Below, one piece after another: positions 1 to 64,000 of a stretch of DNA of 64,000 nt. The stretch is from positions 1,216,001 to 1,280,000 of the forward strand of contig CBDCXV010000010.1 in NCBI GenBank assembly GCA_965223905.1. The letters run 5' to 3'. The first letter of the stretch is position 1. Each line of letters starts with the position of its first letter. The translations under genes were made by a program, and so were the position numbers. A model generated the notes under the pieces. The model saw only the letters and a program-made list of their open reading frames with translations. It did not search any database and was not told the origin of the DNA. This DNA comes from Candidatus Latescibacterota bacterium. GTDB lineage: Bacteria > Latescibacterota > UBA2968 > UBA8231.

Positions 1-15
1 CTAGGCAAATGACCA

Positions 16-366
16 TCATGGATGCTCAGCCGTGACCGCGGTTCTGATCCCCCCCCGCACGTTGAAGTCGCCTGTCACAGTCATGCGTCTGGGGGCGCAG
101 GCGGCAACCAGGTCGTCGAGTATCCGGTTGGTTACCGCTTCGTAGAAGATGCCCTGCTGACGGAAGGATCCGAGGTAGATTTTCAGCGACTTGAGCTCTA
201 TGCAGTTCTGGTCGGGAACGTAACTGATGCGGACCGTGCCGAAGTCCGGTTGCCCGGTTTTCGGGCAGACGGAAGTGAATTCGGGACAGTCGATCTGTAT
301 GGTGTAATCCCGATCGGGCTTGGGGTTGGGGAAAGTCTCGAGCACCGGGTCGGAATGTGAGGCCAT
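16..366 (-). CDS. queF: NADPH-dependent 7-cyano-7-deazaguanine (preQ0) reductase
   Basis: 116 aa with [15 protein letters not shown] and ELKSLKIY QueF motifs. Confidence 0.95.
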
Positions 367-427
367 ATTCGCTTTTTCAAACCGTTAAGAAACTAAGGGT
401 CCCGGCAGGGCGGGCAAGGCAGCCTCA

Positions 428-2039
428 TCATCCGAGGAAGCGGCGCAACGCGTTGGCGGTGATGGCGGACACGACCTCGTCGGCGAGCAGGGAACTGGCG
501 TAGCAGACGGAGCCGGCTGAAAAGACCTCGCCGCCGCTGCCGCTTTCGCAATGGACGATCTCGGCGCCTCCGCCGCCGGGATTGAGGCCTCTGGCGGCCA
601 AGTGGACACCTGACGGCGAGCTGGCGGACCGCTTGTCCGTCTCGTGCCCCGAGGCCCCCCCGGGGATGCGCATGTGCAGGCTGCGCTCACCGAACAGATC
701 GCCGTTGGCCAGACCGGTGCCTTCGAAGATCCAGTGATCGGCGTCGACCACTTCGTACGGTGCAGCCGTCATTATGCCGCTGTCGCTGTACACGACCCCG
801 AGGAGGTTGGCTTCCGACTCGCAGTAGTAGTGGAAGCGGCTCTCCAGGCCGCGGCGTCCTGTCTCCCGGGCATCGCCGTTGAACACCTTCATGGTCTCCT
901 CGTCCGGGATTTCGACCTTGCAGTTGAGACCGTTGCCGCCGAGGTAGATCAGCTTGCCGCCGCGCTCGTGCACCCAGCCCTTGACTCCGTAGTACATCTC
1001 CGCGGACCAGTACTCCGGATGCGGTCCGAGAAGGAGGACCTCGTAGTCGTCGAGAGTAAGCACGCCGTGGTGAAGCCTGCGTTTCGGAGTAGACGTCGTA
1101 TTCGAACCCCTCCTGCTCGAGCCAGCCGAGGATGCGCCACTCCGTCTCGGCGACGTGGCAGGCCGCCCGTCCTTCGATCGGGTCGTGCAGGCCGATCGAC
1201 AGCGGAATGTGGTTTATCGGCTCGGGGCGCTCGAACGACAGGGGAGCGTACTCCTCGCGGTCGTAGACGACGTTGTCCGGATCGGTGTAGCGCGGCAGAT
1301 CCTGACGCGCGTTGACGGTCGGCACGGGCGGCAGTCCGGCCGGGTTGGCGTAGTTGCTGCGGCCGCCAAAATTGTTGTAGGCGTTCCAGTTGATGTTGGA
1401 AACCAGCACCGCGAGCCGGGCCCTGGGACGGGCAGGGGCGACGATCCAGGGGAAGCTGAAGAATGCCTGCGGAACCGATGCGTCCGCGCCGGTGAAGGGT
1501 TTCCGCGTCGAGGCGTGGAAGTAGTACAGCCCGGAGCGCTCCGGAGCGGTGACGAACTGCCTGTGGTGGGGGCTGGTGTAGCCGATGGAATTCCAGCGCA
1601 CCCCGGTCCGGGTGTAATCCCCGTCCGGGGTGATCTGCACGGTCGCGCGCGGTCCGTGCTCGTCGAACCAGCCCACAGGGCGAACCAACTCCTTCTCTCT
1701 TCCGTAGCGGAACAGCTCGAGCTTGTACGGCTCGCTGGAGTGCACGCGGAATTCCGACCGCTCCCCGGAGCGGACGCACTTGGGCCAGGCGTACCCCAGC
1801 AAGCCGTCGGCGAGCAGCCGGAACTGGCAGGGCCGGCCCTCGGCGATGGTGATGTCGACCCGCTTCGAGCCGTAGCCGTCGCGGGCGATAGTCACCTTGT
1901 ACCGGCCAGGTTCGATCTCGGCATGCACCGCGCCGGAGGCGGAGGACCGGGCTTCCACCCGCCGGGTACGCCCTTCGAATTCCAGCAGGGCGTCCGGGAG
2001 GGCCACGTAACGCTCGTCGCTGACGTACCCGACAAGCAT
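428..2039 (-). CDS. N,N-dimethylformamidase beta-subunit family protein with N-terminal carboxypeptidase-regulatory-like domain (1-nt frameshift near 1077)
   Basis: ATG at 2039 overlaps the queC stop; NWNAYNNFGG, SFERP, HPEYWS, YLGGN and GHETD motifs; the two ORF halves join if one G is removed from ...ACG CAG G CTT CAC CAC GGC GTG... Confidence 0.75.
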
Positions 2040-2722
2040 CAGCGCGGCTCCTTGGCGAAAAGGGGATCCTCTACCCCGGCTTCGCGGAACCCCCGCTGCC
2101 GCAGCTCGCAGCTGTGACACTCGCCGCAGGGAACCTCGCTGCCCACGTAACAGGACCAGGTGAGGTGCAATGGTGCGCCGAGCTTCAGGCCCCGTTTCAC
2201 GATTCCCGGCTTGTCGAGGGCGAGCAGGGGCGTCTCGATGGAGATGGCGGTTTCTGGCCGCGTTCCGGTTTCGATGGCCCGGGCGAACGCCGCGAAGAAG
2301 ACGGCGCGGCAGTCGGGGTACGGACAGTCGCGCTCGTGAGCGCCCAGGTAAACCGACCTCGCTCCGGCAGCTTCGGTCCAGGCGACGGCGATGGCGAGCA
2401 GGTTGGCATTGCGAAACGGGACGTAGGTCGAAGGGACGGGCTCTCCGTTCCGGTCACCTTCGGGAAATTCCGGGCCGGTGAGAGAAGAGCCTCCGATGGC
2501 GGTGAGGTGGCCGGCGTCGGCGACGAGCCGGTGTGAAACGCCGAAATGTCGGGCGATCCCCTCAAAAGCGGCGAGCTCGCGCTCCGCGGTGCGCTGGCCG
2601 TAGCTGACGTGGAGGAAACCGAGCGCGCCGGGGTCGCCGATGGCGAGGGCCGCTTCGGCCGCTGCCACGCAGCTGTCGAGGCCGCCGCTGACAAGGACGA
2701 CCGCCTGCAAGGGTGGATTCAT
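2039..2722 (-). CDS. queC: 7-cyano-7-deazaguanine synthase
   Basis: SGGLDS, YGQR, STYVPFRN, YPDC and CxxCxxC zinc motifs; start placed at MNPPLQAVVLV. Confidence 0.95.
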   Translation of the reverse strand: MNPPLQAVVLVSGGLDSCVAAAEAALAIGDPGALGFLHVSYGQRTAERELAAFEGIARHFGVSHRLVADAGHLTAIGGSSLTGPEFPEGDRNGEPVPSTYVPFRNANLLAIAVAWTEAAGARSVYLGAHERDCPYPDCRAVFFAAFARAIETGTRPETAISIETPLLALDKPGIVKRGLKLGAPLHLTWSCYVGSEVPCGECHSCELRQRGFREAGVEDPLFAKEPR

Positions 2723-2919
2723 CGCTGCCAATATAGCATTCCCGGCCGGGAATGGGTGAACTGACGCAGGGATACATCCAGGGCGGTCATACTGGCCGCT
2801 ACTGCCCGGATTCCCTGTCTGCACGGCCCTTCGGTTTTTCCCCAGGGGGTTGCAGGTCGCGTTTGACAGGGCCCCCCGCGAACGTAGATTCAGCGGCAAA
2901 ACGGAAGGCCGCCTTAAAT

Positions 2920-4182
2920 ATGGAATACTCCAAATTCGACCGAGTGCCCAATCATTACGAGGGGGCGATCATCCAGCGCATCAAGGACTTTCGCCAGGAA
3001 GTCGGCAAGCGGTCACTGCGCTCAACCCGCCTCCCCGTCGGGGACCTAGAATTCCTGATTCCCCGGCATTTCGGCTTCTGTTTCGGCGTCGAGCGCGCCA
3101 TCCACATGGCCTTCTCCGCGCTCGAGGAACATCCCGAACGCCCGATTCACCTCGTCAGCGAGATCATCCACAACCCCCTGGTCAACAAGGACCTGAACGA
3201 AAGGGGAATCGACTTCATTTTCGATTCCGACGGGGATCGCCGCATTTCCCAGGAAGAGATCGGCGCCGAAGCCATCGTCATGATTCCCGCCTTCGGCACT
3301 ACCCTGGAGATCGAGGATTCGCTGAAGCAGGCAGGTCTCGACACCGATTCAGAGGAGTACCGCGAGCGCTACGACACCACGTGCCCGTTCGTTTCCAGGG
3401 TCTGGGACAGGGGGCAGGAACTCGGGCAGGAAGGCTACACGATCCTCATTCACGGGAAGTTCCGGCACGAGGAGACGCAGGCGACCCACTCGCACACGAA
3501 GCAGCATGCCAAGACCCTCGTAGTGCTCGACAGACAGGAGGCCACCCGGGTCGCTGCCTTCATCGCCGGCGCCCTCTCCGAGGAGGAGTTCGCCTCCGAG
3601 TTTTCGAGTAAATGGTCGCAGGGATTCGACCCTCGTACCGACCTGAATCGCATCGCCGTGGTCAACCAGACGACGATGCTCGCCGAAGAGACGAAGGAGG
3701 TCGCCAACATCATTCGCTCGGCGATGCAATGCAGGTACGGCGACGACGGCCTCGACTACCACTTCGCCGATACCAACGATACGCTCTGTTACGCGACCAA
3801 CCGCAATCAGAATGCCACCAGGGGACTGCTCGAGGCGCAGCCGGACGTCGCCATCATCGTCGGCGGCTACAACAGCTTCAACACCTCCCACCTGGTGGAG
3901 ATCTGCTCGGAGATCATGCCGAGCTACCTGATCGGCGGCAAGGAGGGGCTGTTGTCGCGGGAGCGCATCCGGCACTTCGACATCCACGCCAAGGAACTGA
4001 GGATCTCCGACAACTGGCTTCCGGCAAAGGCTCCGGTTACCATCGCCGTAACCTCGGGAGCGTCCTGTCCCGATGTCCTGATGAACGGGGTGCTTGAGAG
4101 GCTCGCCGGGTTTTACGGGTACAGCCAGCCCGATATAGAGGAAGGCCTGGAGCGGCTCAGCCTGTACGAGCCCGCGGCCTGA
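2920..4182 (+). CDS. ispH: 4-hydroxy-3-methylbut-2-enyl diphosphate reductase (LytB)
   Basis: FGFCFGVERAI, IIHNP, DTTCPFV, NQTT, DTLCYAT, TSGASCP; three Fe-S cysteines present. Confidence 0.93.
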   Translation: MEYSKFDRVPNHYEGAIIQRIKDFRQEVGKRSLRSTRLPVGDLEFLIPRHFGFCFGVERAIHMAFSALEEHPERPIHLVSEIIHNPLVNKDLNERGIDFIFDSDGDRRISQEEIGAEAIVMIPAFGTTLEIEDSLKQAGLDTDSEEYRERYDTTCPFVSRVWDRGQELGQEGYTILIHGKFRHEETQATHSHTKQHAKTLVVLDRQEATRVAAFIAGALSEEEFASEFSSKWSQGFDPRTDLNRIAVVNQTTMLAEETKEVANIIRSAMQCRYGDDGLDYHFADTNDTLCYATNRNQNATRGLLEAQPDVAIIVGGYNSFNTSHLVEICSEIMPSYLIGGKEGLLSRERIRHFDIHAKELRISDNWLPAKAPVTIAVTSGASCPDVLMNGVLERLAGFYGYSQPDIEEGLERLSLYEPAA

Positions 4183-4186
4183 GCAG

Positions 4187-4987
4187 TCAGGCGGCGGCCA
4201 CCGGGTTGCGCAGCCTGCCGATCTTCTCCACCTCGATAACGACCTCGTCGCCCTCCCGCAGCCAGACCGGGGGCGTGCGGGCGAATCCCACTCCCTGCGG
4301 CGTCCCCGTCAGAATCACCGTTCCCGGCAACAGGGTCGTATCCTGGCTCAGGAAAGCGATCAGTTCGCGAACGGAGAAGATCATGTCTCCGGTGGTGTGA
4401 TCCTGCATGGTCTCGCCGTTCAGCAGCGTCCTGATGCCCAGCGTCTGGGGGTCGGGAATGTCGTCGGCCGTCACCAAAACCGGCCCCAGCGGGCAGAAGG
4501 TGTCGAAACCCTTGCCCCGGATCCACTGGCCTCCGCCCCCCTGGAGCTGCCAGGTGCGCGCCGAGACGTCGTGGCCGCAGGTGTAGCCGAGAACGAAATC
4601 GAGGGCGTTCGACTCCGAGGCGCCGCGGCAGCGCCTGCCGATGACGAGGGCAAGCTCGCATTCGTAGTCGGTCTCCTCGCCGTGCTGGCAGGAAGGCAGA
4701 CGGATCGGATCCCCGGGATGGGTCAGGGCGCTGGTCGGCTTCATGAACACGACCGGGCGTTCCGGGATGTCGACACCCGACTCTTCGGCGTGCTCCCGGT
4801 AGTTGAGGCCGATGCAGAAAATGTTCACCGGGTCGACCGGGGCCAGCAGTTTGGAGATCTTCCTCGTCTCACCTGTCGGCGTCAGCCCGGAGTACAAGTC
4901 TCCGGCCAACAGCGCCGCGCGGCTGCCGTCTCCCTCTTCCCCGAAACAGGTCTGACCTTCCTCGTCGATGAACCGGATGATGCGCAT
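4187..4987 (-). CDS. fumarylacetoacetate hydrolase family protein
   Basis: IGLNYREH, DYECEL, KGFDTFCPLGP, TGTPQGVG motifs; start MRIIRF. Confidence 0.9.
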   Translation of the reverse strand: MRIIRFIDEEGQTCFGEEGDGSRAALLAGDLYSGLTPTGETRKISKLLAPVDPVNIFCIGLNYREHAEESGVDIPERPVVFMKPTSALTHPGDPIRLPSCQHGEETDYECELALVIGRRCRGASESNALDFVLGYTCGHDVSARTWQLQGGGGQWIRGKGFDTFCPLGPVLVTADDIPDPQTLGIRTLLNGETMQDHTTGDMIFSVRELIAFLSQDTTLLPGTVILTGTPQGVGFARTPPVWLREGDEVVIEVEKIGRLRNPVAAA

Positions 4988-5068
4988 CCTCTTATCCCTC
5001 CGCAATAGTCGTGTCAGGCACCAAACAATGGAGGCCGTCCCGAATACCGTCAAGCACACGGAGCCGCC

Positions 5069-6169
5069 GTGGCGCCCCCTGATCGACCCAGCGTGCTCGT
5101 AGTCGGCGCCGGGATCGTCGGGAGCTGCGCCGGCTACTTTCTCGCCTGCCGGCAGGCGCGCGTGCAGCTGATCGACCGCGACCCCGATCCGTCGGCGACG
5201 ACACGCGCCTCCCTCGGAGTCCTGACCCATTTCCAGGGCGGCGATGACCCGTACTCGACCTTCTACCGGGACGCCCACGCCCTGCACGGCGAACTGGCCC
5301 GGCAGCTGCGGGAGGAGACCGGTCTCGACGTCGGCTGGAGAGCCCTGGGTGGTATCGACCTCGCCTTCGGCGACGCGGAAGTCGAAGAGGCTCAATCCCG
5401 GCTGCGGGACCGAGGAGGCAATTGCCGCTGGGAGTGGCTCGACCACGACAGGGTGCGCCGCCTCGAACCGAAGGTGTCGTCCCAGGTCAGCGGGGGTGTC
5501 TATTTCCCCGACGATCACCGCGTCGATCCCCCGGCCCTGGCGCGGGCGCTGCGCACTGCTGCCGCCCAGCGCGGTGCCGAGGTTCGGCTCGGCTGCGAGC
5601 TGTTGCGGATCGAAGCCGGGGGCGACGGCGTAAAGGTTTGGATCGGGGAGAGGGACCAGGGCCGGGAGGAGCGTTTCGATTACGCCGTTCTCGCCGCCGG
5701 CTCCTGGACCGGGGAGCTGGTCGCGGAAGCTGCCGGCGGGCCCCGCATCCGGCCGGTGCGCGGGCAGCACTGCCGCTACCGCGGGGGAAGCGAGATCGGC
5801 CATTTGCTGCGCTGGGGGGGGCATCACCTGATCCCGGCCGGGGATACCATCGTCGTCGGGGCGACAGTGGAAGAGGTCGGCTTCGACACCCGGACCACGG
5901 AGGCGGCCGCGGCGGAGTTCGCGAGGGTGTTTGGCCGCGTGCTCGACATTGAGCCGATCCTGCTCTCGCAGGCCGCGGGGCTGCGCCCCAAGCCCCGCAA
6001 GGGACGGCCGGTGATCGGCCCGGTCGATCCGTCCGCACGGCTGTTCGTCGCCAGCGGCCACTACAGGAACGGAGTGCTTCTCGGTCCGCTGACCGGTCGG
6101 GTTCTCGCCGATTGGATCGTCGCCCGGCAAGCCCCGCGCGACATGTCCTTCTTCGGGATCAGCAGGTAG
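5069..6169 (+). CDS. FAD-dependent oxidoreductase, glycine oxidase (ThiO/DAO)-like
   Basis: GAGIVG Rossmann motif, AAGSW, PVRGQ, AGLRP, GHYRNGVLLGP. Confidence 0.8.
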   Translation: MAPPDRPSVLVVGAGIVGSCAGYFLACRQARVQLIDRDPDPSATTRASLGVLTHFQGGDDPYSTFYRDAHALHGELARQLREETGLDVGWRALGGIDLAFGDAEVEEAQSRLRDRGGNCRWEWLDHDRVRRLEPKVSSQVSGGVYFPDDHRVDPPALARALRTAAAQRGAEVRLGCELLRIEAGGDGVKVWIGERDQGREERFDYAVLAAGSWTGELVAEAAGGPRIRPVRGQHCRYRGGSEIGHLLRWGGHHLIPAGDTIVVGATVEEVGFDTRTTEAAAAEFARVFGRVLDIEPILLSQAAGLRPKPRKGRPVIGPVDPSARLFVASGHYRNGVLLGPLTGRVLADWIVARQAPRDMSFFGISR

Positions 6170-6277
6170 CCTTTCCCCGAAGAGATGCCGGGCTTCCAAC
6201 CGGCCGCCGGTGAATTGACAACGACCGGGCTCCCGGATACCGTAGGGCCGCCAACCAAACTGGAGGAATCAGCTGCG

Positions 6278-7243
6278 ATGACAGTAATGACGAATACCGC
6301 GAGTCCCGGACTGGAGACCGACGAGCTCCGCGACGCCCTCGACACGGTGATTTCGATTCCCGTGGTGCCGTTCAGGAATGGCGAGGTCGACTTCGAGGGG
6401 CACGCGACGAACGTCGATTACCTGATGAACACCAACCATCTCGAAGGGGACCGGCGGCGCGCCATCGCCGTCGCCGGAACCAGCCTGGTTCACCACATCT
6501 CCGGCGAAGACCAGGTCCGCCTGATGGGGATCGCCGGCGAGCGCATGGAAGGAAGGGGAGTGCTGATGGCAGGCATAGCGCCGAACCCCCTTCCCGACGC
6601 CGCCCGGCTGATCGAGACCATGTCCGCACTCGACCATCCCCCTGACGTCTACCTGGTAATGCCGCTGACCGGGATCATCCAGCCCGCGGGGCTTTACGAT
6701 ACCTACATGGAGTTCGCCGAGCGGGCCGGCGAGTGCGGGGCGCGGCTGCTCTACTACCTGCGGTCTCCGGAACAGATCCCGTACGTGGTCAGGCTCGTCA
6801 ACGACTCGCCGCATTTCATAGGGGTCAAGGTCGGGACCCGGGACGAGGACGTCGTGCCCCTGGTGGAGCAGGTCGACCCCCGCCGGGGCATGGTCATCTG
6901 GGGCATCGGCGACCGCTCGACCCGGCCCGCCCAGTTCGGTGCTACCGGGCACACGTCCGGCATCAACATCGCCTTCTCGAAGGCCTCCGACGAGATCAAC
7001 AACGCCCAGCGCCGCGGCGACTACGGGCTCTCCCTCAAGGTCGAAGGAGAGCTCGCGGCGCTGGAGGAGATCCGCTTCCGCGACGGGCGCATGTACAACT
7101 ACTCCGCCGTAGTGGAGGCGATGCATGCCGGCGGCTGGCAGGACGTGGTGGCCGGCGAAGGGGGGCCGTTCAATCCCCGGGTTCCCGCCGAGGTGGCCGA
7201 GGAAGTGAGGGCGGCCATCGACGGGATCCGGCACTACCACTAG
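6278..7243 (+). CDS. dihydrodipicolinate synthase-like (class I aldolase/dehydratase) family protein
   Basis: IPVVPF, LLYY, and IGVKVG with the Schiff-base Lys; GGAGG RBS upstream. Confidence 0.7.
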   Translation: MTVMTNTASPGLETDELRDALDTVISIPVVPFRNGEVDFEGHATNVDYLMNTNHLEGDRRRAIAVAGTSLVHHISGEDQVRLMGIAGERMEGRGVLMAGIAPNPLPDAARLIETMSALDHPPDVYLVMPLTGIIQPAGLYDTYMEFAERAGECGARLLYYLRSPEQIPYVVRLVNDSPHFIGVKVGTRDEDVVPLVEQVDPRRGMVIWGIGDRSTRPAQFGATGHTSGINIAFSKASDEINNAQRRGDYGLSLKVEGELAALEEIRFRDGRMYNYSAVVEAMHAGGWQDVVAGEGGPFNPRVPAEVAEEVRAAIDGIRHYH

Positions 7244-7413
7244 GCGGGGGACACTGGTGCGGCCTGTGCGGTATCCACGAAGGCCTGCAAAGGGGATGGC
7301 ACCGGTTGGACCCGGGGTCCATCCCGACGCCCGGGCAGGGGAGAGAAATCAACCGAAAGGGCGGGGGGCGGCAGCGGCGGGTGCCGGGAGGTCGGGAAGG
7401 GGACCCGGAATCG

Positions 7414-7713
7414 TCAGGTGCGTCCGCCGAGGCGGTCGAGATACTCCGTCCATTCGACAGGGACGAGATCGCGCTTTGCAGCATTGCATCCGCTGCAGCA
7501 GGGGACGACGTTGCCCTTGACCGAGAAGCCTCCGCGAACGACAGGCACGACGTGATCCATGGTCAGCTCTTTGGGAGGGAAGCGCCCGTTGCAGTAGTGG
7601 CATCTGCCCTCGCCGCGCCGGTTCTTCCACCACTGGCTCCGGCGCAGCTCCCGCCCCTTCTGCTTCTCTCTCTCGATATGCTCTTCGGAGGCGGGGGTGT
7701 AGTAGTCGGTCAT
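7414..7713 (-). CDS. small HNH endonuclease
   Basis: CHYC...LTMDHVVP..RGG....NVVPCCSGCNAAK. Confidence 0.9.
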   Translation of the reverse strand: MTDYYTPASEEHIEREKQKGRELRRSQWWKNRRGEGRCHYCNGRFPPKELTMDHVVPVVRGGFSVKGNVVPCCSGCNAAKRDLVPVEWTEYLDRLGGRT

Positions 7714-7784
7714 GATTCCTGCGGACCGGCGGCAATTCGCTTCACGGAAAAGGCACCTATGGCGAAAAAAACCGCTTCCTGCCG

Positions 7785-8405
7785 ATGCTGATCCCACTGT
7801 TCCCTCTCGCCATCGTCGTCTACCCGGGACAGACGGTGCCGCTCTACATCTTCGAGGAGCGCTACAAGGCGATGATCGCCGACTGCGAGCCGGAAGGAAC
7901 CGGTGAGTTTGCGCCGTTCGGGATCTCGCTGTTCGACGATGGCGAAGTCGCCGAGGTCGGCTGCACCGCGGTGGTCTCGGAGATAGCGAAGCGTCATGCC
8001 GACGGTTCGATGCATATCGTCACCGTCGGCAGACAGCGCTACCGCACTCTCGAGGTGATCGAGGACAAGCCGTACCTGCAGGGGCGGGTCGAGCTGCTCG
8101 AGGATGCCGGCGAAACCGGGGACCCGGACTTGGCCCGGGAAGCGGGGGACGCCTACCGGGAGCTGCTTGCCCTGGCAGCTCCCGGAGCGGACGAGGAGGT
8201 CGGGAGCGACGCGACCGCCTTCGAGATCGCCGTCAATTGCGGTCTCGACCTGAAGCAGAAGCAGAGGGTGCTGGAGATGCTCAGCGAGAGCGAACGCCTG
8301 CGCTACCTCTGCGATCACTTCGAAGAAGTGCTGCCGAAGCTGCGCCTGCGCCTGGAGCAGCAGCGCCGCGTGAAATCGAACGGATACGGGCGGCCTCACG
8401 AGTAG
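7785..8405 (+). CDS. Lon protease N-terminal substrate-binding domain protein
   Basis: IPLFPL..VVYPG..PLYIFEERY, VGCTA, KQRVLE. Confidence 0.88.
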   Translation: MLIPLFPLAIVVYPGQTVPLYIFEERYKAMIADCEPEGTGEFAPFGISLFDDGEVAEVGCTAVVSEIAKRHADGSMHIVTVGRQRYRTLEVIEDKPYLQGRVELLEDAGETGDPDLAREAGDAYRELLALAAPGADEEVGSDATAFEIAVNCGLDLKQKQRVLEMLSESERLRYLCDHFEEVLPKLRLRLEQQRRVKSNGYGRPHE

Positions 8406-8408
8406 CCG

Positions 8409-9143
8409 TCAGCCCCCGCCATTGACCAGGGCGACGAAGATCTGATCGGCGACCTCCAGGCCGATGTGGTGCTCGCACCCTCGGATCGCGATGAGCATCG
8501 AGCCGCTGAAAGGGGCCTTGTCTCGAACCTTCAGCTCGGTGCCGAGGTGAAGCCCCTGCTCGTCGAGATAGCGCAGCAGCTCGGGGCTGCGGTCGCTGAC
8601 TTGAGAGATGCAGACCACCCGTCCCGATTCGACGTCCGACAACCGCTGGTAGTCGTGGACGGCGATGGTTCCCTCCTTGGAGGGAATCGGCTCGCCGTGG
8701 GCACCCACGGTCGGGTACCCCATAGCGCGGTCGATGTGCTCCTCGAAGTCCTCGGAGATGGCGTGTTCGAGACGCTCCGCCTCGGCGTCGACACGGTCCC
8801 ACCCGTACCCGAGGGCTTGCGCGAGGTAGAGCTCGAGCAGCCGGTGGTGGCGGATGATTTCGAGAGCCATCTTTTCCCCAGCCCCGGTCAGCCGCACCCC
8901 CTGGTAGGGTCGGTGCCGGAGCAAGCGCATCTCCGCCAGTTTCTTGATCATGTTGGTCGCCGAAGCCGCCGAGACCTGCATGCGCTCGGCGAGCAGGGAG
9001 GTGGTGACCGATCCGTCGCCGGATTTCTCCGAATCCGGGCTGTTGGACAGCTTGTATATCGCCTTCAGGTAGTCCTGGACCGACTCGCTGATCGTCCCGG
9101 CGGGTGGGAGCCTGTCGCTGCCGCTGTCGCTCTTCGGGGTCAA
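8409..9143 (-). CDS. mntR: DtxR/MntR-family metal-dependent transcriptional regulator with FeoA-like C-terminus
   Basis: QDYLKAIY, RHHRLLE, AERLEHAIS, HGEPIP. Confidence 0.88.
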   Translation of the reverse strand: MTPKSDSGSDRLPPAGTISESVQDYLKAIYKLSNSPDSEKSGDGSVTTSLLAERMQVSAASATNMIKKLAEMRLLRHRPYQGVRLTGAGEKMALEIIRHHRLLELYLAQALGYGWDRVDAEAERLEHAISEDFEEHIDRAMGYPTVGAHGEPIPSKEGTIAVHDYQRLSDVESGRVVCISQVSDRSPELLRYLDEQGLHLGTELKVRDKAPFSGSMLIAIRGCEHHIGLEVADQIFVALVNGGG

Positions 9144-9192
9144 CGCCGGGTTACCTGTATTTCAACTGAATCGCGCGCAATCGAGGCTGATT

Positions 9193-9208
9193 TTTAGTCG
9201 CGACTAAA
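9193..9208. promoter_or_regulatory. perfect 16-bp palindrome TTTAGTCGCGACTAAA, candidate MntR/DtxR operator
   Basis: Lies between divergent mntR and the sulfatase gene; TTTAG-N6-CTAAA form. Confidence 0.6.
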
Positions 9209-9256
9209 CCTACGGGATGGCAGGGTGCTGTCAACCTGGCCCTGGCATGGGAATTC

Positions 9257-10555
9257 ATGAAACCACTCGATGTAGTCTACCTCCATTCCCACGATACGGG
9301 CCGCTACGTGCAGCCCTACGGATACGCGGTGCCGACCCCGTCCATACAGGAACTCGCCGAACAGGGTCTGCTGTTCCGGAGCGCCTTCTGTGCGGCTCCG
9401 ACCTGCTCGCCGAGCCGGGCGGCGCTGTTGACGGGCGAGTGGGCCCACTGCGTTGGCATGCTGGGCCTGGCGCACCGCGGCTTCTCGCTGGCGGATCCCC
9501 GCCGGCATCTGGCGCGCGTACTGGCGGATGCGGGGTACCACACCGTTCTCGCCGGTGTCCAGCACGTGGGCACCGACGATGCGGAGCTGGGGTACCTCCA
9601 GGTGCTCGATACGGACTCGAACCGCGCCTCCGAAGTGGCCCCGGCCGCCGCGGAGTTCCTGGGAAACCCTCTCCCCCGCGGCCCGTTCTTCCTCGACGTC
9701 GGGTTTTTCGAGACCCACCTCGCTTTTCCCGAGCCCCGGGACGACGGCCGTCACTGCCGGCCCCCGGCGCCGCTGCCCGACGCTCCCGAGGTGCGCGCCG
9801 ACATGGCGGGGTTCAGGGAGAGCGCCCGGCTCCTCGACGATGGCGTCGGGATCGTCCTCGATGCCCTGGAGAGGAGCAGCCGCGGCCGTGAGACCCTCGT
9901 GGTCTTCACGACGGACCACGGCCTTCCTCTCCCGGGGATGAAGTGCAATCTCACCGACCACGGCATCGGGGTGATGCTCGTCATGCGCGGTCCGGGAGGC
10001 TTCGAAGGGGGCCGCGCCATCAACGGAATGGTATCCCAGATCGATCTCTTTCCCACGCTCTGCGAGCTGCTCGAAATCGAGGCTCCCGGGTGGCTGCAGG
10101 GCAGGTCGATGATGCCCCTGGTGCGCGGAGAAGCGGAGGAGATCAACGACGCCGTGTTCGCCGAGGTCACCTTCCACGCCGCGTACGAGCCGCAGCGCGC
10201 CGTGCGCACCCGGCGGTGGAAGTACATCCGGCGCTTCGAGGACCGCGAAGGACCGGTGCTGCCCAACTGCGACGACAGCCGCAGCAAGCAGTACCTGCTC
10301 GAGCGCGGCTGGAGGGAGCGGGCGCCGGAGCCGGAGCAGCTGTACGACCTGGCGTTCGACCCGAACGAGGCGCGCAACCTCGCGGCCGATCCCGGCAGGG
10401 CCGGGGTTCTGGGCATGATGCGCCGGCGCCTGGACAGGTGGAAGAAAGAGACCGGCGATCCACTGCTGTCCGGGCCGGTACGCGCCCCGGCCGGCGCCAG
10501 AATCAACGACGTAGACGGGCTGTCGCCGCGCGAGAAACCGCGGCCGATCGAATAG
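9257..10555 (+). CDS. sulfatase (formylglycine-dependent)
   Basis: CSPSR..LLTG signature, TTDHG, QLYDLAFDPNE. Confidence 0.92.
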   Translation: MKPLDVVYLHSHDTGRYVQPYGYAVPTPSIQELAEQGLLFRSAFCAAPTCSPSRAALLTGEWAHCVGMLGLAHRGFSLADPRRHLARVLADAGYHTVLAGVQHVGTDDAELGYLQVLDTDSNRASEVAPAAAEFLGNPLPRGPFFLDVGFFETHLAFPEPRDDGRHCRPPAPLPDAPEVRADMAGFRESARLLDDGVGIVLDALERSSRGRETLVVFTTDHGLPLPGMKCNLTDHGIGVMLVMRGPGGFEGGRAINGMVSQIDLFPTLCELLEIEAPGWLQGRSMMPLVRGEAEEINDAVFAEVTFHAAYEPQRAVRTRRWKYIRRFEDREGPVLPNCDDSRSKQYLLERGWRERAPEPEQLYDLAFDPNEARNLAADPGRAGVLGMMRRRLDRWKKETGDPLLSGPVRAPAGARINDVDGLSPREKPRPIE

Positions 10556-10691
10556 CGTATCCGGGCCGCCATCCCGCTTCTTCCGGGAAAACCCCTGGTG
10601 CGGTCGGCGCACGGCAGATCGGGATTCCCGGGTGGACGCCGTCGATTCCGAGCGCTTGAAAACCCCCTTGCATCAGTGTACCGTTCCTGCC

Positions 10692-11498
10692 ATGACGGAA
10701 ACGCGACCTACTGACTGCGAGCGGGGCTTCTTCGATTCGAAGGGGTACCTGCAGCTCGACTCGTTTCTGCCAGCGGCCCTGGTCGAAAGGCTCGCGGATC
10801 GGCTGGCCGCGGTGATGGAACGGCGCGCCGTCCTCGAGCGCGAGGGCGCCCCCCCGAACAGCCCGGGAAAGCGGATCGCCATCGAGGGGGCGGACCGGCG
10901 CATCTTCCACATCCTCGACGACGATCCGGAGTTCCTCGAGCTCGTCGACTACGGCGCCATCATGCCGTACGTGCGCACCCTGCTTCACGAGGAGGCCCAC
11001 TTCCACGCCTCCGACGCCATCTGGGAACAGGGGGTCTGCGAGCGCGAGCCGGGGTGGCACATCGACGGCGCCGACCGCGGCTACCGCAGCCTGCGTCCGC
11101 GGATTCCGCTCCTTCAGCTGAAGATTGGCTACATCCTGTCGGACATGACCCAACCGGATCAAGGGAACCTGGTGATCGTCCCGGGATCGCACCGCGACGA
11201 CGACGAGCCGGGCCCGGAGCAGCTGTCGGGATTCGATACGCTTCCAGGGGCGGTGCAGGTCTGCGGTCCTCCGGGCACCGCGGTCCTGTTTCACAACGCC
11301 CTGTGGCACTCCCGCGGCCCCAAGCGGCGACCCGGCGGCAGGCGCATCATGCTGTACTACGCCTACGAGGTCCCCTGGATCATGGGCAATCCCGAACACT
11401 GGAGCTACCCGCCCGGGTTCTACAACGCCCTCTCCCCGGAGCGCCGCAAGCTGTTCCACGGGTTTGTCTTCGATCCCCCGGAATACCGCTTCGCCTGA
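10692..11498 (+). CDS. phytanoyl-CoA dioxygenase family protein
   Basis: WHID, VPGSH and LWHS 2OG-Fe(II) motifs. Confidence 0.85.
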   Translation: MTETRPTDCERGFFDSKGYLQLDSFLPAALVERLADRLAAVMERRAVLEREGAPPNSPGKRIAIEGADRRIFHILDDDPEFLELVDYGAIMPYVRTLLHEEAHFHASDAIWEQGVCEREPGWHIDGADRGYRSLRPRIPLLQLKIGYILSDMTQPDQGNLVIVPGSHRDDDEPGPEQLSGFDTLPGAVQVCGPPGTAVLFHNALWHSRGPKRRPGGRRIMLYYAYEVPWIMGNPEHWSYPPGFYNALSPERRKLFHGFVFDPPEYRFA

Positions 11499-11785
11499 GC
11501 GAGGTTCCGCGGGGTGCGCCTCCGATGGCTGGCACAGCGAGCGGCCAGGCACCCCGACCAGCCAGGCACTCTGCAACTCGGCTTTGCCTGAGGGAGGTAC
11601 CGGAGGTCCCCTTCGTGGGCTTCCTCGGCCGGGCACCAGGCAGAAACTCACTCCGACCGACCTGTCGGCACTCTTCAACTACTGCGAATCCATTCTCGAC
11701 ACCGATTGATTCGCAGCAGCACCCCTGCCCGAAACCTCCGGCGGCAAGCAGTGGAACTCTGACCATGCGCCGCCGCGGCAGATCG

Positions 11786-12646
11786 TCACCGGCCGCCGCG
11801 GTATCCGCCCTCCAGCCGGCCGCGCATGCGCTCGAAGCGGTCGGCACCGCGCCGCCCACCCGGATCGCCGGCCCTGGTGATCCGCCTCTCGATGTCGCGG
11901 ATGCGCTCCGCGGTCGCCGGGTGGGTGGACATCAGCTTTCCGAAATACCCCGGGCGCCGGCCTGCTTCAGCTTCGCGGAGCTTGGTGAAAAAGGTGATTA
12001 TACCCCGGGGATCGTACCCTGCGGCGATGGTGTAGGCGACGCCGTAGCGGTCGGCTTGCCGCTCGTCATCCCTGCTGAATCGGGCCATCCCGCCGGCCTC
12101 GAGGATGTCGGCCGTCAGCTCGGCGAGAAGCGCCGGGTTTTCCCCCAGGGCAATCGCCGCCAACAGCTGCAGGCCGAAGCGAGTCGCCAGCTGGTTGGCC
12201 GAGTGCCTCCCGACCACGTGGCCGATCTCGTGCGCGAGCACGCCTGCCACCTCGGCCTCGTTCTCCGCGAACAGCAGCAGGCCGGAGTAGAAGTAGATGA
12301 ACCCCCCGGGAAGGGCGAAGGCGTTGACTTGGCGGGGGTCGTCGAGGACGCGGATGCGGTAGCGGATCCCCGGCCGGTCGCGATGGCTGGCGAGGATGAG
12401 GGGCCGGCCGATCTCGGCGACGTAGCGCTGGATCTCGCGGTCGCGCAGGACCGGCTGCTCCGCTTCGATCTGCCGGGAGAGCTTGCGTCCGAGCTCGATT
12501 TCCGTTTCCGGGGGGACCAGGCTCCTCCCCAGTTGCTGGCGCACCGCGGCGCAACCGCTCAGGGCGACGAGCAGCACCAGCAGGGAGGGGGTGCCGAGGC
12601 GGCGCCGGCCGGCGGCACCTGCTACGGATCTGGAAAGGAAGGGCAT
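11786..12646 (-). CDS. M48 family metallopeptidase, probable lipoprotein
   Basis: LSGC lipobox, NAFALPGG, HEIGH, ERQAD, STHP. Confidence 0.9.
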   Translation of the reverse strand: MPFLSRSVAGAAGRRRLGTPSLLVLLVALSGCAAVRQQLGRSLVPPETEIELGRKLSRQIEAEQPVLRDREIQRYVAEIGRPLILASHRDRPGIRYRIRVLDDPRQVNAFALPGGFIYFYSGLLLFAENEAEVAGVLAHEIGHVVGRHSANQLATRFGLQLLAAIALGENPALLAELTADILEAGGMARFSRDDERQADRYGVAYTIAAGYDPRGIITFFTKLREAEAGRRPGYFGKLMSTHPATAERIRDIERRITRAGDPGGRRGADRFERMRGRLEGGYRGGR

Positions 12647-12741
12647 GGCGTTACTCGTGGGACGGATTTGGGCTCATTTCCGGAGTGGCGTCCATTTCGT
12701 GCGGAACCGCCTCGCAAGGCCCATGGGCGAGGCGCCGGCTC

Positions 12742-14462
12742 CTACACGAACGGGCGCGGACCGACGGCGCCGGAACAGCCTACCAGCACGTCGAGATCGA
12801 CGCCGCGGTCCGCCTGCAGCACGTGGTCGAGGTAGATGCCGACGTAGCCGCGGTCGGCTCGCGGCGGCGGCGGTTGCCAGCGTTGCCTCCGCCGCTCCAG
12901 CTCGGCCGCGGAGACGTCGAGATCGAGTCTCCTGCCGGGCACGTCGAGCTCGATCATGTCGCCGTCCTCCACCAGCGCCAGCGGCCCTCCCACCGCGGCT
13001 TCGGGAGCGACGTGCAGGACGATGGTGCCGAAAGCGGTGCCGCTCATGCGCCCGTCCGAGATGCAGACCATGTCGCGCACCCCTTTTTGCAGCAGCTTCC
13101 GGGGCAGGCCGAACTTGCCGAACTCCGGCATGCCGGGGAATCCCTTGGGGCCGATTCCCTTCAGGACAAGGACGCAGTCCTCGTCGACGTCGAGGTCCGG
13201 GTCGTCGACCCGGACCCGGTGGTCCTCGAGGCTCTCGAAGACCACGGCGCGGCCGCGGTGGCGCATGCGTTCCGGCGAGGCGGCCGACGGCTTGATCACC
13301 GCGCCGCCGGGACAGAGGTTGCCCCCCAGCACGGCGATGCCGGCTTCCTCCTGGAAGGGGGCGTCGACGGAGGCGATGACTTCCCGGTTGTAGCACTCTG
13401 CGTCAGCGACGTTCTCCCCGAGGCTCGCCCCCGACCCGGTCAGGCAGTCGGCGTGGAGCTGCCCCGACAGCTCTCCCAAAACCGCCGGGAGCCCCCCGGC
13501 GTAGTAGAAGCCCTCCATCAGGTGGTCGCCCGAAGGCATCAGGTTGACCAGCAGCGGCATGCCGCTGCCGAGACTATCGAAGTCGTCGAGCTCCAGCGGC
13601 AGTCCCAGGCGGCCGGCGATCGCCAGCAGGTGGACGACGAAGTTCGTCGATCCCCCGATGGCGGCGTTCACCCTGATGGCGTTCTCCAGCGACTTCCGCG
13701 ACACGATGTCCGACGGCCGCACCCCTTCCCGCACCAGCTCGACGATGCGGTTGCCGGCGCGGTGGGCGAGGTTCCTGCGGCGCGCGTCGGAGGCGGGGAT
13801 GGCCGCCCCGGCCGGCAGGGTCAGTCCCAGGGTCTCGACCATGCAGGCCATGGTCGAGGCGGTCCCCATGGTCATGCAGTGGCCGTCGCTGCGCGTCATG
13901 CAGCCCTCCGCCTCGAGGAACTCCTCCTCGCTGATACTGCCGGCGCGGAACTCGGTGTGGAAGCGGTGGACATCGGTGCCGGAGCCGATGTTGCGGCCGC
14001 GGTACTTGCCGGTCAGCATCGGTCCCCCGGTGACCACCATGGTCGGCAGATCGACGCTGCAGGCCCCCATCAGCGCTCCCGGGGTGGTCTTGTCGCACCC
14101 GGTGAGCAGGAGGACGCCGTCGATCGGGTTGGCGCGGATCGACTCCTCGACGTCCATGCTCAGCAGGTTGCGGTAGAGCATCGTCGTCGGCCGCATCAGG
14201 GTTTCCCCCAGCGACATTACCGGAAATTCCAGGGGAACCCCCCCCCCGCCTCGTACACGCCGCGCTTCGCCGACTCGGCGAGGATGCGCAGGTGGGCGTT
14301 GCAGGGATTGAGGTCGGACCAGGTGTTGCAGATGCCGATGACGGGTTTGCCGTCGAACATCTGCTGAGGGTGCCCGCGGCCCTTGAGCCAGCTGCGGCTG
14401 ACGAAACCGTGATGGGTGACCGGTGCGAACCAGTCGGCGCTTCTCAGTGGGGCTTTGTTCAT
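12742..14462 (-). CDS. IlvD/Edd family dehydratase, probably a sugar-acid (arabinonate-type) dehydratase; frameshift at a G10 run (14238-14247)
   Basis: NTWSDLNPCNAH, GCDKTTP, CMTMGTAST, GGSTN, DGRMSGT; the two ORFs join across the homopolymer. Confidence 0.85.
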
Positions 14463-14670
14463 TCGAAGGTGATGGTGATTTTTCGGCGGGAGGGACGAGA
14501 TCGGCATCTCTGCCCGATTACAGAGGGCGCAAAGGAAACCCATCCTCCGGGGGGCGGCAATCTTGACTTCGCCCGTGACCCTGCCTTACTGATATGGCGA
14601 TTCGTTGCCGACCGGTGGCGACGGACCGTGAGACCGTTCGCGATTGTTCCGCGGACCCGGGAAAGGGAAA

Positions 14671-15318
14671 ATGAGAAAGGCGCTGATCGTATCGGGGGGT
14701 TGGGAGGGCCACCAACCCCGGCAGTGTACGGAGATCTGGGCACCCATCCTCGAGGAGGAGGGGTTCGAGGTCACGGTTTCGGAATCGCTTTCCATCTACC
14801 TCGACGATGATTTCATGCGAGGGTTGAGCCTGATCGTTCCGATCTGGACGATGGGCCGGATCGAGGGCGACGAGGAGAAGGGCCTGCTCGACGCCATCCA
14901 CGGCGGCGTCGGGGTCGCCGGCTGGCACGGCGGCATGGCGGACGCTTTCAGGAACAACTGCACCTACCAGTTCATGGTCGGCGGCCAGTTCATCGCTCAC
15001 CCGGACGGCATCATCGACTACCAGGTCGACATCTGCCGACCGGAGGATCCGATCGTCAGCGGTCTGGGCAGCTTCTCGATGCACTCGGAGCAGTACTACA
15101 TGCACGTCGATCCCGGGAACGAGGTGCTGGCGACGACGACCGTCGGCCCGCGGCGAAGCGCGCCGTGGGTGGAAGGCACGGTCATGCCGGTGGTATGGAA
15201 GCGCCGCTGGGGAGAGGGCAGGGTGTTCTATTCGTCGCTGGGGCACGTGGCAGCCGACTTCGACGTGCCGGAAGCCAGGGAGATCCAGCGCCGCGGCTGC
15301 GTGTGGGCGGCGCGCTGA
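14671..15318 (+). CDS. ThuA-like (class I glutamine amidotransferase fold) protein
   Basis: [31 protein letters not shown]. Confidence 0.85.
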
Positions 15319-15493
15319 CTCCGGGCTTGTCTTGAGGTTCATAGAAACTCCGCGAACAGGCAGGGCAACGGGAGCGGAGGCATTCCCCTCCGCAGGCCTC
15401 GCTGTGCGCCGGTGCAGGTGGGGATGGTGCCGGCCGCCGCATGCTGGTGCGGCCTGTCGACAAGGCGCAGGAGATCCGGGAGAATGAGACGAC

Positions 15494-16234
15494 ATGCAGG
15501 GTAGCGGGCCGAGAAAAAGGGTTCTGATCACGGGGGCGGCCGGCCGCATCGGCCAGGTGCTGCGCGGCGGCCTTAGAGACCGTTACAGCCTGCGCCTGAT
15601 GTATCACCGGACTGTGCTGCCCGCGGCCCCAGGGGAAGAGGTCTGCCGGGGGAAGATCACCGACCTCGCCTTCGTCGAGTCCGCGGTCGCCGGCATGGAC
15701 GCCATCGTCCACCTCGCCGGCAACCCCAACGTGCCGGCGACCTGGGAAGAAGTGCTCGAGGCCAACATCAAGGGCACCTACTGCCTCTACGAAGCCGCCC
15801 GCCTCCAGGGGGTGAAGCGGGTGGTGTTCGCCAGCACCAACCACGTGACGGGGTTCTACGAGCAGGAGGGCGTATACACCAGGCCGGAGATGCCGGCGCG
15901 CCCCGACAGCTACTACGGGGTCAGCAAGGCGTTCGGGGAAGACCTGGGGCAGTACTACGTCGACGAGTTCGGCATCGAGGTGATCAGCCTGCGCATCGGC
16001 TCGTTCCAGCCGGAAAAATCGGTTACCGGGCGCGACGGCGACCGCATCCTGTCGACCTGGTTGAGCCACCGCGATTGCGTGCAGCTGGTGTGGCGGAGCA
16101 TCGAGGCGGAGGTCAGCTCCGGGATCTACTACGGCATCTCGGGGAACACCCGGGCCTGCTGGGACATCTCCAACGCCCGCTCTGAGCTCGGGTACGATCC
16201 GGAGGACGACGCCGAGCGACTGGCCGGCGGCTGA
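15494..16234 (+). CDS. NAD-dependent epimerase/dehydratase, uronate dehydrogenase-like
   Basis: TGAAGRIG, ASTNH, YGVSK, LRIGS, STWLS. Confidence 0.8.
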   Translation: MQGSGPRKRVLITGAAGRIGQVLRGGLRDRYSLRLMYHRTVLPAAPGEEVCRGKITDLAFVESAVAGMDAIVHLAGNPNVPATWEEVLEANIKGTYCLYEAARLQGVKRVVFASTNHVTGFYEQEGVYTRPEMPARPDSYYGVSKAFGEDLGQYYVDEFGIEVISLRIGSFQPEKSVTGRDGDRILSTWLSHRDCVQLVWRSIEAEVSSGIYYGISGNTRACWDISNARSELGYDPEDDAERLAGG

Positions 16235-16298
16235 AGAGCCGTCCGGATCCGGGTTCCGCGGCCCTCGCCGCCTGACTCCGCTCGCGCCGCCGCGGCGC

Positions 16299-16457
16299 TC
16301 ATTTCCCCCGGGACTTCGGAGGGCGCCGCCACCGGCCGGCGTCGAAAATGAAGACCAGGGTGCGCACCACGTCGCGCAGAATGAAGCAGGCGACGAGCAG
16401 GGTGACGATCGATATCAACCGCCGGTCGAGCAGTATGTCCAGGATCTCTTCGATCAC
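16299..16457 (-). CDS. small single-pass membrane protein (about 52 aa)
   Basis: GTG start after GAGG; hydrophobic ISIVTLLVACFIL followed by a basic tail. Confidence 0.45.
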   Translation of the reverse strand: MIEEILDILLDRRLISIVTLLVACFILRDVVRTLVFIFDAGRWRRPPKSRGK

Positions 16458-16618
16458 GTCGTCCTCGGCTCGGCAGGGCCGGCTGGTCCTTGCCGCTATC
16501 CTGATATAGGCAGCGCAAAGCCGGTCTGCAAGCAGGTTCGCCGGTCCCGGAAGCAGCTTTGACACCCCCGCGAGCTGCAGGATATCTTGCCGGCCCCACT
16601 TCCACCGGAGAGAATCGA

Positions 16619-17347
16619 ATGTCGAAAACAGGACTGAGCAGCGAGGACCTCGAGCTGCTGTGCAAGTACGATACCCCGACCATCTGCAACGCCATCGAGC
16701 TGTTCCAGGTCAGGCCCCGGGACGCCGGCTACACCGACTCCCGCATCCAGGCATGCTACCCGGAGATGCCCCCCATGGTCGGGTACGCCAGCACCGTGAC
16801 GATGCGCGCCTCCGCCCCGGCGCAGGGGGACGTCTATTCCACCATGGACAGGCAGGTGGCCTCGTTTTCCGAGGTCCCCGGACCGCCGGTGGTCGTCTTC
16901 CAGGACCTCGACAGCCCGTCGGTGGCGGCGACCTTCGGCGAGGTGATGTGCTCCGCCTACCAGACCTTCGGCGCCGTCGGCCTGGTCACAAGCGGCACCG
17001 GCCGCGACCTCGACCAGGTGCGCGAACTCGGTTTTCCCGCCTTCACCAACGGCGCCATCGCCTCCCACGGGTACAACCACATGGTCGATCTCGGGCGCAC
17101 CGTTCACGTCGGCGGGATCGCCATCTTTCCGGGGGATCTCCTGCACGGCGACTGCAACGGCGTCGCCGTCGTTCCCAACGATATCGCCAGCGACGTCGCC
17201 CACGTCTGCGAGGAGTTCGTCGCCGCCGAGCAGGTCATCCTCGATTACCTGAAGACGGATGACCCGACGCCGGCAGGCCTCGCTGAAGCGCGGGCCGAGT
17301 CCTCCCGCCTGATATCCGCCCTCGGGGAGCGCGTCCGCGGGAAGTAA
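16619..17347 (+). CDS. RraA/HMG-CHA aldolase-like family protein
   Basis: DTPTICNAIE, GYASTV, FGEVM, GRDL, PGDLLHGDCNGV. Confidence 0.85.
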   Translation: MSKTGLSSEDLELLCKYDTPTICNAIELFQVRPRDAGYTDSRIQACYPEMPPMVGYASTVTMRASAPAQGDVYSTMDRQVASFSEVPGPPVVVFQDLDSPSVAATFGEVMCSAYQTFGAVGLVTSGTGRDLDQVRELGFPAFTNGAIASHGYNHMVDLGRTVHVGGIAIFPGDLLHGDCNGVAVVPNDIASDVAHVCEEFVAAEQVILDYLKTDDPTPAGLAEARAESSRLISALGERVRGK

Positions 17348-17403
17348 ACCCCCTCCTCTCGTCAGGCTGGTCCCCCACCTTGGGAACGGTTCGTCCCGGA
17401 CCA

Positions 17404-17601
17404 TCAATACGATCCATCCCCTTGCGGCTGGTAGGCGTCGCAGGCAACTACCGGAAGCCGGGGGTATTTCGGGAAGCGCGCGTCGCGCTCGGAGACCAGG
17501 CAGAGGTAGAAGCGGGTGTTGCGGGCAGCGACGACGCGGCAGTGACGGCAATCCCCGCAGAGTCCCGGATCGATCGGCGGAGTTTTCTCACGACCGGCCA
17601 T
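17404..17601 (-). CDS. small cysteine-rich hypothetical protein (65 aa)
   Basis: GLCGDCRHC...FYLC...FPKYPRLPVVAC; GGAG RBS upstream. Confidence 0.6.
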   Translation of the reverse strand: MAGREKTPPIDPGLCGDCRHCRVVAARNTRFYLCLVSERDARFPKYPRLPVVACDAYQPQGDGSY

Positions 17602-17738
17602 GGCGTCAGCTCCCGGGGCGGAATGTCTTCGGGGACGGCGGCAGGCCTGGTACTTCAGCGGCCCCAATGCCACCCTGCCGAGCCCCTGTCATCCCGGCCA
17701 TGTGCCCGTCGGCAGTGCCTCCGCGACGGGCAAGGCAG

Positions 17739-18596
17739 TCAGTTCATCACCGCCAGCCGCGACTGCAGCAGGGCGATGTCGTTGGCGATGGTCCCGGCGT
17801 CTTCCGCTCCGGGCGCCCGGCGCAGGTACTCGTCCAGACAGGAGAGGGCGCGGTGAAAGGCTCCGAGCCGGCAGTAGAGATATCCGAGATCGCGAAGGTC
17901 GGAGGCGGTCTCCGGCTGCAGCCAGAGGATCCTCTCGCCGGCGCTGACGGCGTGCTCGAACTCCTCGCGGCCGGCGTGAATCTGCCTGAGGTTGCGCAGC
18001 ATGCGGGCGAATATCTGCGCCGGGGCCGCCTCGGCAAGGAACCTGTCGTCGAGCCCGGCACCCTTTCCCGTCATCCGCGCCAGCATCCCTTCGAGAGCGT
18101 CCCGGCCGACGACGCGGCCGCCGCTGAAGGGGTCGACGAAAACCGGGTCGGGAACAGCCGCGCACCTGACGAGGAAGTGTCCGGGGAAGTTGACCCCGGC
18201 CAGGGGAAGGTCCAGCTCGCGGCCCACCGCGATGTAGAGGATGGAAAGGGTTATCGGGATCCCCAGGCGGCGGTCGAGGACGTCGTTGAGGTAGCTGTTG
18301 CGCGGGTCATCGTAGCGGTCGGCATTGCCGCGAAATCCCTGCTCGACGGCGAGAAAACGGCTCAGTTCGCGCACGGCTTCATGCCGCCCGCGGCCTTTCA
18401 CACGGGGCTCGACCTCCAGGGCGAGGCCGCGGATACGCTGCAGACAGGAGTCGATGTCGAGGCCGGGGTAGGCGTCGCGGGCGATCAGCAGGGCTCCGAA
18501 AGCGAGGTCGATGTTCTCATCCGGCTGCTGCACCAGGCGGTACAGCGGGTCCGCTGTTGGAGGTTGGTAGAAGTTGCTGGCGCTGGCAGATTCCAC
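17739..18596 (-). CDS. SirB1/transglutaminase-like domain + TPR protein
   Basis: GFRGN..YDDPRNSYLNDVLDRRLGIPITLS, FPGHF, VDPF, C-terminal TPR. Confidence 0.85.
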   Translation of the reverse strand: MESASASNFYQPPTADPLYRLVQQPDENIDLAFGALLIARDAYPGLDIDSCLQRIRGLALEVEPRVKGRGRHEAVRELSRFLAVEQGFRGNADRYDDPRNSYLNDVLDRRLGIPITLSILYIAVGRELDLPLAGVNFPGHFLVRCAAVPDPVFVDPFSGGRVVGRDALEGMLARMTGKGAGLDDRFLAEAAPAQIFARMLRNLRQIHAGREEFEHAVSAGERILWLQPETASDLRDLGYLYCRLGAFHRALSCLDEYLRRAPGAEDAGTIANDIALLQSRLAVMN

Positions 18597-18963
18597 AGGG
18601 TATGTCAGCTCTCCAGGTGTCCGGCGATGCTTCCGCCGGGGCTCGCGCCGAGGCGGGATCTCCGCTGCCGTTCCGGGTCGGCAGTCCGAGTCCCCATGAC
18701 GACCCGCGACCGCTCGCCGCATCCTCGCCGATGCCCGCCGCCCTGCAGGTTCCGCACAGGCTCCGGATTCCACCGGCTCGGTCGCGCTCCCTACATCGGG
18801 AGGCTTCGATGCGGCGAGTCGTTCGGGAAGGCCGCCCGGTATATTATTGGAATCGGACGCCGGGCCCGCCAGAACCGATGTCCGAAGAGCGAAAGAAGGG
18901 GAGGCGCTTCCCTTTTCGAGTATCTGAAACCCGCCCGCCGAAATGGAGCAGGGAAACGGTGAC

Positions 18964-19875
18964 ATGACAGCAGCGATCGCCCTCAATCACGTCGGCAAGC
19001 GTTTCGGCGACAAGGTCGCCGTGGACGATCTCTGTCTCGAGGTCCCGCCGGGGTGCATCTACGGGTTCCTGGGCCCCAACGGGGCGGGCAAGACCACGAC
19101 TCTGCGGATGATCGTCGGGATCTTCTACCCGGACCAGGGCAGCGTCCGCGTTCTGGGGCAGAGCGATCCGGCGGCGGTCAGGGAGCGCATCGGGTACCTC
19201 CCGGAAGAGCGCGGACTCTACGACAGGATGCGCCTCGCCGACCAGATGACCTACTACGGCCGGCTGAAGGGAATGGGCGCGCGGCAGGCCGGCGAGGTCT
19301 CCTCCCGCTTGCTGGTGGAATACGGTCTGGGCGATTGGCAGGAGAAGAAGTGCAACACCCTCTCGAAGGGGATGGCCCAGAAGGTGCAGATCCTCGCCAC
19401 CATCATGCACGGGCCGGACCTCGTCATCCTCGACGAGCCGTTTTCCGGTCTCGACCCGGTCAACCGGGACGTCATGAGGGACCTGATACTGCAGCTGAAG
19501 CGGGACGGCAAGAGCGTGCTGTTCTCCACCCATATCATGGAGCAGGCCGAGCAGATCTGCGATTTCGTGGTCCTGATCGACCGCGGCGCCAAGGTTCTCG
19601 ACGGCAGCCTGTCGTCGGTTCGCGCCGCCGCGGGACAGTCGATCCGTCTCGACTACGACGGCAACGGAAGCTCGTTGGCCCAGATCCCCGGGGTCGAGCG
19701 CGTCAACGACTCGGGCAAGCAGGCGGAGCTGTTTCTCTCCGAGGGAGGAGATTCCCAGGAGGTCCTTGAGGCCCTGATAGCCCACGGCATCCGGGTGCGT
19801 CGATTCGACCTGACCGAGCTCTCCCTGCACGAGATCTTCCTTCGCGCCGTCGGCGGCGAGGGAGCAGCGGCATGA
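18964..19875 (+). CDS. ABC-2 type exporter ATP-binding protein (NatA-like)
   Basis: GPNGAGKTT, LSKGMAQK, ILDEPFSGLDP, STH. Confidence 0.92.
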   Translation: MTAAIALNHVGKRFGDKVAVDDLCLEVPPGCIYGFLGPNGAGKTTTLRMIVGIFYPDQGSVRVLGQSDPAAVRERIGYLPEERGLYDRMRLADQMTYYGRLKGMGARQAGEVSSRLLVEYGLGDWQEKKCNTLSKGMAQKVQILATIMHGPDLVILDEPFSGLDPVNRDVMRDLILQLKRDGKSVLFSTHIMEQAEQICDFVVLIDRGAKVLDGSLSSVRAAAGQSIRLDYDGNGSSLAQIPGVERVNDSGKQAELFLSEGGDSQEVLEALIAHGIRVRRFDLTELSLHEIFLRAVGGEGAAA

Positions 19876-21440
19876 CCAAGGCCTATCTGGTCGCCAGGAA
19901 CGAATACCTGGGGACGGTCCGCACCAAGGCCTTCTGGATCGGGTTGCTGGCGTTTCCCGTCGTCATCGCCCTCGCCGCGGTGGTGCCGAGGTTGCTGCAC
20001 CAGGCCAAGGACATCCGCACCTACGCGGTGGTCGATGAGTCGGGATTCCTGCTGCGCGAAATCGACGTCCTCATCTACGAGAGGGACCTGACCGATCTGA
20101 TCGCCGCGGCCGCGGCCTGGAAGCGGGCCGGGGGGCCAGGGGGCCAACGCGAGTTCGAACGGCTCCCCGATGCAGTTCGCAAGCTGACCCTGGCCTGGAT
20201 GGAGCTCGACGAGCAGGAGAGGGCCGGGTTCGTGCACGTCCTGGCACGGCGGACGGAGAGCCGGGTGTCGGAAGGGCGGGCGCGGAGCTTCGCCAACTCC
20301 GCGAGGAGCAACGAGCTCTACGAATGGTGGCGGTCGGTCACGGCCGGCGAGCTGAAGGCGCTCGATCTCCATCTCTCGCATTCCCGCTTCACCCGCCTCG
20401 ACAACGCCGGGGACCTGTCCGTCCTCAATCGCCGCGTCGACAGCGGCGAGCTCTTCGCCTACCTGACGATCGGGGCCGACCCGGTCGGGGGCTCGCAGGG
20501 ATGCAAGTACGTCTCCAACAACCTCACCGACCGCGAGCTGCACGAGTGGTTCGCCGCCAGGGCCAACACCGTCATCCGCCAGCGCCGCATCGCCGCGGCG
20601 GAGGTCGAACCCGGAACCGCGGCCTGGATCGGGGAGCCGCTGGAGTTCGAGGACCGCAAGGTCGACTCCCACGGCAGCGAAGCGGAGGTCGCGGGGAAAG
20701 ACACGGCGCGGCAATGGGCCCCGGTCGGGTTCACCTACCTCCTCTGGATCGCGATTTTCACCAGCGCGCAGATGCTTCTCACCAGCACGATCGAGGAGAA
20801 ATCGGCGCGCATCATCGAGGTGCTGCTCTCCTCGCTCTCTCCGGTTCAGCTCATGGCGGGAAAGATCGCCGGCGCCGCGGGGGCCGGCCTCACCATGGTC
20901 GCATCGTGGGGATTCTTCATCGTTCTCGCCGCCGTCCTCCTCCCTGCGGCAGGCGGCTCGCCGGCCGCGGTCGAAACCCTGCTCGGCCTGGCCGCGGACC
21001 CGTTTTTCCTGCTCGCCTTCTTCCTCTACTTCGCGCTGGGGTACCTCCTCTACGCCACCTTCCTCGTCGGCCTCGGCTCGGTCTGCAACAACCTCAAGGA
21101 GGCGCAGAACCTCCTGCTTCCGGTGATGGTTCCGATGATGGTGGTGTTCTTTGCGATGGTGCCGGTCAGCCAGGATCCGAACGGCACGCTGGCCCGCGTC
21201 ATGTCCTACATCCCCCCGTTCACCCCCTTCGTGATGATGAACCGCGCCGCGGGACCTCCCCCCGCATGGGAGTACCTGACGACCACGGCGGTGCTGGCAG
21301 GGGGGATCTGCCTCGCCCTGCTCGCCGCGGCCAAGCTCTTCAGGATCGGCATCCTGATGACGGGGAAGCCGCCGGGAATCCGCGAAATGGCGCGCTGGCT
21401 CAGGGCCGGATCCGGGGAAGTGCCGGAGTCGAAGGAGTGA
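19872..21440 (+). CDS. ABC-2 type exporter permease (NatB-like)
   Basis: ATGA overlap with the ATPase; EEKSARIIEVLLSS, GKI, multiple TM helices. Confidence 0.88.
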   Translation: MTKAYLVARNEYLGTVRTKAFWIGLLAFPVVIALAAVVPRLLHQAKDIRTYAVVDESGFLLREIDVLIYERDLTDLIAAAAAWKRAGGPGGQREFERLPDAVRKLTLAWMELDEQERAGFVHVLARRTESRVSEGRARSFANSARSNELYEWWRSVTAGELKALDLHLSHSRFTRLDNAGDLSVLNRRVDSGELFAYLTIGADPVGGSQGCKYVSNNLTDRELHEWFAARANTVIRQRRIAAAEVEPGTAAWIGEPLEFEDRKVDSHGSEAEVAGKDTARQWAPVGFTYLLWIAIFTSAQMLLTSTIEEKSARIIEVLLSSLSPVQLMAGKIAGAAGAGLTMVASWGFFIVLAAVLLPAAGGSPAAVETLLGLAADPFFLLAFFLYFALGYLLYATFLVGLGSVCNNLKEAQNLLLPVMVPMMVVFFAMVPVSQDPNGTLARVMSYIPPFTPFVMMNRAAGPPPAWEYLTTTAVLAGGICLALLAAAKLFRIGILMTGKPPGIREMARWLRAGSGEVPESKE

Positions 21441-21458
21441 GGCGGCGGGGTTGCCCTC

Positions 21459-22151
21459 TTACAGATCGAGACCGAGCTGCAGGTCCGGGGCGTCGACCGG
21501 GTGCACGCAGGCCGCTTCGTCGACGTCGGCGCGGTTGACGAGCGGGGACACCGGGTGCAGGCTGAGCTCTCCGGGGTAGGGGCGCAGCAGCGACAGCAGG
21601 GCGGGGAGTTCCCCGGTTTCGGGCTCGAGCCAGATTTCCGCGGCCTCCGGCGTCAGTATCGCCGGCATGCGGTGGTGCAGCCCGGCGACCGCGGGGCTCG
21701 GTTCGGTGGTGACGATGGCGCAGGTGCGCAGAACCTCGCCGTTCGGGGCCTGCCATTTTTCCGACAGGCCGGCCATGGCGAACGGTTGCCGGTCCGCGAG
21801 CTGGATGTAGTGGGGGACCTTCCCGGTGCCGCGGCGCATCCACTCGAAATAGCCGCTGGCCGGCACGATGCAGCGGCGCCGGCGGAAGGCGTTCCTGAAG
21901 GCCGCGGTATCGGGAAGCGATTCGGCGCGGGCGTTGATCAGGCGGTTGCCGATGGCCGCGGCCTTCGCCCAGAAGGGGACGAGTCCCCACCTGAACTCGA
22001 GCAGCTGGCGCTGCTGCCGCTGGATCACCACCGCCACCGGCTGCGACGGGGCGATGTTGTAGCGCGGCGGCAGGTCGAGAAAGGTCTGCTCGACCGAGAA
22101 GCGCGACACGAGCTCCGGCACCGAGTGGTGAAGGGTGAAACGGCCGCACAT
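21459..22151 (-). CDS. SOS response-associated peptidase (SRAP/YedK, abasic-site processing)
   Basis: N-terminal MCGRF, RYNIAPSQ, WGLVP, INARAE, HHRMP. Confidence 0.93.
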   Translation of the reverse strand: MCGRFTLHHSVPELVSRFSVEQTFLDLPPRYNIAPSQPVAVVIQRQQRQLLEFRWGLVPFWAKAAAIGNRLINARAESLPDTAAFRNAFRRRRCIVPASGYFEWMRRGTGKVPHYIQLADRQPFAMAGLSEKWQAPNGEVLRTCAIVTTEPSPAVAGLHHRMPAILTPEAAEIWLEPETGELPALLSLLRPYPGELSLHPVSPLVNRADVDEAACVHPVDAPDLQLGLDL

Positions 22152-22328
22152 GGGATCCTTTCTTCGAGCCAACGGCCCCGCTGATCGGATAGCACTGCAG
22201 GCGGCCGCCACCGCCCCGCCTTGTGCCGGGATTCTGCCTGAACCCGGCGGCCGTTGCGCCCTCGTTCGTGCGCTTACCTTCGCGCTCAGGCGCCAGGTTA
22301 TTTCAACCGGCCGGTAAGGGTAACCACC

Positions 22329-23369
22329 ATGGGTAGCGACATCCAGGAGTTGATCGATCCACTCAGGCGCCTGCACGAGCGCCTGCGCGACCGGGTCGTC
22401 GCCGCCTGCGAGGAGGCGGCCGGGCAGCCGGGGAAGGAAGGCCTGGCCCAGGTGCACCGCGAGGGCGCGGAGGACACGATCTACGCCATCGACCGCCTCG
22501 TCGAGGAGGAGCTGCTCGCCGGCCTGGAAAAGCTGGCGGAGGAGTCGGGCCCGCTGGTTCTGATTGCCGAAGGGCTGCCGGATGGGAGCGTCCTCCTGCC
22601 GCCGGGAGCATCTCGGCAGGAGTCGCGCTGGCGCCTGATCGTCGATCCCATAGACGGGACCCGCGGCCTGATGCATCAGAAACGGAGCGCCTGGATCCTG
22701 ACCGGGGCAGCCCCGGACCGGGGCTCCGCAACCACCCTGGCCGACCTCGAGGCCGCGGTGCAGACCGAGATCCCCCTTGTCAGGCAGCACCTCAGCGACG
22801 CGGTCTGGGCGCTCAGGGGAGGGGGCGTCCGGGCGGAGCGCTGCAACCGGCTGACAGGAGAGCGCACACCGCTGCAGCTGGCGCCGTCCGCGGCGGCATC
22901 GCCGCGCCACGGCTTCGCGACCGTGGTCCGTTTCTTTCCGGGTGCCCGCGAGCTCCTGGGCGGGATCGACGAAGAGCTGTTCGCGGCGGTTCTCGGAACC
23001 CCCTTCGACGGGCGCGCCTCCTGCTTCGAGGACCAGTACATCTCCTCCGGCGGACAGCTCTACGAGCTGATGGCCGGCCGCGACCGCTTCGTCATCGACC
23101 TCCGCCCCACGGCCCTGCGCAGGCTGTCCGGAGGCATGTACAGCGAACCGTGCGCCCATCCGTACGACCTGTGCACCGAGCTGGCAGCGCGCGAGGCCGG
23201 GGTCGTCGTCACCGACCTCGACGGGGGGCAGCTGCGCGCCCCGCTCGACGTCAGGACCCCGGTGGACTGGGTCGGGTACGCCAACAGCGAGTTGGCGGAG
23301 CTGGTCCACCCGCTGTTGCAGGAAGTGCTGCGAAGGCGTGCCCTGTGGGAGCCACCGGCGAGCCGATGA
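22329..23369 (+). CDS. inositol monophosphatase family protein
   Basis: AEG, VDPIDGT, HPYD, EAGVVVTD. Confidence 0.8.
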   Translation: MGSDIQELIDPLRRLHERLRDRVVAACEEAAGQPGKEGLAQVHREGAEDTIYAIDRLVEEELLAGLEKLAEESGPLVLIAEGLPDGSVLLPPGASRQESRWRLIVDPIDGTRGLMHQKRSAWILTGAAPDRGSATTLADLEAAVQTEIPLVRQHLSDAVWALRGGGVRAERCNRLTGERTPLQLAPSAAASPRHGFATVVRFFPGARELLGGIDEELFAAVLGTPFDGRASCFEDQYISSGGQLYELMAGRDRFVIDLRPTALRRLSGGMYSEPCAHPYDLCTELAAREAGVVVTDLDGGQLRAPLDVRTPVDWVGYANSELAELVHPLLQEVLRRRALWEPPASR

Positions 23370-23828
23370 CGCCCTTCCGGTGAAGAGATCGAGCGCCTCG
23401 GGGACCGGGGCGCTCCACCCCTGGTGCCGGTTTTCTCCGCGGCCAAGACGCCCTCAGAGCTCGATGGAAAGCTCCGGGAACCGCCCCCGTCCGCTGCTTG
23501 TCGGGACCGGCCGCAGGGGCTATTATCGCCCCGAAAACAACCTTTGGGCACCCGGAAGTGCACCGTCCAATCGGGCTCATTGTCTGCCGGCGAAGCAGGG
23601 CAGACGGGCGGCTGGCCTCTGCCGCCGGTAGCAGCTTTGCGCTCGCTGAATTTCCATATGATTCGCCTTCCCCGCGTTTCGATTGCAGCGCCCGCACAGC
23701 GACTTTCACCACCGCAGGCAAGGGCAGGACCCGGCAAGACAGTGCAGCGTCGAAGTAAGGGAGAAAGGTTTTAGCGTGGACAGGATGGCATCCTCGAAAC
23801 AGGACACCGGAGCCGGTCGGAGGTGCAG

Positions 23829-26330
23829 ATGACGCTGTCACCCGCATTAGCCGTAATGAGGGCTGCCCACGGCGATCGCGTACCGGAGGGTCGGCTGGGA
23901 GCGGATACGGTACCGCCAGCCGCTCTTGCCCTGCCGATCGAACTGGCCACCGAGGAGCTGGTGAAGCATGCCAAGACTTGTCCGGATGTCAGATGCCAAC
24001 ACGTGCCTCCCCCCCTGGGGAATCGCCGGGGGGTGCGTCCTGACAAGATTCGGACTGCCAGGCATGAAGTACACAAGCTGTTGTGGAAGTACCCGGATCA
24101 CGATCTGGTCGATTTCGTCCGCGACGAAATCCGCAGTGAGAACAAAGAGTTGATCGAGCAGATCTCGAGCGGGAGTCTCCTGGAGGGAGAAACGCTGTCG
24201 AGCTTTCTGCGGGATCAAGGAGAAGCCGGCCTGCGCCGCCTGGCCGCGGTTCTCTGGGCGTCGAAGTTCGATGGCCCTGACGCCGAAGAGCTTTTTCGAT
24301 TTCTCGTTCCTCTTGCGGACGGAAATTCCGCGCCCGGTTCGCGGCAGGATGCCGCCCACGTCGGAGACGAGAAGAAGCTGAAGAGGGAGCTACGCAAGAC
24401 CAGCAGGGCGTACAGGGAGACCAAGCGGAACTCGGAGCGGGCGGAGAAGAGTTTGCAGCGCAGGGAGCGGGAGCTCGAGAAGCTGAGGGCGGGGTACCAG
24501 GCGGAAAAAAAGGAACACCGGAAGGTCGTCGAGGAGGTCGAGCGGGTCCGGGAGCAGATCCGGAAGTCCGATGCCGCCCGTATCGACATCGAGAGGGATC
24601 TCGACAAGTCCGAGCAGACCAGGGAGGAAATCCAGCGACAGCACCGCCGGTTGGACCGGGAAAAGAAAGAGCTCGCCACCGAACGGAGCCAATTCGCCAG
24701 GCAGCTCGCCACCAAGGAACTGCGGGTGAAGGAGCTGGAATCCAGGCTCGGCGACCTCCCTCGCGGCGATCAGGCAGTTCAGCATTTCCTTCGCGAGGAG
24801 GAGGAGCGCATCAAGCGGGACCGCCTGATTCTCTCCGGTTCACCGAAGGCGCGAGCCGACGAGGAGTGGCGGCTCCATCGCAAGCTGAAGGCGGCGTTTC
24901 TCGACGCCTATCCCAAGTTCCGCGTCGCCGCTCCGAAAAAGCTGCGGCGCAAGACCTCCCTGCAGTTCGTCGCCCTCGGCGGATCCGCGGAGATCGGCAG
25001 AAGCTGCTACCTCATCGAGCTCGGCGAACGCCGGATTCTCGTGGACTGCGGCATAAAGCCGGGCGGGTCTTCCGGGTTCCATCCCGGGATCGACGGACTC
25101 GAACGGGTCGACGCGCTGATCGTGACGCACGCGCATACCGACCATATCGGTTGGATCCCCGCCCTCGTAAACCGCTTCGGCGAGCTCGACATCTTCTGCT
25201 CCCCCGCTACCAGGGCGCTGCTTCCGGTAATGCTGGAAGACGGTCACTCACACTACGTTCGCCAGCTGGCGATCCGCAGCGAGCAGGCGCAACATATCGC
25301 CAATGCCGGGGAAGTGGTCGCCGGTTACGGGGGGGATGACGTGCGCCGGGTGCCCGGGCTAGCCCTCGCCTGCGAGTTCGGGAGCGAGAAGGCCCTGCCG
25401 TTCCCCGGCGCCTCGATCCGGTTCTTCCCGGCAGGCCATATTCTCGGCGCCGCCAGCCTCCTTATCGAGGAGGAGACCGGGCGCCGTGTTTTCTTCTCGG
25501 GTGATTTCTCCTCCTTTCCCCAACTGACCGTTCCGGCCGCTAGCTGGCCCGAGGATCTCGGGGAGATCGATCTCCTCGTCCTGGAATCGACGTACGGGAA
25601 CTCGAAACACCAGGAGCCCGAGTCGACCCGGGCCGAGCTCGTCGACTTCATCAGGGATACGACGGAGAACCGCAAGGGGTCGGTGATCCTCCCCTCGTTC
25701 GCGCTGGGGCGAGCCCAGGAGCTGCTGAAGTTGATACTCAGGGCGAAGGAGGAGGGAGATCTCCGGGATGACGTCCCGGTTTTCGTCGACGGGATGATAA
25801 AGTCCATCAACCCTGTCTATCGCGAATATTCCGATTTCGATTTGCCGCAGGATGCGGTCCTCGAGGTGCATGGCGAAACAGACCGGGATGAAATCGCCCG
25901 CGAAGCCCAGAAGATACCGTCGATCATAGTGACGACGTCGGGGATGCTCACCGGCGGTCCGGTGGTCGAGTACGCCCGTCACCTGCTTCCGGATGCCCGC
26001 CACCGGATCGTCCTCACCGGCTACCAGGACGAGGGCGCGCCCAGCAGGGCGCTGCTCGACATCTCCGGCTCCGGAGGTCCGCGGGTCGTTCGCCTGCAGG
26101 GAGAGGGAGGGGAGATAAAGTTCAAGGCAGCGATGCCGGCCAAGCAGTTCGGGCTTTCCGCCCATGCGGACCGGCCCGGGCTGCTCGAATACGCCTCCAT
26201 GCTCAAGCCGAAGCAGATCGTCCTGGTCCACGGGGTGCCCTGGCAGCAGCAGGACCTGAGCAAGGGGTTGGCGCTGAGTCATCCGCGTGCCGAAATCAGC
26301 TGCGGACCTGATCAAGTCGAGGTCGGGTGA
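23829..26330 (+). CDS. metallo-beta-lactamase/beta-CASP nuclease (CPSF73/YSH1-like) fused to a long N-terminal helical/coiled-coil region
   Basis: LGG..EIGRSC, THAHTDH, AGHILG, SGD, ESTYG, FALGRAQE, SGML, GYQ, SAHAD, VHG; about 375 aa N-terminal extension with an E/K/R-rich segment; GGAGG RBS. Confidence 0.85.
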   Translation: MTLSPALAVMRAAHGDRVPEGRLGADTVPPAALALPIELATEELVKHAKTCPDVRCQHVPPPLGNRRGVRPDKIRTARHEVHKLLWKYPDHDLVDFVRDEIRSENKELIEQISSGSLLEGETLSSFLRDQGEAGLRRLAAVLWASKFDGPDAEELFRFLVPLADGNSAPGSRQDAAHVGDEKKLKRELRKTSRAYRETKRNSERAEKSLQRRERELEKLRAGYQAEKKEHRKVVEEVERVREQIRKSDAARIDIERDLDKSEQTREEIQRQHRRLDREKKELATERSQFARQLATKELRVKELESRLGDLPRGDQAVQHFLREEEERIKRDRLILSGSPKARADEEWRLHRKLKAAFLDAYPKFRVAAPKKLRRKTSLQFVALGGSAEIGRSCYLIELGERRILVDCGIKPGGSSGFHPGIDGLERVDALIVTHAHTDHIGWIPALVNRFGELDIFCSPATRALLPVMLEDGHSHYVRQLAIRSEQAQHIANAGEVVAGYGGDDVRRVPGLALACEFGSEKALPFPGASIRFFPAGHILGAASLLIEEETGRRVFFSGDFSSFPQLTVPAASWPEDLGEIDLLVLESTYGNSKHQEPESTRAELVDFIRDTTENRKGSVILPSFALGRAQELLKLILRAKEEGDLRDDVPVFVDGMIKSINPVYREYSDFDLPQDAVLEVHGETDRDEIAREAQKIPSIIVTTSGMLTGGPVVEYARHLLPDARHRIVLTGYQDEGAPSRALLDISGSGGPRVVRLQGEGGEIKFKAAMPAKQFGLSAHADRPGLLEYASMLKPKQIVLVHGVPWQQQDLSKGLALSHPRAEISCGPDQVEVG

Positions 26331-26510
26331 AGCGGAGGGTCTTGGGGGAGGCCGGCTTGCGGGTCACGCGCGGGGCCGGACCTCGGCCGCATTTTCCACG
26401 AACCTTGCGGGGCCTTCAGCCCCGGCCCGGCTGCTGAGCCCGGCAGGTTTTTCTCACTCCACCTCAGGCAGCCGGACCCACACCCTGCCGATCGCATCAC
26501 CCAGGTCGCC

Positions 26511-27626
26511 ATGACGAAAGAGATCGGGTCGCTGCCGCTGACGAAAGTCCTGCGCGGCCTGCCTGCCGCGGTGCCGTTCGTAGGTCCCGAGGCGCTCGAG
26601 CGGCGAAGCGGCCGCCAGATCGCGGTTCGCGTCGGGGCCAACGAGTCCGCCTTCGGCATATCTCCGCGGGCCCGCGAAGCGATGCTCGCCGCGGTGGGGG
26701 AGCTCTGCCTCTACAACGACCCTGAGAACTTCGACCTCGCCGAAGCCCTCGCCGACCACCACGGTATCGACCCTGGCGTGCTCTGCATAAGCGCCGGGGT
26801 CGACGACCTGCTCGGCCTGATGGTCCGCATCGCCGTCGAGGCGGGCGACCCGGTGGTCACCTCCCGCGGTTCCTATCCGACCTTCGACTATCACGTGCGC
26901 GGCTTCGGCGGCCGCCTCGAGCAGGTGCCCTACGACGCCGACCGCGTCGACCTGCAGGGGTTGCTCGGCAGGGTCGTCGAGACGGGGGCCCACCTCGTGT
27001 ACGTCGCCAACCCGGACAACCCGATGGGCACCTGGCACTCCGGCGCGGAGATCCGGGCGTTCGTCGATTCCCTGCCGCCGCGGTGCATCGCCATCGTCGA
27101 CGAGGCCTACAACGACTTCGCCCCTGCCGGAACCGCCATGCCGGGCGCCCCCGGCGACTGCCGGGCGGTGCGCATGCGGACCTTCTCCAAGGCCCACGGC
27201 ATGGCGGGAGCGCGCGTCGGCTACGCCATCGCTGGCGGCGACGTCGTCGCGGCCCTGGACAAGGTGCGCAACCACTTCGGCGTCAACCGCGTCGCCCAGG
27301 CCGGCGCCCTGGCGTCGCTGCGCGACCCCGGTTTCGTCGCCGGGGTGGTCGACCAGGTCGTCGCCGGGCGCCGGGAGTACGAACAGCTGGCGCGGGAGCT
27401 CGAGCTGGCCGCAGTGCCGTCGGCCGCCAACTTCGTCTGCTTCGACATCGGCGCCCCGGAGGAGGCGCGCCGCATGCTGGAGGAGCTGCTGCTGCGCGGG
27501 GTCTTCGTGCGCATGCCGTCGGCGGCCCCCCAGAGCCGCTGCATCCGCGTCACCGTCGGCACCGGTCCGCAGCGTGCCGCCTTTGCCCGGGCCCTGCGGG
27601 AGGTCCTGGAGGAAACGCGGCGATGA
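26511..27626 (+). CDS. PLP-dependent aminotransferase class I/II (HisC-like)
   Basis: ANES, NPDNPMG, DEAY, RTFSKAHGMAGARVGY. Confidence 0.88.
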   Translation: MTKEIGSLPLTKVLRGLPAAVPFVGPEALERRSGRQIAVRVGANESAFGISPRAREAMLAAVGELCLYNDPENFDLAEALADHHGIDPGVLCISAGVDDLLGLMVRIAVEAGDPVVTSRGSYPTFDYHVRGFGGRLEQVPYDADRVDLQGLLGRVVETGAHLVYVANPDNPMGTWHSGAEIRAFVDSLPPRCIAIVDEAYNDFAPAGTAMPGAPGDCRAVRMRTFSKAHGMAGARVGYAIAGGDVVAALDKVRNHFGVNRVAQAGALASLRDPGFVAGVVDQVVAGRREYEQLARELELAAVPSAANFVCFDIGAPEEARRMLEELLLRGVFVRMPSAAPQSRCIRVTVGTGPQRAAFARALREVLEETRR

Positions 27627-28516
27627 GGGTGCTGGTCTCCGGGTCGACCGGCCTGCTGGGGTCGCAGCTCGTCCCCCTGCTGGCGCGCCGCGGCCACACA
27701 GTAGTGCCCCTCGTGCGCCGGGCTCCGGCAGCCGGGGGGGAGGCGGTGAAGTGGGACCCTGCGGCCGGGGCGCTCGCCGGGGAAGACCTGCATGGAATCG
27801 CCGCCGCCGTCCACCTGGCGGGAGAACCGATCGTGGGGCGGTGGACCCCGGACCGCAAGCGGCGTGTTCGCGACAGCCGCATCGAGGGCACCCGCCTTCT
27901 CTCGGAAACCCTGGCCCGCCTCGACCCGCGGCCGAAGGTGCTGGTCAGCATGTCGGCGATCGGCTACTACGGAGACCGCGGCGACGAGGAGCTCACCGAA
28001 GAGAGCCCCCCGGGCTGCGGCTTCCTTCCCGAGGTCGCCGGCGATTGGGAGGCGGCCGCCGGAGCCGCGGTCAGCGGCGGGATCCGGGTGGTGCTCCCTC
28101 GTCTCGGAGTGGTGCTGACGCCCCGCGGCGGAGCCCTGGCGAAGATGCTTCCGGCCTTCAGGCTCGGCCTCGGCGGCCGCCTCGGCAGCGGCGATCAGTT
28201 CATCAGCTGGATCAGCCTCGAAGATGCCCTGAGGGGAATCTGCTTCGCCCTGGAGACCGGTTCGCTGTCCGGGCCGGTCAATCTCGTGGCGCCCGGACCG
28301 GTGACGAACCGCGAATTCACCGCGGCCCTGGCACGGGCCCTGCGCCGCCCCGCGCTCGCCCCGGTCCCCGCCGTTCTGCTCGAGCTGGCTCTCGGCGAGA
28401 TGGCTCGGGAGCTGCTGCTTGCCAGCACGAGGGTGCGGCCCCGCGCCCTCCTCGAGTCCGGATTTTCCTTCCACCACACCGACATCTACGGCGCCCTCGC
28501 CGACCTGCTGCAGTAG
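27623..28516 (+). CDS. TIGR01777/YfcH-like NAD-dependent epimerase family protein
   Basis: SGSTGLLG, HLAGEP, SAIGYYG, RLGVVL, GPVN. Confidence 0.88.
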   Translation: MRVLVSGSTGLLGSQLVPLLARRGHTVVPLVRRAPAAGGEAVKWDPAAGALAGEDLHGIAAAVHLAGEPIVGRWTPDRKRRVRDSRIEGTRLLSETLARLDPRPKVLVSMSAIGYYGDRGDEELTEESPPGCGFLPEVAGDWEAAAGAAVSGGIRVVLPRLGVVLTPRGGALAKMLPAFRLGLGGRLGSGDQFISWISLEDALRGICFALETGSLSGPVNLVAPGPVTNREFTAALARALRRPALAPVPAVLLELALGEMARELLLASTRVRPRALLESGFSFHHTDIYGALADLLQ

Positions 28517-28747
28517 AAACCTTCTCGCGGCCCGCCCGGTCCCCGAGCCGCGGCGAGAGTTAGCCTGGCCAGCCCATTGGTTCGGCCGCCTCGGGCGCGT
28601 TACCCGCAGCCCTGAAGGGTTATGCGCACATAGCGACCGCAGAGCCGGAACGGATTTCCAGTAAGGCGTGGGGGCGGTGTAATCGGCGGGAGGGCGCATC
28701 CGGGAAGGGGAGCCAATGGTCCCGGCCCGGTTACGAAATGCCCGGAT

Positions 28748-29143
28748 TCAGAGCGCGGGCAGACTCCAGGGAACGAACAGGGTGGCGAGCAGCAGCAGGA
28801 TGGTCGCCGCAAAGGCCCCCAGCATGGCCTGCAAATGGAGGCGGCCCGCCTTGCGGCGCAGCCGTTCGGCCAGCTCCCGGTCCCGAATCGGCTCGGTTCC
28901 TCCCGCGGTTGCGCGTGCACCACGCGCGGCGAGCAGCACTCAGGTCGATCCGCGGGCCTGCAACAGGCACAGGATGCCCCCCCAGAGCGGCAGGAAGACG
29001 GCGACGCGCAGAGGCAGCGGACTTGCAGTCACGGTGACCAGGGCGGTGAAGCCGAGCGCGAAACAGCAGAGCAGGATCCCGAAGAAGAGGCGGAAGCGCC
29101 GGCTGTCCTCCTCGATGTTGCACAGGTCTGCGCTATTCGTCAC
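28748..29143 (-). CDS. small membrane protein (131 aa) read through an in-frame TGA at 28940-28942; candidate selenoprotein
   Basis: ORFs 28940..29143 and 28748..28939 are contiguous in one frame (LQARGST-TGA-VLLAARG); a SECIS-like hairpin follows. Confidence 0.7.
28911..28927 (-). promoter_or_regulatory. SECIS-like hairpin GCGCGT-GGTGC-ACGCGC
   Basis: Stem starts after a 12-nt spacer from the TGA; GGU-containing loop at +19. Confidence 0.65.
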
Positions 29144-29216
29144 GAGTGATCAGTCCGCCAAAACCGGGGCAACGGCTGCCGGGGTTTCGGGCAGCTTCGG
29201 CGAGCTGTCCCGCACC

Positions 29217-30170
29217 TCACGGCGCCGGAGCCATGGTGTTGCGGATCCAGTCGCGGATGAGGACCGCGGTTTCCTCCGGGTATTCGAGGTGGGGGGCGTG
29301 CCCGCAGTCGTCGAAAACGTGCAGTTTCGCCGCCGGCAGGTCCGCTTCGAAGCGGAGCGCGTTGAGGGCGGGCACGATGCGGTCCTGCTTTCCCCAGAGG
29401 ATCAGGGCCGGCAGCGACAATTCCGAATACTTTCGCGGAAAGGTGTCGATGTCGGGCGGGGTCAGGTTGCGCGCCGTCATCCGGTACGCGAAAGGGGTGC
29501 CGGGCATGGCGAAGTACTCGACCGCCCGGTCGACCAGCCGCTCCGGGATCCGGCGGGGATCGTAATAGATCCGGGAATAGGTCGAGCCGGCGACGCGCCG
29601 CACCAGGCCGCTGGCCACCGCCAGCCGCTGCAGCGTGGGGCTCAGCAGCAGGGCACCCGGTTTTCCAGCGAGGAGCGGGACGAATCCCGGCAGCGGCTGC
29701 GGGTACCCGGCAGCGGAGATCAGCACCAGTCCGCGCAGGTTCAGCCCGGCCGCCCAGGGACGCTCCTGCGGATCGGCACAGGCAAGCCTCAGGGCGATGG
29801 CCCCGCCGAGGGAGTTGCCGACGAGGACGAGGCGGTCGAGCTCGAGGGCGCGGATGAACTCGCCGACGCAGGCAGCCAGCCGGTCGAGTGAGTACTGCTC
29901 GGTGTCGGGCAGGGACCGGAAGCGCGGCCGGCTGCTCTCCCCGAAGCCGACGAGGTCGACGGCGACCGTCCGGAAGCGCTCGCCGAGAAAGGGCTCCACA
30001 AACTCCCAGGTCCCCTTGTGATCGAAGAGGCCGTGCAGCAGCAGCAGCGTGTGGTCGGCGGACAGGTTGCCGTTGTCGGCACAGGCCATCTCGACGGGCA
30101 GGCCGTCGTCACGGCCGACCAGGACCCGGGATGTGCTCACGGAAGGGGTTGGTGGCGCGGTCGCAGCCAC
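29217..30170 (-). CDS. alpha/beta hydrolase
   Basis: LLHG, DLVGFGES, GNSLGG nucleophile elbow, WGKQD, CGHAPH. Confidence 0.88.
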   Translation of the reverse strand: MAATAPPTPSVSTSRVLVGRDDGLPVEMACADNGNLSADHTLLLLHGLFDHKGTWEFVEPFLGERFRTVAVDLVGFGESSRPRFRSLPDTEQYSLDRLAACVGEFIRALELDRLVLVGNSLGGAIALRLACADPQERPWAAGLNLRGLVLISAAGYPQPLPGFVPLLAGKPGALLLSPTLQRLAVASGLVRRVAGSTYSRIYYDPRRIPERLVDRAVEYFAMPGTPFAYRMTARNLTPPDIDTFPRKYSELSLPALILWGKQDRIVPALNALRFEADLPAAKLHVFDDCGHAPHLEYPEETAVLIRDWIRNTMAPAP

Positions 30171-30173
30171 CGG

Positions 30174-31076
30174 CTATCCGGCGCCGGCGAGAATCGCATC
30201 GATCGCCTCGAGCTCGTCGTCGCTGAAACGCACGCCGGCGGCGCCGAGGTGATCGTCGAGCTGACCGGGGTTCTTGGCGCCGACCAGAACCGTGCTGATC
30301 GCCGGCAGCCGCAGGATCCAGGCGATCGCCAGCTGCACCAGCGACAGCCCCTTGTCCGCGGCGAGCTCCGCCAGGCGGTCGGCCACCGCGACGGTGCGCG
30401 CGAACTGCCCCCCCTGGAAATGGGCCCGCTGCGAGCGGTAGTCGTCGTCGGCGAAGCGGTGGCCCGGCCGGTACCTGCCGGTGAGAAGGCCCTGCCCCAG
30501 CGGCGAGTACGCCAGGATGCCGATGCCGCGCTCGACGCAGAACGGTATGTCCTCCGCCTCGATGCCGCGGTCGAGCAGGTTGTAGCCGGGCTGCAGCGAT
30601 TGAAAGGGAGCGGTCTCCATAGCCCGGGCCATCTGCTCCGCGTTGTAGTTGGAGACGCCGATGTAGCGGGTCTTGCCCTCCCGGCGCAGCTGCTCCATCG
30701 CCTCCATGCTGGCCTCCACCGGGTAGTCGGGGTTCCAGCTGTGGATCTGGTAGAGGTCGACGTAGTCGACGTCGAGCTGCCGCAGGCTGTTCTCCATGGC
30801 AGCGCGGATCGCCCCCGGGGAGAAGTCGCCGCTCACCTTGGTCGCCAGGAAGCAGCGCTCGCGGTAGCCGCCGGCGAGGGCGCGTCCGACGATGCGCTCG
30901 CTGGCGCGGTACGACTGCGCCGTGTCGACCATGGTGATGCCGCGGTCGATGGCGGCGCGAACGGTGGCGACGGCCATCTCTTCTGCGACGGCCCCCATGG
31001 CGCCGCCGAACGGCCAGGCTCCGAGGGCGATCGCGGGTATCTGCGGGCCGTTCTTTCCAAGCTGTCGATACTCCAT
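30174..31076 (-). CDS. aldo/keto reductase
   Basis: DTAQSY, ATK, DLYQIH, IGVSN, YSPLGQGLLTG. Confidence 0.92.
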   Translation of the reverse strand: MEYRQLGKNGPQIPAIALGAWPFGGAMGAVAEEMAVATVRAAIDRGITMVDTAQSYRASERIVGRALAGGYRERCFLATKVSGDFSPGAIRAAMENSLRQLDVDYVDLYQIHSWNPDYPVEASMEAMEQLRREGKTRYIGVSNYNAEQMARAMETAPFQSLQPGYNLLDRGIEAEDIPFCVERGIGILAYSPLGQGLLTGRYRPGHRFADDDYRSQRAHFQGGQFARTVAVADRLAELAADKGLSLVQLAIAWILRLPAISTVLVGAKNPGQLDDHLGAAGVRFSDDELEAIDAILAGAG

Positions 31077-31171
31077 GTCTTTGATTCCTATGGTCCTGTC
31101 CCGGAAAACAGCTTGCCGAATTCGGGTGTTCCCCGCGCGCCCGAATGGCAGGATTTTGATGGGACAGGACG

Positions 31172-31897
31172 TTACATCAGGTTCAGCCAGTCGCCGAGAA
31201 GGAACCTCACGCGCCCGATCAGCAGCGACAGCCGCGCCATGATCGTGTAGCCGAAGGAGGCGCCGAAAGAGATCATCAGCACCCAGATCCCCAGCTTCGA
31301 GACCATGCCGACGGCGCCGCGGTGCTCGACGGAGAAGAAGAAGTAGACCAGTACCGAGACGACGCCGACGAGGATGATGAACAGGTCGAGCCCGGCCCAG
31401 GACAGGGTGATCGGCTGCAGGGTCGGTTCCACCTGTTTCAGAATGAACGTCGAGATGTAGGCCGGGATGGTGAACCCGGCCCCGAGGCCGAAGAAGAACC
31501 CGAAGGCGATGCGGCTGGTCCAGCCGATGCGGGTGCTGAACCGGGTCAGCATCAGGATCCCGAGCGCGGTCGGGAACAGCACCAGCCAGGCCTTTCCCTC
31601 CCAGGCGCCGGCTTCACCCAGCCCGGACAGCTTGTCGATCACCTCGCCGTAGATGGTCGGGTACCAGGTCTGCCCGAACACGTAGCCCGCGGCGACGCCG
31701 ACGAAGATGTGCTCGGCGAGCTTGAACAAGGGGTTGTCGCGGTAGAGGAAGCTGTAGAGCGCCAGGGTCAGGCCGGCGGCGACGATTATCCCGAAGCCGG
31801 TCCAGTCCGGGCTGAGCGTGCCGGCGGCGAACAGGTAGGCGTTGGCCGCGGCGAAAAACAGGAGGAGGGCAAGGAACAGAATGGAATCGCGGTTCAT
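31172..31897 (-). CDS. multi-pass membrane protein of the GlmL-like operon
   Basis: Hydrophobic; SFLYRDNPLFKLAEH, YFFFS, FGASFGYTIMAR; ATGA overlap with upstream gene. Confidence 0.8.
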   Translation of the reverse strand: MNRDSILFLALLLFFAAANAYLFAAGTLSPDWTGFGIIVAAGLTLALYSFLYRDNPLFKLAEHIFVGVAAGYVFGQTWYPTIYGEVIDKLSGLGEAGAWEGKAWLVLFPTALGILMLTRFSTRIGWTSRIAFGFFFGLGAGFTIPAYISTFILKQVEPTLQPITLSWAGLDLFIILVGVVSVLVYFFFSVEHRGAVGMVSKLGIWVLMISFGASFGYTIMARLSLLIGRVRFLLGDWLNLM

Positions 31898-32730
31898 TCC
31901 GGCCGCCTCCGCTGCCGCTGCCGCGCCGCGAAATAGGCGGCGTTCCCGACCAGGATGAAGAGGACGATGATCAGGTGGGTGACCGACTGGGCGCTCATGC
32001 CCGCGGTCGCTCCACCGGGATGGCCGATCAGCTTTTCGTATTCGGCGGCGCCGACGAGCCCGCCGATGAGGCCGCGCATCTGCCCCGACTGCAGGAACGG
32101 GTAGAGATCGGGGGCCATCACCGCAGTGCAGCCCGCGGCAAAGGCGAGATTGTGCCTCTCCTGCCCGAACGGCAGCCACCAGAACTCGATCGAATCCCCG
32201 GCCGCCAAGTCGATCACCAGGTCGAAGTCGGAGAGACCGGCGACGCGGGCGGTAAGCGGCACCTCGGCGGTGGCGGTGCCCCAGTTGTCCTTGGGGAAGG
32301 CGTCGGCGAAATCCTGGCCCATGTTGATGATGACGCTGTAGGTGCCGGGCTTGTACCCCATGAAGGCGTAATCCTCGCCGTAGGTTTTTTCGAACTCCGC
32401 CGCGGTCTCCTCGAGCGCCAGCTGGGCGAGACCGGGCGCTTCCGGCCACAGGCAGACGGCGACGACGCCGACGTCGCGGCTGAAGAGGTGACGCAGCAGG
32501 GCCTTGGCCATCGGCTGCATTTCCGGTTCGGTGCTGGCTCCGTAGGCGAAGGAGAGCAGGACGAGGGGATCATCCTTTCCCGCGACTTTTTCGACCTCGT
32601 CGAAGACAGCCTTCACCTGTTTCTTGGGTTTGACCGGGAACTGCAGATCGGTCAGCAGGGGTATGGCGACCCCGAGGAAGACGGCGGCGAAGATGATGCG
32701 GCGGTCGATGCCGAGAAGCCGGTCGATCAT
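31894..32730 (-). CDS. membrane-anchored hypothetical protein (N- and C-terminal TM, soluble alpha/beta core)
   Basis: YGEDYAFMGYKPG, PFLQSGQ..GLIGGLVGAAEYE; translationally coupled. Confidence 0.8.
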   Translation of the reverse strand: MIDRLLGIDRRIIFAAVFLGVAIPLLTDLQFPVKPKKQVKAVFDEVEKVAGKDDPLVLLSFAYGASTEPEMQPMAKALLRHLFSRDVGVVAVCLWPEAPGLAQLALEETAAEFEKTYGEDYAFMGYKPGTYSVIINMGQDFADAFPKDNWGTATAEVPLTARVAGLSDFDLVIDLAAGDSIEFWWLPFGQERHNLAFAAGCTAVMAPDLYPFLQSGQMRGLIGGLVGAAEYEKLIGHPGGATAGMSAQSVTHLIIVLFILVGNAAYFAARQRQRRRPE

Positions 32731-33383
32731 TCCTCACCCCCTCCGACGTAGGATCGCTCGATACCGAAGATGATGCGCAGCGAGGTGGCGATGGCTCCGA
32801 GACTCACCCCCAGCAGAATGCCGCGCTTGGCCGCGAGGTTGGGGACCGACATCAGCCAGTCCGCAAGGACCGGAAGCGCATCGGAGATCATGGCCCCGAT
32901 CGGGACGCGGCCGATCATGACGATGACCGCGGCCACGAGGAGGATGGCGGCATCGGCGCTGCGGGCGCGGAAGGTGCGGTACGCCGCCGAGGCTATGAAG
33001 AAGGCGAGCATCGAGAACATCGTCGCCGTGCAGGGGATGTGGACGTACTGGAACATCCACTGGTAGGCCCCTTCCTGGGCCTGCGGGGCGAACGGTCCGG
33101 CGCCGTCGTTGTGGACGACGAAGAGAAACATGACGCCGAAGCTCGCCAGGGCGACGGCGTTGTACCCCCAGCCGGCGACCCGCTGCCGGATGCGGCTCCA
33201 GTGCAGGTTGAGCAGGCTGAAGAGCCCGAGGAAGTAGGCGAAGGCGAAGACGATGCGCAGCCACAGGGCCAGCTCGCGCTCGACCTCCTGTGCGCCTGGG
33301 TGAGGGATGTAAAAGACCGCCACCGCGACGACGCCGAAGGCGAAGGCGGCCAGTACCGGAAGAGTGCGGCTCAGAAACAGCAT
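32727..33383 (-). CDS. multi-pass membrane protein of the GlmL-like operon
   Basis: ATMFSMLAFFIASAAYRTFRAR, AAKRGILLG; about 6 TM segments. Confidence 0.8.
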   Translation of the reverse strand: MLFLSRTLPVLAAFAFGVVAVAVFYIPHPGAQEVERELALWLRIVFAFAYFLGLFSLLNLHWSRIRQRVAGWGYNAVALASFGVMFLFVVHNDGAGPFAPQAQEGAYQWMFQYVHIPCTATMFSMLAFFIASAAYRTFRARSADAAILLVAAVIVMIGRVPIGAMISDALPVLADWLMSVPNLAAKRGILLGVSLGAIATSLRIIFGIERSYVGGGEE

Positions 33384-33392
33384 TTCTCCAGC

Positions 33393-34592
33393 CTACAAAG
33401 CGGTGAACAGGTGCGTGAGCCAGGGGATTCCGGCCGTCGCCAGCAGCGAGCCGGCGATCAGGACGAACAGCAGCAGTCCCTTGCCGATGTCCTGTCCCTT
33501 CAGGCTGCCGAGCAGCCGGGGCTCGCGGGACAGGTAGGCGCTGGCGGCGTACAGCTCCTCGCCGAGGAGAGTGTAGTCGCAGGTGGTGACGAAGAACGGG
33601 AGTTGGGTGAAGGCGTCGGTTCCGGCGATCTGGATCGCCCCGGTGGAGGCCCCGGTCTCGGCGAGCAGCAGCGACTCGGCGTAGAAATACCCCATCATGA
33701 TGTGGGCCGCCGGCTTCTCGCGCACCATGATCCCCTCGACCGCGGCGGCGTAGCTGAACTGGTCGGTGCCGGCGATGAAGATGTTGTCCGGGTTGTAGGC
33801 GTCCGGCCGCCCCGCCTCTATGTACGCCTCCTTCACCGTCTCCTGGCTGACCGACATCACCACCGGGTCGGCGTTGGTCACCTTCAGCAGGGTGTCGTAC
33901 TCCGCGGTGCGGCGGGCGACGCGGCCGAGGATGTTGACGGCGGCGATGGTGGAGATCGCGTTCATCTCGCGAAGGCCGTGGATGAAGAGCACCGACCTGC
34001 CCATCTCGGTGGCGCGGCCCAGCGCCTCGTCGAGCGCCTCGAGGCCGGCGATGCGGCGCACGAAGAGGTCCTTTCTTTTCGCCATCGAGATCGAGATCAG
34101 GATCGCCGCGGACAGCGCCACCCCGAGGAGGAGGTTGTTGAGCTTGCTCCAGTCGAACAGCTGCGCCGTCGCCGTCGCCTCGACCGCCTTGCCGCGGCCT
34201 TCCCCGGCGGCGGTTCGCACCCCGACGCGGAGGAAGTAGGGAGTGTCGTCCTTCAGCGCCACCCGCTCTCCGTCGACTTCGTACTTCTCGACGTGGGCGA
34301 ACTGGTGCCGCGAGGTCTCCGGGCCGAAGCCGAAGACCGAGCGGTCTTCCGACTGCAGGCCGGAGCCGGCGGCAACGGAGGCGGCCAGGTGGAACGGCCC
34401 GGTGGCGAGCTCGGCGACGTAGATATTGTAGACGGCGTCCCCGGGGGCGGCCTCATCGAGCGGCCAGGTCACGGTGATGCTGCCGCCGCTGTCGTTCGGG
34501 GTGTCGAAGGCTTCGAAGGGGGGCGGCGCCGCGGCCTGCCCCCAGGCCAGGGACGGAAGCAGGAAGAGCAGCAGCAGGCGGGAGGGTTTCAT
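33393..34592 (-). CDS. signal peptide + FN3-like domain + DUF6754-like membrane protein
   Basis: Signal peptide; DTPNDSGGSITVTW FN3-like strand pattern; RRIAGLEALDEALGRATEMGR and DYTLLGEELYAASAYLS. Confidence 0.75.
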   Translation of the reverse strand: MKPSRLLLLFLLPSLAWGQAAAPPPFEAFDTPNDSGGSITVTWPLDEAAPGDAVYNIYVAELATGPFHLAASVAAGSGLQSEDRSVFGFGPETSRHQFAHVEKYEVDGERVALKDDTPYFLRVGVRTAAGEGRGKAVEATATAQLFDWSKLNNLLLGVALSAAILISISMAKRKDLFVRRIAGLEALDEALGRATEMGRSVLFIHGLREMNAISTIAAVNILGRVARRTAEYDTLLKVTNADPVVMSVSQETVKEAYIEAGRPDAYNPDNIFIAGTDQFSYAAAVEGIMVREKPAAHIMMGYFYAESLLLAETGASTGAIQIAGTDAFTQLPFFVTTCDYTLLGEELYAASAYLSREPRLLGSLKGQDIGKGLLLFVLIAGSLLATAGIPWLTHLFTAL

Positions 34593-34783
34593 TCCATCAA
34601 TACCATTTGAGCTTCAACTGGCTGAAGTCAGCTGCACAAAGCTTCGGCCGCGTCCGGGCAGATTCCGCGGTCGTGCATTCGAGACCCGCCCCCTTGCGCG
34701 AGGAGCAGATTCCTTGCCCAGTGTAGTCGGATTGAAGCGGCCCTTGGGCTGGGCGCTGTCGGATCCGGGTAGTCCCACCATCC

Positions 34784-35911
34784 TCACTGCTCGATCAGCT
34801 CGACGTTGGCGCGCGGGACGACCGCCCGGGTCCCGTCTTCGAACTCGACCTCGAGCACCCGCACCCGGGCCCCGCTTTCGACCTCCCGAAGTTCCGGGAT
34901 GAGGGCGCGCACCCGGGCGACGCGCCCGAAGTGAGGGGCGCGGATTACGCGCAGGGCGTCCCCTTCGGCCATGCCTTCCTGATTCTCTTTCGCCGCGGTT
35001 GCCTCGTCCCGCTCCGGGCTCGGCGAGGGGATGAGGATCTCCGGCCGCTGGACCCCGGCGCGGATCTGGGTCGCACCGGAGATCGAGGCCTGCATGCCGT
35101 CGCACGAGCGCAGGATGTCGAAGGTATTGCGCGCCATGGCTATCTCTCCGAACCCCTCGGTGACGATCACGGTGGTGCCGATATCCTCGGCGCCGGTGAT
35201 GGCGACGCCGAGATCGTAGCCGAGCAGCTCCTTGAGATCGCGGTCGTGGATGCCGCCGGCGATCACCCCGGCGGCCCCGGCCCCGGCCGCCTTCTCCAGC
35301 GCCTCGATGCCGGCGATGCCGCCGGCGACCAGCACGGCGCCGCGGCAGCGCTCGTCGATCTGCCCTGCCCGAAGCGGTTCGTCGTGAGCCTGCGACAGGA
35401 CCCGAAGCGGCCCCCAGCGCTCTCCGCCGACGCCGAATATCCCCTGCACGTAAGCCCCCTCCGTCTCGACGACGACCCCCTCTCCGGGAAGCTCCTCGAC
35501 GACCGCTCCGTCGACGAAGGCGGGAATCTCGACGCTCGACGGCGGCTTGCGCAAGAGCACCTGGCCGGTCACCGAGGAGATGCTCTCGACGACGCCGTCG
35601 GTCTCGGCAGGGACAACGGTCTTGAACCACTTGATCCAGGGCCGCGTCTCGGCCAGCGGCTCCCCCTCCCGCACCGGATCCCCTTCCTGTTTCAGCATGT
35701 AGTGGGGCAGGTCGGCCGCGGTGACGCCGAGCCGGTTGACGAGGTTCTGGGTCACCGCGTCGCCCGGCAGCTCGGTGCGCGCCACTACCTGGTCGCGGGC
35801 GACGCGGTCGCCGAGACGCACCGCGAGCTCGCCGGCCAGGGGCAGCCGCCGCGTTTTCCGCAGTTTCGTGTGGGCGCTGACGCGCAGGCCCGGGGTGTAG
35901 GCGTGGGCCAT
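34784..35911 (-). CDS. hypothetical protein with barrel-sandwich-hybrid-like repeats and a C-terminal KOW-like motif
   Basis: MAHAYTPGL start (TGATG overlap); GDRVARDQVVA / GDPVREGEPLA; TEGFG; GDALRVIRAPHFGRVARV. Confidence 0.75.
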   Translation of the reverse strand: MAHAYTPGLRVSAHTKLRKTRRLPLAGELAVRLGDRVARDQVVARTELPGDAVTQNLVNRLGVTAADLPHYMLKQEGDPVREGEPLAETRPWIKWFKTVVPAETDGVVESISSVTGQVLLRKPPSSVEIPAFVDGAVVEELPGEGVVVETEGAYVQGIFGVGGERWGPLRVLSQAHDEPLRAGQIDERCRGAVLVAGGIAGIEALEKAAGAGAAGVIAGGIHDRDLKELLGYDLGVAITGAEDIGTTVIVTEGFGEIAMARNTFDILRSCDGMQASISGATQIRAGVQRPEILIPSPSPERDEATAAKENQEGMAEGDALRVIRAPHFGRVARVRALIPELREVESGARVRVLEVEFEDGTRAVVPRANVELIEQ

Positions 35912-37746
35912 CAGCCCGGCTCCGCGGCTTCGGGGTAGGATCCGAGCGCCTCGTTCCACGCCTGCACTTGTTCGCGGCGCTCCGCGCCAGACGCGGCGAA
36001 CTGGATCGGCCGCCCGCGCCCGTCGAGCACGAGGCCGGCAGCGCCTCCGCGCACCCGCGCATGCAGCGCGCGGCCGCTGCCCGCCCCGGCGTCCCAGCCC
36101 CGGGCCGGCTCGAGGGAGAGGCCGGCTTCCTCGCCGTCCGCGAGGTCGATCCGCACCAGCTCACCCATCCGCAGTTGGCCGGACACCGATCCAGACGCGC
36201 CGCCGGTGAGGCTGAACTCGCAGCAGACCTCCCCCGGCCTGCCGCTGCCGGCAAGGGCCGCGCAAGTTCCGAGATCGATCAGGCAGTCGCGCTCGAAGAC
36301 ATCGGAGGCGGCCTGTTCGTCCAGGGCAGCCAGGGCCCCGAGGTGGGGCATCATGAATATGCTGTCGACGGCAAGGCGGGTGATCCCCGCCGGCTGGAAC
36401 GCGTCGATCAGCATCGCCGCGGCCTGCACCCGGCGCGGGGCGTGCGAGAGCACTCCGCCGCTGCCGACGAGAAGGTCGAGGGCCGTCATGTCGATCAGGG
36501 ATTCCCCGGTCGCCGACTGCTCGAAGACGTCGGACAGGGTGCGTTCCGACTGCACCCCCTTGAGACCGACGGCGAGGGCGCGGTGCTGGAGGAAGGCGAG
36601 CCGCAGGGCCTCGCGCGCCAGGGCGTGCTCGAGCTGCAGTTCCTCGAGCTGCTGCGGTATGGTGGTCGGCCGGATCATCTTGTTCTTGATGCGGTCGCGC
36701 AGGTCGGTCTCGTCGATGTCGAAAGGTATCCAGCGCATGGCGTTCTCCAGCCCGGCCTCGTTGAGGACGTTGGAGATGCTGTACGACATGCCGAGGTTGG
36801 CGCTCACCGAACGGTTGAAGACCGGCTCTTCCTCATCCGCTGCGGCGCCGTCGGACCTTGGGCGGAAGACGCTGAAGACATCGGTGGTGGCGCCGCCGAT
36901 GTCGACGCCGATGACGTCGATGCCCCGGCGGCGGGCGATGGTCTGGATGATGCGGCCCACCGCGGCCGGGGTCGGGACGATGGGCGCACCGGTCCAGGAC
37001 ATCAGCTTCCGGTACCCCGGGGCCTGCGCCATCACGTGCTCGAGAAAGAGGTCGTGGATCACATGCCGGGCGGGTCCGAGGTTCTCCCTCTCGAGCACCG
37101 GCCGCAGGTTCTCGGTGACGGTCAGGGCGGTTCTCTCCGCCAGCACTTTTTCGATCTCGGAGCGGGCGTCGCGATTCCCCGCGTAGATGAGGGGGAGCCG
37201 GAAGCCGCTGCCGAACCTCGGTCTGGGGTCGGCCGCGGCGATGAACTCGGCGAGCTCGACGACGTGGGAGACGGTGCCGCCGTCGGTGCCGCCGGAAAGC
37301 AGGAACATGTCGGGCCGCAGCCGGCGGATGCGTTCGATCTTCTCGTGGGGAAGCCGGCGGTCGTTGGCGGCGAGGACGTCCATGACGATGGCGCCGGCAC
37401 CCAGCGCGCAGCGCTGCGCGCTTTCCCCCGTCATCGATGCGACCACCCCCGCGACCATCATCTGCAGCCCGCCGCCGGCGCTGCTCGTCGAGATGTAGAT
37501 ATCGACGCCGCGGTCGCCCGCGGCCGGGGTGATGATCCGCTCCCCGTCGAGGATCGTCCGCCCCGACAGCTCCTCCACCTCGGATATGGCGTTGAGCACG
37601 CCGCGCGTGACATCCTCGAAGGGGGCCTCGACCGTGGTCGGGGCCTCGCCCCGGAAGGTCTGCCGGCAGATTCCGTCCGCCTGGCGCTCGATGAGGATCG
37701 CCTTGGTCGTGGTGCTGCCGCAGTCGGTGGCGATGAAGACGTCCAT
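35911..37746 (-). CDS. GlmL/MutL (glutamate mutase L)-like actin-fold ATPase
   Basis: TDCGSTTTK and DIGGATTDVFS phosphate motifs, SSAGGGL, GGTDGG, GSGGVLSHAP. Confidence 0.8.
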   Translation of the reverse strand: MDVFIATDCGSTTTKAILIERQADGICRQTFRGEAPTTVEAPFEDVTRGVLNAISEVEELSGRTILDGERIITPAAGDRGVDIYISTSSAGGGLQMMVAGVVASMTGESAQRCALGAGAIVMDVLAANDRRLPHEKIERIRRLRPDMFLLSGGTDGGTVSHVVELAEFIAAADPRPRFGSGFRLPLIYAGNRDARSEIEKVLAERTALTVTENLRPVLERENLGPARHVIHDLFLEHVMAQAPGYRKLMSWTGAPIVPTPAAVGRIIQTIARRRGIDVIGVDIGGATTDVFSVFRPRSDGAAADEEEPVFNRSVSANLGMSYSISNVLNEAGLENAMRWIPFDIDETDLRDRIKNKMIRPTTIPQQLEELQLEHALAREALRLAFLQHRALAVGLKGVQSERTLSDVFEQSATGESLIDMTALDLLVGSGGVLSHAPRRVQAAAMLIDAFQPAGITRLAVDSIFMMPHLGALAALDEQAASDVFERDCLIDLGTCAALAGSGRPGEVCCEFSLTGGASGSVSGQLRMGELVRIDLADGEEAGLSLEPARGWDAGAGSGRALHARVRGGAAGLVLDGRGRPIQFAASGAERREQVQAWNEALGSYPEAAEPG

Positions 37747-37759
37747 TTTCGATCCTGCC

Positions 37760-38116
37760 CTACTGCCGGTCCGCGTCCCGGTTCTGGCTCCGGTCACCTC
37801 GGCTCGAGATGGCCTCCACCAGGGCGTCGACGGCGCGGCGCTTGGCGAGCAGCCGGGTGAAGCGTTTCAGCTCCTCGGGGTTGAAGATCAGCGAGATAAA
37901 GGGGCTGAGGAAGACGAGAAGCTGACTGCCGACGAAGTTGAGCGGCCGCCCGACTTCGAGGAGCATGACCGCCGGGGCGGTCAGTCCGCGGCGCACGAGG
38001 AAGTCGGCGATCCGCTCGATCAGCTCCCGCTCCGCAGCGTCGATGTCGCGGTCGGCAGCCGATTCCACGGCGAAGGCGTGCGACCACCAGGCCCGCATCC
38101 GCTCAACCCGGGACAT
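37760..38116 (-). CDS. hypothetical protein (118 aa)
   Basis: IADFLVRRGLTAPAVMLLE.GRPLNFVGSQ; overlaps the upstream stop. Confidence 0.7.
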   Translation of the reverse strand: MSRVERMRAWWSHAFAVESAADRDIDAAERELIERIADFLVRRGLTAPAVMLLEVGRPLNFVGSQLLVFLSPFISLIFNPEELKRFTRLLAKRRAVDALVEAISSRGDRSQNRDADRQ

Positions 38117-38534
38117 GCCGTCCGACCAGTTCCTCCAGCTTTTCCACCCCGACCCCGGCGGCCGGCAGAAAGAGGCCCCGGAAGCTGTCCAGCCGGCTGG
38201 GACGGGGGAACGGGCTGAGGAAGAGCCCGTCATCGCGGACCTCGACGCGGCGTATCTCCTTCCAGGCTCGCAGCCGCCGCCGGAACAGGTGGCTCACGGC
38301 GATTCCGGCGGCGCCGATCTCGTAGCGGGTCGGCAGGAGGAACCGCGACATCGACCCGCTGAGAACGGCGAGGGCTATGGCGCCGTACAGGAGGCCCTCG
38401 AAAGCGACCGCGGCGAGGGCGGAGAAGGCGAGAATCGCCGCCACCAAAGCCGCGGATTTCGGCCACGGCTCTTCGAAGAGAGGGTGGCAGACCCAGGCAC
38501 AGCGGGCCGGATGGGGGGTGGTTTCGCAGCTCAT
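38103..38534 (-). CDS. small membrane protein (two TM helices + PH-like soluble tail)
   Basis: W..HP, two hydrophobic helices, FLLPTRY, LSPF..PSRLDSFRG. Confidence 0.7.
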   Translation of the reverse strand: MSCETTPHPARCAWVCHPLFEEPWPKSAALVAAILAFSALAAVAFEGLLYGAIALAVLSGSMSRFLLPTRYEIGAAGIAVSHLFRRRLRAWKEIRRVEVRDDGLFLSPFPRPSRLDSFRGLFLPAAGVGVEKLEELVGRHVPG

Positions 38535-38627
38535 CGGTTAGTCGGGCTCACGGAGGTGGCGGGGGAGGCAATCGGGCAGTGTTAATTCTGGCTCCAGAAG
38601 TCCCGAGATGCCAAAATTGGGGATCTG

Positions 38628-38867
38628 TCAACTTCGACGAGCATCCTGAATCGCCTGATTGAAGGCTAAGGACCAGGTTCCTCTGACCCATGTCGGAATC
38701 GTACTCGGAACCTGATTGCCGAGAACTACAAACTCCGCATCTGGATCGGCCTTGTGGCCCTCCTGATATCCCATCTTCCAGGCTTCCTCCATCGGCATAT
38801 GGCCACTGCCTTTGTCTTGGTAATAACTGCGAAATTCGACGAATCGTCTCCGCATCAGCTGGATCAT
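38628..38867 (-). CDS. hypothetical protein (79 aa) downstream of the CRISPR trailer
   Basis: GAGGTG RBS before ATG; protein-like composition; lower GC than flanking host genes. Confidence 0.5.
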   Translation of the reverse strand: MIQLMRRRFVEFRSYYQDKGSGHMPMEEAWKMGYQEGHKADPDAEFVVLGNQVPSTIPTWVRGTWSLAFNQAIQDARRS

Positions 38868-39055
38868 CTTGTCTCACCTCTGGTTGGAGGGCCTTCGCCC
38901 TCTGAATGGGCGCCTGCTATCTCGGCGTGGGTTCGGTGGGATCATCCCCTCCCGAGCAGGCCTTCGACGGTTGGCATGTTATTGGCCGCCGGATGGCCTG
39001 GAGTTTATCCGGGATGTCCGGTTTTTCACAGGGCTTGTGTGGAACATGTGGATAA

Positions 39056-40904
39056 CGCTCAACAAGGCGGGGATGCTTACCCCGACGACACTTGAAGATA
39101 CTGAATGTGGTTGACCTAGACCTTGAACCGCACCGTCGCTCAACGAAGGCCGGGGCGCTTACCCCGGCGACACCGCCGCACGAACTTCACCTAACTGACT
39201 CATTAGAAACGCTCAACGAAGGCCGGGGTGATTACCCCGGCGACACGACGATGGCGTGATCGTCACCTCCGAGGCTCGTGGCCGCTCAACGAAGGCCGGG
39301 GTGATTACCCCGGCGACACAATGGCGACCAGGGACTGCCCGCCCACCGAACGGCCCGCTCAACGAAGGCCGGGGTGATTACCCCGGCGACACGCGGCCCA
39401 CCCCCTGCTGCTACTATACTACCTGTGCTCGCTCAACGAAGGCCGGGGTGCTTACCCCGGCGACACTGGGGAAACGAGGTTTATGAACACCGGCGGCGCG
39501 GTCGCTCAACGAAGGCCGGGGTGCTTACCCCGGCGACACGGAGTGGCAATCGGCGATGATTCACTGGACCCTCGTCGCTCAACGAAGGCCGGGGTGCTTA
39601 CCCCGGCGACACGGCCCGCTTGACGCGGTGCGGGTCTGGATCGGGAACGCTCAACGAAGGCCGGGGTGCTTACCCCGGCGACACCCCTATACGATTGTCC
39701 TTGACATCAGTAACACCCTACCCGCTCAACGAAGGCCGGGGTGCTTACCCCGGCGACACGCATCCCGAAGCTTTTCCATCTTGTCGGCAACCTTCATCGC
39801 TCAACGAAGGCCGGGGTGCTTACCCCGGCGACACGAGGCCGACGCGCAGCTGATTCAGACCTGCCTCGATCGCTCAACGAAGGCCGGGGTGCTTACCCCG
39901 GCGACACGCCCAGCTGGACCTATGAGATGGCCCAGGGCCATAGGTCGCTCAACGAAGGCCGGGGTGCTTACCCCGGCGACACGGGCGGAGACCAATGCCG
40001 CGTTTCCGTTTGTTTCCAGCCCGCTCAACGAAGGCCGGGGTGCTTACCCCGGCGACACTTCGGGCAGTCGCCGTCTCGCAGCCACTCGCCTAAGGTTTTT
40101 CCCGCTCAACGAAGGCCGGGGTGCTTACCCCGGCGACACATGGAGATCCCGTCGTTCCGAAGAACGACCGCCCCGTTCGCTCAACGAAGGCCGGGGTGCT
40201 TACCCCGGCGACACTTGGCAGCTTGCCAGACCAGAAGCCACCTTGGCCTTGCCCAATGTCGCTCAACGAAGGCCGGGGTGCTTACCCCGGCGACACTCGG
40301 TCGCACCAGTCACTGGATAGGCATCAGGAGGGAGCACGCTCAACGAAGGCCGGGGTGCTTACCCCGGCGACACATCCGAAATCACATTGACTGTAGCCCA
40401 AGCCACCCGGATGCCCGCTCAACGAAGGCCGGGGTGCTTACCCCGGCGACACCCGGGCGGACGGTCTGTGCACGGAATGCGGGGGAGAACGCTCAACGAA
40501 GGCCGGGGTGCTTACCCCGGCGACACGCTTATGGGGGCCTACGCTTTCGGATTCAATCGCGGACGCTCAACGAAGGCCGGGGTGCTTACCCCGGCGACAC
40601 GTGTTGGCCGCTTCCGGCGGCAACCTGGCCGAAGTTGTTGAACGCTCAACGAAGGCCGGGGTGCTTACCCCGGCGACACTTTTGAAGTCCCCGACGTGGC
40701 AACAGTAGGCCACCTTCGCTCAACGAAGGCCGGGGTGCTTACCCCGGCGACACTTGCGGAAGAATTACTTGCTTCCTCTGTGTGTCGTAGTCCGCTCAAC
40801 GAAGGCCGGGGTGCTTACCCCGGCGACACGAGAGGGTGGACGTCGACGGGTCCGTTCACCCGAGGGACGCTCAACGAAGGCCGGGGTGCTTACCCCGGCG
40901 ACAC
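39056..40904 (-). CRISPR. CRISPR array: 24 repeats + 1 degenerate terminal repeat, 24 spacers (35-45 nt); type I-G-like repeat
   Basis: Plus-strand repeat CGCTCAACGAAGGCCGGGGTGCTTACCCCGGCGACAC with a GCCGGGG/CCCCGGC stem; degenerate copy at 39056-39091; leader side faces cas2. Confidence 0.98.
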
Positions 40905-41108
40905 TGCTAATTTCTGCAAAAACGGGGAACCGAGCCGAAACAAGATCCTTTCTCGGAAGCGGAGATTTCAGAGATGGCTTGTTTGTAGGCAATTCGCTCG
41001 CTCGAGAACGATACTGTTAAGAGAAATCGGTACAAATGGGGAGAAACTGGCCCTAACGACGACGCTCCGTACCCGGCACTTTCGGATCACCAAGGGTTCG
41101 CAAGTGGG
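40905..41108 (-). promoter_or_regulatory. CRISPR leader
   Basis: Non-coding, AT-richer segment between the cas2 stop and the first intact repeat. Confidence 0.75.
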
Positions 41109-41399
41109 TTAAAGCACCCAAGGCTGGCCAAGCTCGTGAAGTTGGGTTCGACCAAATCGCAGTCTGGCGTCTTCCAAGCGCCCGGGGAACCGATACACGA
41201 TCACCGAATCACGATGACGGTCGATGACGTCCTGGATCTCGCCGACCATGCGGGCCAACCGCTCAGGGGACAGGCGGCACTCGAAGACCGATAGCTGCAC
41301 CCGTTGACCGTACTTCTCGCAGACTTCGGCGATATGCCTGAGCCGGGGGGCACCCGTGCTTTCCGTGTCGGCGATGTCGTAGGTAACCAGAACGTCCAT
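41109..41399 (-). CDS. cas2: CRISPR-associated endoribonuclease Cas2
   Basis: VLVTYDI, YGQRVQLSVFEC, DSV. Confidence 0.95.
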   Translation of the reverse strand: MDVLVTYDIADTESTGAPRLRHIAEVCEKYGQRVQLSVFECRLSPERLARMVGEIQDVIDRHRDSVIVYRFPGRLEDARLRFGRTQLHELGQPWVL

Positions 41400-41401
41400 C
41401 G

Positions 41402-42418
41402 CTACGTCATGACAAAGGGTGGGTACGCCGGAAGATCACCGCGCAGATGGCGTGCAAGCAACGTCGCCTGCACCGATGGCAACGCCCACCTGCCTATTCG
41501 TCGATCGGAAATGGCATGATATATCTCTGCCTCCTTGTGGGCTTCCCATTCCTTGATCAGGCTCGTTCTTCCCTCATCGCTCATGTAGACGCCGCCTCCC
41601 GGCATCCGCACGAAACTATCCTGGCCTACCTGTCGGCGGCGAATCAATGACACGACGAACCGGTCTGTCAGCGCCCGCAGCTCTTCGGCAAGGTCGAGGG
41701 CAAGTGACGGCCTGCCCGAACGCGGGCGATGGAAGAATCCCATCTGGTAGTCCAGGCCGACGCCTTCTACCGCGCCGATGAACTCCGTAACCAGCAAGCC
41801 GTAGCAGAACCCGAGCATTGCATTGACCGGATCCCTGGGCGGCCTCCGGGTCCGCGCTTCGAACGAGAAATTGCTCTTCGAAACGGCTTGACCGACCGCG
41901 CCGAAATAGGCTCTGGCGGCATCGCCTTCGATTCCTCGAACATGGTCGGCGGTGTCGACGCCGGCCAGTCGAGAAATCCGGTCCGAAATCTGTGCGGCGC
42001 GCGTGGCAAGACGACGAGCTTCAGCCGGATCTTTCTCATCCCGTGCCCAGCGGTCGACAACTTTCCTGCTGTTCTGGAGTTTTGCCGCTACGATCGCTTT
42101 GGACAACGCCAGCGAGTGTTCGTCATCCGTAACCGCCCGATACAGGGATATTCGCAAGTGAACGTTGCCGCCGGTCGAGGCGCCAACAACAAACCGAACC
42201 GCTCCACTCATCTTCAGCGCCGTGACGCGAACGCCGCGCCGCACGCACGCCTCCAACGCCTGGGTGGTGATCTGCGCGCTGCCTAACATGACGACCGCGT
42301 CGATCGCTTCCAGGGGAATCCGTTGGCTGCCTTCGGGGGAAGTTACCAGCAGCGAACCGCGGCGATGCTTCACGCGGGCCCGATGGTCGCGGACGTACAC
42401 CGTGCTCAGGTAGCGCAT
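41402..42418 (-). CDS. cas1: CRISPR-associated endonuclease Cas1
   Basis: Start MRYLSTVYV; RGIEG.AA..YF, RRPPRDPVNAML, GFFH, SLALDLAEE. Confidence 0.95.
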   Translation of the reverse strand: MRYLSTVYVRDHRARVKHRRGSLLVTSPEGSQRIPLEAIDAVVMLGSAQITTQALEACVRRGVRVTALKMSGAVRFVVGASTGGNVHLRISLYRAVTDDEHSLALSKAIVAAKLQNSRKVVDRWARDEKDPAEARRLATRAAQISDRISRLAGVDTADHVRGIEGDAARAYFGAVGQAVSKSNFSFEARTRRPPRDPVNAMLGFCYGLLVTEFIGAVEGVGLDYQMGFFHRPRSGRPSLALDLAEELRALTDRFVVSLIRRRQVGQDSFVRMPGGGVYMSDEGRTSLIKEWEAHKEAEIYHAISDRRIGRWALPSVQATLLARHLRGDLPAYPPFVMT

Positions 42419-43023
42419 CTGAATACAACGTCGTTCATGTACCTGGTCACCCTGTTCGGGACGCTCGTCAGTCCGGGCAAACAGTGATGCTGCAGCTGGC
42501 ACTCCGTGCAGCGAGAATCGTTGGGAGCACCCGGCAGAGATGCTGTGAGTAGCTGCTGCCGGATTTCTTTTATGATCGCGCCGACCTGACGACGTAGGGC
42601 CGGCGTGAAAGCGACGCGAACCCGTCGCCTCGGACCGCCGTACCAGACGTGCCCATCCGGTATATCTACGTCGAGCATCTCTTCGAGGCACAATGCCTGA
42701 GCGCAGAGCTGCAGATCGGCCGCGGAGCCATGCCGGACGCCCGATTTGTATTCGACAGGACGGACCCCTTCCGAATCGATCTCGACAGCATCGGCGCGGC
42801 CCGTCAGTCTCAGGGTCTCCGACCACAGCGGAATGGATCGCAACACCTGCCGTCCTCGTTCTTGCCTGTGGCGTCCGCTGTCGACACGGCGATGCGCATG
42901 GGTACCCCTGACCGTATGCGCGTTGTCGCTCCAGACACCGTCGCAGTGGATCAGGGCGCATTGACGGGGGCAGTACTCGAAGTGCTCGATAGCGGAAATC
43001 GGGACAATGGGCTGGTCGGTCAC
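42406..43023 (-). CDS. cas4: CRISPR-associated exonuclease Cas4
   Basis: YCPRQ, G.AD.VE, PVEYK, QLCAQ, CxxCxxxxxC. Confidence 0.93.
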   Translation of the reverse strand: MTDQPIVPISAIEHFEYCPRQCALIHCDGVWSDNAHTVRGTHAHRRVDSGRHRQERGRQVLRSIPLWSETLRLTGRADAVEIDSEGVRPVEYKSGVRHGSAADLQLCAQALCLEEMLDVDIPDGHVWYGGPRRRVRVAFTPALRRQVGAIIKEIRQQLLTASLPGAPNDSRCTECQLQHHCLPGLTSVPNRVTRYMNDVVFRCAT

Positions 43024-43920
43024 AGCTGTTCGGCCCCAAACGCCCTGGTCGTATCAGCTGAGCCTCTAGGCTTGAACTGGACAGTCTGCCACCCGTCGTG
43101 CACTCCGATTCGGGACCATGCGGCTTTTCTTCTGGGCGTCCAGACATCCATGAGGGCATCGATGCCGGCGGAATCAAGAGGGTGACGCCAAGCCGGCCAC
43201 ATGAACCGGCGCTCGCGTCTGCTCCCCAAGGTTCCCAGCCATCCCCTTTGGGTTTCGCGTGCATCGGACGAACGATCCAGCCGTTCATCAATTCCTGCGC
43301 CCCGCACCGGCAACATGGCCAAGCCGAAGAAAGCAAGCACTTCGACCACAGGGTCGACCCATATAGAGGTCGTATCCGACTGCGAACCCAGCCTCGTCTG
43401 GTCGAAACCCAATCCGTTGTCCTTGACCCGGACGGCACGGCCAGCGAACGAGTCACCGATGCGGTCGATGGAGGGCACTACCTGCGCGTGAACCTTCGTC
43501 AGCCGATGGTGCAGCCACTTGATGGTGCCGGGCCCGGCTGGATCGAAGGGTGCGTGAGCGACTTCTCCGTTTCCGTCAACACAGAGATCCGTCATGGTCG
43601 ACGACAGGGTCCACGAATGTGGGTGACTGCGCGCGGCCCTTGCCCGTGCGGCGAACTCTTCTACCGGAACCTTTCGCCGCAACTGGCCGGCGTCGTTCCA
43701 GTGTTCGGCAATCGGGAGGTCGGTTAGGAAGCCCGTATCCGGCCACGAAGCCACGAGGGCTTCGACAGGGTCAATATCCGCGGCCGAAAGGACGGCCACG
43801 GGCGTGCTGTCTGCGGTCCAGTGAAGCCGGATCGCTGGTATCCAGCACCGTAGCTCCCACCGCTGCCAACCAGCCGTTGAGCCAGGATGCCGGAAGCCCG
43901 GGGCATGTCAGGCTACGCAT
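43020..43920 (-). CDS. compact type I-G large subunit (Cas8g/Csb3-like, about 299 aa); 1-nt insertion near 43839
   Basis: ATG overlaps the cas3 stop; N-terminal GLPASWLNGWLAAVG joins AIRLHW in another frame; later LGFD, VEVLAFFGL..LP, FMWPAWRHPL; canonical position after cas3. Confidence 0.7.
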
Positions 43921-46742
43921 CAGTGTACCTCCATGTAACCCGGGTCGTCGCCGGCCGATACCGCGTGGTCGGCCTGACGCAGGATCGCTTCGAGCAGGGC
44001 CAGTCCCCAGGGTCCGAACCGGTCGTTGAGCTGTCGGAAACGGGCAGGTTGGTCCCAGTCGACGATGGAGAGGTCGGCCGGTGCTTCGACAGGTACCCCT
44101 TCGACTGACCCGGACACGAAGCCGGTGGTGCCGTCAGCGACTGGAGGCACAAGGGGCCGGCCGCTGCCGTGGTGGCTGATAACCAGATGCAGGAGCAGTT
44201 CGCGCAGGGATGGGTCCACCGAGGCTGGGTGGAGTTCCACCCACTGCCGAACCAGTCGGGCCGAAAGCTCCTCGTGCCGGCCTCCTCGTGGCCAACCGGC
44301 TGCGGCGCGCGCCTCGCTCCATCGGTGGCGAGGCATGTTCGACTTGGCCACTCTGGTGCCGCCGTGCTTTCCGGCGGGATCGAGCCAGAGCTGGAAGCGC
44401 CCGTCCGCCTTGCCGATGTCGTGCATCCGGGCGGCGCGGTCCACTACCTCGGCGAGATCGGCCGCAATGCCGAGGCGCTCCGAAATCGACCGCGCCCGCA
44501 ATCCCACCGCCCGGCAGTGTGGGTCCAGATAAACAGCCGTCCTGGCCAGCGATACCTCGTCGAACTCGTTGCTCCGAGGTTCGCCGCTGTCCTCCTCCTT
44601 GGGCAGCCGGGGCACCTCGTTGGGGGCCGTGACGACTTCCCGGTTCAAGGCGCCGAGGAGGTCCTGCCACTCCCCTTCCTCCCACCCGGCCGGCCTTGCC
44701 GCGGCAACGGCCGTCAGTATCTGCTCCACTGCTTCGGCCCGCTCGGCATCGTCGATGTCCTCATCGTCGCCCGCGATGCCCAGCGCTCGGTCGATGAGAC
44801 CACCAATGGAGATGCCGCAGAGCCGCCGGAGGGCCGCGGCGTCAAGGGACAAGCCATACTCTAGGACGGACATATCCACGACGGGCGACACGGAGGATGT
44901 ATCCCATCCGAACTCGTCCAGAAGACCTCGGTCGGATGGCAGCACAAGCGTGTCGCCGGGCCGAAGACCGTCGCTGGAGACCTTCTCAAGCGTTACACCG
45001 TCGGAACCCAGGCGGCAGAGATCCTCATCCTCGCCGAGCGCGTCCCGGGCCTCGTTGATCGGGACCTCGACCGCCTCGCGGTCGCTGGCCCTCGGCCACA
45101 GCAATTCCCCTTCGTCCGGGACATAGGCGCGCCAGATCAGCGACACTGAGTAGTCCGGGCCGGCGATACCGGAGAAATACGGTTCAACGGGAGCCTCGCC
45201 TTCCGGTGGAGTCGTCGTCTTCATCCACTCCCAAAGAAGCCCGGGAAGGACCTCGGGCGCCCGTCCAGGATCGTCGCAAGGCACTCCCAGAATGCCAGCT
45301 ATTCCTCGGGGCGACAGGTTCACGGTGTCCGCGCCGCCATCCCGCTGGGCAGCTTCCAGCCGCTGAAGCACGGTCTCCGGTTCTGCGCCGTAAACGGGCC
45401 AGGCAGTGGCGTCCCCGGTGGTTGCCCTGCTTCTCTTCACCGGCTTGGGTGGCAGATGTACGTAAATCGCGCGGGCATGGGCATGGCGTCCCAGCCGGTT
45501 CAGCCTGCCGAGGCGCTGAGTGAGGGCCCGTACGCCGCACGCCTCGGTGACGAGATACTCCGCGTCCACGTCGGCTCCGACCTCCAAGGTCTGGGTGGCG
45601 ACCACGATCAGATGACGCTGGCGGCTGGTAGACGCATCGCGGGTGGAGGCCATGCCGTGCACCGAATCGAGAATCCGCGTCCGGGTTCGCTCTGCTTCCC
45701 GTTCCCGGGAGCGGCCGGTCAGAAGCAGGACCTCTGCCGGTTCCTTCGCAGTCAGCTTCCCCAACCGATCGAATGCCTCCCTCGCAACCCGGGGAGTGTT
45801 GGCGAACACCAGGCACGCCGCCGGCGCGGGTGCCTCCCGGATCAGGAAGAGCGCCGCCTCGGCCAACCGCTGCCCGATGTCGCCGGGTTCGAAGACGCAC
45901 ACCTCCATCGGCTTCACCGCGTCCAACCTTTGCCGCACGACCGGGTGTGCTTCATCGTCGGCGTCGAGATCGAACCGGGATTCACCGGCATTACCGGTGG
46001 CTGTAAGCGCAACGATCTTCGGCTTGGAGCGAGCCGGGCCGAAGATGGCCTGTGCGCCGGGGGTGCACTCGGCGAGGGCGATAAGCAAGGTCCGCAGGTG
46101 AGGCCCCAGGTGCGCCTCGTCCAGGAGAACCAGGCTGTCGGTGCCGGCCATGGCGGCGTCAATCGGGCGCATCGACCTCGTCGATCCGTAGCCGCGAAAG
46201 AGCAGCCGGGACCCATACATCGGGAGGGTGGATAGAAGAACGGCGGGGGTGGACGGGTCGGTCGGACGGCGCGAGGTGATTCCGCCGCGAAGCCGGATCA
46301 CTTCCAACGGCTCAGCGTTCGGTCCGGCAGACAGGGAGCGTAGGCGGTCGGCTACCGCGGGGACAAAATCGGCCGCCTCGCCTGCGATTCCCCGCGACGT
46401 GGGATCACCAAGGGCACTGCTGATTGCTTCGCCATGATCGGTCACAGCGTCCACCAGCAGACGCCGGTTGACCACCCACCAGATACGGGTCGGCGCAGTG
46501 CGGTGCGCAGGTGGGCGGTCTGCCTGCGACGCAATCCACCATATCGCGATGTCGAGGCAGGCCGTCTTTCCCAAGCCGGTGGGTACGCCTACCTCGGCAG
46601 GCCACTCTTCGGTATCAGCGACCTGCGCAGCTAGACGCGTCTGCCAGGGAAACGGATCGCGCCCGTTGATCGCTCGATAGAACTCGTCGAAGCCGGGCAT
46701 GGGGGGCAGGACAGGAGGCGGCGCCGGCGCCCTCGCTTCCAT
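43920..46742 (-). CDS. cas3: type I-G Cas3 helicase with C-terminal HD nuclease
   Basis: PFPWQ, PTGLGKT, DEAH, TAT, ATQTLEVGAD, QRLGRLNR; C-terminal HDIGK, RHE, SHHG, ADH. Confidence 0.93.
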   Translation of the reverse strand: MEARAPAPPPVLPPMPGFDEFYRAINGRDPFPWQTRLAAQVADTEEWPAEVGVPTGLGKTACLDIAIWWIASQADRPPAHRTAPTRIWWVVNRRLLVDAVTDHGEAISSALGDPTSRGIAGEAADFVPAVADRLRSLSAGPNAEPLEVIRLRGGITSRRPTDPSTPAVLLSTLPMYGSRLLFRGYGSTRSMRPIDAAMAGTDSLVLLDEAHLGPHLRTLLIALAECTPGAQAIFGPARSKPKIVALTATGNAGESRFDLDADDEAHPVVRQRLDAVKPMEVCVFEPGDIGQRLAEAALFLIREAPAPAACLVFANTPRVAREAFDRLGKLTAKEPAEVLLLTGRSREREAERTRTRILDSVHGMASTRDASTSRQRHLIVVATQTLEVGADVDAEYLVTEACGVRALTQRLGRLNRLGRHAHARAIYVHLPPKPVKRSRATTGDATAWPVYGAEPETVLQRLEAAQRDGGADTVNLSPRGIAGILGVPCDDPGRAPEVLPGLLWEWMKTTTPPEGEAPVEPYFSGIAGPDYSVSLIWRAYVPDEGELLWPRASDREAVEVPINEARDALGEDEDLCRLGSDGVTLEKVSSDGLRPGDTLVLPSDRGLLDEFGWDTSSVSPVVDMSVLEYGLSLDAAALRRLCGISIGGLIDRALGIAGDDEDIDDAERAEAVEQILTAVAAARPAGWEEGEWQDLLGALNREVVTAPNEVPRLPKEEDSGEPRSNEFDEVSLARTAVYLDPHCRAVGLRARSISERLGIAADLAEVVDRAARMHDIGKADGRFQLWLDPAGKHGGTRVAKSNMPRHRWSEARAAAGWPRGGRHEELSARLVRQWVELHPASVDPSLRELLLHLVISHHGSGRPLVPPVADGTTGFVSGSVEGVPVEAPADLSIVDWDQPARFRQLNDRFGPWGLALLEAILRQADHAVSAGDDPGYMEVH

Positions 46743-48193
46743 CACCGTGCCAGTTCGCTTTCTGTCGGCGATTCGACCGGCACGCAGAGCCCGAACCCGC
46801 GCTGCCGGCCGGCACCGATCACCACCGGTCCCTGAACCGGCTCGGCGAACCAGAGCTCGACATGGGAGTAGGGGAGCCCCGGCCTGCCCGGCCGGTTCAC
46901 CTCCACCGGGGAAAGATCCACCGCTCCGCGAACAAGGGGGCCGCGCGCTTCCCGGAACGCGCCCGGCGCCGGCAGACCAGCGTGTCTGCACCACCGTGTC
47001 ACTTCCGCCAGGTCGAGAGGACGACGGCGCTCGTGAATCGCCGGAAAGGCAGTTACCCACCGGTGGGACGACCGGCACCAGCGGCTTGGGTTCGCGGCCA
47101 AGGGACGAGATTCGTCATTGCGGGCGGAAACCGAAACGTCGATGCCTCGACCCGTCAGATGCCTTACTGCGAATGCGGCATCGCTCGCCCGCTGACGATC
47201 TACGGCATGGGACCCGGGGGGCAGCCACAGCGCCAGCCCGTGAATTCGTCCGCGAGACCGGGGGAACCCGACATCGGGGAGGGCGAGGTAGCGTGCAAGC
47301 TCGTAACCTTTCGCGTCGAACCCGTGGCCGTGAAGCACCGCGGGAGGGTCGCCATGTATCTCCTGGTATTTGCTCAGGACGGCCGCCTTGAACAACTCCG
47401 TGATGGTTGAGACGCGGCGCCCGGAGACCGCGGTGTCGAGACGCAGCCAGGCCACGACAGCACCGCTGTCGATTGGGGCCGCGGTCCCAGGAGATCGATA
47501 CGGTGCCTTGTGGTTGAGAGCAGGAAACTGGGCGCGTCCGATGTCGGCACCGTGTTCGCACCAGGCCTCGTACATCCCATCGAGGATGAGCAGGTCGCCG
47601 GGGGCGGAAACGCCAATCATCAGGTCTCCACCCGGATCGGGGAGAAAGGCATCCGCGGATGAGACTGATTCGGGCACTTGCGTCATGACGCGAACACGCA
47701 CCGGGGAGTCAGCTGCCCCGAGGTAGCCAACTCGAGCAGCGCGGGCTCGGAGAGAGGCCAGCGTGGTCTCGGGCGGGGATTCGTCCCAGGCATAGACCAC
47801 GTGAGGATGGCGGGGCGTGACCCGAACCCCGGGCCGGTTCGGTACGCCGACGCGGCCGACGTACTCCTGATGAACGTCGACCACTTTGCGGCCGTTTTTT
47901 CTTTGACTGCTGAAAGTCCCCTGGTGCCTCACTACGTACCGCTGCTGCAGGACGTTATACTCCCGCTCTGGGTGAGCATGGATGACAGGCGGCGGCAACC
48001 GCTCGAACCACTCCAACTCCGAGCCGTCGGTCACCCGGCAGCGTTCTCCCGTACCGTCCGCGGCAACAAGGGCGGCGAACAGACGGGAGGGCGCCGGCGG
48101 CCACTCACCCGCGGTCAGGCGGCCGGTGTTTGCCGTCCCGTCGGGATCGGCGCGAAACGTCCCGTGCAGAAACTCTACCGAGACGGCAAGCAT
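46742..48193 (-). CDS. csb2: type I-G Csb2 (Cas5/Cas6 fusion)
   Basis: EWPPAPSRLFAALVA, YLG..DS, GPVVIGAGRQRGFGLC glycine-rich loop. Confidence 0.9.
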   Translation of the reverse strand: MLAVSVEFLHGTFRADPDGTANTGRLTAGEWPPAPSRLFAALVAADGTGERCRVTDGSELEWFERLPPPVIHAHPEREYNVLQQRYVVRHQGTFSSQRKNGRKVVDVHQEYVGRVGVPNRPGVRVTPRHPHVVYAWDESPPETTLASLRARAARVGYLGAADSPVRVRVMTQVPESVSSADAFLPDPGGDLMIGVSAPGDLLILDGMYEAWCEHGADIGRAQFPALNHKAPYRSPGTAAPIDSGAVVAWLRLDTAVSGRRVSTITELFKAAVLSKYQEIHGDPPAVLHGHGFDAKGYELARYLALPDVGFPRSRGRIHGLALWLPPGSHAVDRQRASDAAFAVRHLTGRGIDVSVSARNDESRPLAANPSRWCRSSHRWVTAFPAIHERRRPLDLAEVTRWCRHAGLPAPGAFREARGPLVRGAVDLSPVEVNRPGRPGLPYSHVELWFAEPVQGPVVIGAGRQRGFGLCVPVESPTESELAR

Positions 48194-49389
48194 CAGTCGG
48201 CGAGATCCGGCCAGGTGGTGCGGATCGCTTTTTTGAGATTGTCCTTGGGGGTGAGTTTGATCGGGGGCTGTTCCCAGCCGTCGAGAGGTACGCCGACTGA
48301 CTTGGCGTGCTCGAGAGCTTCTTTGAGAAGCTTCCCGGTTCCCTTGGCATCACCCAATACGCACACCTTGTCGCCGTCGCTGCCAAGCCACATCGCTGTT
48401 GTCCCCTTGGGCCGCAGTTCCGCACCGGAGCGCAAGGCAAACCCCCGGCCGAAAGCGAGCAGGTGGGCGTGCAGACCAAGCGCAACGAGGAGAGCGCGAG
48501 CTGCGGCGTCCGCTTCTCCGGAGTGATCCGATCCCAGGCTGACTCGCCTGAGCTGGGCAAACGACACCGTGGCCCTCTGGGTTACGCGGGCAAACGAGAC
48601 CGCTGCAGCCGCCGCATCACTGCCCATGAACGGAACTTGGCCGTGACCGATTTCCGAAAGCTTGTCCTTCTTGCCGCCCTCGACTTTGTCCCCTTGGCCG
48701 ATTCCCCAGTTGATGCGATTCTCCTCGTCCGAAGAAATGGCTTCATCGGTGTTGAGGTTCAATGAGTCCCCCTTTAGTCCGAGAACTCGAGTCTCCGTCG
48801 CCGCCGGCTGCCAGCCCACGATCTCCGAAACCCAGGATCGTGCGTGCTTTGTATTGTGCCGCTTCTTGCCGAGGTGGGACTGCCAGAAGCCGTACAAAAG
48901 CGCCTGCGGAAACCACGCCATCAGGGGCCCGCACTCCCACGGAGTGGCCCCGAAGATCGATTGTCCGAGCTCGGTCCTGATGAAATCCTCGTCTCCGAGC
49001 CTGGCATCCCGGAGATACGCATCGGCATTGCGATGCGGAAACTCCAGGCTCGATAGCTGTCTCGGAAGATGGGCTGGAAGGTTGCTCAAGGAGGACAGGT
49101 CAAGCACCAGCTGGGGAACCGACGTCGTGCAATTCCGGCGCAAGGCTTCTTCCAGGCGATTGGCCTGGGACGGCACGTTGTCGATCACAATGACCGGGGT
49201 GGACTCGTCATCGTCCGGCGATGACCACCGTCGATCCGTTTGGTAGGTCCCGCCTTCGTACACGGCAGGTTTGACCAGGCCGCCGGGACCCGACAGCGGT
49301 TCTAGCTCGGTGTCGATGCGGATACCGTCATCGAACGAATCGTCAGCGCAGCCGCTCAGCAGCGCTTTGAGTGTGATGGTGCAGGCCAT
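48193..49389 (-). CDS. csb1: type I-G Cas7 (Csb1)
   Basis: VKPAVY, IDNVPSQANRLEEAL, PHRNADAY, LLYGFW.S, SEIGHGQVP, LRSGAEL. Confidence 0.9.
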   Translation of the reverse strand: MACTITLKALLSGCADDSFDDGIRIDTELEPLSGPGGLVKPAVYEGGTYQTDRRWSSPDDDESTPVIVIDNVPSQANRLEEALRRNCTTSVPQLVLDLSSLSNLPAHLPRQLSSLEFPHRNADAYLRDARLGDEDFIRTELGQSIFGATPWECGPLMAWFPQALLYGFWQSHLGKKRHNTKHARSWVSEIVGWQPAATETRVLGLKGDSLNLNTDEAISSDEENRINWGIGQGDKVEGGKKDKLSEIGHGQVPFMGSDAAAAAVSFARVTQRATVSFAQLRRVSLGSDHSGEADAAARALLVALGLHAHLLAFGRGFALRSGAELRPKGTTAMWLGSDGDKVCVLGDAKGTGKLLKEALEHAKSVGVPLDGWEQPPIKLTPKDNLKKAIRTTWPDLAD

Positions 49390-49596
49390 GCGGCCACCTC
49401 CGTTTCAGTGAATTCGATTGAGAAGTACTTAGGGGAAAATACCAGCGGCCCGGGACATTTACAATCATTTGCAGCAGTCTCAAACACCACAACTGGTCCG
49501 GGGCCCGGGTGTCCGCGGCCAGGGTAAGAGCCGGACTCGGGATTAGAAGGACGGCCGATTACCTCCAGGGGCCATCCCCACTGGCAGGGCCGAAGA

Positions 49597-50313
49597 TCAG
49601 GTCCAGTTCACGAAAACCAGGTTTTCCAGGTCGTCGACAACGATTTCTACGGAGGAGGGGTCCATCGGTTCGAACCCTTCGAAGTGGTAGTCCGGGATCT
49701 CTACCCCTTTCCCTACGCTGTATCCTGGTTCGAACTCCTCGACCCACTGGATGCCATCGACATTCTCCCCGGTGGAGAAGATCACGCAGTGCCGGGTCGC
49801 CCCTCCCAGGATGTTCTCGAAGTAGTCGTAGTCTTCGGGAAGGATCCCCGGTTCTTCCATCCCGGTCGCCGAGGGTTTGGCAATCAGGAGATAGGCGACC
49901 CCCAGGTTCCGGTTCAGCGCCTCGGGGGGCGGAGTTTCGGAGAGGACCATTTCGAAGGTCAGGTCCTGGGCGTTGACGGTTCCTTCTCCGAAGAAGTAGT
50001 TGTAGTCCTCGCCCGTCACCACACCCCACCAGGCCACAACTTTCGCCCCGGTCAGGTCGGCTCCGGTTTCGTTCCGGATAGTTCCGGAAACCACGAACTC
50101 CTCCTCCGGCCCTTCGGGTTCCGGCGCTTGTTCGGCTGTCCCGGCGGTGCGTTGTTCGGCCAGGTTGTTGACGCTTGCCACCGGCTGGCTCCGGGTAATG
50201 GGGCTGCTGATTCGCTTTGCAGCCGGTGGGTTTTGGCTTTTGACCGGGCTGCTGTTGTCCGAGCAGGATACCAGCAACACCCCGGCCAAAAGGCCCAACA
50301 GTACTCTTCTCAT
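49597..50313 (-). CDS. acidic hypothetical lipoprotein
   Basis: MRRVLLGLLAGVLLVSC lipobox; AAGGA RBS. Confidence 0.7.
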   Translation of the reverse strand: MRRVLLGLLAGVLLVSCSDNSSPVKSQNPPAAKRISSPITRSQPVASVNNLAEQRTAGTAEQAPEPEGPEEEFVVSGTIRNETGADLTGAKVVAWWGVVTGEDYNYFFGEGTVNAQDLTFEMVLSETPPPEALNRNLGVAYLLIAKPSATGMEEPGILPEDYDYFENILGGATRHCVIFSTGENVDGIQWVEEFEPGYSVGKGVEIPDYHFEGFEPMDPSSVEIVVDDLENLVFVNWT

Positions 50314-50338
50314 GGTGTGTCCTTCCTTCAGTTGCGGA

Positions 50339-51049
50339 TCAAGTGGGAATAGCCGCCAGGAATTCCTTTTCAAATCGCACCGCCTCCGACAGCCGTGCGG
50401 CCACCCGCGGCCATGCCTTCCCTATTTTCTTTTGCCTACGTCTATAGTCCTCCGGACGTTTCCCAAACCGCTTTGCCTTGGGAAGATTCCCTAGTTGAGC
50501 CCCCGGATTAGAACGGCATTCCCAGTCGTTGCGTTGGACCAGGGAATTGTTGGGCCAGACGGCAGCAACCACCCAAGCCTCGATATTCTTGGAAGGCGTG
50601 CATAATACCACCTTCGGAGGACACTTAAATTCGCCGAGCCAGTTGAGCACAACCGGTCGCAAGGCGTTGGTCGTACTACTTGGAGGCGGACAGGGTTTTT
50701 CACAAGGCAAATCATTGCGCGGTGCGTCTCGAATGCTTCCACTGCAATAATTTGTTCCTGCAACGTCCGCGTCTACGTGGACGATCAGAACGTCATTGAA
50801 AGAAAGTACCGAAGAACCGGACACGGAACCTCCTCCCTCCGAGGCGGATTGACGGCACCAGCGATAGACTCCGACCCACCCAACACCTGTTTCTCCTGAT
50901 GTCCCCGTATCAAAGGCGCTGGATCCTTCCGGCTGCAATGTCTGGAAAACGAAGTCGGTGTCCGGCAACAACCCGTCCAGAATGGCCCCTATTACGATTG
51001 CGTCGGTAGGTCCTTCGACGGCAACCGCGATACGCAGCGGTTCAGACAT
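50339..51049 (-). CDS. TOPRIM-like (DUF4276/RloB-like) putative nuclease
   Basis: VAVEGPTD, IVHVDAD and IEAW motifs; overlaps the ATPase stop. Confidence 0.6.
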   Translation of the reverse strand: MSEPLRIAVAVEGPTDAIVIGAILDGLLPDTDFVFQTLQPEGSSAFDTGTSGETGVGWVGVYRWCRQSASEGGGSVSGSSVLSFNDVLIVHVDADVAGTNYCSGSIRDAPRNDLPCEKPCPPPSSTTNALRPVVLNWLGEFKCPPKVVLCTPSKNIEAWVVAAVWPNNSLVQRNDWECRSNPGAQLGNLPKAKRFGKRPEDYRRRQKKIGKAWPRVAARLSEAVRFEKEFLAAIPT

Positions 51050-52256
51050 CCGGGACACCCCCCAGGTGCCCCATCACCCACAGTCGAGACAAGGTCCAGC
51101 CCTGGTCCGCTTTTTCCCTCATGCTCTCATCGACGACCACCGGGCGGACGGAAGTGCGGCCCGAGTTGGTTCGGGACACGGCGAACAAACGCACGCGGTC
51201 ATCCTGCAATGGAAGCCCATCCAGAACCAGCGGATTGTGCGTCGTCAGCAGGATCTGTCGTGGCTCTTCTGCTTCCAGGTACCACCGGCACAAATGCTCC
51301 ATCAAGGACCGGGCCAACCTTGGATTCAATCCGTGATCGGCATTGTCTACCGCACATAGTCGGGGACTTTGTTTATGTCCTGAAATCACTGCGAGAAACA
51401 GAACGTACAAGGCGCCTTCAGAAGCATCGTACCCCGATATAATGTTTCGCCCCTTTCGCATGAATCTGTCCCGAAAGCGGATCACGGAATCCGATGCTGC
51501 AGCAGCTGGAGAGAGAGCCAATTTGGCTGAAGATGTAAACCCATAGCTCTCCGCCCAATCGACAAGCCTCAGGGCCTCCCTGCAAATCTGTTTACTGTTT
51601 TGATCCTCTCCACTTTGATCCTCTCCACGTTGTTTAAGTAGCTCCTTTATTGCTTGCGGCAGGTTCCCGCCAGACAAGCCTAAGGGCTGTCTTGGTTGCG
51701 TTTCCGGTGCAACACCGCGCAATACAGGTGTTGTCGGGGAAAAAATGACATAGTCCTGCAACAACCTTAAGAGATCCAGAGCGGCACCGCTGTCGACTTC
51801 CACGGCCTTCAGTGCAGCCAGTCCCCGTTCGGGATTGGTTTTTTGGGCTTGTGCGGGAGAACGATCAAAATTCTCAATGCCGTCACCTTCCCACCGCTCT
51901 GTCTTGAATTTCCAGGCCGGCGCCGGATCATTAAGCGGATTGTGCAGGGAAACTTCGTAATTCGCTCGCGCGTTTTGCCCTCCGAAATACAGATGTGGAG
52001 GGATTTTATTTCCCGGTCTTCCGGGGAAGGCGGACTTGTAAAGAGCGGGAAGGCCGGGACGGACACCTCGGGCCAACAAGCTTTGATCGTCGACCTTGCC
52101 GTCCGAGGCCGCAGAGAGAACTCCCAAGGCCTCGAGCAAGTTGCTTTTTCCGCTGCCGTTGGCGCCGATGAAGACATTGACTAGTCCCAAGTCGACGGTC
52201 ACGTCCTCCAGGGACTTGAATGTCCTGACGGTTAGAGTCTCGAGCACTTGTCGCAT
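51042..52256 (-). CDS. ABC-superfamily (AAA_21/AAA_15-like) ATPase
   Basis: FKSL, GANGSGKSN, ASEG, VDNADHGLNP, TTHNP. Confidence 0.85.
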   Translation of the reverse strand: MRQVLETLTVRTFKSLEDVTVDLGLVNVFIGANGSGKSNLLEALGVLSAASDGKVDDQSLLARGVRPGLPALYKSAFPGRPGNKIPPHLYFGGQNARANYEVSLHNPLNDPAPAWKFKTERWEGDGIENFDRSPAQAQKTNPERGLAALKAVEVDSGAALDLLRLLQDYVIFSPTTPVLRGVAPETQPRQPLGLSGGNLPQAIKELLKQRGEDQSGEDQNSKQICREALRLVDWAESYGFTSSAKLALSPAAAASDSVIRFRDRFMRKGRNIISGYDASEGALYVLFLAVISGHKQSPRLCAVDNADHGLNPRLARSLMEHLCRWYLEAEEPRQILLTTHNPLVLDGLPLQDDRVRLFAVSRTNSGRTSVRPVVVDESMREKADQGWTLSRLWVMGHLGGVPDV

Positions 52257-52505
52257 CTCAGATCCTGTTGCTCCTGGGCACGAAATCACCGGGCCTGGAC
52301 TTTACGCTCTCACTGCCCATTGTGTCTCCCAAGGTAAAGATAGCACGGGGGTAGGCAAGGATTTCAGGAGCGCTCTTCCCGTCCTTTCCGCCAGTATATC
52401 CAGGCGCAAAAACAGCTTGCAGCGCGCCAATAGCTTGCGGTGGCAAAGCTTGAGTTCAGCAGAAGATCCGCAGGCGAGGCGATCACTCCATTCCCGGGAA
52501 ATCCG

Positions 52506-53561
52506 CTAACTCCAGGCCTCCCTGAGCAGGCGGATCCAGTTGCCGTGCATGATCCCGGCGATGTCGGCGGCGCTGTAGCCCCGCTCCTCGAGCAGGGCGG
52601 GGATGCGCTGCAGGTCGGCTATGGTGTCGATGTCGGCCGGGCTCTGCTCCTTGCCGTAGCCGCCGTCGAGGTCGGTGCCGATGGCGGCGTGACCGGCGTT
52701 GCCCGCCACCTGGCAGACGTGGTCGATGTGGTCGACCACCGTCTCAAGCGTGATGCCGGTGTTGTCGACCACCTGCCTGTCCCAGCGGGGGGACAGCATC
52801 CAGTCGTCGAAGGCGGTGCCGATGACGCCGCCGCGCTCGACCAGCGCCTTTATCTGCCGGTCGTCGAGCTGGCGGTCGTGGTCGCACAGGGCGCGGCAGC
52901 AGTTGTGGGTGGCGATGACGCGCCCTCCGAAAACCTCGAGCGCCTCCCAGAACGCCTGCTCCGCGAGGTGGCTGACGTCGAGGATCATGCCGGCTTCCTG
53001 CAGCGCCCCGAGCATCGGCGCCCCCCTCGGGGTGAGGCCGCCGGGCGCCTGGGTGCCGTGGGAGTAGGAGCTGATCCCGTAGTGGCAGAGGCTGACGATG
53101 CGCAGGCCCTCGTCCCACCATTCCGCCACCTGCTCCTCGCCGACGATGCCGTCGGCCCCCTCCATCGAGAGCACGAAACCGAGCGGCGCCGAGGCGCTGT
53201 CCCGCTCCCAATCCCGCAGGTGGGCGTCGAGGCCGGCGGCGTCGCGGATCTGTCTGAGAACCCCCTTCGCCTCCATGAGCCGGTAGTAGGCGACCTCGCC
53301 GCGGCACTTGGCGTAGGCGATGTCCTGGGTGCGCACCCCGGGGAAGCGCTTCCCCACGGAGGCCAGGCGGCTGTGGCAGGTGGCCACGAAGAGGCCGATC
53401 TCGCCGCGGCGCAGCTCGTCGAAGCAGACCACGTTGAGGCCGCGCCCCTTGCCGGCCATCCCGGCTTCGGACTCCCGTATCGCCGCGATCGGCTGCAGCA
53501 GGTCGCGGTTCCACTCCAGGGCGTTGTAGGCGATATCGAGGTGTGAATCGACGATCAGCAT
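52506..53561 (-). CDS. membrane dipeptidase (M19) family protein
   Basis: DSHLD, SMEGAD, LDVSH, THN, HIDH, IGTDLDG. Confidence 0.9.
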   Translation of the reverse strand: MLIVDSHLDIAYNALEWNRDLLQPIAAIRESEAGMAGKGRGLNVVCFDELRRGEIGLFVATCHSRLASVGKRFPGVRTQDIAYAKCRGEVAYYRLMEAKGVLRQIRDAAGLDAHLRDWERDSASAPLGFVLSMEGADGIVGEEQVAEWWDEGLRIVSLCHYGISSYSHGTQAPGGLTPRGAPMLGALQEAGMILDVSHLAEQAFWEALEVFGGRVIATHNCCRALCDHDRQLDDRQIKALVERGGVIGTAFDDWMLSPRWDRQVVDNTGITLETVVDHIDHVCQVAGNAGHAAIGTDLDGGYGKEQSPADIDTIADLQRIPALLEERGYSAADIAGIMHGNWIRLLREAWS

Positions 53562-53598
53562 GGGGGGCACTCCAGAAGGTTGGGTTCTGTGGATACGG

Positions 53599-54564
53599 TC
53601 AGCGGGATCGCGGAACCGCCAGCTCGGCGAGCAGCTCCCCCCAGCTGCGCCGTTCCCGCTCCGGATCGACCAGCGCGGCCCGCTCGGAGCAGTGCCGGCG
53701 CAGCCGGCGCAGGAACAGATCATCTTTTTCGCAGCGCAGCATAAGGTCGGCGAGGGCGCGGGTGTCTCCGACCGGGAAGTACCCGGGGTAGTCCTCGCCG
53801 AGGATGCCCACCGACCCGTCGATGCGGGTGGAAAGCACCGGCACCCCGCAGGCGATGGCCTCGCAGACGACGTGGGCGCCCCCCTCCATTTCCGAGGTCA
53901 GCACGAGCGCGCGGCTGCGGGCGATCTCGCGCACCGCGCGCCAGCGCGGCAGCTCCCCGAGCCAGCGGTAGCGCCGGTTTTCCCGCTGCTCCCGCAGCGC
54001 CCGGACCGCCATGTCGTCGCTGAGCGCGGCGCCGGCATGGCGCACCCGGATGCGCGAGCCGGGCGGCAGCAGGCGGCTGGCCTCGGCGGCGCGGAACGGG
54101 TCCTTGACCGGGCGCAGGTGGCCGACCACGGAGAGGTTGAAGGTGCGGGCCCGCGAGGAGGGTTCGCGGCTCGGAGGAACGATCGACTGGTAGATGACGC
54201 GGGCCCGGCCCCGGAACCGCTCGGGCAGGGCCGCGGCTCCCAGCTCCTGCAGTACGACGCAGCGGTCGGCCAGCTCGAGGGATCTCCGCGCCTCGGGATC
54301 GGTTTGGATGTCGCGGTAGAGGTCGGTGCCGGTCAGCGCCAGGACGATGGGCCGTTCCGGGTGGGCCGCGGCGAAGCGCGCCAGGGACGCGGCCGAACGC
54401 CGCGCGTGCAGCGCCACCAGCAGGTCGCAGTGCTGGCGCCCGAACTCCTCGGCCACGGCGACGGTGTGGCCGAGCTCCCGCAGGATGCGCCGCCAGCGCA
54501 TCGCCGTGACCCGGTTCCCCTTGCGCGAGCCGGGGGGCGCCGGCGTTACGATCAGGATCCTCAC
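53599..54564 (-). CDS. senB: selenoneine biosynthesis selenosugar synthase (GT-B glycosyltransferase)
   Basis: GNRVTAMRW, ALHARRS, LTGTDLY, VGHLRPVKDP, SEMEGGA; adjacent to senA and selD. Confidence 0.85.
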   Translation of the reverse strand: MRILIVTPAPPGSRKGNRVTAMRWRRILRELGHTVAVAEEFGRQHCDLLVALHARRSAASLARFAAAHPERPIVLALTGTDLYRDIQTDPEARRSLELADRCVVLQELGAAALPERFRGRARVIYQSIVPPSREPSSRARTFNLSVVGHLRPVKDPFRAAEASRLLPPGSRIRVRHAGAALSDDMAVRALREQRENRRYRWLGELPRWRAVREIARSRALVLTSEMEGGAHVVCEAIACGVPVLSTRIDGSVGILGEDYPGYFPVGDTRALADLMLRCEKDDLFLRRLRRHCSERAALVDPERERRSWGELLAELAVPRSR

Positions 54565-54730
54565 GGGGCTCGCAGCTCCCGGCGCCGGTGGAGTCCCGGG
54601 GCCGCCAGGCTCTGAGGGCCGGCGCTCTCCCCGGGAGCGGCAAATCCGGGGAACCCAGGTAGCCGCTCCGGGCGGCTATTCAGACTGCCGGGACACCCCG
54701 TTGCGCCTCCCCCGGGCAGCCGGTCCGCGG

Positions 54731-56037
54731 TCACGGGGCGCACGTGCGGAACCCGGTGAGGACGTCGCCGCGGTCCGGGGTCTGGAAGTTGCGGTAGTTG
54801 CTGCGGATCAGCCGCGAGCGCGTCGCCCAGCAGCCGCCGCGCATCACCTTGCGGGTGCCGAACCAGGGCTCGGAGTAATCCTTGTAGGGATCCGGAGTGA
54901 ATCCCGGGAAGGGCTGGAAATCGGAGCTCGTCCACTCCCAGACGTTGCCGATCATCTGGCGGCAGCCGTGAGCGCTGTCGCCGCCGGGGTATGCGCCGAC
55001 GTCGACGGTGCCCATGCCGCGCCAGTCGAGGTTGGCGAGGTCGGGCGCCGGCGGGCGGTCGCCCCAGGGATAACGGCGCTTGGCCGCGCCGTTACCGGGA
55101 CCGCGCGGTCCCGGCTCGGTAGTGGCCGCGGCCTCCCACTCCGCTTCGGCCGGCAGGCGCCTGCCGGCCCAGCGGCAGTACGCGTCCGCCTCGAACCAGT
55201 TGACGTGGATGACCGCCTTGTCCGGCTCGAGCGGCACCCAGGAATCGAAGTGCCGGCGCTCCCATCCGCGGCCCGCCCGGCGAAAGTAGCGGTGGCCGGC
55301 CGCGTCGCTTTGCTGCCGCCACCCCAGCCTTCGTCGCACCAGTGCTCCGGCTTCCCGTAGCCGTCGTCGTCGACGAAGGCGGCGTACTCCGCCTGGGTGA
55401 CGCAGGCGCGGGCGATGCGGAAGGGCTCGAGCTCCACCGCGAACGCCCACTTCTCGTTGTCGAACACGAACGGCTCCTCCGGCGTCGACCCGAGCATGAA
55501 GGAGCCCCCCGGGATCTCGACGTCCCCCGGCAGGGGGCCGCCCCCGGGAATTCCGGTCCCGTCGAGGCCGGTCAGCTGCGGCCGCGGGTAGCCGTGGGTC
55601 TGGCGCGTGTACGTGAACGCCTCGGTGTGCATGTCCTCGTGCAGGGTGCTGTAGAGTGCGTGGTAAAGCAGCTCTTCGGAAGGGCCGCCGGCGAGGTGCC
55701 GCAGCAAGCGGTCGCGGACCTCGCGCATGTACTCGAGGGTCTCTTCGCGCGAGGGCAGCGGCAGGTCCCAGCGCGTGTCGTGGGCGATCTCCATCGAGTC
55801 GTAGAGGGCGTCCTCGTCCTCGCGGACGGGGCGCTCGCCGCAGGCGTGCCGGAGCGCCCACAGCGACTGGAACCAGGCGTGGTGCCCCATCTCCCAGAGG
55901 CCGGGGTTGACGGTGGAAAGCTCCGGGCCCATCAGCTGCCCGTCGCTGAGGTCGCCGACGAGCTCGAAGGTGCGCTCCCTGGCGTCTCGCACCCAATCGG
56001 CAAGCTCTTCGGGGGACGCCAGCTGTCGGACGGACAT
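54731..56037 (-). CDS. senA: selenoneine synthase (EgtB-like DinB + FGE-sulfatase domains); 1-nt deletion in a G run near 55323
   Basis: WEMGH, HEDMHTE, FDNEK, RLPAEAEWE, GNVWEW, YSEPWFG, GFRT; context with senB/selD. Confidence 0.82.
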
Positions 56038-56205
56038 GGTTCCTTCCCTGTTGCTGTTCCTGTTGCAGGGGTCGGGCGATTCCCGATGCCCCCTGAGTGT
56101 AGTCAGTCCCCGGCTCGGGGCAACCGCGTTGCCTCGGGGCGGCGACCTGAATAAGTTGTCGCCCGCACCGAATAGACCCCCACATCGACGAACCGACGGA
56201 TACCC

Positions 56206-57261
56206 ATGGCGCTGCACTCAAAAGAGAAGACCCTGACCAGCCTCGCCAAGACCTGCGGGTGAGCGGCCAAGGCGAGCCCGGTCGGGCTCGAGAAGCTGTT
56301 GGCCGGCCTGCCGCGCAAGTCGGACCCCAACCTGCTGGTCGGATTCGAGACCAGCGACGACGCCGGGGTCTACCGGCTCGGGGACGACACCGCCATCGTC
56401 GTCACCGCGGACTTCATCACGCCGCCGGTCGACGACCCGTTCACCTTCGGCCAGATCGGCGCCGCCAACTCCCTGAGCGACGTCTACGCCATGGGGGGGC
56501 GGCCGGTCGCATGCCTCAACCTGATCGGGTTTCCCGAGGAGGATCTCGGCCCCGAAGTGCTGCACGGAATCGTCGAGGGGGCGTTGAGCAAGATCACCGA
56601 GGCGGGGGCGGTGCTGGCCGGCGGCCACACCACCAACGACGACGAGCCGAAGTTCGGGCTCTCGGTAACCGGGGTGGTGCACCCGGACAGGTACTGGCGC
56701 AACGCCGGGGCCCGGCCCGGGGACGCGCTGATACTGACCAAGCCGATCGGCAGCGGCGTGATCTTCAACGCCAACCTCAGGAACGCGCTCCCGGCAGCCG
56801 CCCTGAACCGGACCCTGGCGGTGCTGACCGAGCTGAACAGGACCGCGGCCGAGACCCTGGCCCGGTTCGACGTGCACGCGGCGACCGACATCACCGGCTT
56901 CGGGCTCGCCGGGCACGCCCTGGAGATGGCCAAAGGCTCCGGGGTTACCCTGGAAATCGACGTCGACTCGGTGCCGACCCTGCCGGAAGCGCTGGAGATG
57001 TACGAGCGCGGCATCACCACCGGGGCCAACGCCGAGAACCGGGCGCAGGTCGGGGAGGCCGCCCTGTACGAGAAGGAGCTGCCGGGAAAACAGGGCGAGA
57101 TCCTGGTCGACCCGCAGACCAGCGGCGGCCTGTTCGCCGCGGTTCCCGAGGCCCAGGCCGGGGCCGCGGTCGAGGCCCTGCAGCAGGCCGGCGTGGAAAC
57201 CGCCTGCATCGTCGGCCGCGCCGTCAGCCTGTCGCCGCCGCATTACCTGAAGTTCCAGTAG
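56206..57261 (+). CDS. selD: selenide, water dikinase; selenocysteine at codon 19 (TGA 56260-56262)
   Basis: ATG 56206 in frame: ...AKTCG-U-AAK...; DDAGV, ANSLSDVYAMGG, GGHT, TDITGFGL, DPQTSGGL. Confidence 0.93.
56273..56290 (+). promoter_or_regulatory. SECIS element of selD (CGAGCCC-GGTC-GGGCTCG)
   Basis: Perfect 7-bp stem after a 10-nt spacer from the UGA; GGU loop at +18. Confidence 0.8.
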
Positions 57262-57343
57262 GGGACCGTTGGTCCTGCACCGTTTCCCCATCCAAAATCC
57301 ATATCGGATCCACATCATCACGCGTTATTAAAGGAGGACGAGA

Positions 57344-58203
57344 TTGAAACTTCGCAGGACCTGCTGTGCCCTGGCCATTGCCTTGGCGGGGCAGGCATCG
57401 GCCGCGGACATGTTCCGCTTCACGGCGATTCCCGATCAGAACACCGCCCGCCTCAAGGAGCGCTTCGACCGCGTCGCCGGATACCTGTCGGGCAAGCTGG
57501 GGATCTCGTCGAGTACATACCGGTCAAGTCGTACGCGGCCTCGGTGAACGCCTTCAAGAACGACGAGGTTCAGCTCGCCTGGTTCGGCGGACTGTCGGGG
57601 GTCAAGGCGCGGCGCGCCGTGCCCGGGTCGCAGGCGATCGCCCAGGGGGAGGAGGACCTGCAGTTCGTCACCTACTTCATCGCCAACGCCCGCACCGGCA
57701 TCGAGCCGGGGGAGGAGTTCCCCGCGGCGATCGCGGGCCGCACCTTCACCTTCGGTTCCAAGGGGTCCACTTCGGGGCGCCTGATGCCGGAGTTCTACAT
57801 CAGGCAGCATTTCGAGAAGGCGCCGGGCGAGGTCTTCAAGCGCGTCGGCTTCAGCGGCGACCACTCCAAGACCCTCGCCCTGGTGCAGTCGGGCAGCTAC
57901 GAGGCCGGGGCCCTGAACTTCAAGGTGTTCGACAAGGAGAAGGCGGCCGGCAACGTCGACTCGACCAAGGTGAGCGTCATCTGGCGCACCCCGGCCTACC
58001 CGGACTACAACTGGTCGATCCGCGGCGACGTCGAGGAGAAGTACGGCGAGGGCTTCATCGCCAAGGTCCGCGACGCCCTGCTGGCGCTCGACGACCGCGA
58101 GATCCTCGACCAGTTCCCGCGCACCCGCTTCATCGCCGCGGACAACTCGATGTACGGCCCCATACTCGAGACCGGGACCGCCATCGGCATCTTCGAGCAA
58201 TGA
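57344..58203 (+). CDS. PhnD-like substrate-binding protein of the putative selenate/selenium-associated ABC transporter; 1-nt deletion near 57506
   Basis: Signal peptide; FTAIPDQ, (V)EYIPVKSYAASV, AWFGGLSGV, FGSKGSTSGRLMP, YPDYNW; AAGGAGG RBS. Confidence 0.8.
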
Positions 58204-58235
58204 GCCGGGCCATCCCGGCAGCGGCGTCCTGACCC

Positions 58236-58920
58236 GTGTACGATCTCCAAGACCTGAGCGTTGCCTACGAGGACACGCCGGTCCTGGCCGGCGTCTCCCT
58301 GCGCATCGGCGCCAGGGGAGAAGGTCGTCGTCATCGGCCCCAGCGGCGTCGGCAAGACGACCCTGCTGAAGAAGCTGTACGAGCTGCGCCAGGAGCAGTG
58401 CGCGTTCATTCACCAGGACTACGCGCTGGTGCCGCAGCTGTCGGCGTTCCACAACGTCTACATCGGCCGCCTCGACCAGCGCCCCACCACCAGGAACCTG
58501 CTGAACCTCATCCGTCCGGGGCGCGGCGAAATCGAGCAGATCCGGCCGATCTTCGCGGCCCTCGGCATGGAGGAGAAGATGTTCGAGCGGGTCAGCAATC
58601 TCTCGGGAGGGCAGCAGCAGCGGGTCGCGGTCGGCCGCGCCGTGTACCGCGGCTGCGACGTCATCCTCGGCGACGAACCGGTTTCCGCAATCGATCCGCT
58701 GCAGGCCGGGACCGTGCTGCAGCTGATCCGCGACAGCTCCGCCACCGTCGTCCTCGCCATGCACGACGTCAACCTGGCGCTGGCCCACTTCCCGCGCATC
58801 GTCGGGCTGCGCGAAGGGGGCCTCGCCTTCGACCTGCCGGCCGCCGACGTCGACGAGGGGATCCTCGCCGACCTCTACCGCAGCGAGGCAAGCGCAGTTC
58901 TGCCGCCGGCACTTTCGTAG
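58236..58920 (+). CDS. PhnC-like ABC ATP-binding protein; 1-nt insertion near 58313
   Basis: GPSGVGKTT, LSGGQQQRVA, LGDEP, MHD; the N-terminal YDLQDLSVAY is in another frame. Confidence 0.82.
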
Positions 58921-58932
58921 AGACCGCCTCGG

Positions 58933-60432
58933 ATGCTGCGAACGAGTCTGCAGTTTGTCGGCGTCGCCCTGGTCTGCCTGGTCCTGGCCGACCTGGAGGT
59001 CACCACACTCGATCCCTGGCGCGAGCTGCAACGCATCGGCCTGGGGTTCCTGACCCCCGACCTGCCGGTCCTCTACACCTTCCGCGAAGCCCTCCTCAAC
59101 ACCGTCACCTTCGCCTTCTGCGGCATCTCCCTCGGCCTGGCCCTCGGCAGCGTCCTGGCCCTCTTCTTCCAGGTCACCGCGGTCAGGCTGTTCTGCGCCT
59201 TCATCCGCGCCATCCACGAGATCTTCTGGGCCTTCCTGTTCCTGCCGGTCGTCGGCCTCAACCCGATGTGCGGGGTGCTGGCCATCGGCATTCCCTACGC
59301 CGGCATCTTCGCCAAGGTGTTCGCCGAGATCATGCAGGAGGCGGACAACACGCCCCTGAAAGGCCTGCCCCTGCACACCCCTGGGCTGAGCAGGTTCTTC
59401 TACGGCGTGCTGCCGGTGATCTACGCCGACGTCAAGAACTACACCTCGTACCGGTTCGAGTGCGCCCTGCGCTCGAGCGCCATCCTCGGGTTCATCGGCC
59501 TGCCGACCCTGGGGTTCCACCTCGAGACCGCCTTCCGCGAAGGGCTCTACAGCGAGGCCCCGGCCCTCCTCTACGCCTTCTACCTGCTCATCGCCTCGCT
59601 GCGCTACTGGCTGAAGCCGAAGGTGGCGATCGCCTGCGCCGCGGCCTCGTTCGCCCTGATCTCGACGGAGATACACCTCTCCTGGCAGAACATCACCCGC
59701 TTCGCGACCTGGGAGATCCTGCCCTGGCCGATGCGGCGCGAGGGGTTCCTCGACGGCAGCGGCGAGGTCGCCTTCCCCGCGGGCAGGGTGTGGGATTGGG
59801 CTTTGAAGATCCTGTCGCAGGAAGCGCTGCCCGGGGTGTGGAACACGGTGCTGCTGACGCAGGTGGTTCTGGTGGGGACCGGGCTGTTCACCCTGGTCTT
59901 CTTCGGCGGCATCTGCCGCCACTTCGTCAGGACCAGGCTGTCGCGGGGGCTGGCCAACTACTTCCTCATCGTCATGAGGACGACGCCGGAGTACATCCTC
60001 GCCTACGTCTTCCTGCAGCTCTGGGGCCCGTCGATGCTGCCGGCCGTCCTCGCCATCACCCTGCACAACGGCGCCATCCTGTCGCACCTCACCGGCCAGA
60101 ACGCCAACCTCGTGAAGCTCGAGATCGACGCGGCCAAGAAGCGGGCGAACCGCTACCTGTTCGAGGTCCTGCCGCGGGTGTACGGGCAGTTCATGGCCTT
60201 CCTGTTCTACCGCTGGGAGGTGATGATGCGGGAGTCGGCCATCCTCGGGATTCTGGGGATCTCGACCCTCGGGTTCTTCATCGACAGCGCCATCGCCGAC
60301 GACAAGCTCGACAAGGCGGTGTTCCTGATCCTGGTGACCGCGGTGCTCAACATCGGCATCGACACGGTCTCGCAGAGGATCAGGAGGCGGCTGCGGGTGA
60401 GCACCGGGGCGGTGTTCACCTACCAGCGGTAG
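58933..60432 (+). CDS. PhnE-like ABC permease (duplicated domain)
   Basis: RAIHEIFWA, YRFECALRSSAILG, RTTPEY, YRWEVMMRESAILG. Confidence 0.85.
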   Translation: MLRTSLQFVGVALVCLVLADLEVTTLDPWRELQRIGLGFLTPDLPVLYTFREALLNTVTFAFCGISLGLALGSVLALFFQVTAVRLFCAFIRAIHEIFWAFLFLPVVGLNPMCGVLAIGIPYAGIFAKVFAEIMQEADNTPLKGLPLHTPGLSRFFYGVLPVIYADVKNYTSYRFECALRSSAILGFIGLPTLGFHLETAFREGLYSEAPALLYAFYLLIASLRYWLKPKVAIACAAASFALISTEIHLSWQNITRFATWEILPWPMRREGFLDGSGEVAFPAGRVWDWALKILSQEALPGVWNTVLLTQVVLVGTGLFTLVFFGGICRHFVRTRLSRGLANYFLIVMRTTPEYILAYVFLQLWGPSMLPAVLAITLHNGAILSHLTGQNANLVKLEIDAAKKRANRYLFEVLPRVYGQFMAFLFYRWEVMMRESAILGILGISTLGFFIDSAIADDKLDKAVFLILVTAVLNIGIDTVSQRIRRRLRVSTGAVFTYQR

Positions 60433-60438
60433 GCGGGC

Positions 60439-60459
60439 GCCGGGGGCGCAGCCCCCGGC
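60439..60459. terminator. GC-rich hairpin between convergent genes
   Basis: GCCGGGGGC-GCA-GCCCCCGGC; no clear U-tract. Confidence 0.5.
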
Positions 60460-60466
60460 ATCGCTC

Positions 60467-62935
60467 CTACTTCAGCAGCAACATCTTCCGCATCGACATA
60501 AAGCCGGCGGTGGAAAGGCGGTAGAGGTAGACGCCGCTCGCCACCTCGCGCCCCTGTTCGTCCCTGCCGTCCCAGGTGAAGGCGTGCCCGCCGGGGCCGA
60601 GGCCCTCCCAGGTCAGCAGCTGCAGCCTCCGCCCGGACAGGTCGAAGATCTCCAGGTGCAGGGGCCGGTCCCCCTGACTGCCGAGGACGTCGAAGCGGAT
60701 GGTGGTCCCGGCATTGAATGGATTGGGCACGTTCTGATACAGCACCGCGGCGACGGGCAACGCCGGTGCCCGCAGCCGGTAGGCATTTCCGGCAGCTACC
60801 ACGATCATGTCCCGCTGGAGGGAGGCAAACTGCTTCAGCTCGACCGGCGGAGACCGCACCGCGGCGTACTCGACGACCGGGTCCCCGAAGGTGTACTCGG
60901 AGTCGATCCAGACGCCGCCGCTGAGGTAGAACTGCCTTCCGAACCAGGAGGCGCTGGCGAGCTGTTCTTCTACTGCCGTGGTACCGCCTCCGCCTGAATC
61001 TGCCGTGGTACCGCCTCCGCCCGAATCGCCAACCGCTTCATCCGAGACCCCCTCGGGCAGGACCAGCGGCTGTACCACTCTGGACAGCTCGGTGCCGTCG
61101 TTGCGCACCACCCGGTCCACGGCGACGAAAGAGGTATAGGCGGTGAGCAGGTTGTAGGTCAGACCCAGCTCCATGATATGGCTTCGCACTCGCGCCTCCA
61201 GCCCCAGCCCCGCGTAGTCCCCCAGGGTGGCGATGAGCCGGCGGGCCCAGAGATAGCGGAGCGCCGCGTTGGACTCGTCGGGAGTCACCTGGGAGACGTC
61301 GATTTCGAAGGCGTACTCCCCCTGCCCCGTATGACCCCGCAGCGACAGGGTGCCCTGCCGTTCCCCCTGCCATTTCCCGTAGACCAGGACGGGCCGCTGC
61401 GCCAGCAGGTCCGGGATGACCGCCGGTTCCACCTCGTAGATGTCGAACCCCTCGGCCGCGAAGGTCGCTCCCGAAAGGACCGGGATGCGGATGTACTCGC
61501 GGAACCGGGCGGCCGTCTCTTCGGCCTCGTCCTCCCGGGTGACGACGAACGGCTCCCCGAATCCGACGCGCGCGATCCCCTCGATAAGGAAGCGGTTGAC
61601 GCTGGATCCTATGCCGAAGGCGAAGACGTTCGCGTCTCCGAGATTGTCCCTTATCAGGTCGAATACCTCCGCCTCCGCCGAGATGTACCCGTCGGTGGCG
61701 ATCACGATCGAGCGGGAGGTCTTCTCGCTCGTTCTCGGCAGCTGTATGGCGCGCTCGAGGGCCGCCCCGAGCCGGGTGCCGCCCGCTCCCTCGCTGGCAT
61801 CGATGAACTCGAGGGCCAGCTCTATGTTCTCACTCGATGACGGAAGGGATTTTTCCGACATCAGGTTGGAAACCCCGGCGAACAGCAGCACGTTGAAGTG
61901 GTCGGTCGGTCGAAGCGGCTCGATCAGGTCCCTCAGCAGCGCCTTCGACACATCGAGCGGATAGCCGCCCATCGACCCGGACACGTCGACGACGAAGATG
62001 TACTCCCGCGGGGGAATCTCCTCCTCGGAGACGCGCTCCGGCGGCTGGCCCATGAACAGGAAGAAGTTTTCGTCCAGGAAGCTTTCCCCCTCCCCCTCGT
62101 AGAGCAGCAGACCGGTTTCGATCCGGTCGCCCGCCAGGCTGTAGCGCAGGATGTAATCCCGGTTGCCGCCGGACTCGTCCGACTCGAGCAGCCCGACCCG
62201 CGCCCGGCCCGCCTCCGGGTAGGAGACGTCGACCTCGTGGGAAATCGAGTACAGGGCCTGAATCGGCACCCCGGTGGTCAGCTCGACGTCGATGTCGAAA
62301 CCGTAGGCGGCCGGCTCCCCTTCATGGGTGTAGGGCGTCGCCACGAACAGATCTCTGGAATCGGCCTCGGCCAGGGGAGTCTCCGAGTACCGCGGTCCCA
62401 CCACGGTCGGATATACGAACTCGTACTCCCCTTCGGCCGGCACGAGGGTTTCGGTGTAGCTCAGCTCGACGAAGATGGTATCTCCCGGCAGGATGTTGCC
62501 CACGGTCATCTGAAAGACGTTGGGACGCTGCTGCTCGAGGAGCGAGGCGGTGCGGCCCTCTTCGACCGCCTCTTCGTACTCCTGGCGCGCCTGTTCCCGT
62601 TCCCGTATCTCGGCCGTTATGATGCGGTCGCCGATGGTCATCTCCATTCCGTACACTGCGGCCTGGGTGGAGGCGGGGAATATATAGGTGGCCTCGAGGG
62701 GCCGTTCCCCTTCGTTGGCGTACTCCTGGCGGATCCTGACGTCGGCGATGACACCGGCGATCACCACCGTGGCGGCAACCGATTTCAGAGGAAGCTGGTC
62801 GAGGTCGGGATCGTCGGTTTCGACGAAGAAGAACGGGGAAAGGGTTTGCTGCGGGGGCTCCTGGAATTCCTGCTGCCCCCGGCCGGGCGAGGTGAGGAAT
62901 ACGAGGGTCAGCAGACAGGCGATGGGAACGATCAT
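60467..62935 (-). CDS. secreted VIT + vWA domain protein with C-terminal FlgD Ig-like (Por/T9SS-like) sorting domain
   Basis: GGAGG RBS and signal peptide; LPLK, ASLLEQQRPNVF, DVSGSM MIDAS, GGT, TDG, YTSFVAVD; QNVPNPFN...WDGRD..G..VASGVYLYRL. Confidence 0.85.
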   Translation of the reverse strand: MIVPIACLLTLVFLTSPGRGQQEFQEPPQQTLSPFFFVETDDPDLDQLPLKSVAATVVIAGVIADVRIRQEYANEGERPLEATYIFPASTQAAVYGMEMTIGDRIITAEIREREQARQEYEEAVEEGRTASLLEQQRPNVFQMTVGNILPGDTIFVELSYTETLVPAEGEYEFVYPTVVGPRYSETPLAEADSRDLFVATPYTHEGEPAAYGFDIDVELTTGVPIQALYSISHEVDVSYPEAGRARVGLLESDESGGNRDYILRYSLAGDRIETGLLLYEGEGESFLDENFFLFMGQPPERVSEEEIPPREYIFVVDVSGSMGGYPLDVSKALLRDLIEPLRPTDHFNVLLFAGVSNLMSEKSLPSSSENIELALEFIDASEGAGGTRLGAALERAIQLPRTSEKTSRSIVIATDGYISAEAEVFDLIRDNLGDANVFAFGIGSSVNRFLIEGIARVGFGEPFVVTREDEAEETAARFREYIRIPVLSGATFAAEGFDIYEVEPAVIPDLLAQRPVLVYGKWQGERQGTLSLRGHTGQGEYAFEIDVSQVTPDESNAALRYLWARRLIATLGDYAGLGLEARVRSHIMELGLTYNLLTAYTSFVAVDRVVRNDGTELSRVVQPLVLPEGVSDEAVGDSGGGGTTADSGGGGTTAVEEQLASASWFGRQFYLSGGVWIDSEYTFGDPVVEYAAVRSPPVELKQFASLQRDMIVVAAGNAYRLRAPALPVAAVLYQNVPNPFNAGTTIRFDVLGSQGDRPLHLEIFDLSGRRLQLLTWEGLGPGGHAFTWDGRDEQGREVASGVYLYRLSTAGFMSMRKMLLLK
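60973..61026. repeat. 27-bp tandem duplication encoding DSGGGGTTA x2
   Basis: CTGCCGTGGTACCGCCTCCGCC(T/C)GAAT twice, one mismatch. Confidence 0.85.
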
Positions 62936-63227
62936 GGCGCACCTCCTGGAGGGTCGCTCGAAATGGAGCGTGTGAGTGCGGATCGAAAGCCGGGGCACGG
63001 CCCGAAGATGCCGCCGCGATATCGGGAGCAGGAACTTCTCCCTCACTTCGGCCCAGTAGCTGATTTCTTCCGCGGAAATGCGATGATCCGCCATGGCGGT
63101 CTCCGTGTCAGGGGCCGGTAAGGTAACCGCTTGGATACCCGCGATGAAGCCGTCGAGCCCGTGGTGGGATGCCACCCCGGGCGGAAGGGCAACCCGGAGC
63201 AGGGGGAAGCTGTCCCTCCCGCAGGCG

Positions 63228-63623
63228 TCACATCCGCGGCATCGGCTCGAACAGGGAGATGTCCTCCATCGGGTAGTGGCCGCGGTTGTAGGTGACCAAA
63301 ACGAGACCCCTTTCCTTCGCCGTCGCGGCTATGAGCGCATCCCCCCGGCCCAGGGTCACCCCCCGGCCGCGGAAGTCGCGCCAGTACCCGGCCGCGGCCA
63401 GGGCGACGCGGCTGTCCGCGGCGATCTGGTCCAGCGTCTCGAGGAATCGGCGCGTCGGCTCCTCCTCCTGAGGGCGGGCGCCCACCCAGACCTCGAACGC
63501 GGAGAGCGCGGAGCAGCCCAGGGGTTGTTCGTCCTCGATGGTCCGCAGCAGGGCCTCGGTGGGCTCGTGGCCCCGCAGGTGCCAGATGATGACGTCGGTG
63601 TCGAGCAGGTAGCGCAGCGCCAT
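63228..63623 (-). CDS. vapC: VapC-family PIN-domain toxin
   Basis: YLLDTDVII, FEVWVG, DALIAATA, LVTYN..HY. Confidence 0.9.
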   Translation of the reverse strand: MALRYLLDTDVIIWHLRGHEPTEALLRTIEDEQPLGCSALSAFEVWVGARPQEEEPTRRFLETLDQIAADSRVALAAAGYWRDFRGRGVTLGRGDALIAATAKERGLVLVTYNRGHYPMEDISLFEPMPRM

Positions 63624-63899
63624 TCAACCGCTCTCCGGTCTTCCGGGTTTGCGCCAGCCCTCCTCGTCCCGAAGGGAATCGATCTGTTTCCACACGTCCT
63701 CGTGTGTCCGCAGGTGAGGGTAGTCGTCGTCGCGCCAGGCCCCGAAGGTCTGCTCTCTTTCCGTTCGGAAGGCCAGCTGCCTCAGGCGGCTCTCGATGGC
63801 CTCGGCGATGAACTCGCTTCGCTTCCGCTCGGGCACGCGGGCCCGCAGCGCGGCCGCGGTCGCCTCCGGAAGGACGATGGTGGTACGCACTTTGTTCAT
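63624..63899 (-). CDS. RHH/CopG-like antitoxin
   Basis: RTTIVLP...RSEFIAEAI, FGAW; directly upstream of vapC. Confidence 0.8.
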   Translation of the reverse strand: MNKVRTTIVLPEATAAALRARVPERKRSEFIAEAIESRLRQLAFRTEREQTFGAWRDDDYPHLRTHEDVWKQIDSLRDEEGWRKPGRPESG

Positions 63900-64000
63900 T
63901 GTTATCCGGCCGATCGGTATGACATGTGAGCTGATTTCATGTGACTTGATGTATGCATAACCATGAAGCGGAGGCTGCCGGCGTCAAGGCTTGCCGGTAG

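Follow-up and report, generated by a model that had tools for sequence, protein, structure and literature searches.

The selenoproteome known to date is dominated by soluble proteins of the thioredoxin fold. In bacteria, the insertion of selenocysteine (Sec) competes with termination, and E. coli fdhF shows that an apical stem-loop of small size, some 11 nt downstream of the UGA, may already be enough. Membrane selenoproteins are described as well; Table 1 of a 2026 review (PMC13188914) gives 119 prokaryotic selenoprotein families, each with a domain model, and the new families of deep-Sep (PMC12013277) have NCBIfam models in the same table. The membrane selenoproteins listed there are integral to the membrane, and the Cys that gives way to Sec is located within a membrane helix or beside one. 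Another described family bears a faint likeness to the locus considered here, namely PF11127 (YgaP-like_TM, formerly DUF2892), with the N-terminal motif N-x-G-x-x-x-R-x-x-R-x-x-x-G, a two-helix membrane hairpin and a conserved Cys after helix 2.

The gene that we compare with these families lies at 28748..29143 on the minus strand of the window, i.e., of the whole 64-kb stretch of DNA that was analysed, and we consider it very probable that, with a TGA at codon 68, it is a real selenoprotein gene of a new family. An earlier, sequence-only reading had noticed two short ORFs abutting in one frame around a single TGA, and this was confirmed: the N-terminal half (29143..28940, 67 aa, GTG start) ends in the TGA of codon 68 (28942-28940), while the C-terminal half (28939..28748, 63 aa) continues in the same frame, opens with a GTG directly after that TGA and ends in the TGA at 28750-28748, which is the stop of the whole gene. 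The GTG at 29141..29143 is the sole start in frame, with a stop three codons upstream and no alternative start ahead of the invariant N9, and the start position is identical in the same-genus orthologs. Read through, the frame has 131 codons and gives 131 residues (...CLLQARGST-U-VLLAARGARATAGG..., with VLLAARG following the U); this translation was verified as the coherent protein that had been proposed, and homologs cover its residues 1-131. Over the three codon positions, the G+C content amounts to 0.60/0.50/0.87 upstream of the TGA and to 0.78/0.56/0.80 downstream, next to a GC3 of 0.87-0.92 in four neighbouring genes, and with a GC3 of 0.87 before and 0.80 after the TGA both halves therefore look coding in one frame. 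Long ORFs in other frames or on the other strand, such as 28716..29891 (+), are the usual by-product of the 66% G+C of the window.

Neither the window protein nor its 12 close relatives gave a meaningful Pfam or NCBIfam match (E <= 1), and all of 59 wider members stay below the Pfam cut-offs. Sub-threshold hits to PF11127 (E 0.004-0.08) were obtained for one of the 13 and eight of the 59 members, the best of them at 17.6 bits against a gathering cut-off of 25.3; the window protein itself has no match to this model at E <= 1, and a PF11127 search of 31 genomes did not find the locus of the window gene. The likeness described above, as judged on six DUF2892 sequences of related genomes against the family consensus, is accompanied by differences: DUF2892 has W-C-(P/L) where the family of the window gene has T-C-V-x-L-A-A-R-G, and the latter has an extra, predicted cytoplasmic beta-hairpin and a third transmembrane (TM) helix. 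Alignment by hhalign with the profile of these six sequences (probability 20%, E 0.0011, 47 columns) covers the N-terminal motif and the helices only and ends before the Cys. Compared in this way, the two families may share a distant kinship, which is not membership. Searching the literature on selenoproteins with DUF2892 or YgaP, we found no Sec form of DUF2892, and searches on DUF2892 and on selenocysteine with Latescibacter turned up nothing apparently relevant.

The sequence-only reading could not assign the protein to any named selenoprotein family, and the comparison agrees with it: no Pfam or NCBIfam model matches, and none of the 119 families of PMC13188914 fits. At E <= 1, the 13 members hit none of the Pfam, TIGRFAM and NCBIfam models in that table, the comparison covering the families that have such a model and not only a cd or PTHR one. 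The NCBIfam models of the deep-Sep families (PMC12013277), as given in that table, likewise do not match any of the 13 members. Unlike the membrane selenoproteins in the table of PMC13188914, the window protein has an isolated T-U-V that is not paired as CxxU or UxxC, and it is much smaller than YeeE or the transporters. One relative (P0179, 136 aa) carries the precomputed Pfam tag PF27892.1, which is absent from the Pfam copy searched; PF27892 may be a very recent Pfam entry already covering the family, and a literature search on it returned nothing. At the level of structure, Foldseek against the PDB gave no match at E <= 0.001, the best VIA-align Z against the PDB was 7.1, within the noise stated for helical models, and no PDB sequence was hit at E <= 1 when the profile was run against them.

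Among 41 related genomes, searched in six frames, there are 13 places at E <= 1.1e-9, the gene's own included, and they span all or almost all of residues 1-131. Six of the 13 (again with the own one) have one internal TGA and seven have none, and by tblastn all seven stop-free places have Cys exactly at the TGA column, e.g., ...T-C-V-F-L-A-A-R-G.... In the alignment of these 13 rows (A1), N9, R18, C/U68, V69, G75 and L117 are invariant. Eight further places in the 41 genomes (E 0.0015-0.009) were rejected as relatives, the one that was checked (L038) being an MFS transporter; the weak matches of genus g19 (E 0.0015-0.005) sit inside frames of 425-446 aa. When a phylum sample was searched with A1, the gene was found in 28 of 168 genomes, eight with TGA and 20 with Cys, and the matches extend to residues 125-131. 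The TGA genomes (G000, G001, G002, G003, G015, G016, G079 and G129) represent five genera and two families, and the '1 TAA' flag in three rows of the sample is the natural stop at the gene end. The gene is thus continuous across a column that holds either Cys or TGA, with similarity on both sides, which bears out what the sequence-only reading had expected of the homologs.

In a set of 1.84 billion representatives, the A1 profile matched 1752 clusters at E <= 1e-3, with 474 remaining at E <= 1e-10 and 6 at E <= 1e-30; almost all of them are 115-135 aa long. Among the best 150 of the 1752 representatives, which were aligned, 143 have Cys at the column, two (P0097, P0100) stop one residue ahead of it, and five have another residue (S, D, D, G, G); Trp never occurs at the column, either among these 150 or in the 13-row alignment. 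N9, R18 and C68 are also invariant in the 57-row alignment (A3), from which, however, P0019, P0061 and P0062 (without Cys) and the fragment P0022 were left out, so the fair figure for Cys is 143/150 and not 57/57. The members are named in databases as 'hypothetical protein' or 'uncharacterized membrane protein', while a 96-aa fragment (P0181) is named 'ABC-type enterobactin transport system permease subunit', and a protein atlas has the Cys form P0014 in unannotated clusters only. The named source organisms include a Gemmatimonadota and a Zixibacteria MAG.

The machinery for Sec is present in the genome. The window itself holds a Sec-type selD (56206..57261, plus strand; TIGR00476, 367 bits) with one TGA inside (56260-56262, K-T-C-G-U-A-A-K) and the hairpin GAGCCC-GGTC-GGGCTC (56274-56289) 11 nt after it, and this selD is itself a selenoprotein gene. 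selA (541 bits), selB and a tRNA-Sec (selC) with anticodon TCA were found in the genome, which completes the selA/selB/selC/selD set that the sequence-only reading required; within the 64-kb window, ARAGORN found no tRNA. All 27 of the other gene-carrying genomes have selA over the cut-off, including all seven other TGA forms; this fits the seven TGA forms and does not separate them from the 20 Cys forms.

A scan of the genome for a TGA plus hairpin within coding-like sequence, in which 60 open codons upstream were needed, gave 10 candidates, with the window gene and selD not among them. Two kinds of candidates were confirmed as family matches with one TGA each, an fdhA-like gene (twice) and a CMD/AhpD-like gene. 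The fdhA-like gene (G000:C10:10525-11967) has an in-frame TGA in N-C-S-R-A-U-H-A-P and the hairpin GGUUGCCG-GUC-UGGCAGCC 11 nt after it; its second copy (G000:C5:144-1437) has an identical peptide around the TGA and an identical hairpin, and it may be an assembly duplicate because it lies close to the end of a short contig. In the CMD/AhpD-like gene (G000:C9:348318-348515), the TGA stands in C-x-x-U (N-H-C-V-Y-U-T-R-S-H), with a hairpin 17 nt downstream. Seven more TGA-plus-hairpin sites in coding-like sequence of this genome (e.g., C2:505659 and C10:436274) were recorded, of which some may be further selenoprotein genes and most are probably due to chance.

For the window gene, the SECIS candidate is the apical hairpin GCGCGUG-GUG-CACGCGC (28911..28927, minus strand), with arms GCGCGTG at 28927-28921 and CACGCGC at 28917-28911 around a GTG loop, i.e., 7 bp starting 12 nt after the UGA, at -12.2 kcal/mol. 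An alternative drawing, GCGCGT-GGTGC-ACGCGC, puts the start of the loop at +19, and this is the hairpin that the sequence-only reading had pointed out, together with a selD loop at +18; its sequence and position are correct, as is the selD figure (a GGTC loop 11 nt plus 6 bp after the TGA). The geometry is similar to that of the other SECIS elements of the same genome, selD with 11 nt after the UGA, a 6-bp stem and a GGUC loop, and the fdhA-like gene with 11 nt, an 8-bp stem and a GUC loop. A possible extended stem (28895..28939, minus strand), in which CUCGC pairs with GCGGG, has an MFE of -19 kcal/mol. When compared with dinucleotide shuffles, this 45-nt fold does not stand out (z = -0.04; 97/200 shuffles fold as well), and neither does the 23-nt core (z = -1.2; 29/200), whereas the selD hairpin has z = -2.1 (9/200); the hairpin of the window gene is, therefore, not above background. 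In the comparison with the SECIS elements of selD and the fdhA-like gene, no bulged U can be named in it, and Rfam gave nothing at the gathering score within the window.

A hairpin is nevertheless found at the same place in all TGA-type genes, as the sequence-only reading had anticipated: 8/8 TGA forms have it 10-12 nt after the TGA, the first or the second loop base being G, and the eight forms have five different stem sequences. The hairpin of the window gene is shared by three genomes of its genus g1 (GCGCGUG-GUG-CACGCGC), G003 has the g1 stem with a U-G wobble (GCGCGUG/CGCGCGC), G016 has GCGCGC-GGU-GCGCGC, the two g14 forms have GCCUC-GGG-GAGGC and GCCU-CGGGA-AGGC, 2 nt further upstream, and G079 has UUGCGUG-GGA-CACGCAA. 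In the window, the hairpin lies within the coding sequence for A-A-R-G-A-R; in g14 and G079 the residues are others (A-A-S-G-R-R-N and A-L-R-G-T-R-N), the codons are others, and the pairing is kept. Genus means of the local folding energy are -18.4, -13.8, -11.8, -11.3 and -8.1 for the TGA forms and -15.5, -10.6, -10.2, -10.0, -7.6 and -7.0 for the Cys forms; they overlap (one-sided Mann-Whitney p = 0.089), the comparison covering 26/28 genes because two were missed by the motif search. The Cys forms of genus g13 (L063, L065, L068, L070) carry, at the SECIS position, a hairpin that is just as good, its loop being GGCCU or GGUCU. This hairpin may have survived from an earlier Sec state, or it may follow from the coding of A-R-G-x-R as GCG-CGC-GGN-NNN-CGC. 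Part of the hairpin in general may be a by-product of the protein sequence, because the codons of A-R-G-x-R are self-complementary by nature. Taken as a SECIS, the hairpin is positionally conserved and the evidence is compatible with that function, while the statistics do not prove it; of the equation of this hairpin with a SECIS in the sequence-only reading, the selD-like geometry and the presence in 8/8 TGA forms have stood, and a stability beyond that of shuffled sequences has not.

SECIS evidence that is only compatible, together with the general competition between Sec insertion and termination in bacteria, would leave room for a UGA that is read through, not or not only as Sec, be it by near-cognate Trp or Cys insertion or as a mix of terminated and full-length protein set by the selenium supply. 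We regard this as improbable, as the column holds Cys, which is the residue replaced by Sec in known families, and never Trp, and as the genome has the full Sec machinery and three other TGA selenoprotein genes, selD included.

The whole protein was modelled with AlphaFold2 on A3 (mean pLDDT 94.6, pTM 0.86). The model has a helix at 12-38 (TM1), a short helix at 43-47, a helix at 50-65 (TM2), a coil at 66-68 (S-T-U), a helix at 69-73, strands at 76-79 and 82-85, and a long helix at 89-123, the end of which is TM3; together with hydropathy peaks at 23-34, 52-56 and 111-124, it supports the about three TM helices that the sequence-only reading had counted. Averaged over 57 sequences, K+R number 4.5 N-terminally and 7.1 in loop 2, against 1.4 in loop 1 and 0.1 in the C-terminal tail, and by the positive-inside rule the N-terminus and loop 2 would thus be cytoplasmic, which would place Sec68 at the cytoplasmic end of TM2. 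With this topology, Sec68 would be on the same side as N9 and R18, which precede TM1. Prediction of a homodimer (two copies, Cys-form alignment A5) gave no answer, with a score of 0.01.

Conservation reaches 80% or more of the 57 rows for N9, I10, G11, R18, G22, R46, F50, P52 and Q62, and further for T67, C68, V69, A72, G75, G82, D88 and T114; W54 is present in 36/57 members. A second Cys occurs within five residues before N9 in 34/57 members, at position 59 in 14/57 and at position 77 in 14/57, any of these being present in 49/57, and C68 is the sole Cys in 6/57. The window protein has C8 and C59. In the N-terminal CNI motif noticed earlier, N9 is invariant and I10 nearly so, while Cys8 is present in only 2/13 close relatives; likewise, the specific Cys8-Sec68 pair that had been considered is weakened by the lack of Cys8 in most close relatives, although a Cys at most five residues before N9 is found in those 34 of 57 members. 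Position 74 is R in 36/57 and K in 11/57 members, and C68...R74 was considered as a C-x5-R loop of the phosphatase or rhodanese type; this was dropped, the five intervening residues being hydrophobic and predicted to be helical.

That the TGA is a true stop, ending a two-helix protein of 67 residues, with the downstream ORF as a separate GTG gene of 63 residues or left untranslated, is how gene callers read this locus; as had been predicted, they split the gene, and the window's own 67-aa (P0184) and 63-aa (P0193) halves are recorded as separate proteins. Similar split calls are found in other members, as proteins of 66-74 aa that end in ...T right before the column (P0182, P0185, P0183, P0186, P0187 and P0008, besides P0184) and proteins of 54-63 aa that start at the codon after it (P0188-P0198, with P0193 among them). 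A 54-aa group of these (VFLAARGLRNLDAGEEAIED...) and P0182 resemble lineages other than that of the window, P0182 being close to a protein titled Zixibacteria, and judged by these sequences the TGA forms of the family are probably not confined to the phylum of the window. The GTG directly following the TGA and a hairpin not beyond chance also agree with a stop. Nevertheless, we hold termination at this codon to be very improbable: 20 genomes of the phylum sample and 143 of the 150 best representatives have it as an unbroken protein with Cys at this codon, the two halves are always together and in frame in the eight TGA forms, and AlphaFold2 folds both into one confident unit.

Selection was estimated as dN/dS by the method of Nei and Gojobori among three same-genus orthologs, all of them TGA forms. 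Values of 0.20, 0.41 and 0.67 were obtained for codons 1-67 and of 0.29, 0.46 and 0.51 for codons 69-131, while the two other frames of the stretch downstream of the TGA gave 1.2-2.1; since the in-frame values (0.29-0.51) are so far from those out of frame, the part after the TGA is kept as protein. The TGA itself is also present in independent assemblies. DNA contigs from three runs of three studies cover the site (X3 and X7 cover 28775-29400, X10 covers 28600-29322), with 1, 3 and 10 differences elsewhere, respectively, and none listed at 28940-28942; TGC or TGG in reads had been named as evidence against the proposal, and the contigs from these three other studies keep the TGA. A pseudogene, in which a Cys codon (TGC or TGT) had mutated to TGA and the gene was decaying, is scarcely credible even though TGC to TGA is a single change and the Cys has given way to S, D or G in some relatives, as the TGA is kept in eight genomes of five genera and in the contigs of three other studies, and the downstream half has an in-frame dN/dS of 0.29-0.51 with no further stops or frameshifts.

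An RNA-library run contains a 158-nt contig identical to 28989-29146 of the window gene, which falls short of the TGA, and a second contig identical to part of the upstream hydrolase gene (29301-29400). The metatranscriptome run with these two matches is labelled 'sponge metagenome'. These contigs are at most a hint of transcription, as they may stem from DNA, and of habitat.

The window gene is the last of three same-strand genes, after an aldo/keto reductase gene (31076-30174, minus strand) and an alpha/beta hydrolase gene (29217..30170, minus strand), which is 73 nt upstream, matches Pfam Abhydrolase_6 and Abhydrolase_1 and has no NCBIfam model over the cut-off; on its other side, the window gene converges on a TIGR01777/YfcH-type oxidoreductase gene. 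By tblastn, an ortholog of the hydrolase is directly upstream in 17/27 related genomes (31 loci, four of them duplicates). A search for related loci with alignment A2 gave four genome loci and 12 metagenome loci, and in the seven of the 12 that were examined the upstream same-strand gene varies, encoding an aldo/keto reductase in L076, a hydrolase in L077, a large Ig-domain protein in L078 and L080 and a saccharopine-dehydrogenase-like protein in L081, often overlapping or abutting the start of the family gene. There is no constant partner gene among the loci examined, and the neighbourhood names no function. Elsewhere in the window, a same-strand run at 33393-37797 (minus strand) encodes a DUF6754 protein (E 1.6e-115) and a protein matching the Pfam 'MutL' model PF13941 (E 4.9e-129), with an unassigned 391-aa ORF between the two and more unassigned ORFs beside them.

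The reading of the locus as a membrane selenoprotein gene, first proposed from the sequence, is supported by the homologs, by selection, by the Sec machinery and by the independent assemblies, and Sec decoding, which we consider very probable, is the only reading that fits all lines of evidence. We suggest that there is one gene here, for an inner-membrane selenoprotein of 131 residues, and that the UGA of codon 68 would be recoded by SelA, SelB, tRNA-Sec and SelD, with the recoding signal probably being the hairpin that starts 12 nt downstream, within the coding sequence. The protein would have three TM helices, with the N-terminus cytoplasmic and the C-terminus outside, and at the cytoplasmic end of TM2, right behind an almost invariant Thr, there would be Sec68, followed by a short helix, a beta-hairpin and the long helix that turns into TM3. 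The gene would be the Sec form of a large unnamed family of proteins of about 120 aa, in which the Cys appears to be the only invariant reactive residue.

From its position and conservation, the selenol would be a nucleophilic redox or transfer centre at the surface of the inner membrane, whose targets might be oxidants or electrophiles carried in the membrane, or which might pass on sulfur or selenium, and a nearby second Cys may serve as its partner in many members. The specific chemistry that we assign to the selenol here is doubtful at best. It is conceivable, although rather unlikely, that these proteins form a new class of chalcogen enzymes or sensors embedded in the membrane, detoxifying or sensing lipid hydroperoxides or quinone-type electrophiles in the bilayer. 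N9 and R18, both invariant, would then activate the lone Sec or Cys at the inner membrane surface, together with Q62 and T67, which hardly vary. With W54, this set of residues (N9/R18/Q62/T67/W54) would be reminiscent of the tetrad Sec/Gln/Trp/Asn in glutathione peroxidases and of Thr/Arg in peroxiredoxins.

To our knowledge, selenocysteine is used almost only where the residue does demanding chemistry, and the Sec/Cys column would therefore mark the working residue of the family. Residue 68, predicted at the cytoplasmic face, is thus a direct experimental handle. The family counts at least 1752 clusters in public data, has no Pfam or NCBIfam model in the copies searched and is absent from the 2026 list of 119 selenoprotein families in PMC13188914. 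As annotation pipelines cut its TGA forms in two, databases hold meaningless halves of them. The gene very probably adds a small integral-membrane protein to the selenoproteome, and if the family were indeed a chalcogen enzyme or sensor of the bilayer, its Sec forms would mark lineages under stronger oxidative pressure.
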